From Mustelus asterias (Eukaryota), in NCBI RefSeq assembly GCF_964213995.1, contig NC_135830.1, forward strand, positions 10,726,001 to 10,790,000: 64,000 bases of DNA, written 5' to 3'. Below are positions 1 to 64,000 of the stretch, piece after piece (position 1 is the first letter of the stretch; the number at the start of each line of letters is the position of its first letter). The notes under the pieces are model-generated. The model was not told where the DNA came from, searched no databases, and saw only the letters and a program-made list of their open reading frames with translations. The position numbers were made by a program, and so were the translations under genes.

Positions 1-934
1 AATTAAATTGTTGATCATATTGTTTAATTGAAAAGTAATTAAATTGTTGATCATATTGTTTAATTGAAAAAGTTACACATAAAACAGTACAAAACACAAT
101 GAGGACAATTTATTCAAATCCTCTGCAAGACTGAGACATGATGAAAAATAAGTCGAGATTTTGTTCTTCAGTTTAATATTTAATAATAATTAAACAGAAG
201 TTTCAGATTGAGTAAATTCGTCTGTGCTGACATTTGTTCTTCCTATCATTTTATTCTGTCTGCAGCAGTATTGGAAGACAGAATGTTATTGCTAGGAGCA
301 GAACTAATATAAAACTTCCGTAATTAAACTAATCAGTGTGAATTTCAAGCATTTACTTGCCGTTGTCTGGCGAGCACCTGTCGACACCTTACCACAATTC
401 AAAAACCAAATGAACAATTACTTCATGCTAGCGAACTTCAGCTCTCAGAAAACTGTTTAAGATTAGAGTAGTGATTAATTATCTATCGACATATTACTTT
501 AAAGCAATAATTTGGCTGCGCCTGCAACCGAAAAAAAATGCAATAACAGGATACATACATTACCAAACTGCAATGTAAAACTCCTATTTAAGTGACGGTA
601 AACTTAATTAGCGCAAAACGATTGTTTCAAAATATCTTGTTGAACTAAACGTTGATGTGGAATCAGCCTGTACTCATTGAAATAGTTTCAGAAATAATCA
701 CAAAATGTTTTCAGCCTAGAACCTTTCTCGTTTATGTTAATTGTGTGCAATGCACAGCATAGTTGTGAAAGGGGATTAATGATATCAACATCAAATATTT
801 TTGGTGAATAAGGAGTACATTACCGCGAAGCAATTGTTTCAATTATATTAATTTCACTCTACAAACTTCAAACTTGTTAAGTAAGTATTGATTGTAGCAA
901 TGAATTATATTCTGAATGATTTTTTTTCAGCCAT

Positions 935-2365
935 GCTGTATTTTAATCTGCAATCATCATTTACATTTATAAAAGTGTATCTTTATTTCATTTTTTTCCG
1001 AAACCTGCCTGTTTTTTCCCCGACAATCGTGCTAAAGTATTTTCAAATGCATTGAACCAGAAGACGTGGCACCACGCAGTGTCAACCAGTTTAAACAATG
1101 CAGAAGCAATACCGAAACTCCAAACCATTCCACAAATTATAAACATTTTAAGTCACCCAGATACACAATCTCCTCAGCAGAAAAATACTAAAACACATCA
1201 CCGAGGGAATGAACCCCGTTTTATGGAGAAGCAGCTCAATTATCCATTCAACAGAAATAAATGTAACATCGCACGAAGATCTCAATACGGAATCCAGCAG
1301 AAGATCTCGTCACCAAATTATTAAACTAAACAGCAATCTGGAATGATAACAATAATATTGTGAAGAGGTGGAATATGTCCAACAAATTAATATTGAAACT
1401 TTATCACATTTTATTCATATTGGATCACATTTCAAAGAGACTTCAAACATATTTAAACATTTCGATGGGAAAAGCTGCAGCCATCAGATGCCACCGAAAT
1501 TAAACATTGCAGGTATCACAAATTGTGAATTCAGTGACAAACTATGTTCTGAACGAACGGCGTAAACCGTGCCTTAGTTTAATCTGGAATTATCATTTGA
1601 GATTTTTTTTAAAAACTGCAATAAATCTTGCCTGAGTTCTGCCTGCAATCATGCGTCAAGCAGTTTCAAACGTGTTGAATGTTTGTATTCAATCACAAAG
1701 AGTGTAACAGCTCAGTGTCACCGAGTGTAAACAATGCAGAAGCAATACAGAAACACCAAATCATTTCACACATTTTACTTATTCAAAGTCACCCAGACAC
1801 ACAACCACCTCACCACAAAAAAACACATCACTGAGGGACTGAACCCCATTTCATGCAGAAGCAGCTCAATTCCACAAATACTTTCAACAGAACCAAATGT
1901 AAAATTGACAGAGAATCTCAATATAAAATCCAGCCAATCTGTTAATGACAAACCCAATTAATAATTAAATGGACAGAAATATGCCACAACAACACGAGAT
2001 TTGTGAGCAGACGGAACATGATCACTAAATTAATACAGCAATTTTAACATATTTTGTTAATATTGGGTTACATTTCAAACACTTGTGCAGTAGATGGTAC
2101 AACTCGCAGCTATTTGATGTCACCGAGATTAAACATTGCAGAAACGCATAACTGTTTAACAGAAGTTCGGTATTTACAGTAACCCAGCCACACAATGCCC
2201 TCAACAGATAAACACCAAATCACAGCAACCAGAGATTAAATAACTTAGCAGCACCTATTGTCAAGAAGCAGCAGAACTTTTCAACCCTTTCAGCAAAATC
2301 ACATGGACCATTGCAAAATATCTCAATAAAAAATCCACCAAACCCACATTTCAATTAGTTAATGA
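935..2365. repeat. Diverged ~636-bp tandem repeat in the JH-C intron (two clear copies plus a partial third)
   Basis: cagtgtca..aaacaatgcagaagcaatac..aagtcacccaga.acacaa starts at ~1077 and ~1713; ttaaacattgcag occurs at ~1500 and ~2129; a partial copy lies at ~2175-2365. Confidence 0.75.
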
Positions 2366-2438
2366 ATTACTAAAATAGGAAATAAAATAAAACAAAGGCT
2401 CAAGTGAAGCAGTTGCTCAATAAGTGCACGGTTCTTAC

Positions 2439-2485
2439 CTGCAGTCACCGTCACCGTGGTCCCTTGTCCCCAGGATGGGAAGTGT
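2439..2485 (-). other. IGHJ: Immunoglobulin heavy-chain J segment
   Basis: Minus strand translates to HFPSWGQGTTVTVTA (WGxG motif), ending at a phase-1 donor G|GTAAG at 2439/2438. Confidence 0.96.
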
Positions 2486-2524
2486 CACTGTGTTACATTC
2501 TCTGGGCTGCACCATACATTAACA
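2486..2524 (+). promoter_or_regulatory. JH recombination signal sequence, 23-bp spacer
   Basis: Heptamer CACTGTG at 2486-2492, 23-nt spacer, nonamer ACATTAACA at 2516-2524. Confidence 0.9.
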
Positions 2525-2810
2525 TGCTCTAAACACAATAGACCATTATTTTAAATATTCACAAAGCACAAGGCAAGTAAATCAATGAAGCCTTTCGCTC
2601 TTCATAAATGACCCTAATGATTTATATTTCACAGAGTAACACATGAACATGTTATTGAAAACAACAACTGATAATCGAACAATTATCATCGAGTTTGCAT
2701 TTTAATTCTTGCCATTCGGGCAATGCTGATCATCGAGAGTACTATACTGAAATTATAGTTGGATTATAGAAGTGACACTGATCCAGCCTCAATCAGTAAG
2801 TGCTGAAAGG

Positions 2811-2889
2811 GGTTTTTGTATTGACGGTAACAGCTGTGCCTGCCAGTTCGACCCAACATATCACAGTGACACACACCCGCACAAAAACT
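2811..2889 (-). other. IGHD: IgH D segment (coding 2839-2861, ATATGTTGGGTCGAACTGGCAGG) flanked by two 12-bp-spacer RSSs
   Basis: GGTTTTTGT (2811-2819) + 12 nt + AGCTGTG (2832-2838) on one side; CACAGTG (2862-2868) + 12 nt + ACAAAAACT (2881-2889) on the other. Confidence 0.95.
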
Positions 2890-3241
2890 GCACTCACTCT
2901 CTGTTCAGTACTGCCGCTCACTATTCACTTCAAATAGAACGTTATTTCTGATCTCATTTATCAGTTAGGCAGCAGTTTATCGATCACAAAGTCAGACATA
3001 TTAAAATAAGCATTATTTGCAGGTCTGGAAGTGTTGAAAGTGTCAATAATAAATATAACCACAGCCACAGTCCAACCCCGTTTTCTATGTTTGTCTGTTA
3101 CGTTTTACCGTTACATTTTCGCTGTGTTAGTTTGGTAAGAATCAGCTAGTTGTCTGGTTCAGATCATTGCAGTTAATATTACATGTACAAGAGGTACTGA
3201 ATTTCAGGTTGTGTTGGAAGTTGTTAAATTCCTTCTCGAAC

Positions 3242-3280
3242 TGTTCTTGTCCGGGGGCAGCCCTGGTCCCTATCGCTGGG
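3242..3280 (-). promoter_or_regulatory. VH 23-RSS with defective heptamer (CCCAGCG)
   Basis: Minus strand after TGT ACA TAT: CCCAGCG (3280-3274), 23-nt spacer, ACAAGAACA (3250-3242). Confidence 0.85.
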
Positions 3281-3582
3281 ATATGTACAGTAATAGATGG
3301 CGGTGTCTTCGTTCGTCAGACCAGTCATGTCCAAAGCGAAGGTATTACTTGAAAGGTCTTTGGACGCTGTAAATCGATACTGAATCCCTGGGGAGTAATT
3401 GTTGCTCGATGAACTTGTGTCGTCAAGGAGCCAGTCCAACCCCTGTCCGGGAACCTTTCGGATCCAGTTCATCCAGTCGCTGTCAAGATTGAAGCCACTG
3501 GTTTTACAGGTCAATCTCAGGGAGCCTCCGGGACGCCCGGTCGCTGCCTCTGGCTGAGTCAACACAACCTGCGACTGGACTC
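3281..3582 (-). CDS. IGHV: IgM-type heavy-chain V exon (open frame, unrearranged; probably non-rearrangeable)
   Basis: Acceptor ttttacag|GA at 3583/3582. Translation [66 protein letters not shown] has both conserved Cys and the Trp, and frameworks I recognise as shark IgM VH. Confidence 0.95.
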
Positions 3583-3706
3583 CTGTAAAAATATATCAAA
3601 ATCCCCAAAGATTAATCCTGGCGAAATGATTGCTGAATCTGGAACATTTCAGAGATTGGTTAACAGTGGCTAACAGTGAGAGTCTTGGACAATAAAAACT
3701 ACTCAC

Positions 3707-3752
3707 TGGATAAGAAAGCCAGCAACAAACTGAGAGAAATCGCCGACCTCAT
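3707..3752 (-). CDS. IGHV: IgH V leader exon
   Basis: ATG at 3752 (another in-frame ATG at 3764); MRSAISLSLLLAFLS + A|GTGAGT donor; phase 1 splices in frame to the V exon. Confidence 0.93.
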
Positions 3753-3842
3753 CCTTCTGGTCATATGGAGGAAATGGTTATGTCAGGAACTCAGTGAACA
3801 AACCAGCTCCCGGACTGTTGGATTCCGGTCCCAGTGAGCGGC

Positions 3843-3912
3843 ATTTAAATACCCGGCAGCAGGGGGCGGCTTTCCAGGCGCCGCCTGTTGATTCCCTGCT
3901 GCAGGCGGCGAC
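3843..3912 (-). promoter_or_regulatory. VH promoter: TATA-like TATTTAAAT plus three GC-rich CTCF-like motifs
   Basis: TATTTAAAT on minus strand ~90 bp upstream of the ATG; GCAGCAGGGGGCGG (3856-3869), TCAACAGGCGGCGC (minus, ~3878-3891), GCTGCAGGCGGCGA (~3898-3911). Confidence 0.55.
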
Positions 3913-4329
3913 TGGATCCAGGTCCCTCCTTCCACACCCCCAACAGAATGGACTCCGAGATTTACAATAGTTTGATATTAAAATTGACATTTTATCTGCA
4001 TCGGGATATTTGTTGGGCTGAATGGATTCATTGTGTGAAATGATGATAATGCAGTTCATCATCTCTTCATAAAATAGACTAATTCCGTTGTAAATGTAGT
4101 TATTTTATTTCCACGGCTCTCAGCAGAAGACGAAATTGAAAATGATTAATTTACAGATTCAGAGAGTAATTCCAGGTCTCCATCACATGACAATAATAAA
4201 GCATAATTTATCAGTGGGAATTGTTATCGATTTCTGAAACTAAATGTGCGGATGAACAAAGTGATTCTATTTACAGTGTGGATGGCTATCACTGTGCGAT
4301 TTGGGTTTGGAGATAAGAACGAACTCCTC

Positions 4330-4547
4330 ACATTACACAATGTCTCCTGACTATCCTCAAAATACCCGTAAGCCTCAGGCAGTCCTCTGAAGATTAGCTG
4401 CAAAAGAAACCCGCTTGTCTGATAATTAAGCACTGATAATTAGAACATTACACAATGTCTCCTGACTATCCTCAAAATACCCGTAAGCCTCAGGCAGTCC
4501 TCTGAAGATTAGCTGCAAAAGAAACCCGCTTGTCTGATAATTAAGCA
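4330..4547. repeat. Near-perfect tandem duplication (~103 bp, period 115)
   Basis: acattacacaatgtctcc...ctgataattaagca starts at 4330 and at 4445. Confidence 0.92.
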
Positions 4548-5145
4548 GTGAGCTAATGGAGAAACATAAAATCGGCATCGACTTTTGACAGAGAAGTTAA
4601 TGAATCAGAACGGACAGGGCTACGAGTAGAGGTATCTTCCAGCACACAAATCATTGCAGCTCATTTTATTGGCCACCGGTTGTCGCCCATTCACTGTTAT
4701 TGGGAACACAGGATATCAGGACTTTGCAGCACATTACACAATATCACAAGAATGAATGGTTTTATCTACCACTGAATCAGTTAGAAACTAATCATTTCTG
4801 CACTCATTGGCATCTGTGAGAGCGACTGTTAAACAAACGAAATCAGATTAAACTGTACAACAGAACACGGTGCTAATCAGGTTTAAGTGACGAGCCGTTT
4901 ACATGAGGAGCAGAACTTTCTGAATATTCCAAGAATCCCCGCTGTTCAAGGCAATTTTATGATTTTCTTATAATTTTATTTCTTTTCATTTTTTGCTATT
5001 ACACCGATCTCATTAGACTAACGGATTGTGACCATTAACATCTCTCTCTCGCATTTCATCAAGTTGTTGACAAACAGACATTAATCATTAGATTGACATT
5101 TAATTGAAAGTTACACAAATTAAATGTCATCTATTCACTCTGCTG

Positions 5146-5363
5146 TTTTCTGAACTAGTTAATCACAGAATGAACAGGATATTCATTGAAAATATTTGTT
5201 TAGAAGACATTTAAAATATTTTCTGAACTAGTTAACCATAGAATGAGCAGGATATTCATTGAAAATATTTGTTTAGAAGACATTTAAAATATTTTCTGAA
5301 CTAGTTAATCCCAGAATGAACAGGATATTCATTGAAAATACTTGTTTAGAAGACATATAAAAT
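5146..5363. repeat. Minisatellite, ~73-bp unit x3
   Basis: ttttctgaactagttaa..agaatgaacaggatattcattgaaaata.ttgtttagaagacat repeated three times with no unique spacers. Confidence 0.92.
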
Positions 5364-5864
5364 GTGCCTTTCTGCGATAATGAAAAATGTATTGCTTGAA
5401 TGTTTGAATCCCATTTTCTCCACTCACATTCATGGCAATCTGTCCCACACAGTATTTGGCAACAATCCAGCCTGCTGTCAAACGCCCAATGTTATTTTTA
5501 GGAAACATCTGGGAGTGTTTGTGCAGTAGTTCAAAAATCTGTTTCCTCTGTACTGATCGCGTGGCTGCAAGTGAACTTCAATCTCTTACCATTGTCAATG
5601 AGACCTATTTATAAACTAATCTACCCAGCAACAGTACTGAAGACAATTTAATTTTTAAAGTTGAAAAGCTATTGTTCTCATCTATCAGGAAAGGGAAAGT
5701 ATGCAGCTTCTCTAACACCTTATTATCAACAGGGATGATCTATCGAACACATCATGGACATTGCGATGGATGGATAGAAAGAAATATAGATGCACTGAGA
5801 GATAGCTCAGGGGATATATTTTGTAATGCATAAACATGTATGTTTATGTTTTCTTTCTGCTTGT

Positions 5865-6210
5865 TCTTACCTGGGATGTGGGAGTTGCAGCCAAGACCAG
5901 AATTTGCTGCCTCTCCCTAATTTCCTTTTAATTGATTGGCTTGCTTGGCCATGTCAGAAGACATTGAAAAGTCAGGCACGTTGCGATCTGCCTGGAGCCG
6001 CATCCTGATGAGGCCTGCGAGAGATGGCAGATTTCCTTCACTGATGAATTACAACTGATACCTTGGTCACCATTAGTATGTATTCCAGATTTATTCATTG
6101 AATTGAAGTACCACCAGCTGCCATGGTGATATATAAACCCGTGCCCTCATGACATTGGCGATGCCTCTGGATTACTTTTACGCTGACATTACTATTATGC
6201 CAGTACCTTT
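5865..6210 (-). mobile_element. SacSINE1-like (DeuSINE-type) SINE, diverged
   Basis: Shares gatggcagatttccttc, ccagctgccatgg and ctctggattact blocks with the copies at 23560-23855, 41030-41290 and 63640-63990. Confidence 0.65.
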
Positions 6211-7875
6211 CCAAAAAAAAAGGGATTGTGTTAATTTAGGAATATATGGTACTTGGATGTATGTACATTTTGATTAAAGAATCAGTGAATGGGTTGAATG
6301 AAGTACCAATAGATGGTCATGAAAGATATGTTGTTCTGCAGTTTCATGCTTGTGCTTGACTACAACATGAATGAAGCAGTTTTCAGTTTTTTCCAGTGAT
6401 GTGAGTCTAATACCTTGAATCTCTCCAGATCTTCTGGGTGAAATCCATTCCTCGTGTCATGGTTCAGGTTAGAAACTTCAAAGTGTTTTATGAAACCCGC
6501 CTGAATTATAAGTGTTGTGTCTTGAATTTGGCCAGGATAAGCGTGAGATGTTTCACTTCAGGTATGATCCAAATGACCCAGTATGGAGCTTCTATCGAAC
6601 AAATGTATTTACAAATATAGTTAGCATGTATGGCAATAAAATTAGCAAGGACTTTTATCCGTTACAAACACGAAACAAAGCAACTACTATAATGTATAAC
6701 TCTTAATGAATATCTCTATTGTGTTCCAATTAAAATCAAAACCAATAGACAACAAAAGCTCTTTTCACAGATTTAACACAGCACAGACTAATGTTCACTT
6801 GATACTGGGATCGTTTCTTTTCCTTATGAGACTGCAGCCAAATATTCCTGAGACTCAGAGCAGTTTGCAAACAGGACTGATTTGCAAGACATCTGAGATA
6901 TACTGGTCCACCCCCAAAACAGCAGACTTCAGGAAAGCAACATCTTGTTTTCAGCTGACTACAGAATGTGCAAAATACAAAATAAACAAACAGGGAGAGA
7001 GAAGAACATGATGCTTTTAACACTCGATTTCACAAACTGAAACTAAAATGGAATCCCTGTCACCTGTGTTGCCAACAGGTTCGCTCCTCTCACAATGACA
7101 TCACCTAAGCCTGTGAGCTGCAGAGATCGTGATTTAAAAGAAAACACCTCTTAAAGGAGAACTGACGTCACAGTAAGTTATCGGAAACTAACAAGCTGAA
7201 CCTCACTAAGAGGAGAAGGTTTTGCTGTGGTACTTATGGTTCTTTTCTCTGGTGATGATGAATCTTCATATCCAAGGTAGAAGGAGGGAACAGGATTTGG
7301 TTGAGGATGAAGGATTGCCATATTTTGTACATGTGGTCTATTCAAGCACAATAAATCCCTCAAAATACCATCACCCAATTTAGTGAAGGCAACAGGCTCA
7401 AGACTTAACAACGTGGGAACAGAAATATATTGAAATTCAATGGACAGCTACAAGTTTTAAATTACTTTCCAAAGTCGTGCAACAATGAATCGGGGTTTTA
7501 AGATTCTACAACTTCCCATTAGGTTCAGATAGTCTAATTTAGTCTGTCACTAAACAAATCATCACACACTCCAGTTATATGTCAGTAGTTTCTGTTTGAT
7601 GATGGGGTGATTACGTGTCAATAAAGCACAGAGGCTGCTGGGTAGCTGCTCACTTTCCTCGGTGTGGTTTAATTCCATTTCCCACTGAATTCTGGGACAG
7701 CTTTGATACCTTGTTGACAGAAAGGCAATGACCCCAACTATCTTTCAGGTGGAATTACGAACCAACAAGTTCTCCAAGCAACATGTTTGCTGAGCTGGAA
7801 ATTAAAGTTTCCATTGTCTCCAAACAACGCATGGTCAACATTACTCCCTTGAACCAAGTTGAACAAAAATACATG

Positions 7876-8285
7876 TTGTTCTCACTGGAATGACGGAGGA
7901 TGAGGGGTGACCTAATAGAGGTGTCTAAAATTATGAAAGGCATAGATAGGGTGAGCGGTGGGAAGCCTTGCCCCAGATCGGTGGTGACGTTCACGAGGGG
8001 TCATGGGTTCAAGGTGATGGGGGGGGGTGGGGTGGGAGGTTTAACACGGATATCAGAAGGACGTACTTTACACAGAGGGTGGTGGGGGCCTGGAATGAGC
8101 TGCCTGGCAAGGTGGTGGAGGCGGACACACTGGGAACGTTTAAGACTTATCTAGATAGCCACATGAACGGAGTGGGAATGGAGGGATACAAAAGAATGGT
8201 CTAGTTTGGACCAGGGAGCGGCGCGGGCTTGGAGGGCCGATGGGCCTGTTCCTGTGCTGTATTGTTCTTTGTTCTTTGTTCTTTA
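7876..8285 (+). mobile_element. CR1 LINE 3' fragment
   Basis: RGDLIEV..MKGIDR and FTQRVVGAWN motifs; tail gggcctgttcctgtgctgtattg(ttctttg)n. Confidence 0.92.
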
Positions 8286-8679
8286 TGACCAGAAATTGAG
8301 GCACTTTGCTGTGGTGCTGATCGTAACCTGCATTATTCAACAATGTATACCTGAAATTATTCGCACCTTAAATTTTGGCACCTCCCGCAGAAAGCGATGT
8401 GGTATTACATTTGCATAAGTGGATTATTAATACAGTAACATCATAAATCATATCTGACAGCGACATTTTTACAGTAGTTGCAATTGCAGAGTTTGGCCAG
8501 CAGATGAAATTGAAATATTGACGGTTCACATTGCATGAAACAGATATTGCCTCAATTAATGCTGCACTGCAAACTGTGTCTGTTTATGTTATATTGGGAT
8601 TCATCTGTATTTATTGTAGAAAATATACCGTTTCTAGGGGTTAAAATTGCACTGTATCCTGTTTCAATTAATATTGCAC

Positions 8680-9250
8680 CAGTGCATTGCTATGACTAGG
8701 AGCTGCCTCTGCAGTCCTGACAAATCCAGTCCAAGAAAGATTTGTGCTCTGAAATTAGATGTGCCCCAACCATTCTGCTCAAGTGCAACTAAAATACTGG
8801 CATTTCGTCAACAATGTGTATAATTGTCAGACATGCCCTGTCACAAAAGGCAGGACACATCTAACCTGGCCAATTACCGCCCCATCAATCCTTGCTTGAT
8901 CAACGTAATGGGAAGTTTGAAGCATCATCCTATCAAGTAGCTTTGACTCAGCAATAATCCGCTCAACGATGCTCGGCGTCGGTCCCACCAGGAACACTCC
9001 GTTCCAGAAAACATTTAATTCTAATCCAAATATGAAGGAAATGTTTAAATTAAAGAGGTGAAGTGAGGCTGCCTGCCTTTGACATCAACATAGCATTTGG
9101 CCAATTGTGGCATCTTGATGCCCGGGCAAAATTGCAGTTCTACTCCATAGGGCTGTTTGTGATGGAGGATGCAAAGAAGTATATTTCCCTATTTCGCTTG
9201 CCCTTGTTAGTCTCGAGGTCACGGATATGGAAGGTGCTGTGGAAGAAGTC
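8680..9250 (+). mobile_element. Old degenerate non-LTR retrotransposon RT fragment
   Basis: gccaattaccgccccatc (ANYRPI) at ~8869 and a DI..AF-like motif near 9080; frames are disrupted. Confidence 0.6.
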
Positions 9251-9252
9251 TC

Positions 9253-10432
9253 AAAGAACAAAGAACAATACAGCACAGGAACAGGCCCTTCGGCCCTCCA
9301 AGCCCGTGCCGCTCCCTGGTCCAAACTAGACCATTCTTTTGTATCCCTCCATTCCCACTCCGTTCATATGGCTATCTAGATAAGTCTTAAACGTTCCCAG
9401 TGTGTCCGCCTCCACCACCTTGCCTGGCAGCGCATTCCAGGCCCCCACCACCCTCTGTGTAAAATATGTCCTTCTGATATCTGTATTAAACCTCCCCCCC
9501 TTCACCTTGAACCTATGACCCCTCGTGAACGTCACCACCGACCTGGGGCAAAGCTTCCCACCGTTCTCCCTATCTATGCCTTTCATAATTTTATACACCT
9601 CTATTAAGTCTCCCCTCGTCCTCCGTCTTTTCAGGGAGAACAACCCCAGTTTACCCAAACTCTCCTCATAACTAAGCCCCTCCATATCAGGCAACATCCT
9701 GGTAAACCTCCTCTGTACTCCACGTCCTTCTGGTAGTGTGGTGACCAGAACTGGACGCAGTATTCCAAATGCGGCCGAACCAATGTTCTATACATCTGCA
9801 ACATCAGACCCCAACTTTTATACTCTATGCCCCGTCCTATAAAGGCAAGCATGCCATATGCCTTCTTCACCACCTTCTCCACCTGTGACGTCACCTTCAA
9901 GTATCTGTGGACTTGCACATCCAGGTCCCTCTGCGTATCTACACCCTTTATGGTTCTGCCATTTATCGTATAGCTCCTCCCTACATTATTTCTACCAAAA
10001 TGCATCACTTCGCATTGATCAGGATTGAACTCCATCTGCCATTTCTTTGCCCAAATTTCCAGCCTATCTATATCCTTCTGTAGCCTCTGACAATGCTCCT
10101 CACTATCTGCAAGTCCTGCCAATTTTGTGTCGTCCGCAAACTTACTGATCACCCCAGTTACACCTTCTTCCAGATCGTTTATATAAATCACAAACAGCAG
10201 AGGTCCCAATACAGAGCCCTGCGGAACACCACTAAAAAACACCACTAAAAAATCCGAAAGCTTGTGTGGCTTTTACTACCAAATAAACCTGTTGGACTTT
10301 AACCTGGTGTTGTTAAACTTCTTACTGTGTTTACCCCAGTCCAACGCCGGCATCTCCACATCATGAACACCACCAGTCTCAGGCCTCCAGCCGGAAAAAG
10401 ACTCTTCCACTACCACCCTCTGTCTTCTGTGA
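9253..10432 (-). mobile_element. CR1 LINE 3' part (RT C-terminus), interrupted by a Penelope-like insert
   Basis: ORFs 9631-10245 ([19 protein letters not shown]) and 9326-9697; CR1 tail at 9253. Confidence 0.95.
10253..10365 (+). mobile_element. Penelope-like terminal fragment nested in CR1
   Basis: ccgaaagcttg..aaataaacctgttggactttaacctggtgttg..ccagtccaacgccggcatctccacatcatg, homologous to 23970-24068. The target motif aacaccac(t/c)a occurs at 10225, 10238 and 10366. Confidence 0.7.
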
Positions 10433-10849
10433 CCTCGGCAAGTTGCTGTGTGCATCTTGTCGATGTTACAAAAGGCAGCTAATATGTGTCCGTCGTGAAG
10501 GGAAAGAATGTTGCTGCAACAGCAGGAGCTATCTCAATTTTTGATGTCATTGTCCTCTGTTTATGTTACACTATTTTATTCCCTTGCTGTATTTAACTAG
10601 ACGCCGACAATAGCATTTTGATTGTACAATTTGAACAGCTGCAAGAACGCCAGAGTGTTTTGGGCTGCAAGTTGGCAAATCTGGAATGTTTGCAAGAAAC
10701 GTTATGGCGTTTAATTAGACAGCGCTGATCATTGCTCTCGAGAATTTGATATTCTTATGTTCCCTCCGTTTTGCTGCCTTACCTTCATTTTTTCCACCCC
10801 ATGTCGCGTTCCACGTCATTGCGCATGGTCTCGGGCAGTACTAACTGAG

Positions 10850-11260
10850 GTCAGGTCCAATTTAATATAAACAGATAAATGGTCGAGCGCAGAACTGAGA
10901 CCGCATCTAACGTAATACGAACAGAGACAGGTCTTAATTAAATCAAAGTCAGCATATTGTTTACTAAAAACAGAGGTAGAAGGGATCTTGTTTAATATGA
11001 ACAGAGACATGGTAAGGTGTAATATACACAGAGACAGCGTCTTGTTTAATGTAAACTGAAACACGTTTTAATGTGTTTAAACGTAGGTATAGTCCAATTC
11101 AATACTAACAGAGGCAGAGCCGATGTGAAAATAGAAAGAGGAAATGCCTAGTGCAATATGAACAGAGACAGGGCCTTATTTAATATGAAACAGCAGGGAG
11201 TTTAGTTAGAGTATGGTAAGCAGAGAGAGGGTCACAAACGAATGCAACATAGAGACACGA
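10850..11260. repeat. Degenerate ~27-bp minisatellite (tttaatataaacagagacagggtctag-like)
   Basis: Periodic taatat.aacagagaca; the same family recurs at ~19600-19880, 20430-20700 and 22750-23470. Confidence 0.7.
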
Positions 11261-11279
11261 GCCCATTGCCTGATCAAAC

Positions 11280-11900
11280 AGTTCCAAGATGTTAGGTAAA
11301 GAATGTAAGGCTCCCTCTACATTGCCACATTAAACACTCCCAGGGCAGGTGCAGCACTGGTTATACACAAAATGAAGCTCACTCTACACTGTCCCATCAA
11401 ACAGATCTGGAGCACGTGGACTGGTAAGAAACTCAAACATAGTGAAGGTATGCAGACCAGGAGCTCTAGACGAGGTAAACGTCCTTTGCACTCTTCCTTC
11501 AGAGAGTTTCAAGGCAGGTTTGCACTGATGGTAGGTACAGCGTAATGCCCCCTCTACACTATCCCACTATACAAACGCAGATCAGGTACAACAGTGATTA
11601 AATACAGATTAAATCTCCCGTTACACAATTATATCAAATATTCGCAGAGAAGCTGCAGGGAAGGTTAGATGGAAAGTAAACATTCCCCTACACTGCCCGA
11701 TCAATTACTCCAAGGGTTGCGACGGCACGGTTTAGATACAGGGTAAGTTCCTTCGGTACTGCCACATAACGTCATCATCATTATTTACTGCCCAGATGAG
11801 ATACAAATGGAAATGTCAGCTACCGTCTTATCAAACACTCCAAGGTCATTGAATGCTCAAGAGATCATTGAGAAGAAAGCTCCCTCTATGGGTTCCAAAT
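11280..11900. repeat. Degenerate ~67-bp minisatellite
   Basis: ctccctctacactg..catcaaacactcccagg.caggtacagca..gttagataca motif at ~11311, 11378, 11548, 11615, 11683, 11749 and 11880. Confidence 0.8.
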
Positions 11901-12019
11901 CACTAAATTACATCTTTTTGGAGGCCGATGACTCAGGTGAAAGAATACATTGGGTAGACATTGACTTTATATTGTAGAGTGAAGATAATGACCGATCATG
12001 GAGACACAAGACACAGAAC

Positions 12020-13080
12020 CAGACAGGAGAAAGACAGAGAGAGAGATGAAACACAGGAAATCTCGACAAACAAAATTGCTGTGTCATTATATTTCTAGAT
12101 TAGAGGGAATCTTCCCTAATTCTGAACATAGATATAATAATGACGTTTTTCTCGTTTAATTGTTTCTCTCTATTTCTGTGCCATTTTGGTGGCGAAATTT
12201 TTGTTGTGTTTTTCTCATATAACTGATGAAGAAAACAATGTCCAAAGACAATCACTTCTGGAATCCGTTGATTGATTTGTTTCCAAATGTTAACACTTGA
12301 AAATGATATTTTGAAAGCTCTGAACTTAATGCAATTATAGTCACTCCTCTGCCTCGTGTTTTAATTTGCTTCATTTACGTCGATAAAATCGTCAATTAAG
12401 TTGACATCCAGTGGGATACCAGGCTGTTCAAAGATGCTTTATTGAATGTGTCATCAGAGCTTTCAGACAGGAGAAAGGCACAGAGGTGAAACACAGAAAA
12501 TCTCCACAAACAAAATATAATTGTCATTATACTTCTAGATTAGATAGAATCTTCCCTAATTCTAAACATAGATCTAATAATGACGTTTTTCTCGTTTAAT
12601 TGTTTGTCTCTATTTCTGTGCCGTTTTAGTGGCGAACCTTTTGTTGTGTTTTTGTCACCCCACATTCTAATCGGGGATTTCTATTTCTGTGTTTATTTAC
12701 AAAAAAACCTCACATGGCAGCAAAATCAGATAAGCAGTCACTTATTGATCATTTGCAACTCAAAATAGCAGTTTATTTTAAGAAGATTAGCAGTTGGTTC
12801 AAAATGAATGGAAACTTCTTGAAGATCCATTACACCAGATGCTGTTTAATTCAAATAAAACTGCATTCCAATTAAGAATTAGCTGTGAATGCTCTGATGT
12901 CACAATCAATAAAGCATTTTTGAACGATCTGGTATCCCACTAGATTTCAATTTAATTGACGATTTTATTTACTCAAACGAAGTAAATTAAAATATGAAGA
13001 AAATGCGTGACAATAAGTGCATTAAACTCAGAGGTTTCAATACTTCAAACTTGCATTTTTAAATGTTAACATTTGAAAAT
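12020..13080. repeat. Direct repeat (~12020-12215 / 12464-12652) interleaved with a ~180-bp inverted repeat (12280-12460 / 12891-13079)
   Basis: gaatcttccctaattct..aatgacgtttttctcgtttaattg occurs twice; gtgggataccag..ttcaaa.atgctttattga.tgtg.catcagagc is reverse-complemented at 12891-12940. Confidence 0.85.
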
Positions 13081-13299
13081 AGCTTGCATATATAAAACTT
13101 GTTTTCCCGAACTCAAATCGGCCCAAAGCACTTAAGGCACACCGATGTACTTATGCTGAATTTACCCACGACTGTAATTTTGAAAATTCAGCACTTAATT
13201 TGTATATAGCAAGCTCCCACAGTCCGAGATGTGATAAATGACCAGTGAATTTGTAATTTTTGTTGAAGAATGAATATTGGTTCAGGATACTGGGGAAAT

Positions 13300-15895
13300 A
13301 GAACAAGAACAAAGAACAAAGAACAATACAGCACAGGAACAGGCCCTTCGGCCCTCCAAGCCCGCGCCGCTCCCCGGTCCAGGATTGAATCCTGAATCCA
13401 GGATCCCCGCCCAATTTTCCAGCCTATCTACATCCTAATATCCTATCCACCGAGCTGTCCCTCACAGCTACGATGCTTTGTTCATCACAACCTATTAACT
13501 CACCCCCACCCCCTCATTCCAGACCATGTGATCTCCAGGGAGAGGCGACAACCCAGAGTGAAAACCCCAGGGCCAATATGGGGAAAAACAAATCTGGGAA
13601 ATTCCTCTCCGAACCCCTGAGGCGATCGAAACGAGTCCAGGAGATCACACTGGCCCTGATCGGAAAATGCTTCCCAACCCGATTCATTTCCACTTCTGCT
13701 TTACGAACACCATCTGAATTCCCTGCCCCCGAGACAGGTTCCCAACTATCCGCAGTCTCGCTCTGTACTGGCACCAGCAAGATGATCGACCGCAAACTTA
13801 CTGATCACCCCAGTTACTCCTTCTTCCAGATCATTTATATAAATCACAAACAGCAGAGGTCCCAATACAGAGCCCTGCGGAACACCACTAGTCACAGGCC
13901 TCCAGCCGGAAAAAGACCCTTCCACTACCACCCTCTGTCTTCTATGACCAAGCCAGTTCTCCACCCATCTAGCCACCTCCCCCTTTATCCCATGAGATCC
14001 AACCTTTTTCACTAGCCTACCATGAGGGACTTTGTCAAACGCTTTACTAAAGTCCATATAGACAACATCCACGGCCCTTCCTTCGTCAACCATTCTGGTC
14101 ACTTCTTCAAAAAACACCACCAGGTTAGTGAGGCATGACCTCCCTCTCACAAAACCATGCTGACTATCGTTAATGAGTTTATTCCTTTCTAAATGCGCAT
14201 ACATCCTATCTCTAAGAATTTTCTCCAACAACTTCCCCACCACGGACGTCAAGCTCACCGGCATATAATTACCCGGGTTATCCTTCCAACCCTTCTTAAA
14301 TAACGGGACCACATTAGCTATCCTCCAATCCTCTGGGACATCACCTGCGTCCAGAGACGAGACAAAGATTTGCGTCAGAGGCCCAACAATTTCACCTCTC
14401 GTCTCCCTGAGCAGCCTTGGATAGATTCCATCAGGCCCTGGGGATTTGTCAGTCTTTATATTCTCTAACAAACCGAACACTTCCTCCTTTGTAATGGAGA
14501 TTTTCTCCAACGGTTCAACACTCCCCTCCGAGACACTCCCAGTCAACACATCCCTCTCCTTTGTGAATACCGACGCAAAGTATTCATTTAGGATCTCCCC
14601 TACTTCTTTGGGCTCCAAGCATAAGGCCCCACTTTTGTCCCTGAGAGGTCCGATTTTTTCCCTAACAACCCTTTTGTTCCTAACGTATGAATAAAATGCC
14701 TTGGGATTCTCCTTAATCCTGTCTGCCAAGAACATTTCGTGACCCCTTTTTGCTCTTCTATTTCCCCGTTTGAGTCCTTTCCTACTTTCTTTGTACTCCT
14801 CCAGAGCTCCCTCCGTTTTTAGCTGCTTGGACCTAACATACGCCTCTCTTTTCTTTTTGACCAGTCCCTCAATTTCCCTGGTTATCCACGGTTCTCTAAT
14901 CCTACCCTTCCTATCCTTCTTTTTTACAGGCACATGCTTGTCCTGTAGCCCTAACAACCGTTCCTTAAAAGACTGCCACATACCAGATGTGGATTTTCCC
15001 TCAAACAGCCTCTCCCAATCAAGAACTGCCAATTTCTGCCTGATCCCACTAAAGTTAGCCTTCCCCCAATCCAACACCTTACCCTTGGGACACCACTCAT
15101 CCTTTTCCATCACTATCCTAAAGAATTGTGGTCACTATTTGCCACATGTTCCCCTACCGAAACTTTGAAGACCTGACCGGGCTCATTCCCCAGTACCAGG
15201 TCCAGTATAGCCCCCTCTCTAGTCGGACTGTCTACATATTGTTCCAACGAACCCTCCTGTACACATTTTACAAATTCCTCCCCATCCAGAGTCCCTGCCC
15301 TCAGCGATTTCCAGTCTACACCAGGGAAATTGAAGTCTCCCACTACAACAACCCTATTTTTCCTGCACCTATCCAGTATCTCCTGACATATCCATTCTTC
15401 CACTTCCCTTGGGCTGTTGGGGGGCCTGTAGTACACCCCCAACATAGTGGCTGCGCCTTTCCTGTTTCTAAGCTCCACCCAGAGTGACTCGTTACACGAC
15501 CCCTCTGAATTGTCCTCCCTCTGCACCGCTGTAATATGCTCTCCAACTAATACCGCTACTCCCCCTCCTCTTTTGGCCCCTCCTCTGTCTCGCCTAAAAC
15601 ACTTGTACCCCGGAATATTCAGCTGCCAGTCCTGTCCCTCTTTCAACCAAGTCTCTGTCACCGCAACCACATCCAAATTCCTCGTGCGCATTAAGGCCCC
15701 AAGTTCGTCTGTCTTACCTGCTACGCTCCTTGCATTGAAGTATAAGCACTCCAGACCTCCAGGCCCAGTGAGGTCGTCCTCCCCCAGAGTGCTCTTCTTC
15801 TTTGCCAGCCTTGTCCCAGCCCCAAGCTCGTCCCCAGCCTCCACACCTGTAGACCTAATATTTTGATCCTCACCCCCCTGCCATACTAGTTTAAA
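13300..15895 (-). mobile_element. CR1 LINE (endonuclease + partial RT) with a replaced RT C-terminus
   Basis: ORF 15113-15844 (YFNARS, VTETWL, GDFNFP, SDH) and frameshifted ORF 13746-15113 (RT up to GVISKFA). 13300-13787 is non-RT sequence ending in the standard CR1 tail. Confidence 0.93.
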
Positions 15896-18597
15896 CTAGT
15901 GTCAAACAAATTTGTCCTGCTTTTTAGAATTATATCAGTGAGACTGTGTACCCGGTCATCAACCCGAAATGTGAATCTGCTTCTCTCTCTCTGCAAATGC
16001 CGACTGACCTGCTGAGTTGCATTTTTGTTGTTTTTTAGTTTTGTGAAATCTGTAGTACTTTGCACTGTTTTGCTCATTCCCTGGATCTCGACATCACTGA
16101 CAAAGTCAGCATTAAAAGCCCGTCTTGAGAAGGTGGTTGTGAACCACCTTTATGAAAACCTGCCCTCTAGTCGGTTTTATTATTGTTTGACTTTCTACAG
16201 CAGGCTTGATATAGCTGAATGGCTCTTTCTACTATTTCAGAGGAACTGTGGAACTGGAGAGACATGTGGGACAGACAGGGTAAACATAGGAACTTATAAA
16301 ATGTGAACAGGAGTGGGCCACTGGGTCCTTCGAGCCAGCGCCTCCATTCAACATGATCATGGCTCATCCTCTATCTCAAGGCCACATTCCTGATTTCTGC
16401 CCACAGCCCATCATAACATTAAAATCCAAACAGACTATCTCTTTCTTGTTTATATTCAGTCAATTGACATCAATAGCCTTCTATTCTGGAGCATTCCTCA
16501 GGTTCACTCCTCCGATAATGAATCAGACAGTGTCAGTTCTTACTTTACTATAAAAAGCCCCTGATAGAGAGACAGAGCGAGCTCGGTGAATAGATGGATA
16601 TTACCTTTAAAAAATGGGTCTGTGGGTGAAAGGGACAATTATTTTTGGTTGGAGGAATATGCGTCGAGTTGTGAGGTGCTGTGTAAAATATCTAATTGTT
16701 CTCGTATTGTGCGTAATATTTTGTTGAAAGACGGGTGATTCCCGTAATATTCTCTTATTCAAAAGAAATTGAGGAACAAAAACAAACGTGCAAAGTTGCA
16801 CTGCAAATAGACACTGAGGGGCAATTTAGCATGACCAATCCACTTAAGCTGCACCTCTTTGGGCTGCGGGAGGCAACTAAAGAGACTTTGTGCCTGAAAA
16901 GATAAATCACAAAAATCTCATCAGAGGAAAATTCAGTGCTAGAAACAGATTACTTCACATACTTAATCTGTCGCCTCGCTTTCTCTCATAAAACACCAAA
17001 CACACTTAAAACTTTCTATTTTAGAATACCTCTGTGGGCCAAATCGTTGGTTGAATTTGCCCTCTTTTCTCCCAATCATTATGTCCTTTCAGTTGATGCG
17101 TTAACACCCAAATATTGTTATTTCTGTTTTTGTTTAAACTGGGAATGGAGGTGAATGTCATGCTGAGACTGGCAGCAATATTTGTGGTTGCTTTTGATGC
17201 TGTCAGAGCGAAGTCACCCTCACAGGCCAGAAGACTGTTCACGGTGATAACATCAAACTGACGCCGCCTGTTCTATTCTCAGGTAATACAACTTCCTGTC
17301 TCTATGCTGCCGGTTCCAAACCGCACATCTCACGTCTGAGCAGAAAATAAATCCAGGGACCACAATCTGGTGACAACATCTGTCAATGCGGCCTATATCT
17401 GTCTACAGAGTCAGGGCAGAGTCACACAGATCACATTGTAGTGACATTCACAAATAAGCCTGTTGTGATCTTTTCAGAGCTTCCATTCCAGGACGTAACC
17501 GGATGTTCAGTGGATCAGTCACTGAGCTCCCTCTGTTCTCTGAAGCCGGGAAATGATAGCTTGCTACCTTTTATTGTTTTAACATCCTTTCTCTATCTAT
17601 CCCTGCTCTTTATTGAGACTAAATAAAATCGTATATTTATACAGCTGACGTATTGTGCTAATCCTGTCTTTCGACGGAACTTGAGTGTGTGTGCGGATAA
17701 TTGCCAGGGACCATTCAGAAATTGATTACTATTTACAATCCATCGCTTTGAGCAGAGTAACACGAGATTGAACTTGTTTCGGAAAAGCAGAATTACCTTA
17801 AATTTTTGTTGCACTATTTTTTGCTCCCATAAGGTTTTGATGTTTTAACTTCTGAGTCATCAAATGTCTTCAGCTGAATATTTAAACCCTCGCTTGTACA
17901 AGCTGCTGGTTCTGACATTGATCTGTCTGTGTAAGTAGCGAACTATGGTAAGAATGAGAGAGAACATATGATTTTCTGTTTCTCTGACAGATTCACCGTT
18001 TTCACCTCAAATATCAAAAATGTCTAGAGTCTGCCATGATTGTCCTCCCCTTGAGAATATCAGTCGTTTGTCAGGCGGAGTCAGTCATTTCTGCGTTTTT
18101 TAAATCGTGTTTCCACTCCGTGTTTGCCACACAAATTCCTGGGTCACTCACAATGACTCAGAAACCTGCGATAAGGCTCTAAGAATCATTGCTTTCTTAT
18201 GTTAAGCACCAGTATTTCCACAAGCCCGCAGTTTCTGCTAAACGGGTAATTCAAATTCCAATACTCTAATTCTTTACGATTATTGTTCAAAACGTTACCT
18301 ATTCAGTTCTGAATAAGGATCTATCTCTGGTTTGGTATATTTGACTCCTCCCAGTTACAATTAGACAAAATGTTTTTTTTTCTGGAACGATCACACAAAT
18401 AACTTTACTGTTTATTCTAATGTTAGAGCAGGTATTTCTTGTTCCAATATTTGTTTATGTTACTCTCACGGGCAGTTTATTGTATCATTGCGCTGGCATA
18501 TCTGTCTATATTCATCATTTATGGGTTGCGGGCGGTGCTGGGAATGGTCAGCATCGTTGCTCATCTCTAATTTCCCCAGAGAAAGTGGTCACTGAAG

Positions 18598-18936
18598 TCA
18601 TAAAAACCCTACAGTGCAGAAAGAGGCCATTTGGCACATCGAGTCTGCACCGACCACAATCCCACCCAGGCACGACTCCCATACCACTACATATTTACCT
18701 GCTAATCCCTCTAACCTACGCATCTCAGGACACTAAGGGACAATTTTAGCATGGCCAATCAACCTAACCCGCACATCTTTGGACTGTGGGAGGAAACCGG
18801 AGCACCCGGAGGAAACCCACACAGACACGAGTAGAATGTGCAAACTCCACACAGACAGAGGCCCAAGCCGGGAATCGAACCCAGGTCCCTGGAGCTGTGA
18901 AGCAGCAATGCTAACCACTGTGCTACCGTGCCGCCC
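18598..18936 (-). mobile_element. HE1-like V-SINE (tRNA head, CR1-derived tail), full length
   Basis: GGGCGGCACGGTAGCACAGTGGTTAGCA..GGTTCGATTCCCGG head, central ctccgggtgctccggtttcctcccacagtccaaagatgtgc, tail ctgcactgtagggttt.tatga. Confidence 0.92.
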
Positions 18937-20794
18937 TTGTGATGAGTGACGAGTTGCCGTCTTAAACCGTTGCAGTGCATGTTCACCAGCCCCGACCGCT
19001 GTGTATATTACAGAAGGCCTGGTCTCTCTTTATGATGCACCTGATCTTGACTCATTTCATATTAGATTTTCTCGACTGTACAATCCACAGGGCGTCGAAT
19101 CAGTCCAATATATTAAGGGTGATGATCATGCAATTGGTGAAGGTAACGGTTAAGTATCTCCCGTGTCTGCGTGGGTTTCCTCCCACAGTTTGAAAGACGT
19201 GCTGGTTACGTGCATTGAAGCGAACAGGGGAATTTCACAGCAACTTCATTGCAGTGTTAATGTGAGCCTGACTTGTGACGAATCAATGAACTTTAACATT
19301 AACTTCTTAAACAGAAATATTGAACATTCTCTGGAAAGCAGCAGATGTTTCAATCCTTTTCATCAATAGGGATATGAAGTCTGCGAATTACAGGTGTATT
19401 TATCTCCTGTCAGTTATAGGCCCAGGTTCATTTTTGCCATAATTTTCACAAATCAGCACACATTTGAGTGTTATTTCAGAAGTGTAAGTGAAACGCCTAG
19501 ATGATCATTTGTCAGTAATCTGCTCGTCATTATCTGTCTGTATAGCGTGCAAGAAACAATACTTTTCACTGTCTGTTAATGTGACAATAATAAATCAAAG
19601 CAAATCAAAGACATGAGCTAGTGTGATATCAACAAAGACATAGTCAAGAGGAATTAAATGTAGGCAGTGCCGAGTACAATAATAATTGAGATAATGTGTA
19701 AAACAAACAGGGGCATGGTCCAGCCCAATAGTGACGGTGATGGCATGCAGCATCATAAAACTGTCACAGGGCTTAATGTAGTTTTATCTGATTCCAGGCA
19801 TGGTGCAATATAAATGTGATTTAATCCATTTTACAACTGATCGCTAAAGACAGATATGTCAACACTGAGAACGAAATAGACAATCTGAAATCACTTTATA
19901 AACAAGGGTGCACCACAGAATGGTTATCGGTAAATAGTTACAGCGTTAAATAATCTTCAATTGAAATACATGAACTGATTGGCATTTTCATACAATCACA
20001 GAGGGTCGAAATTATTTGAAGGTTATCACTGTGACAATTGAGTAGAAATTGCTAAAAGAAAACATAATTTCTCCAGACCTGCTGAGATTTTCCAGCATTT
20101 TCTGTTTTTGTTTCAGATTCCAGCACAGCAGTAATTTGTTTTTTTTATCATTTTTTCCAAAGTGGGTCATTAGAAAAGAGAATAGTTCAAATAAGTAAGC
20201 TCTCAAATATCTACGGCGAGAACTGATGTGATATTTCACGGACATAGATCCATAGAACCCTAAAGTGCTGAAAGAGGCCATCTGGCCCACTGCGTCTGCA
20301 TTCCACTTAGGCCCTCCTCTCTGTCCGATCCCTTAAACCCCGTGCATTTAAAATGGTCGATACAAATAACCTGCACATCTTTCGACTGTAAGGGGCAATT
20401 TAGCATGGCTAATACAGTGATCATAGTCAGTTTTAATATCAACGAAGGACAGGCTTTTGTGCAATAATACAGAGAAAGGACTGCGTGCAGCAGTTATTGA
20501 TACCGCACCTGTAATAAAATGAAGGGAGATTGGGTCCAGTTCAGTAATTGCCGAAAGAGGGTCGAGCGTAATAATAGCGTGCATTGTTTTGTAATATAAA
20601 CAGAGATAATGGCCACTATAATATCAACTGAGACAGGCTCTAGTATAATATAAACTGAGATATGCACCAAAGTAATATAAACAGAGACATGGACAAGGAC
20701 AGGTGGTTGGAGAAATGTTGGCGATTGTAAAACTCCATATCTCAATTGTCACTTCACAAGACCCTGTCTCTCCTGATATTGCAACTGCACATAA

Positions 20795-22072
20795 AAAACA
20801 TAAGAACACACGAACGAGGAGCAGGAGGAGGCTATCTGGCGCCATCCAACCTGCTCCGCCAATCAATATGATCATGGCTGATGTTTTTGTGGGCTCAGTT
20901 CCACTTACCCGCCCGCTCACCATAACCCTTAATTCCTTTACTGATCAAAACTTTATCTATCCTTGCGTTAAAAACATTCAATGAGGTAGCCTCAACTGCT
21001 TCACTGGGCGGGCAGTTCCACAGATTCACAACACTTTGTGTCAAGAAGTTTCTCTTCAACTCAGTCCTAAATCTGCTTCCCCTTATTTTGAGGCTACGCC
21101 TCCGAGTTCTAGTTTCACCCGCCAGTGGAAGCAACTTCCCTGCTTCTATCTTATCTGTTCCCTTCATAATCTTATATGCTTCTATGAGATCTTCCCTCAT
21201 TCTTCTGAATTCCAATGAGTATAGCCCCAGTCTATTCAGTCTCTCCTCATAAGCCAACCCTCTCAACTCCGGAATCAAACCAGTGAATTTCCTCTTCACT
21301 CCCTCCAGTGCCAGTATATCCTTTCTCAAGTAAGGAGACCAAAACTGTACACAGTACACCAAGTGTGGCCTCACCAGCACCTTACACAGCTACAACATAA
21401 CCTCGCTGTTTTTAAACCCCATCCCTCTAGCAAATTCAATTTGCCGTCTTAATTACCTGCTGCATCTGCAAACCAACTCCTTGAGACACCCAGGTCCCTC
21501 TGCACAGCAGCATGTTGCAATTTTTTACCATTTAAATGCTAGTCCATTTTGCTGTTATTCCTATCAAAATGGACGACCTCACATTTACCAACATTGTACT
21601 CCATCTGCCAGACGCTCGCCTACTCATTTACACTTTCAGCGTCCTCTACACTTTGCTCTTCCACCCATCTTAGTGTCATCTGCGAATTTTGACACACTAC
21701 ACTTGGTCCCCAACTTCAAATCATCGATGTAAATCATAAACAATTGCAGTCCCAACACTGATCCCTGAGGCACACCACTAGTCACTGATCGCCAACCAGA
21801 AAAACACCCATTTACCCCCACCCTTTGCTTTTTGTTAGTTAACCAATCATCTATCCATGCTAATACATTACCCGTAACACCGTGCACCTTTATCTTATGT
21901 AGCAGTCTTTGGGGCGGCATCTCCTCAATGCCTTCTGGAAATCCAGATACACCACATCCACAGGTTCCCCTTGTCCACTGCACATGTAATGTTCTCAAAG
22001 AATTCCACCAAATTAGTCAAACATGACCTGCCCTTCATGAACCCATGCTGCACCTTACCAATGGGACAATTT
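20795..22072 (-). mobile_element. CR1 LINE 3' part
   Basis: ORFs 21636-21998 ([17 protein letters not shown]) and 20895-21380 ([14 protein letters not shown]). Confidence 0.93.
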
Positions 22073-22129
22073 ATAACATGTTACTGTTTGCATCAGGCGA
22101 GATTCTGTCTCAGTTATTACACTGCCAGA

Positions 22130-22749
22130 TGGATCACCAGCAACCTGTCCTGATTACCCCATGCCGACATTATAGTTAAGAAAGCCCACCAACGCCTCTA
22201 CTTTCTCAGAAGACTAAGGAAATTTGGCATGTCAGCTATGACACTCAGCAGCTTTTACAACTGTCACATGGAAAACATTCTTTCTGTTTGTATCACAGCT
22301 TGGTATGGCTCCTGCTCTGCCCAATACCGCAAGCAACTACAAAAGATCGCGAATGTAGCCCAATCCATCACGCAAACCAGCCTCCCAACCGTTGTCTCTG
22401 TCTACACTTCCCGCTGCCTCGGCAAAACAGCCAGCATAATTAATGACCCCACACACCCCGGACATTCTCCCTCCCAACTTCTTCCTTCGGGAAAAAAGAT
22501 ACAAAAGTCTGTGGTCACGCACCAACTCAACAACAGCTTCTTCCCTGCTGCTGTCAGACATTTGAATGGACTTACCTTGCATTAAGTTGACCTTTCTCTA
22601 CACCCTAACTATGACTGTAACACTACATTCTGTACTCGTTTCCTTCTTTATGAAGGTAATGTTTTAGTCTGTATAGCGCACAAGAAACAATATTTTTCAC
22701 TGTATGTTAATACATGTGACAATAATAAATCAAATCAATTCAAATCAAA
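22130..22749 (+). mobile_element. Rex1/Babar-like LINE 3' fragment
   Basis: KKAHQRLYFLRRLRKFG and FYNCHMENILSVCITAWYG motifs; tail gtgacaataataaatcaaatcaa. Confidence 0.75.
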
Positions 22750-23501
22750 GACATGAGCGAGTGTGATACCAACAAAGATATAGTCAAGAGGAATTAAATG
22801 TAGGCAGTGCCGAGTACAATAATAACTGAGATGTGTAAAACAAACAGGGGCGTGGTCCAGCCCAATAATGACGGTGATGTGATCCAGCATCATAAAACTG
22901 ACACAGGGCTTAATGTAGTTTTATCTGATTCCAGGCATTGTGCAATATAAATAGAGACAAAGTCTGATATGGTAATTTCAGACTAAGGTCTTAGATTAAA
23001 ATAGTTTTGACATGGACAAGTGCAACTGTGCAAGAACATGACACAGGACAATAATAACAGAGACAGGTTGTTGTTCGGTATAAACAGGAACATGGACTGG
23101 TACAACAGTGATTGAGATATTTTCGATGTTAGTGCATACGTGACAGGTTCTAGCAATGTAATAACTGAGACCGAGTCTCGTCTAAAGCAAACGGTAACAT
23201 GTTCAGTTGCAGTGTCAGGAGAGAAAGGGTCTAGTGAAGTAAAAATTGAGATATGGAGTTTTATAATATTAGCCGAGATATAATTCACGGTTGTTGCGTA
23301 TCAGCTGAGGCTTCGTTCAGTATAGTAATTACTAGGATTTTGCAGAGTACTGAAACAACTGAAAATTGTTGTCATATAATCAGAAAAATGATTTAGTGTC
23401 ATATAAACAGAGATTGGGTCCAGTTCAAGATGAGCAGAGACTGAGTCCATTGCAATGATAATTGAGATAATTTGCTTAAGGTGACAACAATCGCGGTTTC
23501 A

Positions 23502-23515
23502 CTGCCATCTGGTGG
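23502..23515 (-). promoter_or_regulatory. CTCF-like motif
   Basis: Minus strand CCACCAGATGGCAG matches the CCASYAGRKGGCRS core. Confidence 0.5.
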
Positions 23516-23559
23516 ACACATTTTTCTATTGCCGATGTTGTGAAAACGACAATTTTAGC

Positions 23560-23855
23560 TGTTTGTTTCCTGGGATGTGTGCCTCGCTTGCAAGGCCAGC
23601 ATTTGTTGGCAATCTCTAATAGGATGAATTTATTGGCTTTCTAGGCAAACTCAGAGGGCAGTTATGTGCGCCGGGAGACACGTATGGGCCAAACTGAGTA
23701 AAGGTGGAAGATTTACCATTACTGGACACTTGCAAAGCAGATGTGTTCTTTAGGACAATAGTCTCATGGCCAACGTTACGGAAACTCGACCTGAGAACAT
23801 AGTCTCGGCCTCGGAATTATCAACCCAATAATAATACCACTATGCCACTGTCTCC
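23560..23855 (-). mobile_element. SacSINE1-like SINE, diverged
   Basis: Homologous to the other SacSINE-like copies; tRNA-like head (ataccactatgccac on plus) near 23835-23850. Confidence 0.6.
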
Positions 23856-23864
23856 CCTGCCAAC

Positions 23865-24068
23865 ATGAGAGATCACACGACGCCAGGTTATAGTCCAACA
23901 GGTTGATATGAAATAACAAGCTTTCGGGGCGCTGCTCGTTCGTCAGGAGAAGAAAGAGCAGCGCTCCCAAAGCTTGTGATTTCAAGTTGACCTGTTGGAT
24001 TATAACCTGGTGTCGTGTGACTTCTCATCTTGTTCACTCCAGTCCAACACCGGCATTTCTACATCATG
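23865..24068. mobile_element. Inverted pair of Penelope-like terminal repeats with a hammerhead remnant
   Basis: Arms 23865-23940 and ~23953-24028 are reverse complements; minus strand CTGACGA-ACGAGCAGCGCCCC-GAAA at 23946-23922. Confidence 0.75.
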
Positions 24069-24751
24069 CCCTGCCAGAAGTCATGGAATACTTAGAGAAT
24101 AACAGAGAAAAAGGCCATTTGGCCCGTAGTGTATGTGCTGGCCCTCTAAAGAAGCAAGTAATCAAATAACACTATACCTCGCAGTCCAGCACTTTTGTTC
24201 ATTTCAGATAATAATCCTGCATCAATTGATCCTGCCTCCACCATACTCTCAAACATCACATTCCCGATCTGATTCAGTCACTGTATGAAAACGGTTTTCG
24301 TTGTGTCTCCATGTTTCTTTTGCCAATTACATTCAATCTGCGCCCTCTGGTACAAAATCCGTCTATCAATGTGAACAGACCCTCTCCATCAACACTTTAT
24401 GATTTTGAATGCCTCGATCAGGTCAGCTCTGTACATTCCCGTCAAGAAAAAACAATCCCAACTGCTCTAATCTTTCTTCATTTGTAAAGTTACCCATCCC
24501 TAACTAAACTAGGTAATTTCAGAGGCATTTAAGAGTCAACAATATTGCTATAGACAGCGGCGAGAACTCCCCCGCTCTTCTTTCGAATCGTCTGATGGCA
24601 TCTTTCGCATTCTGGCGCTACATCCACTTCCTGCCTCTTAATTCCATACTGAATAAGAAAGTAATGGATTCACCAGACCCACACTGAGACTCGGTTTCTC
24701 CGTCTCCCTGTGGAGTATTCCCCCTTCCTCTGTTAGAAGGTTCTGATGACT

Positions 24752-25025
24752 ATCCTCAAAATAAGATGAGGGGAAACTACTTCTCGCAGTGGGTGGTGAA
24801 TTGGTGGAACTCGCTGCCCCATTGCGCGGTGGAGTCTGGTTCGTTGAATGGTTTCAAGAAGGGACGGATATATTTCTGATAAAGAAAAACGCATGAAAGG
24901 AGAACAAATGGGGAGGTGGATTGCCGACAAGGGAGAGATCAACCAGGATCTGATTGAATGGTGGAGCAGAATCAAAGGGCTGAATTTGCCTACATCTTTT
25001 CTCAGTTCCTATGTTCCTATGCTTC
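24752..25025 (+). mobile_element. CR1 3' end fragment
   Basis: ttctcgcagtgggtggtgaattggtggaactcgctgcc..; tail gttcctatgttcctatg. Confidence 0.75.
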
Positions 25026-26336
25026 TTTGAAAGTGTTACTTTCAATTTTCAAAGACCACCAACCTCATCACTGTGGTTCTGTTTCAATCTATGTACAATA
25101 CATCCTCTGGTTTCCCCTTCACCCACAACACATGTGAGTCCTGCAAATAACTTTGTAATCGCCTCATTCTGTGGTGTAACCATTCTGTTATTCTATGTTT
25201 CCCCCATTTATTTTCTCCTGACTTCCACCCTACCAGATGTTGTTATGTGTCCTCCCTGCCGGATTTCATTTGTTTTGAACTTCCTACATTTCTGACCATT
25301 CCCAGCGATAATGAAAGGTCATGGAGGTGAAAGTTAATTTCTGTTTCCCTATGCATACAAGCTGACGGACTTCCTGAGTTTTTCCATCATTATCGCCATT
25401 CAGTGAAGATGGCTGATCCGCTTTGGATGGCAAAGCTGACATATTTCCATACAAATGGCTTTTTGGTCGAGGGGTATGAATCTCGCTTTGGGTGTTAAAA
25501 TCCGCAACTTTGTGAGAGGTCATAGTTCAAGACCCTGTTAAGGTCTCATTTAGCTGTTGTTTCGTATTGGGCAAGTCATGGATTTCATTCTCCTATTTCT
25601 CGTGCAAATGCTGGGATTGGCTTTCATGGGGTCTGATTTGAGAACCTGACCACACACTGCAAGGCTTCCGTTCGCAAAATACTCACAAAGAATCAGGGCA
25701 TTTTCAAATGTTGAATCTGTTTACAGACATGAACTTAATCCAATTCAGAGGACACCATATTCAGGCGGCTGTTGTGTATATATTGGGATGTGGATCTCTA
25801 ACCTTGTTCTGTCGCTATATACCTGTCTCAGACTCTTTCACTCAGTCAGTCTCTCGCTCTGTGAATCAATTACTATTCCCTCTTTTGCTCTTTGCTCCCT
25901 CTAATTTCTCGCTGTCTATGTTTAACCGAGGTTCACTGCATTGGTTCTTGTGAGGAGGCCATTGTCCTGGGGAGACAGATTCGGTGGGATGAGTCTGCCT
26001 TGTCTGTTGATTAGAATGATGAGAGGTGATCAGATTGAAAATTCTGAAAATAGGGAGACAATTTGCCTTCGGACATACTGACACGCTGTTTCCCCACCTG
26101 GTTTGAGTATTTAGATCAAAAAAAATTAAGGTTTGCAATGTTTGGAAGGAGGTGCAGCTAAGAAGTGAAAGATGTGAATGAAGTTATTGATGATTGAGAG
26201 GAATGCATTCTAACCTCAGGGATTCTGTAGGTTGATTAATTGTAAACATTGTAACCAAAACAAGCTGAGACACCAGATGGAAAAGCTATATTTATCTCCA
26301 CGCATGTTAGGATATTGAGTGCCGTCTCCTATATGT

Positions 26337-26396
26337 GTCGGGCTCGCTGAGTCGCTAGAACATGCGATTCTTACTCTTCGAGCCCCACGTTGGGCA
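26337..26396 (+). pseudogene. tRNA-Lys(CTT) pseudogene (internal deletion)
   Basis: gggctcgctgagtcgctagaacatgcgattctta..ttcgagccccacgttgggca resembles vertebrate tRNA-Lys-CTT. Confidence 0.75.
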
Positions 26397-27229
26397 CTGT
26401 TGTTTTTAAACTTTCCCCTTTCCTGGGTGAACTCCAAATCTCCATTCCTCCGGCAGTGTCATCGCTCACACTGAGTCTTTCTCCCTCCCGCGTTGTTAAT
26501 CCCACAGTTACTGGTTTCTGAGTTAAACCGATCTCTGCTTCCATGGAAGTCGAAGAGTTTACTGCTTAATTCAGCGAGACGTTTTCTACTGATTTTGCGC
26601 GAAATTTGAACCCAGATCGGGGAGATTGTTTCAGTGGAAACAATAATTTCACCCATTGTCATTCAATCACTCCAGTCTTACATCCTATCACATGCCTTCC
26701 TCCTCTCGCCCTCTATTTTCCTTGACTCTGTATTTGCTCGTAGCCCATTTAATCTCTAATTTCTTTCAGTATGGGTAAAAGGTCAGTGACCCGAAACATT
26801 CACGCTGTTTCCATCTCTATAGACGCTGGTTAACCTGCTGAGTTTTTCCAACATTTTCTGTTTTGAGGTGGGATTTGCATTAACTGCAGTATCATTTTTT
26901 TCTGGTTCAATTTCAGTTTTCTTTGACTGAGCCTTACCTGTTGAAATCGTTAAAGAGGTGAGTTTTTAAATAATAAGATACAAGGATATGTCACCCTGTT
27001 TGACATAAATTGAAACAAAATGAGGATTAATCATTTTAGAAGATGTAACTAATTCAATATATATTTTGCAGGGGGTCCACTTACGGCTGCCATTCACTTT
27101 CATCTATCCCAATTTAAGCAAGAAGTGGGACGGCGAGACTCGAGTGCTAAGAGTTACACCATGAAACCAACAACACTCTGACCTAAGAGACCTCTAGCCT
27201 TTCTCACAAAGCACATTGGCCTTTCTCCC

Positions 27230-27268
<39 letters not shown>

Positions 27269-27394
27269 TCAATAATTGCCAGTCTCCAGTCGAATAGTTG
27301 TTGTTGCGTGACACTAACTGAACCTTTCTTTCAAAAGAGGAGTTAAAGAGTAGCGAAAAGATGGAAAAAAACATTGATGTTGCAGGCATCTGGA

Positions 27395-28723
27395 AAAGCT
27401 CTGGAAAAGAATGGTTCAATCAAGCAGATGCAGCATGGCTTCATGAAGGGAAAGTCATGTTTGACTAATTTACTGGAATCTTTAGAGGATATAATGAGTG
27501 CGGATGACAGAGGGGAACCGGTGGATGTGGTGTATTTAGATTTCTAGATGGCATTCGAAAAGGTGCCTCACAAAAGGTTGCTGCATAAGATAAAGGTACA
27601 CGGAGTTGAGGAGTGTTAGCGTGGATTGAGGATTGGCGATCTAAGAGAAAGCAGAGAGTCGGAATAAATGGGTGCTTTTTCAGTTGGCAATTAGTGACTA
27701 GTGGCGTGCCGCAGGGATCGGTGCTGGGGCCTCAACCATTTACCATATACATAGACGATCTGGAGGAGGGGACCGAGTGTAGGGTAACAAAGTTTGTGGA
27801 TGACACAAAGATGAGTGGGAAAGCAAATTGCGTGGAGGACACAGAGAGTCTGCAGAGAGACTTGGATAGCCTAAGTGAGTGGGCACGGATCTGGCAGATG
27901 GAGTATGACGTTGGTAAGTGTGAGGGTATCCACTTTGAAAGGAATAGGAGTAAAATGGACTATTATTTAAATGGTGACAAATTACAACATGCTACTGTGC
28001 AGAGGGACCTGGGGCTCTTTGTGCATGAATCACAAAAACTCAGTTTGCAAATGCAGCAGTTAATCAAGAAGGCAAATGGAATGTTGGCCTTTATCGCGAG
28101 AGGGATGGAGTATAAAAGCAGGGAGGTCATGCTGCAACTGTACAGGGTACTGCTGAGGTCGCACCTCGAGTACTGTGTACAATTTTGGTCCCCTTATTTA
28201 AGAAAGGATATATTAGCTTTGGAGGGGGTACAGAGAAGGTTCACCAGGTTGATTCCGGAGATGAGGGGGTTAGCTTATGAGGAGAGATTGAGTGGACTGG
28301 GCCTGTACTCATTGGAGTTTAGAAGGTTGAGGGGAGATCTTATAGAGACATACAAGATAATGAAGGGGCTAGACAGGGTAGAAGCAGTGGGTTATTTCCA
28401 CTTACAATGGAAACAAGAACTAGGGGCATAGCCTCAAAATACGGGGGAGTCAATTTGGAACAGAGTTGAGGAGGAACTTCTTCCAGAGGGTGGTGAATCT
28501 TTGGAATTCTCTGCCCAATGAAGCAGTAGAGACTACCTCGTTAAATGTGTTTAAGTCACAGATAAATAGATTTTTAACCACTAAGGGAATTAGGGTTTTG
28601 GTGAGCGGGCGGGTAAGTGGAACTGAACCCACTATCAGATCAGCCATGATCTTATTGAATGGCGGAGCAGGCTTGAGGGGCTAGATGGCCTATTCCTGCT
28701 CCTATTTCTTATGTTCTTATGTT
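27395..28723 (+). mobile_element. CR1 LINE 3' part inserted into the tRNA-Gln array
   Basis: ORF 27613-28431 ([26 protein letters not shown]); tail cttatgttcttatgttc. Confidence 0.93.
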
Positions 28724-28866
28724 CATCTGGCGCCAGAGGCTCAGCAACGTGCAATGTAAGAGAAGTTGAACTGGCTGACAAACTGTCCTCCAGATTCCTA
28801 CTTCATGAGAAATTTAAACAAAAGGTCGCTCAACAAATCAATCCTCAGCAATTGGAAAGAAGAGCA

Positions 28867-28931
28867 AGGATCCACCTAAACTTAAACCTGGTTCGCTGGG
28901 TTCAGAGTGCTCTCCATTAGACCAGAAAACC
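28867..28931 (-). pseudogene. tRNA-Gln pseudogene (deleted, degenerate)
   Basis: Aligns to the reverse complement of tRNA-Gln-CTG with an internal deletion. Confidence 0.6.
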
Positions 28932-29055
28932 GATAACATAGCAGTCAGCTGTAAATGGTCACTCAAAGCATTTGACCCACGATTGTTGCTGTCACATTGA
29001 ATGGAAAAAGGTCACATGCTTTGAGTCAATAATTGCATGAGGCGGCTCTCTTCCT

Positions 29056-29127
29056 GGTTCTGTGGTGTAACAATGAGCACTCTGGGCTCTGAATTCAGTG
29101 ATATGAGTTCAGATCTCGGTGAAACGT
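29056..29127 (+). pseudogene. tRNA-Gln(CTG) pseudogene
   Basis: ggttctgtggtgtaacaatgagcactctgggctctgaattcagtgatatgagttcagatctcggtgaaacgt, 72 nt with several stem mismatches. Confidence 0.8.
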
Positions 29128-29326
29128 TGCTTCTATTTGCTAAAGCCGGTGACTGGTTTGCTGAAGGACATTTTATTTGAAATTCTCAGAAAGTGAATTT
29201 TTGACTCTGAGGATATTTCAGCAAATTCAACCGCAATCACATTGCAGACGATGCAGCGAATGATTCTCCTTGTTTCATTGTTTCAGCCCCAGAGGACGAT
29301 AGCTCAAGAATGCAAAGAGCTCGGAT

Positions 29327-29642
29327 CATAAAATCCGTACAGTTCAGAAGGAAGCCATTCGGCCCATCGAACCTACACAGACAACAGTCCCCCCCCCACC
29401 CCACCCCCCACCTCCCCCCCCAGACCCTATCCCCATACACTTACCCTCTTTGTCCCCCAGACAGTACGAGAAATGTAACATGGCCAATCAACCTACCCGC
29501 ACATCTCTGTATTGTGCACCGCGTGCAAGCTTCCTTCGACACACGCAGACACGCGGAGAATGTGCAAACTGTAGAGAGTCACCCGAGGGCAGAATTGAAA
29601 CCCGGTCCCTGACACTGTGATGCAGCATTGCGCCACTGCGCC
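29327..29642 (-). mobile_element. HE1-like V-SINE variant
   Basis: ccattcggcccatcga tail, atggccaatcaaccta and ggagaatgtgcaaact blocks. Confidence 0.75.
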
Positions 29643-29732
29643 AGAAAAGCCACAGAGGGCAGGGGTTCCCCACCAGGAATCATGCACTGAGTCCTCTCTG
29701 CCAATTTAAACAAACTTAGAACGAAAGGAAAA

Positions 29733-29802
29733 AGGCTCTACGGAGATTCAAACTCAGTTTGCTTGATTCACAATCCAGACGCTAACCAGTTCACCTGAAA
29801 AC
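29733..29802 (-). pseudogene. tRNA-Gln pseudogene
   Basis: aggctctacggagattcaaactcag..gattcacaatccagacgctaaccag aligns to the reverse complement of tRNA-Gln. Confidence 0.65.
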
Positions 29803-29957
29803 AGAAAGGTCGCTTGCTTAACACAGCAGGCCATTTCCCCAGATCTTTCTCTTACTCACACACACACATTTTCTCTGCAATGTGCATTGCCATTGCAGCT
29901 GAACTGGCTCTCAAATTGTCCTCTCGATTAATACTTTGTGAGAAAGTCAAACATCGG

Positions 29958-30296
29958 TTGCCTTGGCAAAGCAGCCGACATAATTAAGGACCCCACGCAC
30001 CCCGGACATTCTCTCTTTTACCTTCTTCCGTGGGGAAAAAGATAGTCTGAGGTCACGTACCAACCGACTCAAGAACAGTTTCTTCCCTCCTGCCATCAAA
30101 CTTTTCAATGGACCTATCTTCTATTAAGTTGACCTTTCCCTCCACCGTGGCTATGACTGTTACATTGCATTCTGCACTCTTTCGTTTCCTTCTCTATGTA
30201 CGGTAAGCTTTGTCTGTATAGCGCGCAAGAAACAATACTTTTCATGGTGTACAAATAGATGTGACAATAATAAACCAAATCAAAATCAAATCAAAT
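29958..30296 (+). mobile_element. Rex1/Babar-like LINE 3' end
   Basis: Homologous to ~22415-22749; same gtgacaataataaa.caaatcaaa tail. Confidence 0.75.
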
Positions 30297-30338
30297 ATCA
30301 TCTAGCAAATCAATCATCAGAATTGGCAATGAAAAACA

Positions 30339-30410
30339 ATGTTCCACCGAGATTCGAACTCAGATCGCTGCATTCAGACTCCAGAGTGCCCACAATTTCA
30401 CCACAGAACA
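30339..30410 (-). pseudogene. tRNA-Gln(CTG) pseudogene
   Basis: gttccaccgagattcgaactcagatcgctgcattcagactccagagtgc..caccacagaac, 72 nt. Confidence 0.82.
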
Positions 30411-30452
30411 AAATGCGTTTGGTGACGATTTGCAGGGATCGTCCGTGTTTCC

Positions 30453-30510
30453 GGTTGTGTAGTGTAATGGTGAGTATTCTGAACTCTAAATTCAGATCTC
30501 GGTGGAGGCT
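30453..30510 (+). pseudogene. tRNA-Gln pseudogene (internal deletion)
   Basis: ggttgtgtagtgtaatggtgagtattctgaactctaaa|ttcagatctcggtggaggct. Confidence 0.7.
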
Positions 30511-30711
30511 TGCTTTTCTTTGCCAAAGCCGATGATTGGTTTGCTGAAGGGTATTTTATTTAAAATTGTCAGAAAGTGGAATTTTAAACTCTGAAGAAAT
30601 TTCAGCAAATTCCACCGCAATCACATTGCAGTCGATGCAGAAAATGATTTCCTAGCATAACGGCTTCAGCCCTAGAGGACGATTGCTCAAGAATATAAAG
30701 AGCGGGGAGAC

Positions 30712-31012
30712 AGAATCATAGAACCCAGATAGTGCAGAAGGAAGCCATTCGGCCCATCTAACCTGCACCAGCAGCAATCGCACCCAGGCTCTATCCCCAT
30801 AATCCCACATGTTTACCCTGTTAGTCCCCTGATTCTAAGGGCAACGGAACATGACCAATCAACCTAACCCGCACGTCATCGGATTGTGCGCCGGGTGCTC
30901 GGTTTTCTTCCACACACGCAGAGAATGTGCAAACTGCACACCGTCACCCGAAGCCAGAACGGAACCCCGGGCCCTTGTATTGCGATGCAGCAGTGCTGAC
31001 CACTGTGCCACA
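30712..31012 (-). mobile_element. HE1-like V-SINE variant
   Basis: Same tail and central motifs as 29327-29642, at the equivalent position in the repeat unit. Confidence 0.75.
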
Positions 31013-31091
31013 AAAGGCACAGTGAATCTACCGATATCATTCGCTGAGGTACGTGTTCTAAGTTAAGCAAGAGTTGGGGCGTTGAGAGCAG

Positions 31092-31163
31092 TGGTTCCAT
31101 CGAGATTCGAACTCGGATTGTTGGATTCAAAGTGCAGAGTGCTCACCGTTACACCGTGGAACC
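31092..31163 (-). pseudogene. tRNA-Gln(TTG), best-preserved copy but with anticodon- and T-stem mismatches
   Basis: GGTTCCACGGTGTAACGGTGAGCACTCTGCACTTTGAATCCAACAATCCGAGTTCGAATCTCGATGGAACCA: acceptor stem intact, anticodon stem has C-A and C-C mismatches. Confidence 0.85.
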
Positions 31164-31462
31164 AACGGGGGAGCGGTTTAAGGCAGGAGGTATTTCACAC
31201 AGATCTCACACATACACACTCTTGCTCAATTATTGCCAGACTCCAGTCGGATTGTTGTTGTTTGACACCAACTGCTCCTTTGATTCGACAGAGCATCAAA
31301 GAGCAGCGAAAACTGAAATAAGAAAAACACAGATGTTGCAAGCATCTAGCGCCAGTCTCAGCAATGAGCATTGACAAATTGTCCTTTCGATTCGTACTTG
31401 GTGAAAAATGTAAACGAAATGTCCTTCAGAAAATCAATTATCAACATTAGTAAAGGAAAGCA

Positions 31463-31534
31463 AGGTTCTGCCGAGGTTACAACTCTGACCGCGGGATTCA
31501 AAATCCGGGGAGCTCACCATTACACCACGGAACA
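31463..31534 (-). pseudogene. tRNA-Gln(TTG) pseudogene
   Basis: aggttctgccgaggttacaactc..ggattcaaaatcc..gctcaccattacaccacggaac. Confidence 0.78.
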
Positions 31535-31774
31535 CAAAACACAGCAAGCGGCTGCAAATGTACTGTGAAATATGACTATTTCTGGAGATATCTCCCGATA
31601 CATCGAGCAATGAAATGATTTGCTGTAAATTTGGGGCACTCTGTCTTCTGAGCTTTTCTGCTATCAACGGTGGCGTATAACGACACACTATTGTCGCACT
31701 TGCTGTTGCTGTCACATCGAATGAAAGATATCAAATTCTTCGGATGACCATTTGCCGGCGCTGGGCGTGTTCTG

Positions 31775-31846
31775 TGATCTGTGGTGTACCAGTGAGCTCT
31801 CTGGAATCTGAATCCAACAATCCGAATTCGTATCATGGCAGAGCCT
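31775..31846 (+). pseudogene. tRNA-Gln(CTG) pseudogene
   Basis: gatctgtggtgtaccagtgagctctctggaatctgaatccaacaatccgaattcgtatcatggcagagcct. Confidence 0.75.
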
Positions 31847-32382
31847 TGCTTTTTTTTTGCTAAACCCAATGATGTGTTTGCAGAAGGGCATTTTAGTTTA
31901 AATTGTCAGAAAGTGGAAATCTAAACACTGACGAAATCTCAGCAAATTCCACGGCAATCAAATTGCAGACGCTGCAGCGAATCTCTCTCCTGGCGTCATT
32001 GCATCAGCCCCAGAGGATGATTGCTCAAGAATACAAAACGCTGAGAGGCAGGGAAGCCACAGGAGGCAGGGGGGTCCAGCTTCATGTGTCGTGTCATTCA
32101 CTCACTCATCTGTCCCAATTTAAACAAGAGTTCGGAAACGAAAGGCCAGAATGCGATCCGCTGCACCATGGAATCGACAGCACTGCACACCGAAGACACT
32201 CGACTTCTCTCCCAAAACACACACGCGTACCTACACACACACTCTCTCTCAAACACACACACACACACACACACGCACACTTGCTCAATAGTTGCCAGCC
32301 TCCATTCGAATTCGTACTTTGTGAAAAAATGGAACGAAACGTCCTTCTGCAAATCAACAATCAGCATTAACAAATTAAAGCA

Positions 32383-32440
32383 AGGCTCTGCCGAGATTTG
32401 AACTCGGATCGCGAGATTCAGAATCCAGAATCATTCCCAT
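32383..32440 (-). pseudogene. tRNA-Gln(CTG) pseudogene, 3' part
   Basis: aggctctgccgagatttgaactcggatcgcgagattcagaatccaga. Confidence 0.75.
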
Positions 32441-32776
32441 TCCACAATCCCGTCAATTACCCACAGCAATTCATATTGACATTGCCCTTGTTGTTTCCTC
32501 CTAAAATAACGAGTACTCTACCTTCAACTGCATTAATTTCACTGCAGCTCACCACATTCAAAGAGCAATGTTAGGATCGAACTGTTATAAACTTTATTGC
32601 GGTAAATCCAGTGAACAGCATCAGCTGTTCACAGCTCTGTTTTCGTCACATTGGAAGCCAGTGTGAAAATGTGAACAATTTCTAATCTTAACAGACAGGA
32701 AGGAGAGTGTGACTGTGGATAATTGGCACTCTGCACATTGCTGCAATCAGTCTCTGGGAGAATCGGGCAGGTGGGA

Positions 32777-32840
32777 TCCTGGTCGCCCAGTGGTGAGGGG
32801 TCGGCGCTTTCAGGGTCGCAGACTGGCTTCGATGTACTAA
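32777..32840 (+). pseudogene. tRNA-Glu(TTC) pseudogene, degenerate
   Basis: tcctggtcgcccagtggtgaggggtcggcgctttcagggtcgcagactggcttcgat. Confidence 0.6.
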
Positions 32841-33309
32841 GATTTAATGTTTTTGATTTTTTTTTGAAATCCTGAAATACTTCCTGATCGAAAGCAGCTC
32901 TGTCATAATCAGTGGACTGAGATTTGTAGTTTTGCTTGCGAGCTGGAAACGTCACGTGTGCAACAGATCAAGAACAAACACAGATAGTGACGGACAGTGA
33001 TAGGTTGTAAGGTTCTGCCGATAGAGATGCTGATACAAGGTAAACTCTAGGTGGGAATGGCCCAGATTTAACCGTTTACACTGACAAAAATATCACTAAC
33101 TTCTGGATAAAAATTCCCAGGCTAAGAAGTAAACTTCTCACTGAATGAACACTAAACTCTTTCACCTCTATTGATTGCAAGCAGTTTTCATTCAGAAACT
33201 GAGGTCAATAAAGCGGGATGGAGAAAGACTCAGTTTGATTGATGACACTGCCGGAGGAATGGTAAGCTGGAGTTCTCCGAGGAAAGCAGTAAAGTTTAAA
33301 CATGGATGG

Positions 33310-33379
33310 AGCCCAATGTGGGGCTGCAACCAACGATTCGGAAATTACATCTGATATGCTACGACTAAGCTAACCGTCC
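33310..33379 (-). pseudogene. tRNA-Lys pseudogene
   Basis: gcccaatgtggggctgcaaccaacga..gactaagctaaccg aligns to the reverse complement of tRNA-Lys-CTT; its 3' flank is shared with 26400-26560. Confidence 0.7.
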
Positions 33380-33921
33380 TACTGCTGTAGCGATGCTTGC
33401 ACCCTTTCTTAACATACATGAAGCCAAATGCTGGTTCCATCTGGCGTCTCAGCTTGTTCTGAATCCAGAGTTTACAATTAACCAATTAACAAAATGCATT
33501 CCTCTCAATCATCAGTAACATCATTCACATCTTCCATTTCTTTGCTGCATCTCCTTCCAAACATTACAAACTTCTCTTACATCATTAACTCTGATCTTTT
33601 TACTGACACATTTCATGATTGAACTTTTGAACGAATGTGAATAATTTTGTGACGGTAAGAAGCTGTTCATTTCCAAGGGGGAGCTAAGGCACATTGACGC
33701 ACACAGAGCAACCCAGACACCTGCACACATCCAGGGTGACAGAGGCCGAAGGAGAGACAACACACTGAAAACACAACCTGGCTCCGTCTCTCTTCCATTT
33801 CTGACTGCAGGTTCCGTGAGGCTTTTGTGAATGAACGGAAATGTGAAACCGCCCGAATGTTTGGGTGGATTTGATTCAATTCGCTCTGTGGGCACAGAGT
33901 TAAAATCAGGAATGATCAGAA

Positions 33922-33974
33922 GCGGGAAATCCCAATGGATTTGAACTCCACGTTAACCACTCGGCCACGATGAC
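33922..33974 (-). pseudogene. tRNA-Ser pseudogene, 5' part
   Basis: gcgggaaatcccaatggatttgaactccacgttaaccactcggccacgatgac aligns to the reverse complement of tRNA-Ser; no T arm or 3' end. Confidence 0.72.
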
Positions 33975-34334
33975 TGACGCTCTGAGCTATGAAGCTAACC
34001 GCATGTCCATTTTAACAGTTACTCTACTATAATCAGTGGAACGAGCATCAGGGCGAAGATTTTGTGGATCATATTTCATTCCTAGGAAATGTCTGAGATG
34101 GAGAACACGAAGTTCAAAGATGTTACTGGAAAGCAACAGCATTCGAGCTGTGTCAGTTACTTTCAGTGATCAATCTCTGCTGTGTTTGCCGTGTGATTCT
34201 TCGTCAGAGCTTATTGCTGACGTCACATCTCTGACTTTTCCAACTCTAGTACAAATTCATCCAGCTGGAAGATTAACCTTCACAGATGCTGTGAGGTGTA
34301 TTTACATTAAATGAAGAATGATAGAAAGTTATTC

Positions 34335-34398
34335 ACTCCGTGGCTGGAAATCAAACCCGGACCACCGGACTGAATCCTGATCACGAGACTTGCAGTGA
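34335..34398 (-). pseudogene. tRNA-Glu pseudogene, degenerate
   Basis: ggaaatcaaacccggaccac..gaatcctgatcacgagac; a second weaker remnant lies at ~34605-34660. Confidence 0.5.
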
Positions 34399-34877
34399 AG
34401 CTGATATGAGAGATTTGCAATCAGATGGTCATCGTCGCTTTAGTCATTGCTTCATTTCTGGCCACTTTTGCCTGAGACAGATTTACTGAACCATGATATC
34501 ATTTTATGATTCCAGTAAAATGCATCTCTTTCCTTCTGTTCAGATCCAATTATCCCCACAGACGGAGCAAATTCAAAATGTTCTACTTAGGAATCGATTG
34601 TTATAAACACCGGACCCTGGCAGTGAAAACATTGACTTGGCACCAGTAGATCACCCGGACTCCACCATCACCAGCTCAATGTTGCCCTTGTCCATCATTC
34701 CTTGTGTCAGTTAATCCATCCTCTCTTGCTCTCTATCACATACCTTCCGTTTTGTTCTCATTTCAGAGCAATTCCCGACTTAAATGCTGCAATAACTCAA
34801 CAGTCCAATTAAAGTTTCGTGAGAAACGAGAATAATTCTGAAATATGAATCAGCGTGCAAGAAAAAGCATTTGGAAA

Positions 34878-34950
34878 TGCTTCTACGCGCTTTTGATCCA
34901 GAGACGTTTCACGCGTGAGATGAGCGTGATAACCACTACACTACCGAAAC
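34878..34950 (-). pseudogene. tRNA-Val(CAC) pseudogene
   Basis: ..tttcacgcgtgagatgagcgtgataaccactacactaccgaaac aligns to the reverse complement of tRNA-Val-CAC; B box degraded. Confidence 0.8.
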
Positions 34951-35867
34951 GCAGCAGTTCCTGTAGCTGAAGCAGATCTGGCTTACTGTAGAGGCAACAA
35001 AACTGCTTCCACAATCCCGTCAGTTTCTCATTTTACATTGCCTCTTCTAGCTCCCCTAATCAAAGTGAATGATGATACATTCCACTGCGAAACATTTTGG
35101 TGATCACGTGTTTGCCCAAAGTTATTCATTACGATTAAAGCAAATTAAGTGAATATCTCACGATGGAGGAATCTCAACTCACTTCTCCACAAATATCGTT
35201 ATCCTCAATTTAGTGTCTTAGAATTCTCATCAATGATACCATCAGAAGTGATTGCTATCAGAGGTGGTATTGGCAGGCAACAGAATCAATGGATGGGATT
35301 TGATCATATGTCCCATTGAGTCCCCTCCGTCACTTAAAATCAAGACGTGTGCCTAGCTCAACAACCCCTCATCTCAGGAATCAATTCAATGAAATTTGGT
35401 TCCACCCAGACATGGAGAGTTTAGGATGAATATAAAAGAACAAAAGAAGGGAATTGGATAGAGAGACTGAGCGAGTGAAGAACCCGACGCAGATCTACAA
35501 AGAGAAAGATAGAGACAGAGTAGGAAGACACTGAACGAAAAAAATGCACTTAGCAATTCCATTTGATTTCAATTTTTAAAAAAGTTGAAGGCATTGAAAA
35601 CAGCAAATGCTATGGCCGTAAAAATATATTTTGGCAATGGTGCTGAAGAATTCAGATTCAGAACTTGCCGCAATCCGAGCTAAGCTGTTCCTCGGCTACA
35701 ACACTGTCATGTGACCGCCAATGCTACAATTTGCCCAAGATTGCCCGGTTTACAAAAATCAGGTCAAGTCCAACGCCGCAAATTATCATCAGGCTACTCT
35801 TGATCATCAGTAACGTGACGAAAGGGACAATAAATAATGGTATCAGGAGGCACTCCAATGCAAACAG

Positions 35868-36202
35868 GAGGAACACGGTAGCACAGTGGTTAGCACTGCT
35901 GCTTCACAGCGCCAGGGACGTGAGTTCGATTCCCGGCTCGGGTCACTGTCTGTGTGGAGTTTGCACATTGTCTGCGTGGGTTTCCTCCGGGTGCTCCGGT
36001 TTCTTCCCACAGTCCAAAGATGTGCGGGTTAGGTTGATTGGCCAGGTTACAAAATTGCCCCTTCGAGTCCTGGGATGTGTAGGTTGGAGGGCTCAGCGTG
36101 TAAAATATGTGGGGGTAGGGCCTGGTTGGGATTGTGGTCGGTGCAGACGCGATGGGCCGAATGGCCTCCTTCTGCACTGTAGGGTTTCTATCATTTCTAT
36201 GA
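35868..36202 (+). mobile_element. HE1-like V-SINE
   Basis: Head, central domain and ctgcactgtagggtttctat tail all present. Confidence 0.92.
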
Positions 36203-36624
36203 ACATCACCCGATGTCACGATTCGGCACTTACTGCGTTCAACACTTAACACTGAGTTCAACAACTTCAGAGCATCCCCATTTCCATATATTTTGTTTTA
36301 TTTCATTTTATCTTATTTATTTTATTATTTTATATCTTATTTTATATATATATTTATTTTTTAATTTCCATGTTTTGCATTGTTTATTTAAAATCTCACT
36401 TTCCACCTTGTTGCCCCCTCTCCCTCCACCCCACTCGGGCCGTCTCTTACATTTCCTTTGTTCTGCCATTTACATATTCTGATCTCTTAATGGGCACCCT
36501 TCTCAGTCATGATCACGACCATTAAAATTCCCTTTTTCTTAATTTATATGTAACACCTTTGTCACCCACCCCACACCCATATCCCTCACTATTACAGTAT
36601 AAATCTCATCCAAATTTCTTTGTC

Positions 36625-36760
36625 TTCAGCTCTGACGATGGGCCATCCAGATTTTGAACGTTAGCTCTATTCTCCCTTCACAGTTGCTTTCAGACCTGTT
36701 GAGATTTTCCAGCATTTTCTGTTCTTGTTTTAGGTTCCAGCATCCGCAGTAAATGTGTTT
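36625..36760 (+). mobile_element. Penelope-like end with degenerate hammerhead core
   Basis: ctgacgatgggccatccagattttgaacgttag..cagacctg.tgagattttccagcattttctg, homologous to 56961-57095. Confidence 0.6.
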
Positions 36761-36876
36761 TTTCAAGAGGCACTTGTCAGACAGACTTGTCCCTGGTGTA
36801 CAAAAAAATGCTGGAATAGGAATTAAAAAGGCCAAGTTAGCATGGAAAGATTAGATTAGAATACTCGCAGGCAGTT

Positions 36877-36942
36877 TCCTTGATGATCTCGTGGTTAGGA
36901 TTTGGCGCTTTCACTGCAGCGGTTCGATTCCTGGTCAGAAAA
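36877..36942 (+). pseudogene. tRNA-Glu(TTC) pseudogene (6-nt deletion at variable loop/T stem)
   Basis: tccttgatgatctcgtggttaggatttggcgctttcactgcagcggttcgattcctggtcag. Confidence 0.82.
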
Positions 36943-37146
36943 TTAAGATTTATTGTTTTCTCGCAGCACATGATTTAAGTGGAGTTGGAATTACTTCCTG
37001 CTGGAAAACAGGAGTGATATTGGTGCCAGTTTCAACAGCACAGAGAAAAAATCTGTCGCATTCCACAAGCCCGTCAATTACAAGAATTTATATTTGCATT
37101 GCCTCTTTTGGTTCCTCCAGTCAAAATGAATGATGATATATTCTCG

Positions 37147-37783
37147 TAGAATCCCTATAGTACAGAAGGAGGCCGTTCGGCCCATCGAGTCCGCACCGAC
37201 AACAATCCCACCCACGCCCTATTCCTGGAAACCCACATATTTACCCTGATAATCCCGCTGACAGGCGGGCCAATTTAGCATGGCCAAGCAACCGAAATCA
37301 CACATGTTTGGAAAAGAAACCGGAGCAATCCCACGCTGACACGGGGAGAACGTGCAAACTCCGCACAGAGTGACCCGAGAAATTTAATCTGAGCCACTGG
37401 CGCTGTGAGGCATCATTGCTAACCACTGTGTCATCCTGCCGTCCTTTTCATAGAATCATAGAAACCCTACAGTACAGAAAGAGGCCATTCGGCCCATCGC
37501 GTCTGCACCGACCACAATCCGACCCAGGCCCTACCTCTACATATTTTACCCACTAATCCCTCTAACTTACACATCTCAGGACACTAAGGGGCAATTTTAA
37601 CACGGCCAATAAACTTAACCCGCACATCTTTGGACTGTGGGAGGAAACCAGAGCACCCGGAGGAAACCCACGCAGACACGAGGAGAATGTGCAAACTCCA
37701 CACAGACAGTGACCCAAGCCGGGAATCGAACGCAGGTCCCTGGAGCTGTGAAGCAGCAGTGCTAACCACTCTGCGACCGTGCT
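37147..37783 (-). mobile_element. Two adjacent HE1-like V-SINEs (37147-37445 diverged; 37449-37783 well preserved)
   Basis: Two tail motifs (gtacagaa.gaggcc.ttcggcccatcg) and two heads (gctaaccact). Confidence 0.88.
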
Positions 37784-38385
37784 ACGATTCTACTGCATCG
37801 AATTTTACTGCAGTGTTAGTACCAACCTGTGATAAACCATTTTGTGGTAATTCTGCTGATCAACATTAACTTATCAGCGTTAATGGACGGTGGGTTCCAG
37901 CCCCAAGTTGGGGCCACGGTTTGTACAGAAGGAGGTTTGTACAGAAGAAGCAACTTTGCTGCTTTTCTGGGTGAACTCCAGCTCTCCATTCCTCCCGCAG
38001 CGTCACCGCTCAAACTGAGTCTTTCTCCATCCCGCGCCGTTAATCTCACAGCTACTGCTTTCTGAGTGAAAACTGCCTCCACTTCACTGGAGGTCGGAGA
38101 GTTACAATTATAGGTCTTGTCACTGAGTCCGAGATTTGGACCCAGACCTGCGAGGTATTTGTGTCAGTAGAAACAATAAAATCTACTCCATTAACAGTCA
38201 GACTTTAGCCCGCACCACCATCTATATCGTCAGCGCTTTGTATCCTATTTCTCTCTTTTTTTTGTTCTTGACATGTGACATTTCCAATTCAGACACAAAA
38301 GAGGAAATCTCCCTGCTCCTGATTCCCACAGAACTGGTACAAACCTGGAAGGAACGCAGGATTTTTACGCAGCAATAAATCTACT

Positions 38386-38457
38386 TTCCCTGACTGGGAA
38401 TCGAATCCGGGCCGCGGCGATGTAAGCGCCGAATCCTAACCACTCGACCACCAGGGA
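38386..38457 (-). pseudogene. tRNA-Glu-body gene with TAC anticodon (probable pseudogene)
   Basis: TCCCTGGTGGTCGAGTGGTTAGGATTCGGCG-CT-TAC-AT-CGCCGCGGCCCGGATTCGATTCCCAGTCAGGGAA; two T-stem mismatches including G53A. Confidence 0.88.
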
Positions 38458-39069
38458 AGCTGGCCCAAACTCTTTAAAAGATTAATTTATCCATGAGCCT
38501 TTCATTTTTATTTCAGACTCTTTATTCACCAAAAACAAGTTTCTCCTTTAAATTGTCATGTTTAGATCAAACCCAAGGGACTGTTCAGCTAATGAAAACA
38601 GCGAAACCTGTTAGCTGCAACATGAAATCGACCGTGAGGTGAAAGAGTCCCGCAGCTGGTCATGTGGCACTTTCAATTTCCAAAACCCACCAAACTCATC
38701 ACTGTGGCTTCTGTGAAACTTGCAAGGTAACACACGGCAGACATTCACCACGGAGAGCAACTGGCAGAACTAATTTATGAAACATCCTGTCGCTTCTCTT
38801 CCTGTTTCTGTCGCTGCTTCTCATCCAGCTCCCTCTGGTTATCCATTTCCCAGGGTCAGTTAGCTGCTTGATACAGACACAGAGAGTTGGTGAACCCGAT
38901 CTTTACCTGGAAAGCAAGGAAAGCGAATGTATGACACACGGCATTGAGAGGAGATGGAGTTTAGAGATAATAGTATAAAGAGACACATATATCTCATCTT
39001 CCTGATCCAGTTCCTGATTGCAGGAACGTACACAGTGCCAATTATCGACTGTCACGCTCTCCTTCCAGT

Positions 39070-39560
39070 CTTGAGCACGGAGTTAAGATTTGAAGTGTTT
39101 GAAGTCTTGCTACAGTTATTCAGGGTTTTATTGAGACCACATTTGGAATAGTGTGTTCAGTTTGCATCTCCCCATTTTAGACAAAATAAAAGCAAAATCT
39201 GAAGATGCTGGAATCTGAATCAAGAACAGAAAAAGTTGGAAAACCTCAACAGCTTTAACGAGAAAGAATAGATAACATTGAAAAACTGCAGGGATTCTAT
39301 GATTCGATGAGTTTGATAGGGTGGATGCTGAGACATTATTTTCCCTGGTCCGGGAATCTAAAGCACGGGGGTACAATCTCAGGATAAGGAGCTGATGATT
39401 TCGGACTGCGATGAACAGACATTTCTTCACTCAAAGGATAGTGAATTTGGGGAATTCTCTGTGCCAGAGGGTTGTAGATGCTCCATCATTGAACACATTT
39501 CAGCTCGGGTTGGATAGATTTATGATCTATTCAGGAATGAATGGAAGCAGGGGTATGGAA
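39070..39560 (+). mobile_element. Degenerate CR1 3' fragment with small nested inserts
   Basis: LRPHLE.CVQF at ~39131 and FFTQRIVNL.NSL at ~39420. Confidence 0.75.
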
Positions 39561-39811
39561 TTGGAGCAGATGCTCAACCACAAATTAATGTTTCCATTCT
39601 AATTGCTAAGCTAAATGGTATAATGGAAGCATGTATATCATATTATATGTAATATGTCTGAAGTCAATAGTCATTAAATACTGTTGGTGACAACAGATAA
39701 CAGTACAGCCGTTAACACTTGAGAGCTACTTTTCATTGACGACGACGGACCTATTGCCAACACACAACTGTTTGCCTATGAATGCAGATGGTGAGAAAAC
39801 AATAAAATCAC

Positions 39812-39885
39812 CGCCCCTGGGTGGTTTCGAAACACCAACCTTGCGGTGAACAATCGAGCGCGCTGACCGATTGCGCCACAGAGAC
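39812..39885 (-). pseudogene. tRNA-Asn(GTT) pseudogene
   Basis: cgcccctgggtggtttcgaaacaccaacc..cgcgctgaccgattgcgccacagagac, 74 nt with anticodon-arm and B-box changes. Confidence 0.85.
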
Positions 39886-40884
39886 TAAGACGATAGCTGC
39901 AAACGATATTCTAAGCTAGGGTGTCAATAACCACAATTCTCTTTCTGCAAAACCTGTTCCAGGACTGCAGCATGACCGCACCGTTTAGAATTATATCCAA
40001 GTATCTTTGGTTATGTGGATCCCGCAGCATTTCTGTAGTGTGTTGGTTATTCTCTTTTTCCTATGAACGTGTAGGTAAAATGAATCCATGTCTCTTATCA
40101 CAGGGAGGAATTCAACGGGAGGGAAGGGAACTGACCACCAGAAGCCCAAGGGTCCAATAGTTTCCACTCAATCATCAATAACACCATTCACAGCTGCACC
40201 TGCATCCAAATATTGTGACCCATTTCCCTCAGGATTTGTTCCAAGATTTAATATTTTCCTTGTTTTCTCCTCATTTTGAAATGAGATTCGCTTCAATATA
40301 CAACTCAAATGGAATTGGAAACCTGACGGACTAATAGTCACTGGGTAACATAAACCCCATGGTGTTCATTTCCAGATTCACAACACTCAGCTTTTCAATC
40401 AAATGGAGGAATTTACTACTGAAACGTTTTGGAAAATTGGTTTGAATATTGTTTGTGACTCACTCAGATACTGTTTAAATTATACTCGAAGGTTCAGTGC
40501 GCGGGATATAATACATAAACGTTTTGCTGAGCTTGTGTTCGGTGTATTGTGAGGTTTGAATGGGGTTGAATCTTGTGTCCCACGGATGGGCGGTAACCCA
40601 CCAACTGAAGCGGCAGTCGCCGCTTTTCTGCTGGCAGCGGATGGATGATTGGAGAATGCGGGGCAAAATGCTGCTGTTTGTCCCTGTCTCTCTTACTGTG
40701 GAATCGGGGAAGAGAGAATCATTGATGCGTTTGTTCCCCGTCTATGTTGTCTCCAATGACTGTTGTTAACGGAGGTGACGCTGTAGAAGTCTTTAATAAT
40801 AGAACATAGAACAGTACAGCACAGAACAAGCCCTTCGGCCCACGATGTTGTGCCGAGCTTTGACAGAAATCATTCCAACACAGT

Positions 40885-40970
40885 GCTCCAGTGGTGCAAT
40901 CGGTTAGCGCGTGGTACTTATGCAGCCAGCGGGCTATGCCGAGGTTATGAGTTCGAGTCCTACAACAGCT
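40885..40970 (+). pseudogene. Intron-containing tRNA-Ile(TAT) pseudogene
   Basis: gctccagtggtgcaatcggttagcgcgtggtacttatg-[cagccagcgggct]-atgccgaggttatgagttcgag; 3' acceptor strand degenerate. Confidence 0.85.
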
Positions 40971-41029
40971 GAATTAGGTGAGAGGGTGGCCTCGTGTTGT
41001 TGTCGCTCGACCCCAGAATTGGGGACGGT

Positions 41030-41290
41030 TATGGTAGGTAGCGAAATTTGAATTCAATGAAAGAAATATCTGGCATTGAGAATCCATTGATGACCATGAA
41101 AACATTTCCGACTGTTGGAGGAAGCTATATGCTTCACTCATGTATTTTAGGAAATAAATCTGCTGTTCTTACCTGGTCTGGCCGACTTGTGACTCCAGAG
41201 CCACAGCAATATGCTTGCAACTCAACTCGGGATGGGCATTAAATGCTGGCCAGCGACGCCAATGTTTCACGAATGACCAAAAGAAAAAGC
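41030..41290 (+). mobile_element. SacSINE1-like SINE (5'-truncated)
   Basis: gaaatttgaattcaat..atctggcattgag..gatgaccatgaaa..cttacctggtctggcc..gtgactccagagccacagcaat..ggatgggca.taaatgctggccagcgacgcc. Confidence 0.75.
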
Positions 41291-41501
41291 CCGAATGTGC
41301 AAGTTTGAGAGAAGCTTTCTGAACTGACAGAGCTGGAAACGGGAGTCAGTTAAAGATATTCTGTCGGGTTTGAGTGTGCACAGAAATGTGGACGGGAAGG
41401 CGAAATGTAACATCGTGTAAGTTACTGTATTCAGCTCATATTCAGCAATAAACGTGAATTATTTCCATTTCCCTCACTCCGAGGTGAAACGTATATAAAA
41501 A

Positions 41502-41574
41502 TGTTTCCTCCCGTTTCCGAATCGGGAATTTTTCGTGTGTTTAGGTGAATGTGATAATTATTACAGACATAAAC
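41502..41574 (-). pseudogene. tRNA-Val pseudogene
   Basis: tgtttcctcccgtttccgaatcggg..tttcgtgtgtttaggtgaatgtgataa aligns to the reverse complement of tRNA-Val. Confidence 0.65.
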
Positions 41575-41849
41575 GATGCTCTCCAACTCTGCAACAGACT
41601 GGGGTGTCGAACCGTGCAGTTTGATTGTACTTCAGAGTTTCTGAAGTGTGGTGTTTTATACATTCACCTAACACATGAAAGGTTTCCTGTCTGAAATAGT
41701 AAACTAACTGACTCATCTCTCAGTGTGAGGAAACGTTACCTCATTTTCTCTTGTTATTAAATATTGAAAGAAAACATTATCTCTCAGTCTAACTGCAGTT
41801 GCACTTCCCAAGTGTGAAATGATATTCTGCAAAATGCTCAGTTAAAATA

Positions 41850-42125
41850 AAGTTATTTATTAGTCACATGTAAGGCTTACATTAACACTGTAACGAAGAC
41901 ACTGTCAAATTCTCTGGTCGCCAAACTCCGGCGGCTGTTCGGGTCAATGCACCGAACCAGCACGTCTTTCCGGCTGTGAGAAGAAACCGGACGATTCAAA
42001 GGAAACTCATGCAAACACTGGGAGAACGTGCAAACGTCAAATAGACAGAGACCCAAACCGGGAATCGATCTTTTGCACTGTGAGATGGCAGTGTTGACTA
42101 CGGTGCCACAGTGCAACCACCGTCC
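41850..42125 (-). mobile_element. V-SINE with a different (non-HE1) tail
   Basis: V-domain motifs followed by gaaagacgtgctggtt..tgcattga..cagtgttaatgtaagcc; a partial plus-strand copy lies at ~19157-19300. Confidence 0.65.
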
Positions 42126-43017
42126 CCACTCCCCGACACCCCCCCCCCCCCCCCCCCCGCCCACTCAGACGTGGTAAAAGAGAAAAAATGGCACAAATGT
42201 CATTTACTGATTCTAATATTAGATGAATTTCTCTGCCGCATGAGAAAAGGTTTTTAGCCGAATTATACTTCCACGAATCAGGTTATAAAGTTAAATCAGA
42301 CTGTACTGTTTGGCCATCTAGTCGCTTTAATCCTGAGCAGACTTTGTGTATTGAAGGGGTAATCACATTCTATTCATTTTTGCGCAGGTCCCAGGCGCTA
42401 AACCGGGCAGAAATGTTGTCAAAACCCACTGCTCTGAAGTTTCCGAATTCAAGTTTATTGTTAAATGTGAACTGAATTGGGGATCAATCAAAATATTTAA
42501 TATTTACTCTTCACCATTTCATGGAAAACAGACACAGCTAAATCGCCTGTCCTTTTTGCTGGCAGGGGATGCTTGGAGAGTGGGGGCTGGAAGATTGCTG
42601 CTTTTCCCTGTCTCACTCATTGTGTAATGTAGAAAGAGAGAATAATTAATGAGTTTGTTAGAATGGAATAACTGAATGGATTTCTAATGGGTTAGTTAAG
42701 TCTAACAGTCAGAGCCCATCCATTGCAGACACATCCATGCCACCGGGAACCAACTCTCCTACAACTGTCAAACATTTCACCCTTCAATCTCCTCTGGTTC
42801 CGGTTCCCAAACAGTTTCTCAAGATTCGCAAAGCTTGAGACAGTGTTTTCTGGTTTTATTCCTTCTCCATTTTCCCCACCTGCCAACTGACAATATTTTC
42901 CAAAATCTCCGCTCAATCATCCGCCTTGCATCATGTCCAGGGATGAGGAAATTCAGTTTTGTGGTGAGGTCATAGAGACCGGGACTGTACTCTTGGGAGC
43001 AACGCTAGTTAGAAAGA

Positions 43018-43370
43018 GGGCGGCACGGTAGCACAGTAGCTCAGTGGTTAGCACTGCTGCTTCACAGCTCCAGGGACCTGGGTTCGATTCCCGGCTTGGG
43101 TCACTGTCTATGTGGAGTTTGCACATTCTCCTCGTGTCTGCGTGGGTTTCCTCCGGGTGCTCCGGTTTCCTCCCACAGTCCAATGATATGCGGGTTAGGT
43201 TGATTGGCCATGCTAAAAATTGCCCTTAGTGTCCTGAGATGCGTAGGTTAGAGGGATTAGTGGGTAAATATGTAGGGATATGGGGGTAGGGCCTGGGTGG
43301 GATTGTGGTCAGTGCAGACTCGATGGGCCGAATGGCCCCTTTCTGTACTGTAGGGTTTCTATGATTCATG
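43018..43370 (+). mobile_element. HE1-like V-SINE, full length
   Basis: Complete head, central domain and tail; 8-nt duplication in the head. Confidence 0.93.
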
Positions 43371-43815
43371 GAGCTGCGGGGAGAATTGGATGATTTGGAG
43401 AACTCCTCCAAGGCGACATAGATACGTGGAATGACCTCATCTACTAATCAAAGATTCTATGATTCTCGTTGCTTCATGTCGCAGTCGCTTTATTTATTGT
43501 TAGACACCTGAACAATGAACAGGCGCAGGATGATCAGAGACTTCTGTAGATTCAACTGGCGCACTTTCCGGCCCAACAGTTCCGAGTGCAGCTGAGAGTC
43601 ACCGCACACTTCACTCAACATTGAGTCTGCAGTATCCCCACCCACAGCTTCCGACTGGTGCTCTCACTCTGACCCGATTGTGTGATTGGACAGATTGCTG
43701 GCGTTGCGCCATTCCTCTCATTGGTTGGATAAGCAGTGCAATGGGACGGGGATCTGTATTTCTGTCTCTGACTGTGGATTTCTCTCACTGCTGAGTTACC
43801 GACTCAGGGAGGATC

Positions 43816-44359
43816 ATGGAGAACTGGCTCGCTCAGGCCCTCATCGCTATCTCACTCCTCAGTAAGGTTTTTTTCCCTTCCCAGTAAAACTACATGCTCC
43901 TGCTGACTGCTGCAACCCAGATGTTATTGTTGCTAAAACAACAGTGATGGTGGAGTTTATAATTGTATCGCTGAACATGAGGCTGACTCTGATTGTCATT
44001 ATTGTTGTTATTTCTGTTAGAATGGAACCATCAAGCCAAAGTGGAACAACTGAGTCCTGAAATATCGGTTAAAGAGGAAAGTAATGTGACACTAACCTGT
44101 ACGTTGGTAACTAGTCATTCTAATCCTTATGTATACTGTTATAGTCAGATTGCGTGGAAAGCGCCAGTGTACCTGTTTCAGTTTATTGGAGAGCAAAGGA
44201 ACACCGACCTCAATGATCGGGGTTCCTCTAAATTTGAATAAAAAACGAACAATACTAGCGAGCTAACGTTCATTAACACACTGATTTCCGACAGCGCCGT
44301 GTATTTCTGTGCCACGGAGCCTCTGCTGCAGAGATATATCGAATGCGGTAAAAAAAATC
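43816..44359 (+). pseudogene. TCR alpha/delta-like V pseudogene 1 (leader 43816-43861; V exon 44021-44320; degenerate 23-RSS 44321-44359)
   Basis: MENWLAQALIAISLL+A|GTAAG; ttag|AA WNHQAKVEQLSPEISVKEESNVTLTCTLVTSHSNPYVYCYSQ..KAPVYL..KFE*KTNNTSELTFINTLISDSAVYFCATE. Conserved W changed to C; in-frame TAA at 44239; RSS CTCTGCT-23-AAAAAAATC. ATTGG (CCAAT) boxes lie upstream near 43685 and 43718. Confidence 0.85.
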
Positions 44360-45545
44360 CCACACTGGCAGTTCCAGTTAGTGCCCAACACACGCGCGGC
44401 AAATTCAGTTTCCACAGAGAATGACGGAGATTCTTAACATTGCAGCAAGAAAAACACTCAGAAATAGCAACTGGTGTGGTCCAGTTGCACAGCTGTATTA
44501 ATTGATGATTGTAACATATGGCTGCAGAACAATGAAATCATACAATCCTCCAGTGCAGAAGGAGGCCATTCAGCTCATCGAGTCTACGCCGACCACAATC
44601 CAAACCAGGCCCTTTCCCGTAACCCCACATATTTACCTCGATAATCCCCCTTACACTTGGGTTAATTCAGCATGGCCAATCAACCTAATTGATAAGATTG
44701 ACCAATCGATCTGAGATTTGTTAAGTGGTTTTCCACGCCTTTCTCTGCCTACTTGTTCCTGACTGATTCTTTACTGATTTATGACAACTATGCCCATTTC
44801 CATTTCCCAGCCTTGAACGTAAATATTTAATGCTTTTTCTGTTACCTTGTAGTTTCATTCAAAGTTCTCCAATATGGCTGCTCGGCTATTCGGTCCAGCT
44901 TTCCATCCACATCACTGATGAAGATTTCGCTTTGTATTGAATCATATACTAACCCTGACACTCCTGGTGCGAGCCCGCTGGTCCGCAGTATGGAATGAAC
45001 ATTCGGCTCCGCTCTTGCAGAGAGACAAAGTTATAGAATTTTCAAAGTGACATTGTTATTGAGTTCAGTTCTTTGCAGATAAATTCTACCTGTGACCACA
45101 CTGCCTATGTTAGGCCCCGCCCACAGCTTTCCTGTGCTATTCTAACTCTGATCAGTCTCACCTGTGCTGTTTTATGAGAGATTTTATTGTAGATATTGAT
45201 GTTTGTGGCTTTTTTCTGTTTGGCACTGTCTGGGTCAGCTATACTTCCCCTCTGGAAGAGGATTTCACATACTGCAAAGTTACAAATTGAGGGAACATCA
45301 TATGGAAATATCTCAGACTATTCATTATTCTATCACTTCTTATCAAGTAGATGCTCCAACAAAAAAAAAATCATCCTCCCCCGCACCACACCTGCTATCC
45401 CAAACATGATTAATAACAAACTGCTCCTCATGTTGCTGTAATGATGGATATTGTCATTCTCCATGTCAGAACAGCCATCAAGACTCAGGGGATCAGTCGG
45501 TTTCTGAAATGACAGTTGAAGAGGAAAGAGGAAAGCTCATTGTTC

Positions 45546-48500
45546 CACTGGAGCAAGCAGAGAGGGAGTGATTTGTGGCAGGAGTGCTGGTGAGAGATTT
45601 GTTTATTTATTTAGTATGTTTTTTGCCTTTATTTTTCGAGTAGTTTTTTTTATTCTTAATTTTAAACTGAAAACCGGAAGTGGGCCGCTAAGGAGTCTGG
45701 GAAGGGTTTCGTTAAGCGCGCGAAGTATAAAAAGTAGACTGCAGTATATAGCGGGCAGCGTCGGGAGCGGGAAGCAGAGTGTGAGCTGTAAGGCCCTTGG
45801 CTCACAGGGCTTCGGGGGACAGGGCGAGCAGGGGTGAGTTTTAATTCTTATTTACTTTTCTCTGTGTACCTTGGTAAAAAGGGTCAAATACGAGTGTGAA
45901 GCCAGTGTGTTGTTCCCAGTGTAGGATGTGGGAGGTCCTGGAAGCACCTGGCCTCCCGGACATCCACATCTGTGAGGGCTGTGTCGAGCTGCAGTTCCTA
46001 AGGGACCGTGCTAAGGAGCTGGAACTGCAGCTCGAGGATCTTAGGCTGTTAACGGAGAATGAGGAGGTGATAGACAAGAGCTATCATCAGGTGGTCACAC
46101 CAGCGCCACGGGTGGAGGCCAACTGGGTGACGGCCAGGAAGGGTAAAGCTCGGGTGATTGAGAGCACCACGGTGGATGTGCCCCTACACAATAAGTACCC
46201 CTGCCTGAGTACTGTTGGGGGGGGGGGGGACAGCCCGCCTGGGGGAAGCAGCAGTGGCCAGACCTCCGGAGTGGAGTCCGGCCCTGTAACTCAGAGGGCG
46301 AAGGAAAGGGGAGGAAGGCAATGTTAATCGGGGACTCGACAGTAAGGGGGTCGGACAAGCCTTTTTTCGGAGGCAAGCGGGAGTCTCGGATGGTGGTCTG
46401 CCTCCCTGGGGCTGGGATCCAGGATGTCGCTGATCGAGTCCCACAGATCCTGAGGTGGGAGGGAGAGGAGCCAAAGGTAGGGGTAAATATTGGTACCACT
46501 GATGTTGGTGGGAAGGGGTCATGAAAAGAGAGTATAGGGAATTAGGGAGACAGCTGAGAATTAGGAAAACAAAGGTAGTAATCTCAGGATTGCTGCATGT
46601 GCCACGGGAAGGTAAGGGCAGGAGTGGAGTGAGGTGGAGGATGAATGTGTGGCTGAGGGACTGGTGCAGGGGGCAGGGATTGAGGTTCCTGGACCATTGG
46701 GACCTCTTTAGGGGCAGATGTGTCCTGTTCACAAAAAACGGGTGGCACTTGAATCCCAGGGGGACCAATATCCTGGCGGGAAGGTTGGCTAAGGCTACTG
46801 CGGAGAGTTTAAACTAGATAGGTTGGGGGGAGGAGATCGAGACGAGGAGACTGGGAGTGAGGAAGTTAGCTCACAAACAGAGAAGGGTTATAGACAGTGC
46901 AAGAGGGAGGATGGACGGGGGATCGAGAAGGGGAGAGCTCAGACCAAAGGATTGAGATGAGTTTGCTTTAATGCCAGGAGTATAGTGAATAAAGGGGATG
47001 AGCTCAGAGCGTGGATCGATGCCTGGAAGTGTGATGTGGTGGCCATTACGGAGAATTGGATGTCTCAGGGTCAGGACTGGATACTCCAGGTGCTGGGATT
47101 CAGATGCTTCAGGGAGGGAGGCAAGAGAGGGGGTGGAGTGGCACTGTTCATCAGGGATAGTGTCACAGCTGTAGAGAAGGTGTATGCTGTGGAGGGACTG
47201 TCTACAGAGTCTCTGTGAGTGCTAGTTCGGAGTGGGAAGGGGTCGATCACTTTGCTGGGAGTTTTCTACAGGCCGCCCAATAGTAACAGGGAGGTGGAGG
47301 AGCAGATAGGAAAACAGATCCTGGAGAGATGCAGTAATAGCAGAGTGTTGTGATGGGAGACTTTAATTTCCCAAACATAGATTGGAATATCCCGAGGTAA
47401 AGGGGATTGGATGGGGAGGAGTTCGTTAGGTGTGTTCAGGAGGGTTTCCTGACACAGCATGTGGACAAGCCTACAGGAGGAGAGGCTCTACTTGATCTGA
47501 TACTGACCAGTGAACCTGGACAGCTGTCAGATCTCTCAGTGGGAGAGCATCTTGAGGATAGCGATCATAACTCTATCTCCTTTATGCTTGCATTGGAAAA
47601 AGAGAGGAGCAGGCAAGCTAGGAAACCGTTTATATGGGGTAAGGGGAAATATGAAGACATAAGGCAGCAAATTAGAGGAGCAAATTGGAAGGAGGTATTC
47701 TCGAGGAAATGTACTGAAGAGAGGTGGCAGTTTTTCAAGGAATGTCTGTCTAGAGTTCTACAGGACAACGTTCCGAGCAGACAGGGAGGTGTTCGTAGGT
47801 TAAAGGAACCGTGATCCATGAAAGCTGTGAGGGACCTAGTCGCGAAGAAAAGGAAAGCATACAAAAGGTTCAGAGAGCTTGGCGAAGACAGAGATCCAGA
47901 TGATTATATGGCTTGTAGGAAGGGACTAAAGAAGGAAATTAGGAGAGCCAGAAGGGGTCACGAAAAGGCCTTGGCAGGTAGGATTAAGGAGAACCCTATA
48001 AATATGTGAAAAGCAAAAAGAATGAGACGTGAAGGAATAGGGCCGATAAAAGGTGAAGGTGGGAAAGTCTGTACGGAGCCAGTAGAGATGGCAGAGGTAC
48101 TGAATGAGTATTTTGCCTTGGTTTTCACAGAGGAAAATGACATGGGTGGATGTACTGCGGGTGTGCGGTGGACTGAAAAGATTGAGTATGTGGACTTTAA
48201 GAAAGAGGTTGTGCTGGAATCTTTGAATTGCATCAAGATAGATAAGTCGCCGGGTCCGGATGGGATGTACCCCAGGTTCCTATGGGAGGCGAGGGAAGAG
48301 ATTTCAGAGTCTCTGTTGATGATCTTTGCATCATCGATGGAGACGGGAGAGGTGCCGGAGGATTGGAGGATTGCGGATGTGGTTCCTATTTTCAAGAAGG
48401 GGAATAGGGATAGCCAAGGAAATTACTGACCGGTGAGTCTCACCTCAGTGGTTGGTAAGCTGATGGAGAAGATCCTCAGGGACAGGATTTATGAGCATTT

Positions 48501-50338
48501 AGAGAGGTTCAATATGCTCAAATATACTGAGCACGGCTTTGTCAAATGCAGATCGTGCCTTACGAGCCTCGTGGAGTTTTTCGAAAATGTGACTAAACAC
48601 ATTGATGAAGGGAAAGCAGTAGATGTGGTTTATATGGATTCTAGTAAGGCGTTCAATAAGGTCCCCCATGCAAGGCTTCTAGAAAAAGTGAGAGGCATGG
48701 GATCCAAGGTGCTGCTGCCCTGGATCCAGAACTGGCTTGCCCAAAGGAGGCAGAGAGTGTGTATAGATGGGTCTTTTTCTAAATGGAGGTCGGTCACCAG
48801 TGGTGTGCCCCAGGGCTCTGTTCTGGGACCCTTGCTGTTTGTCATTTTCAGAAATGACCTGGATGAGGAAGTGGAGGGAGGGGTTGGTAAGTTTGCCAAC
48901 GACACGAAGGTTGGTGGGGTTGTGGATAGTCTGGAGGGATGTCAGAAGTTACAGAGGGACATAGGTAGGATGCAAGACTGGGTGGAGAAGTGGCAGATGG
49001 ACTTCAACCCAGATAAATGCGTAGTGGTCCATTTTGGCAGGTCAAATGGGCTGAAGGAGTACAATATGTGGTGAGACCACATTTGGAATATTGTGTGCAG
49101 TTCTGGTCACCTCACTATAAGAAGGATGTGGAAGCGCTGGAAAGAGTGCAGAGGAGATTTACCAGGATGCTGCCTGGTTTGGAGGATAGGTCTTATGAGG
49201 AAAAGTTGAGCGAGCTAGGGCTGTTCTCTCTGTAGCGGCGGAGGCTGAGGGGAGACTTAATAGAGGTTTATAAAATGATAAAGGGGACAGATAGAGTGAA
49301 ATTTCAAAGACTATTTCCTTGGGTGGATGGAGCTATTACAAGGGGGCATAACTATAGGTTTCATGGTGGGAGAGATAGGAAGGATATCAGACGTGGGTTC
49401 TTTACGCAGAGAGTGGTTGGGGTGTGGAATGGACTGCCTGCAGTGATAGTGGAGTCAGACACTTTAGGAACATTTAAGCGGTTATTGGATAGGCACATGG
49501 AGCATACCAGGATGATAGGGAGTGGGATAGCTTGATCTTGGTTTCAGATAAAGCTCGGCACAACATCGTGGGCCGAAGGGCCTGTTCTGTGCTATACTGT
49601 TCTATGTCTATGTCTAATATAAAGGGAAAGACTCTTCGTACTGTAGAGGAACATAAGGACCTTGGGGTCTTGGTCCATTGGACTCTAAAATCGGCCCCGC
49701 AGGTGGAGGAGGTGGTTAAGAAGGCGTATGGTGTGCAGGCCTTTATCAATCGAGGGATTGAATTTCGGTGTCCGGGGATAATGATGCAGCTATATAAGAC
49801 CCTCGTCTGACCCCACTTGGAGTAAAGTGCTCAGTTCTGGACGCCTCATTACAGGAAGGATGTGGAAAAGATTGAAAGAGTGCAGAGGAGATTTACAAGG
49901 ATGTTGCCTGGATTGAGTGGCATGCCTTATGAGGATAGGCTGAGGGAGCTCGGTCTTTTCTCCTTGGAGAGACGTAGGATGAGAGGAGACCTAATAGAGG
50001 TATATAAGATGTTGAGAGGCACCGATCGGGTGGACTCTCAGAGGCTTTTTCCCAGGGTGGAAATGGCTGCTACGAGAGGGCACAGGTTTAAGGTGCTGGG
50101 GGGTAGGTACAGGCGAAATGTTAGGGGGAAGTTTTTCACACAGAGGGCGGTGGGCGAGTGGAATCGGCTGCCGTCAGTGGTGGTGGAGGCAAACTCAATA
50201 GGGTCTTTTAAGAGACTCCTGGATTAGTACATGGGACTTAATAGGATGGAGGGTTATAGGTAGGCCTAGAAGGTAGGGATATGTTCGGCACAACTTGTGG
50301 GGCCGAAGGGCCTGTTTGTGCTGTAGTTTTTCTATGTT
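45546..50338 (+). mobile_element. Near full-length CR1 LINE (5'UTR, ORF1 zinc finger + esterase, ORF2 EN-RT), decayed
   Basis: ORF1 CSQC..CEGC, IGDS..VVCLPGAG, WHLN; ORF2 [16 protein letters not shown]; TSD tca(t/c)tgttc at 45537-45545 and 50339-50347. Confidence 0.93.
49068..49615 (+). mobile_element. Second CR1 3' fragment nested in the larger CR1
   Basis: Has its own [14 protein letters not shown] to tail (ctatgtctatgtct); TSD aatat at 49063-49067 and 49616-49620. Confidence 0.85.
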
Positions 50339-51875
50339 TCACTGTTCAGTTGTTCGGTAATTATTCCACTTCAAGCAACACTTCTTACTTATTCTGGACC
50401 GTCAGATTCTAGCGGCTCCATGAAGTATCTATTGCTGAGATATAGAAACAGCGAGGACACACAGAGATCCCCAGGGGACCGTTTATCACCGGAATTCAAT
50501 GATACATTCCGCACTGTCCCGCTGAAAGTGTCTAAAACAGAGCTGGCAGACTCCGGCATGTATTACTACGCACGGAGAGCCACAGAGACACAGAGCAGGG
50601 CTGAATCTGTAAAGAGACTCTCAGAGCCTCACTCAAAGTAGCAGAGCGTTCGGCAAACATTGTGATCAGAGTCAGTCTGAAATGGAACCTGAAATCATGG
50701 TGATTTCTCAAACTTCTAATTCTAGAATATGCTTTTATTAATAATAAATATTTAACCAGAATAACGAAATGGCGACAGTTAAAAGAATTTACATTGGTAT
50801 ATATATAAAGTTTGATGTTCCAAAGTGTTTCCCCGTCACGGTTGAAAACACAATAGTCAATTTGGACTTAGCATATCATTTCATCCAGTAATATTACAGT
50901 GTTCTGTCTGTTTCAGTGATTGTGATTGATGAACAGATATCGAACAGGACATTTCTCCTGCTCTTCGCGGAAACAATGGCCATGCGATGCATCACGTCCA
51001 CCTGAGAAGGAAGACGGTGTCCTCGATTTAACAGGTCACCGAGAGGCTGGCAGCTCTGACGGTGCAGCATTTCCTGAGCACTGCACTGTCTCCTCGGTAA
51101 GATCCCGGAGTGTGGTTCCTGACTGACTGTCGGTGTCCTGTGGAACGGAAAGAATCTCTGAACCGACTGGAGACGGAATCCTGGAAATTCCAGGAGGTGG
51201 TGATCACGCATTTACCCAATCCTGGAAAACATAGTGAAATAAAAGCAATACAATTAAAAATAAACTTCACTGGGCCCCGTAGAAACAGGAGGACAACGAA
51301 GTTAGCTTCTCGAATCAAATTTCACTCGAAAAGAGAAACTCTTACTTTTAATGCGGCTTTTACAGATTCCAGATTTCCTAAAACAGTTTCTAACTGACGG
51401 AAGCTCATTCCCAGTGTAATCGCTGCAGTTATGTTAGAAACTGTATTAACACAGAGAGCAGTCGGAATGTTCAATTATCAGTCAGAAAGGACTGTCACTC
51501 TGACCCTGGAGTAAAGGAATTGGGGAGTCCAGGAATTTCCGGGCTATTTCGATCTTGTCACAAACAGTAACCAAATGGACACCTCTTTCTCTTTCTCTCT
51601 CTCTGTTGTTTTTTCTCTCTCTTTATGCTACATTGAGGTACCACGTTGATTAGTAACATTGTGCTAAACGTCTTATCCATACTGCCCAGCGACAGTGGAA
51701 TACATTGATTAATAAAATTCAATCTGAAAGCCTCCCGCGCCACCCTCCACATCTTCCAGAGGTTTCCATTAGATGGTCAATGATTTTGCCTGAAAAAATA
51801 CCGCAGCAGTTTCCATTACCTCCTGCAATATCACCAATGAGGAAACTCACCAGCTCTTACCACCTGTCAGTAAGC

Positions 51876-54800
51876 AAAAGAAAGAACAAAGAACAAAGAA
51901 CAGTACAGCACAGGAAACAGGCCCTTCGGCCCTCCAAGCCTGTGCCGCTCCTTGGTCCAACTAGACCAATCGTTTGTATCCCTCCATTCCCAGGCTGCTC
52001 ATGTGACTATCCAGGTAAATCTTAAACGATGTCAGCGTGCCTGCCTCCACCACCCTACTTGGCAGCGCATTCCAGGCCCCCACCACCCTCTGTGTAAAAA
52101 ACGTCCCTCTGATGTCTGAGTTATACCTCGCCTCTCTCAGCTTGAGCCCGTGACCCCTCGTGATCGTCACCTCCGACCTGGGAAAAAGCTTCCCACTGTT
52201 CACCCTATCTATACCCTTCATAATCTTGTATACCTCGATTAGATCTCCCCTCATTCTCCGTCTTTCCAAGGAGAACAACCCCAGTCTACCCAATCTCTCC
52301 TCATAGCTAAGACCCTCCATACCAGGCAACATCCTGGTAAACCTTCTCTGCACTCTCTCCAATGCCTCCACGTCCTTCTGGTAGTGCGGCGACCAGAACT
52401 GAACGCAGTACTCCAAATGTGGCCTAACCAGCGTTCTATACAGCTGCATCATCAGACTCCAGCTTTTATACTCTATACCCCGTCCTATAAAGGCAAGCAT
52501 ACCATATGCCTTCTTCACCACCTTCTCCACCTGTGTTGCCACCTTCAAGGATTTGTGGACTTGCACATCTTGGTCCCTCTGTGTTTCTATACTCCTGATG
52601 ACTCTGCCATTTATTGTATAACTCCTCCCTACATTATTTCTTCCAAAATGCATCACCTCACATTTATCTGGATTAAACTCCATCTGCCACCTCTCCGCCC
52701 AATTTTCCAGCCTATTTATATCCTGCTGTATTGCCCGACAATGCTCTTCGCTACCCGCAATTTCAGCCATCTTCGTGTCATCCGCAAACTTGCTGATTAC
52801 ACCAGTTACACCTTCTTCCAAATCATTTATATGTATCACAAATAGCAGAGGTCCCAGTACAGAGCCCTGCGGAACACCACTGGTCACAGACCTCCAGCCG
52901 GAAAAAGACCCTTCGACCGCTACCCTCTGTCTCCTATGGCCAAGCCAGTTCTCCACCCATCTAGCCACTTCTCCTTGTATCCCATGAGCCTTAACCTTCT
53001 TAACCAACCTGCCATGTGGGACTTTGTCAAATGCCTTACTGAAATCCATATAGACGACATCCACGGCCCTTCCTTCATCAACCGTTTTTGTCACTTCCTC
53101 AAAAAACTCCACCAAATTTGTAAGGCACGACCTCCCCCTTACAAAACCATGTTGTCTGTCACTAATGAGATTGTTTCGTTCTAAATGCACATACATCCTG
53201 TCTCTAAGAATCCTCTCCAACAACTTCCCTACCGCGGACGTCAAGCTCACCGGCCTATAATTTCCTGGGTTATCCCTGCTACCCTTCTTAAACAACGGGA
53301 CCACATTCGCTATCCTCCAATCCTCAGCGACCTCACCCGTGTCCAAAGAAGCGACAAAGATTTCCGTCAGAGGCCTAGCAATTTCACCTCTCGTCTCCCT
53401 GAGCAGTCGAGGATAGATGCCATCGGGCCCTGGGGCTTTGTCAGTTTTAATGTTCCCTAAAAAACCTAACACTTCCTCTCTTGTAATGGAGATTTTCTCT
53501 AACGGGTCAACACCTCCCTCCGAGACACTCCCGGTTAACACGCCCCTCTCCTTCGTGAATACCGATGCAAAGTATTCATTTAGGATCTCCCCTATTCCCT
53601 TGGGTTCTAAGCATAATTCCCCTCCTTTGTCCCTGAGAGGTCCGATTTTCTCCCTGACAACTCTTTTGTTCCTAACGTATGAATACGTTCCTAACGTATG
53701 AAGCCTTAGGCTTCTCCTTAATCCTGCCTGCCAAGAACATCTCGTGACCTCTTTTTGCCCTTCTAACTCCCCGTTTGAGATCTTTCCTTCTCTCTCTGTA
53801 TTCCTCCAGAGCTCCATCTGTTTTCAGTTGCCTGGACTTAACGTACGCCTCCCTTTTCATTTTAATCAGATCCTCAATGTCCCTGGTTAACCACGGCTCT
53901 CGAATCCTACCTTTCCTATCTTTCCTTTTTACAGGCACATACCTATCCTGCAGCCTTATCAATAGTTCCTTAAAAGACTCCCACGTGCCAGACGCTGACT
54001 TAACCTCGAACATCCTCTCCCAATCAACATCCACCAATTCCTGCCTAATCCGGCTATAGTCAGCCTTCCCCCAATTTAGCACCCTGTCCGTAGGACAGCA
54101 CTCATCCTTGTCCATTACTATCCTAAAGTTAACAGAGTTGTGGTCACTATTTGCCACATGTTCCCCTTCCGAAACTTTGACGACCTGACCGGGCTCATTT
54201 CCCAGAACTAGGTCCAGTATAGCCCCCTCTCTAGTCGGGCTATCTACATACTGTTCCAAAGAACCTTCCAGTACGCATTTTACAAATTCCTCCCCGTCCG
54301 GACCCCCAGCCCTAAGCACTTTCCAGTCCGTGCCAGGGAAATTCAAGTCCCCCACTACAACAACCCGATGTTTTCTGCACCTTTCCAGAATCTCCTGACA
54401 TATCCTTTCCTCCAGTTCCCCTGGGCTGTTGGGTGGTCTGTAGTACACCCCCAGCATAGTGACTGCACCCTTCCTGTTTCTGAGTTCCACCCACAGCGAC
54501 TCAGTACACGACCCCTCTAAGTTGTCTACCCTCTGCACCGCGGTAATATGCTCCTTCACTAATATCGCTACTCCCCCACCTTTTTTAGCCCCTCCTCTGT
54601 CTCGCCTAAAACACTTATACCCCGGAATATTCAGCTGCCAGTCCTGTCCTTCTTTTAACCAAGTTTCCGTCACCGCAACCACATCCAAATTCCGCATAAG
54701 CATTAAGGCCTTAAGTTCGTCTGTTTTACCCGTTACGCTCCTCGCATTGAAGCAGATGCACTCCAGACCTCCAGGCCCAGTCAGGTCCTCCTCCTCCAGA

Positions 54801-55640
54801 GTGCTCCTCTTCTTAGCTAGTCTTGCCCTGGCCTCCAGCTCAACTCCAGCCTCAGTATTTACTGACCTCCTGTTTTGTTCCCCACCCCCCTGCCACACTA
54901 GTATAAATCCTGCCGAAACACTCTAGCAAAACTCCCAGCCAGGATATTTGCTCCCTTCCAGTTAAGGCGTAACCCATCCTTTCAGTACAGTTGCCATCCT
55001 GACTTGAAGATTTCCCAGTTATCTATGAATTTAAAACCCTCCCTCTTGCACCAGTCCTTTAACCACGCGTTCAACTGTAGAATCTCCCTGTTCCGAGCCT
55101 CACTTGCACTAGCCACCGGGAGCAGTCCAGAGATTGCTACCCTGGAGGTCTTACTTTTTAGCCTAGCACCCAACTCCCTGAATTTCTCTCGTATGACCCC
55201 CTGCTCTTCCTACCTACATCATTTCCACCAATGTGTACAATCACATCAGTTTGAGTACCTCCCTTTTTAAATATGCTTCCTACCCTCTCGGAGACACCCA
55301 GTACCCCGGCACCAGGGAGGCAGACTACCATCCTGGATTCTCGTTCAGTCCCACAGAAGCGCCTGTCCGTGCCTCTAACCATTGCGTCCCCCACAACTAT
55401 CGCTCTCCTAAACCCCTTCTTTCCCTTCCGAACCCCTGAGCCTGTCTCCGTGGAGGCGATCTGGTCCTCGTGGCTTACCCCTGGAGGGTCATCCCCCTCC
55501 ACAGAATCCAAAACAATATACCTATTTTGGAGGGGGACAACCACAGGGGATCCCTCCACAGACTGCTCACTCCCTTCCCTTCTCCCATCTGTTGCCCATC
55601 CCTTTCTTTTGTGGGAGACTGCCACTGGGGTACTTTCTGG
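51876..55640 (-). mobile_element. Well-preserved CR1 LINE: ORF1 remnant plus ORF2 broken by one frameshift
   Basis: ORFs 53672-54898 (endonuclease) and 51961-53817 (RT with KFADDTK to the C-terminus); ORF1 esterase VVGD..VVCLPGAG within 55158-55640. Confidence 0.96.
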
Positions 55641-55922
55641 AAGAAAGCAGATTGGAAGAGTTTGAAAGCTGATCATCAACCTGTAAAATCGGAAAAGGAT
55701 CACACATTCTGTAGACATAAGGTCCTGACGTGCGATTGGAACCCGAAGCTTCTGGTCGAGAAGACATCGTTCTGTGTCGGTGCTTCCATAATTCATATAG
55801 AGACTCTTGTCCTAAATAAAATGTGTTTTTTGGTAGTGTCGCGACGCACAGATATTTTCTGTACCTCCAGCCGTCACCTGTAATAGCGGTGAACTGATGG
55901 ATCTGTTCATAGATGCTATGGA

Positions 55923-55936
55923 GCGCCACCTAGTGG
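55923..55936 (-). promoter_or_regulatory. CTCF-like motif
   Basis: Minus strand CCACTAGGTGGCGC, an exact match to the CCASYAGRKGGCRS core. Confidence 0.55.
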
Positions 55937-56960
55937 AATCTTGTCTGCGAAGAAGCAATTATCAATATGTTCCCCAATATTGCTACATGATATTGCTGTG
56001 TTATTATTCTTATGGCAGTTTAATTTAGGTTTTAGTACTTTGACATTATTTCTGCATATGATGTAATTTTCACAAAATTTGCTATTTATGATTGATCTGA
56101 GAACATTTATCACAGTTTCTGACGCGCCTACTTGGACAGCACAGTACGTGTTCATTTGGATGAAAAGATGAACTGAACGTAGTCACAACTCATGTGGCAA
56201 TTTTGTATTGTTCATTTCGGAAGAATGGAAGTTCCAAAAGCTCCTTAACATCAAACATGGATGCCGAACAAATAGCAATAAGCCATCCCCCCCCCCCCCC
56301 CCCCCCCCACAGTGGTTTACATTAGAAACAATAGCGACCAGACGGACTAACCGGATTTCTTTCCAACCGTTTCCAAAGTTCCCTGATTGGGAACAAATCT
56401 GTCAGACCATTTCTGGACCTTCTCTACCCTGGTGAAACGGTTTCCATTGTTGAAGCGTCTGTTCAGGATTATCATCTCCCCACCCTGCTTCATCTCGCTC
56501 GGTCTCTCCTGTCTTTGATCTGAAACAGAAACGAAAGAAGATTCAGGAAACCGAACCAAGTGCTTGAACTGTGCTCTCAGCAATGATATGTGCAGATTTA
56601 TTCATATGTTCTGTAATCCATGTGACTGATGATAAACATTGGATTCTTAAACTGTTTCACAAGAACAATAAATAGACCCTCATTATCTGCAGCAGAGCCC
56701 TGGATTATTTTTCCTTCTTGTCTCCTCTAAATTAATATTTCGTTCTCAGTTTCTTTCGCTTCTCCACTATACAGTTTGCATATTTCTTTTTCTCGGAAAC
56801 AAAAAGATACGGCGGTTTTTGGTTGTACTTCAGACGGAGCAGAATATCATGGGTGTTCTCCAGCAGTCCCGTAGCATCAGAGGAAAATACACTGACAAGA
56901 CACGCTGTGAATTTGCACTATTTTATGTTTTTTTTCAGGCCAACCATTAGTTCAACGAAG

Positions 56961-57122
56961 ATAAACGCAAAATACTGCGGATGCTGGAATGTGAAACAAA
57001 AACAGAACATGCTGGAAAATCTCAGCAGGTCTGACAGCATCTGTGGAAAGAGAATAGAACCAATGTTTCGAGCCTGGGAGACCCTTCGTCAGAGCTTAGT
57101 TCAGACTTGAAACGTTGGTTCG
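56961..57122 (-). mobile_element. Penelope-like terminal fragment with hammerhead core and 15-bp TSD
   Basis: TSD attagttcaacgaag at 56946-56960 and 57123-57137; minus strand CTGACGA-A-GGGTCT-CCC-AGGCTC-GAAAC at 57092-57065; short inverted copy at ~57104-57122. Confidence 0.75.
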
Positions 57123-58089
57123 ATTAGTTCAACGAAGTTGCCCAGTCCATTATGGCAGTAACTTTGTTGAGCTGGACTTTCTTCCAGTGGAAAAAAAATC
57201 GTTTTCAAATAGACGTCGTCAACTGAAAATAGAGGTGTGTTTGCCAGAATTAAGTGATTTATGATGTCAACAGTGAATATAACCATACTGAATTGGACCT
57301 GGCAACACTCAGTTGAGCCTTGTGAAGTAGATTTCTCGGGCACCTGGGAATTTGCTGGGATGGATCTGGTCAACATTGAACATACACAAGCCAGTTTGGG
57401 CATGTACACGCCGATTGCAACCAAGCTGAACTGGAACCGTTTAGACTACATTACAGATATTGAACAGGGTATGCCAACATCCAGTGTACCAGTGCAAAGT
57501 CAGGGATTTCGGCCTGAAAGTAACTGGGATGGACTGGAACTGGAACTTGGCTGAATTGATATAATTGAAATAGCCTGGCAAAAATTAACGTAATCGTGAA
57601 GAAGGGAGACTGTGCACTCCTAACGTAACCATAGTTAAATGGCCTTCTCATCGTCACTAATAGATGGGTGGAAGTGGGTTGACTCAATGAGAGATCTTTA
57701 GAACCAAATTGCAACCTATCATTTGATCGGGATTTTGAACATTTCTGTTGTGTTTTCCACGGACTATTTGCATTCCTCAATGCAGTCAGAAGCAAACAGC
57801 TATCTTCTGTACTGACACGAATATCCAGGCAAATTATTGCTTATGATAGATTATGCCGTAGTCTCTGGGATTTCACTCCAGGATGTTTGAGAATTCATTT
57901 AAAAAAAACCATTGTATTCGATCAAAACATAAAAGGCAGCTGGGTAGCACCTGCGCTAATTTGTTTCTCACAGTAAAAATGATGAATGTAAAAGAAAAAA
58001 AATCTAATAATTTCCCTGGAGCCTCACATAATGTATAAATGTTAGAGCATTTACTGTCATACCGTACACGCTCCGCCCCTCCGATAGAA

Positions 58090-60913
58090 ATGCATGTACC
58101 TGCAAAAGGGCTGGTGTTTGCCATTTACTATCCAGTCATTGCAGCTATCGGGGTTCCAGGTACAGTATGGTAGTTAGTTATTATAATGTAACATCTTTGT
58201 TCATATGCAACCTTTTTCAATTTTATTAGTACCGCATCTCCAAGACACGGAATTCATTTCTATCATTTAAAGTGATGAATTTTCCCCTAAAATGTGTAGA
58301 TTCTTCTGGTTAACTGCTACATTTTGTCCTCTTTTACAGGATCACTTTATTAATTTTAAGAACTTTATTCTTCATTTTAATGATAAAATATCTTGAATCT
58401 GTTACCAGAATTTATCTGAATGAATGGTGAATATTGCCGTTTTAAGCAGTGTCATTTCACTCAAATAACAGCAAAAGGTATTCAAATTATAATGTCTCCC
58501 GTTCAACTTTGTTCTGCCTGCCTCTGACCTGTGCCACACTTTTGTCTCCCCCCCCAACCCGTCCCTCCTTGCCATTTACCACTGCAAACTCAATTTAGAA
58601 ATACAGTTATGTTTTTCTTAGCAATACTATTGTAGATGGATTACTTCAAAGTTATTATATTGTACATGTAGTTCGATTACGACCTTGACACACTAACTAC
58701 TCCGAATTTTCATTCGGATAACACAGCATGAATCCATTTCTCCAGTATCATTGTTGCTGCTATTGGAAGTTACAGTTATTGAAGTGGAAACGTGTAACTT
58801 TTGTATTATCAGTATCATTGTTGTGCTTGAATTATCGCATTGTCACCTCCCTGTACATGTAAATACGTTATCGTCTTCTCCCTGTTCCAGGGACGAATTA
58901 CCACAATGTTATCACGGTATAATTCTAGACATTTTTCGTGTTGTTGATATTGAGAGCAATGGATTGAGTTGGACAAATAATTGCTATCTGAACATAATGA
59001 AAGATTTTATTGACAGACCTTAGGTGTCAACGGGTTTTTGACAGTATAGGAGGATTGCAATAGCGGCTCTTTGGTGAGTAATTGGCACACACCCATAAAA
59101 AACAAAGCATACTGTTTTTGTCTCCGTTTCGACCCTCGACTCTCATTGCACAAGTCACCACTTCTCTCCATTCTTTTCTGATTGCTTTGACTATGTTGAC
59201 CAAGGCACGGTAACTGACGACATATTTTGCATGGAATATAAGTGATTTTGGAAATGCCTGCGGTCAGTTGCGTGTCTCTATCTGAAATTTCAGAAGACAT
59301 GTTGAAAGGACCCAGTACTGCTTGTGAGCTCTTAATCTGATAATTACCTTCAAATATCCACTTCTGGTCAGATTTGTTCATTAACCCCTGCAATGAGAGC
59401 AACACTCTCTCCAATTGCGTCCTTTACATCTGCCAGTTCGAGTGTTGCATGATACACCAGCAATTACGACTAATTTTTAGGTTAGAAGCTCCTTTCAACA
59501 TTTCTTCTATAAATTCAGAGAAACGCCAATTGGTTCCCACTTTTTTAATTGAAGATTTTTTTTGGTTTAATGCAGGCATTTCCAACGGTGAATAGTTAAA
59601 GAATAATTCGCCAAATGGGGCAACTTTTGAAATTGAGTGAGATGGAAACTTTCCAGTTGAATATGGCAATGAATGTTTTTTTTATAATTTCATATCCAAC
59701 GTGTTCTGTAATAAATTGCTGACTATTCCTGAAGTTGCATTGATGGTTTTTCAATATTTCCTTATCTTTCATTATATTGTATTGCATTATTATGCAATTA
59801 CATGTCACTGGCCCAGCTTATTTATAATTATTGTGATCATGTGCATGGAAACCCGAACAAGGGACAGTTTGCAAAGCAGAATCAAGTCGCAAAAGTTTCA
59901 ATTTCTTTCATAATCTTGTATCATTTCGATGGGAGTTGAGAAAGTAACATCTTGTCTCTCGTGCTGTCACCCATATGTTTCTTTTCCTTCTCTATTTTAC
60001 AGCTAACTTGGCAGTCATTTTAATCCTGTACCGAAGAAGCTGTGGTCTCTCCAGATGTATAATTTACTATGTGGTGTCCATGGCGGTGACGGATCTCTTG
60101 GTCATTATGACCAGCGTGATATTAAACCGGATTGCTGGGATTTATTTCCCCGGCAGTTTCCTGTCAATCACACCAATATGCAGTCTGCATGTTGTGATAA
60201 TCTACGCAACCATTGACAGTTCTGCCTGGTTAACGGTTGCTTTCACCTTTGATCGATTTGTGACCATTTGCTGCCAGAAGCTGAAAATCAAATACTGCAC
60301 GGAGAAGACAGCGGCGTGGATAATAGGGACCGTCTGCACATTGAGCTCTCTAAAAACATCCTTCCTATATTTTATCTTTGAACCGTTGTATATCATTAAC
60401 AACATAACTTGGTTCTGTGTTATAAAACAAGTATTTTAAACATCCCCCGCATGGAACGCCTATGATTGGGTTCGAACAATTTCAATGCCCTGTATCCCAT
60501 TCATTCTGATTTTATTGTTCAATGCTTTGACCGTCAGACACATTCTCGCGGCCAATCGGGCCCGCAGGAGACTCCGGGCACAGAGTAATGGAGAAAAACA
60601 GAGTGACCGAGAGATGGAGAAACGGAGAAAGTCCATTATTTTACTCTTTGCCATCTCGGGCAGTTTCATTCTCTTGTATACGTTATTTTTTGTGACGGTT
60701 CTCTATGTCCAAATTGCAAAGGTTCCTTATTTCTCAGTTCCTGATATTAGTGAATGGTCATTTATCTTGGAGGAAAGCGGATATATGCTTCAGTTTCTGA
60801 GTTCTTGCATCAACCCATTTATTTATGCTGGGACTCAGAGGAATTTCAGAGCCGAGTTAAAGAATGGAGTGAATTATCCACTGAGATTATTTGTTAACTT
60901 GTTTAAGTTTTGA
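58090..60913 (+). pseudogene. GPR139/GPR142-like class A GPCR, two exons (58090-58159, 60003-60913), one premature stop
   Basis: Exon 1 MHVPAKGLVFAIYYPVIAAIGVP+G|GT; exon 2 ttttacag|CT ANLAVILIL..SMAVTDLLV..TVAFTFDRFVTIC..CIPF..SSCINPFIY. TAA at 60437-60439 and the frame continues to TGA at 60913; ~326 codons in total. Confidence 0.88.
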
Positions 60914-61119
60914 AAAGATGAGATCGAAAGCGAAAATTTCATTAAACTCCAACAATTCCTCTATTTCTCAGTGTCACACAAGACCACCCTTCAAATGTTT
61001 CTTGTTTGTCGACACGTACACAATATGCGAATACAAAAAATTATAAGGGAAACTGAATCACCGTTAAAAAAATCGGTATTGCAATCTCGAGAATCCACGG
61101 TCTTTGCATGTCTCCAAAC

Positions 61120-61191
61120 TCAGTGGTGGTCCGTTGATCAAGATTCGACCCGTTTCCCTCCACGGGCCCGGTTTGATTCACGGTCAGTTAA
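61120..61191 (+). pseudogene. tRNA-Glu pseudogene, degenerate
   Basis: tcagtggtggtccgttgatcaagattcg..gggcccggtttgattcacggtcag. Confidence 0.55.
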
Positions 61192-61289
61192 TATGGACCA
61201 ATTCATTGTTCACCAATTATAATAATACGACTCATAGGAAATGCTTAACTCTTCTGAATGAGTGGATTGAGAGTTAAACACGCAGACAA

Positions 61290-62045
61290 GGAACAGGACG
61301 AGCCCGATCAGACTCTCGAACATTCTCATCCATTTTAATAATATCATGACTAATTTGATAGTAACCTACGCTCCTCATATTCAGGATAATCTAACACCCC
61401 TTTGCTTACCAAGAATCTATCCGCCTCTGCCATAAAAACATTCAAAGAATATGTTTCTACCGCCTTTTCAGGCAGAGAGTTCCAAAGATTCACGAGCCTC
61501 TGAGTGAAAAGATTTTGCCTCGTCTCCATTCTAAGTTTGTGCGCCATAACTTTTAAAATTTGTACCCGAGTTGCTGTGTATACAACAAGTAGAAACATCC
61601 TCTCTGCATCCACTCTGTCAGGACTCATCGGGATCTTTTATATTTCAGTCAAGTCAACCCTCACTCTGCTAAATTCTAACAGATAAAGTTTACCCTGTCT
61701 CACCTTTCCTCATAAAACAGCCCACCCATTCCAGGTATTAGAATGATAAACGGTTTCTGAATACATTTACAGATTCAAAAAGCAAGGTTGCTAATACCAT
61801 GCACTGTACACCAAAATGGTCTCACTGGTAACTCGCATAGCTGAAACATTATCGTGGTACTTTTGTAATCAATTCCTTTAGCATCAAGTGATAACAATCT
61901 ATTAGTTTACCTAACTATTTGATGTACCTGCATAATAGCCTTTAGTGATTCGTGCACTCGGACACTCACATTCCTCTGCTCCTCAGAGCTCCGGAATATC
62001 TCGTCATTTAGATAGTATGATTCATTCTCACAAAATGGACAATTT
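61290..62045 (-). mobile_element. Degenerate CR1 3' fragment
   Basis: ORF 61350-61628 FTQRLVNLWNSLPEKAVE. Confidence 0.8.
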
Positions 62046-63639
62046 GATTTTCTTTGTCATCTAAAGCTCATCAGATTTCTGCATCTGTGGACCAGAATGC
62101 TAAAAAAAAAACTAGCATTTCTGGAAGCATTTGTGGATAGATAATTGAAACTCATATTTTATGTTCGTGACCTTTCATATTGACTCCAGGGCAGTCAGAG
62201 ACAAATGCTTGTAAAAGGTCCTTGAAACTCCAAGAGATACAGCACCCAATGTTGCCAGCTCTGCTCTCTTGAACAGGGGTTTGACCGGTATAAGGAAATC
62301 ATAAATTACCACTACACTGCACAATGCTTCGTTGAAAGTGAATGTTAAAACATGCTTTTACATTGTACTTCATAACTTGCTTTGTCGACGTACAATTCGG
62401 TGAAAAACCATCGCCATGTGGCAGAGAAATCGATCCAACATTAGAATCATAAAGTCATTGAAGACCAGGGGCTGAAATAAATCTAGGGGGACTCGATATG
62501 GCTCAAAGTAACAAGAGATTCATTGCCAACAATCTTTCAGCATTTACAACAATAGCTCAAACAAAATCTATGATGCAGATATGATTCCGAAGGATCTTAG
62601 CATGCATCACATCAAGTGAACAATGAGGGAAATAATGCAACTCTCCTCTCAGTCTCATGGGGCAATGGGCTGTGAGCAACTCAAGGGAGAGGTGTCTACG
62701 GAAAACAAAATCCAGAAAGAAGCATTCTCCTGCTGCACCTTTCCAAACTTTTTTCCCCCTCTCAGAACCATTTTTACATGAAACTGCACAACAAACGTGA
62801 ACAAGGCTTTTGATGCAAAATAACTATAATGAGACATTCCAGATCCTTGCCCATTCTCAGTGCAGCACAGAAATCCCTTTAAATTTGTTTGGTTTATTTT
62901 CTGCTGCCTCTTCTCTCCGACCGAAATGAATCAGTTCACCCTTCCTTATATTAACTTCCAGCTATCCACCCAGATGGATGTGTTAACGAGCCCGAAAGGA
63001 GAACCAAAAGAAACTGGGAGTGAAAGAGTGAGAATAAAAGAAGAAGAGAGAGGCTGCGTTTTGTCGATCCCACGGGAAAGAGACTCCAGGCTCAGTTCAT
63101 TGTGACAGTTCACACAGCAACGAGGAAGCAGCATTCCTTGATGAAGCCTCATATGTTAACTGAACATTTTTGCTGTTTTATTGAAGCAAGAGAAGGAGTG
63201 TTGAATAAAAGCGTGTTTCAATAAAACATAGCAAAAGTATTCAGTTAATAACAGCATCCGTGTGTTGCACATGAACATGAAGTGAACCGTGAGGGGAAAT
63301 AGTGCCACAAGCTGCGAATGTACAACTTTTAATTTCCTACTTTAGCATGGAAAATGAAGAGCTGGGGAGAATACTTGTAGAAGGACATGCAGCAAAGTCC
63401 AAGTTGATTAATTTGTCGTTCGATATCTATTAACGATTTCTGAGAGAACATTTTAGGGAGAACTTTCATTTAAGTTTAACACTAAGTGGATAGAACAACT
63501 GAGAGTTTCATTGAGAACAAATACAACAACTGAGAGATTCATTGAGAACACAACACATGCAGTCTGAGCCGCCAGCTGCCTTTAAAATGTTAACGTACTA
63601 GACAGCAAATATGACCTCAATGTCAAAGAAGGAAACTTT

Positions 63640-63990
63640 TTTTGTTCATTCATGGGACATTGGGCGTCGCTGGCTTGCCAGAATTTATTGCCAGTCCCGA
63701 GCTACCTGAGAGTGATTGAAAGTCAACCACATTGCTGTGGCTCTGGAGTCATATGTAGGTCAGGCCAGGTGTAGATAGCAGATTTTCTTCACTAAAAGAG
63801 ATGAACGAACCTGAATGATTTTTCCGACAATCGAGAAAGTTTTTATCGTCATCAGTAGATTCTTAATTTCAAATTGATATTAAAACCCACCACCTGCCAT
63901 GGCAAGTTTCCAAACTGGGTTCCCAGAACATTAGTTGATCTTCTAGGATGAATAGTCCCGCGATAACGCCACTAGGCCACCGCCTCCATT
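63640..63990 (-). mobile_element. SacSINE1-like SINE
   Basis: ttcattcatgggacattgggcgtcgctggc..agtcaaccacattgctgtggctctggagtca..cacctgccatgg..gccactaggccaccgcctcc. Confidence 0.78.
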
Positions 63991-64000
63991 TCCACGCAAA

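Follow-up and report, generated by a model that had tools for sequence, protein, structure and literature searches.

A shark IgM minilocus with a single long D segment: a probable inherited D1-D2 join

Results

The stretch of DNA analysed here (the window, 64,000 nt, G000:C71:10726001-10790000) carries on the minus strand of 2439-3752 the variable part of an IgM cluster, with a leader exon, a VH exon, one D and a JH exon. Its elements, from leader to J, are as follows:

3707-3752, minus strand: leader exon, open, with a GT donor
3281-3582, minus strand: VH exon, open; its coding end reads ATAT
3242-3280, minus strand: 23-RSS of V, heptamer CCCAGCG, in which CAC is lost
2862-2889, plus strand: V-side 12-RSS of D, of D1 type (RSS scan and flank comparison)
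2839-2861, minus strand: 23-nt D, read as an 11-nt D1-like half and a 12-nt D2-like half
2811-2838, minus strand: J-side 12-RSS of D, of D2 type (RSS scan and flank comparison)
2486-2524, plus strand: 23-RSS of J, heptamer CACTGTG, weakened nonamer ACATTAACA
2439-2485, minus strand: JH exon, open in this copy, with a GT donor

The first-pass annotation of this DNA had reported a single RSS-flanked D of 23 nt with a 12-spacer RSS on each side. An RSS scan of the whole 64-kb window confirmed this and detected no second RSS-flanked D between V (3281-3582) and J (2439-2485). All three frames of the D are open. The reported spacing of ~350 (V-D) and ~290 (D-J) also held, at 352 and 286 nt from nonamer to nonamer; counted from coding end to coding start, the distances are 419 nt (V-D) and 353 nt (D-J). 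The V coding end lies 6 nt past the Cys codon as compared with 9 nt in other clusters, which had escaped the annotation, as had the weakness of the J nonamer. The relatives of the VH V-set domain were shark IgH V regions (62-71% identity), and no named ortholog of the focal V was found among 11 matches of 16 candidates, the best of which reached 71%. The 150 nt upstream of the leader are intact and identical to four other clusters at 138-143 of 150 positions.

The constant-region exons lie beyond the window, at 13.7-26 kb downstream of J, and comprise CH1-CH4, a secretory tail and TM, all of which are open and have normal splice sites. CH4 with the tail was 89% identical to a Triakis IgM heavy chain, and its best matches among solved structures were mu chains. 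As in shark IgM miniloci, VH, D and JH lie within ~1.5 kb and are followed by four C-mu exons, a secretory tail and TM, but the two D segments of shark IgM (12/22 and 12/12) are represented by one 12/12 D. Directly downstream of J, window positions 930-2140 contain a duplication with a 636-nt period (75-90%), and 115-nt and 73-nt tandem repeats lie upstream of the leader at 4330-4551 and 5146-5364. Long frames at 13700-15900, 27600-28400 and 52000-54900 resemble remnants of LINE-type retroelements.

The annotation had read the single D as a candidate germline join of D1 and D2. Comparison with two-D clusters supported this reading, with the V-side RSS and flank matching D1 and the J-side RSS and flank matching D2. 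Over 330 nt, the V-side flank matched the sequence upstream of D1 at 0.70-0.72 and that upstream of D2 at 0.56-0.60 (25 two-D loci), whereas the J-side flank matched the sequence downstream of D2 at 0.68-0.75 (23 loci) and that downstream of D1 at 0.54-0.57. Against three references, the nearest 60 nt on the V side agreed at 53-57 positions with the D1 5' flank and at 37-42 with the D2 5' flank; on the J side, 48-52 of 60 positions agreed with the D2 3' flank and 37-38 with the D1 3' flank. As the V side is D1-like and the J side D2-like, the switch from D1 to D2 falls within the 23 nt of the D. The D1-D2 interval gave no blastn match in the window and the 30 kb downstream of it. Both inner RSSs and the interval are gone, and the outer flanks come from two different segments, as in a germline join.

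Unjoined paralogs, to which the annotation had pointed as a check, agreed with its expectation: the two-D clusters lack the 23-nt D, which is longer than every D1 (12-17 nt) and every D2 (9-13 nt) in G000. Alignment of the 23-nt D scored 9 against D1+D2, and -3 and -4 against single D segments. Of the D1 variants, that of 12 nt in L070/L071 fitted best; the final 12 nt of the element equal a D2 in length and carry CG where its first AT would be. The earlier parse, with CGA between two halves, stood for the D2-like half, which is clear, and had to be corrected for the CGA, since the A belongs to the D2 core and only CG is left. These bases had been called N-like, which is not established, as they sit exactly where D2 has AT. 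The joint was thus either blunt with two later substitutions, or the product of 2-nt trimming and two added bases. No P nucleotides were visible at the junction, and the TAA carried by five of eight D2 variants is absent from the 23-nt D.

The proposed D1-like start fared better for its surroundings than for its letters: the adjacent RSS is that of a D1, but the letters fit D2 about as well as D1. An alignment with D2+D2 scored 11 as compared with 10 for D1+D2 with trimming, and 8 as compared with 9 without, and the 23 letters alone cannot separate D1+D2 from a doubled D2. The D1+D2 score was reached by 117 of 2000 shuffles with fixed ends, a stricter test than a looser shuffle (41 of 200000) for which the pattern was chosen after viewing the sequence. 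Since the first half fits D1 or D2 equally, its D1 origin is argued from the adjacent D1 RSS, from parsimony and from the other joins in the genome.

Among the best 40 of 193 candidates, the same 23-nt D was found in at least four copies in G000 (L001-L004, on C71 twice, C143 and C88). L001 is separated from L002 by 3 of 4181 sites, and from L003 and L004 by 41 of 4179; some of the four may be haplotype duplicates. The D-J interval is 31 nt longer in L003/L004, the J-C intron is ~4.6 kb longer in L001/L002 than in L003/L004, from a 36-nt tandem repeat (window 1-70 and C71 just below), and the JH Trp codon is a stop in L002. A contig of run X1 spans 2590-2888 at a depth of 102, with a depth of 92 for the V-D interval, and a contig of run X5, from a second organism (organism B), contains 2839-2857 unchanged; both runs are without tissue label. 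Because the junction is common to two subtypes ~1% apart, is present at full depth in X1 and occurs in organism B, it is inherited and not somatic. The D-D join is older than the divergence from organism B. No contig bridging the D was among the pieces listed for X3 and X4, which cover the region, and none bridging the D or V-D was found in the outgroup runs X6-X9, the uncovered parts of which are uninformative. Outgroup pieces at 97-99% were obtained for V in X6 and for the D-J interval in X8.

The organism B copy of the cluster appears, from one contig, to have been joined further into VDD-J, which the annotation had not mentioned. In this X5 contig, which is 390 nt long with a depth of 4.05 and 5 other letters, position 2857 runs directly into 3281, and both RSSs and the V-D interval are absent. 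At the joint, ATAT (4 nt) fits either side, and the VDD-J keeps to frame 2 of the D, which is open. Its depth is on par with that of the other X5 pieces of the cluster (2.56 and 3.5), so that a germline joint is favoured, on this one contig. The ATAT adjoins both heptamers of the focal cluster, and an overlap of more than 2 nt occurs in 0 of 53 other parsed clusters. In most ordinary clusters the last four letters of V and the first four of D1 agree at three of four places, a match that is possibly the relic of an overlap. For TCR alpha, selection has been described that favours a joint-steering overlap (PMC10322711), and such selection may also have acted on ATAT.

The V heptamer begins with CCC in 4 of 57 parsed V RSSs, all four being the focal copies L001-L004, and the other 53 begin with CAC, which is also read in L076, outside the 57. 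The annotation had missed this CCC, from which the pieces listed for X1, X3 and X4 do not differ. According to the available text of PMC10536018, CAC is needed for appreciable RAG cleavage. With CAC lost, V is predicted to be uncuttable by RAG, and the focal gene in G000 is probably no longer able to rearrange, though its V and C exons are open.

The focal cluster belongs to an old lineage: the nearest other clusters diverge from it by 0.155 (V), 0.233 (V-D) and 0.199 (D-J), and the dS of the C region is 0.22-0.28. No other IgM in G000 is as divergent, and in the CH1, CH2 and CH4 trees (support 70, 55 and 94) the focal cluster falls outside a group made up of ordinary G000 clusters and Triakis IgM. 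Its C-region dN/dS to ordinary clusters is 0.33-0.41. On its stem, pN/pS is 0.54 (19 synonymous and 37 non-synonymous changes) as compared with 0.11-0.24 between ordinary clusters, in a comparison that includes CH3 from one of five ordinary clusters only and from which CH1 of c28 was dropped for length. These substitutions indicate a C region that is constrained, but relaxed. Since the stem pN/pS is above the ordinary range, they give no more than a hint of past function. The CH1 exon (G000:C71:10714419-10714707) showed 86% identity to the Scyliorhinus protein P0014 and 75-80% to the IgMs of G000 itself, a pattern absent from CH2; an old orthologous lineage is a possible source of this likeness.

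Sixty-eight loci, picked by likeness to the queries and with duplicates included, were examined and their states read by hand. They comprised 45 unjoined two-D clusters, 10 single-D clusters with a V RSS, 6 VD-D-J, 4 VDD-J, 2 V-D-DJ and one locus with an IgM V-D1 joined to a TCR-delta D. The single-D loci are the four focal copies, L045, L046, L051 and L052, and L072 and L073, which gives three or four other single-D lineages in G000. L045 and L051/L052 are clear independent D1-D2 joins without added bases. L047, L046 and L074 fall together in the trees of V and of D-J, with the states V-D-D-J, V-DD-J and VDD-J, respectively; the junction of L074 was found in X5 (organism B) too, and its joint is in the same register as that of the focal cluster in organism B, with V whole and D minus 4 nt. 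VD or VDD joints, mostly without added bases, were observed in L077, L069, L075, L078, L080, L066-L068 and L079, that of L077 with palindromic bases. At the D2 position of L021, D2 RSSs surround D1-like letters identical to the D of L046, which suggests conversion between D segments. Joints present on one contig only may be somatic.

Discussion

The hybrid flanks, the loss of both inner RSSs and the presence of the same junction in two organisms are best accounted for by an inherited germline D1-D2 coding joint of RAG type, to which we assign a probability of about 0.82. In a germ cell, RAG, the presumed enzyme, would have cut at the 22-RSS of D1 and at the 12-RSS of D2. The two coding ends would have been joined almost blunt, with deletion of the ~380-nt D1-D2 interval, giving V-DD-J. 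The cluster would then have been used for long with two somatic joins and not three, as is suggested by the conserved D-side RSS and by a C-region dN/dS below 1. Later, in the G000 lineage, the A of CAC in the V heptamer would have become C, halting V-to-D joining, and the four G000 copies are probably young non-rearranging pseudogenes. In organism B, a second germline join, of V to DD over the ATAT overlap, would have given rise to the open-frame VDD-J.

A route independent of RAG is unlikely. On this route D1 would have been lost by crossing over, or by a deletion, between its 5' RSS and the similar 5' RSS of D2, and D2 would later have been lengthened by a 10-11-nt tandem duplication or an insertion. 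In keeping with such a route, an ungapped D2+D2 alignment agrees at 17 of 23 positions, L072/L073 are hybrids of a D1 RSS and a D2 RSS with D2 letters only, and the D1-like letters in the D2 place of L021 indicate that D segments are exchanged. However, it requires two events, the two halves of the D no longer resemble tandem copies, and a doubled D2 occurs in 0 of 4 other single-D lineages, L045 and L051/L052 being plain D1-D2 joins. Moreover, a D2-like D1 joined to D2 would be a coding joint all the same. Less probable still, at about one fifth of that weight, is a cluster that natively had a single D which was always long. Although the focal cluster diverges more than any other IgM of G000 and falls outside the ordinary clusters and Triakis in the three C-region trees, its two flanks correspond to different Ds of the two-D clusters, which is unpredicted unless the two-D clusters derive from it. 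We regard a somatic V-DD-J intermediate of a lymphocyte, or an assembly error, as the least credible origin. V-DD-J is a common intermediate in shark thymocytes (PMC2435157, available part), and L096 (C850) and L097 (C401) carry TCR-delta V-D joints with differing junctions, which may be somatic and are possibly lymphocyte molecules in the assembly, but two subtypes that differ by 1% have an identical focal junction, which X1 covers at full depth and organism B shares.

The ATAT border lends itself to the reverse history, in which the ancestor was VDD-J and RAG transposed an excised 23/12 V-D signal-end fragment into the V-D junction, with ATAT as a 4-bp target-site duplication. Such a duplication of 3-5 bp is a published criterion of RAG transposition (PMC2193156, PMC2193153, in the parts available), the ATAT lies directly against both heptamers, with an overlap above 2 nt in none of the 53 other parsed clusters, and organism B carries what would be the empty site, with one ATAT. 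On the other hand, V ends and D1 starts already agree at three of four letters, and drift led to a 4-nt overlap in 2-4% of simulations. No donor was found among the best 40 of 63 candidates, the V-D interval occurring only in the four copies (next match 74%), and this interval, with a divergence of 0.233, matches the D-J interval (0.199) in age. The start of the D is accounted for by a CpG change from an L070-type D1, and the joint of L074 has the register of that in organism B. In mouse thymocytes, events recovered with both ends included no duplication-bearing insertions in the available text of PMC2118463. Because drift can complete the ATAT match, no donor is among the scored candidates, the interval is old and L074 shares the register, we hold this history to be very improbable, between the RAG-independent route and the natively single D.

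The inherited D1-D2 joint resembles the germline-joined elasmobranch IgM clusters, for which partial joins of the types VD-J, VD-DJ and VDJ are described (PMC5192425, PMC4279169, in part), in that the inner RSSs are gone from inherited DNA and unjoined sisters exist in the same genome (PMC5192425, PMC2193153). Unlike these, as far as the available descriptions extend, it joins only D1 and D2 while V and J keep RSSs, and it goes beyond them in that CAC has since disappeared from its V RSS and a second join is apparent in a relative. A commentary (PMC2193153, available part) lists "V DD-J//C, VDJ//C, V D1-D2J//C", where "V DD-J" is ambiguous and may mean VDD-J. In type III IgNAR of the nurse shark (PMC4622739, available part), D1 and D2 are likewise fused in the germline, which removes one rearrangement step, but that gene has three Ds and neonatal expression, whereas the focal one is an IgM of two-D type with a defective V RSS in G000. 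The same V-DD-J configuration is formed in nurse shark thymocytes, where RAG at times joins D1 to D2 first (PMC2435157). There it is a product of the single cell, whereas the focal V-DD-J is inherited and common to two species.

The germline-joined NS4 light chains (PMC2193156) share with the clusters examined here repeated independent joins, little sign of TdT and clean removal of RSSs. NS4 is a light chain with complete VJ, and its split genes, in the available text, lack a 3-5-bp duplication, as compared with the 4-nt V/D repeat of the focal cluster, which is probably due to drift. In nurse shark IgM1gj (PMC5192425, PMC4279169), a divergent IgM subclass is also combined with germline-joined variable segments. 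IgM1gj is described as fully joined and without CH2; the focal cluster has CH2 and is not fully joined, and its CH1 is 57% identical to that of IgM1gj and does not group with it in the tree. The incomplete join, the presence of CH2 and the lack of grouping rule out that the focal cluster is IgM1gj.

Since partial germline joins in sharks are already known, the single D adds little by itself. The literature searched, which is covered in part, gave no clear account of an IgM that is V-DD-J in the germline, so an earlier report is possible; for IgM the term V-DD-J was met only for the somatic state, in the available part of PMC2435157. Of more value is the order of events. One cluster found as V-DD-J in a first shark but seemingly as VDD-J in a near relative, together with a second lineage that has all three stages in one genome, shows germline joining that advances in steps on the same cluster, often along short overlaps. 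As about one third of the 68 sampled loci are partly joined, many joints with unjoined sisters are at hand for testing RAG and TdT in germ cells. The ATAT border is also a concrete candidate case for an old question, namely whether a joined gene can be split again by an excised RSS fragment. Whether excised DNA reinserts in this manner was asked by Lee et al. (2000; PMC2193156), who, in the available text, found no duplication mark; if true, re-splitting would be the germline event that they sought without success, with the empty site surviving in organism B.

At one locus outside the IgM series, L007/L094 (G000:C138:217380-218400), V and D1 of IgM are fused to the 3' portion of a TCR-delta-type D with a 23-RSS, and TCR J segments follow. 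The locus is an IgM-TCR trans-join, germline or somatic, and unjoined copies of its TCR-delta-type D were found at L095, L098 and L099.
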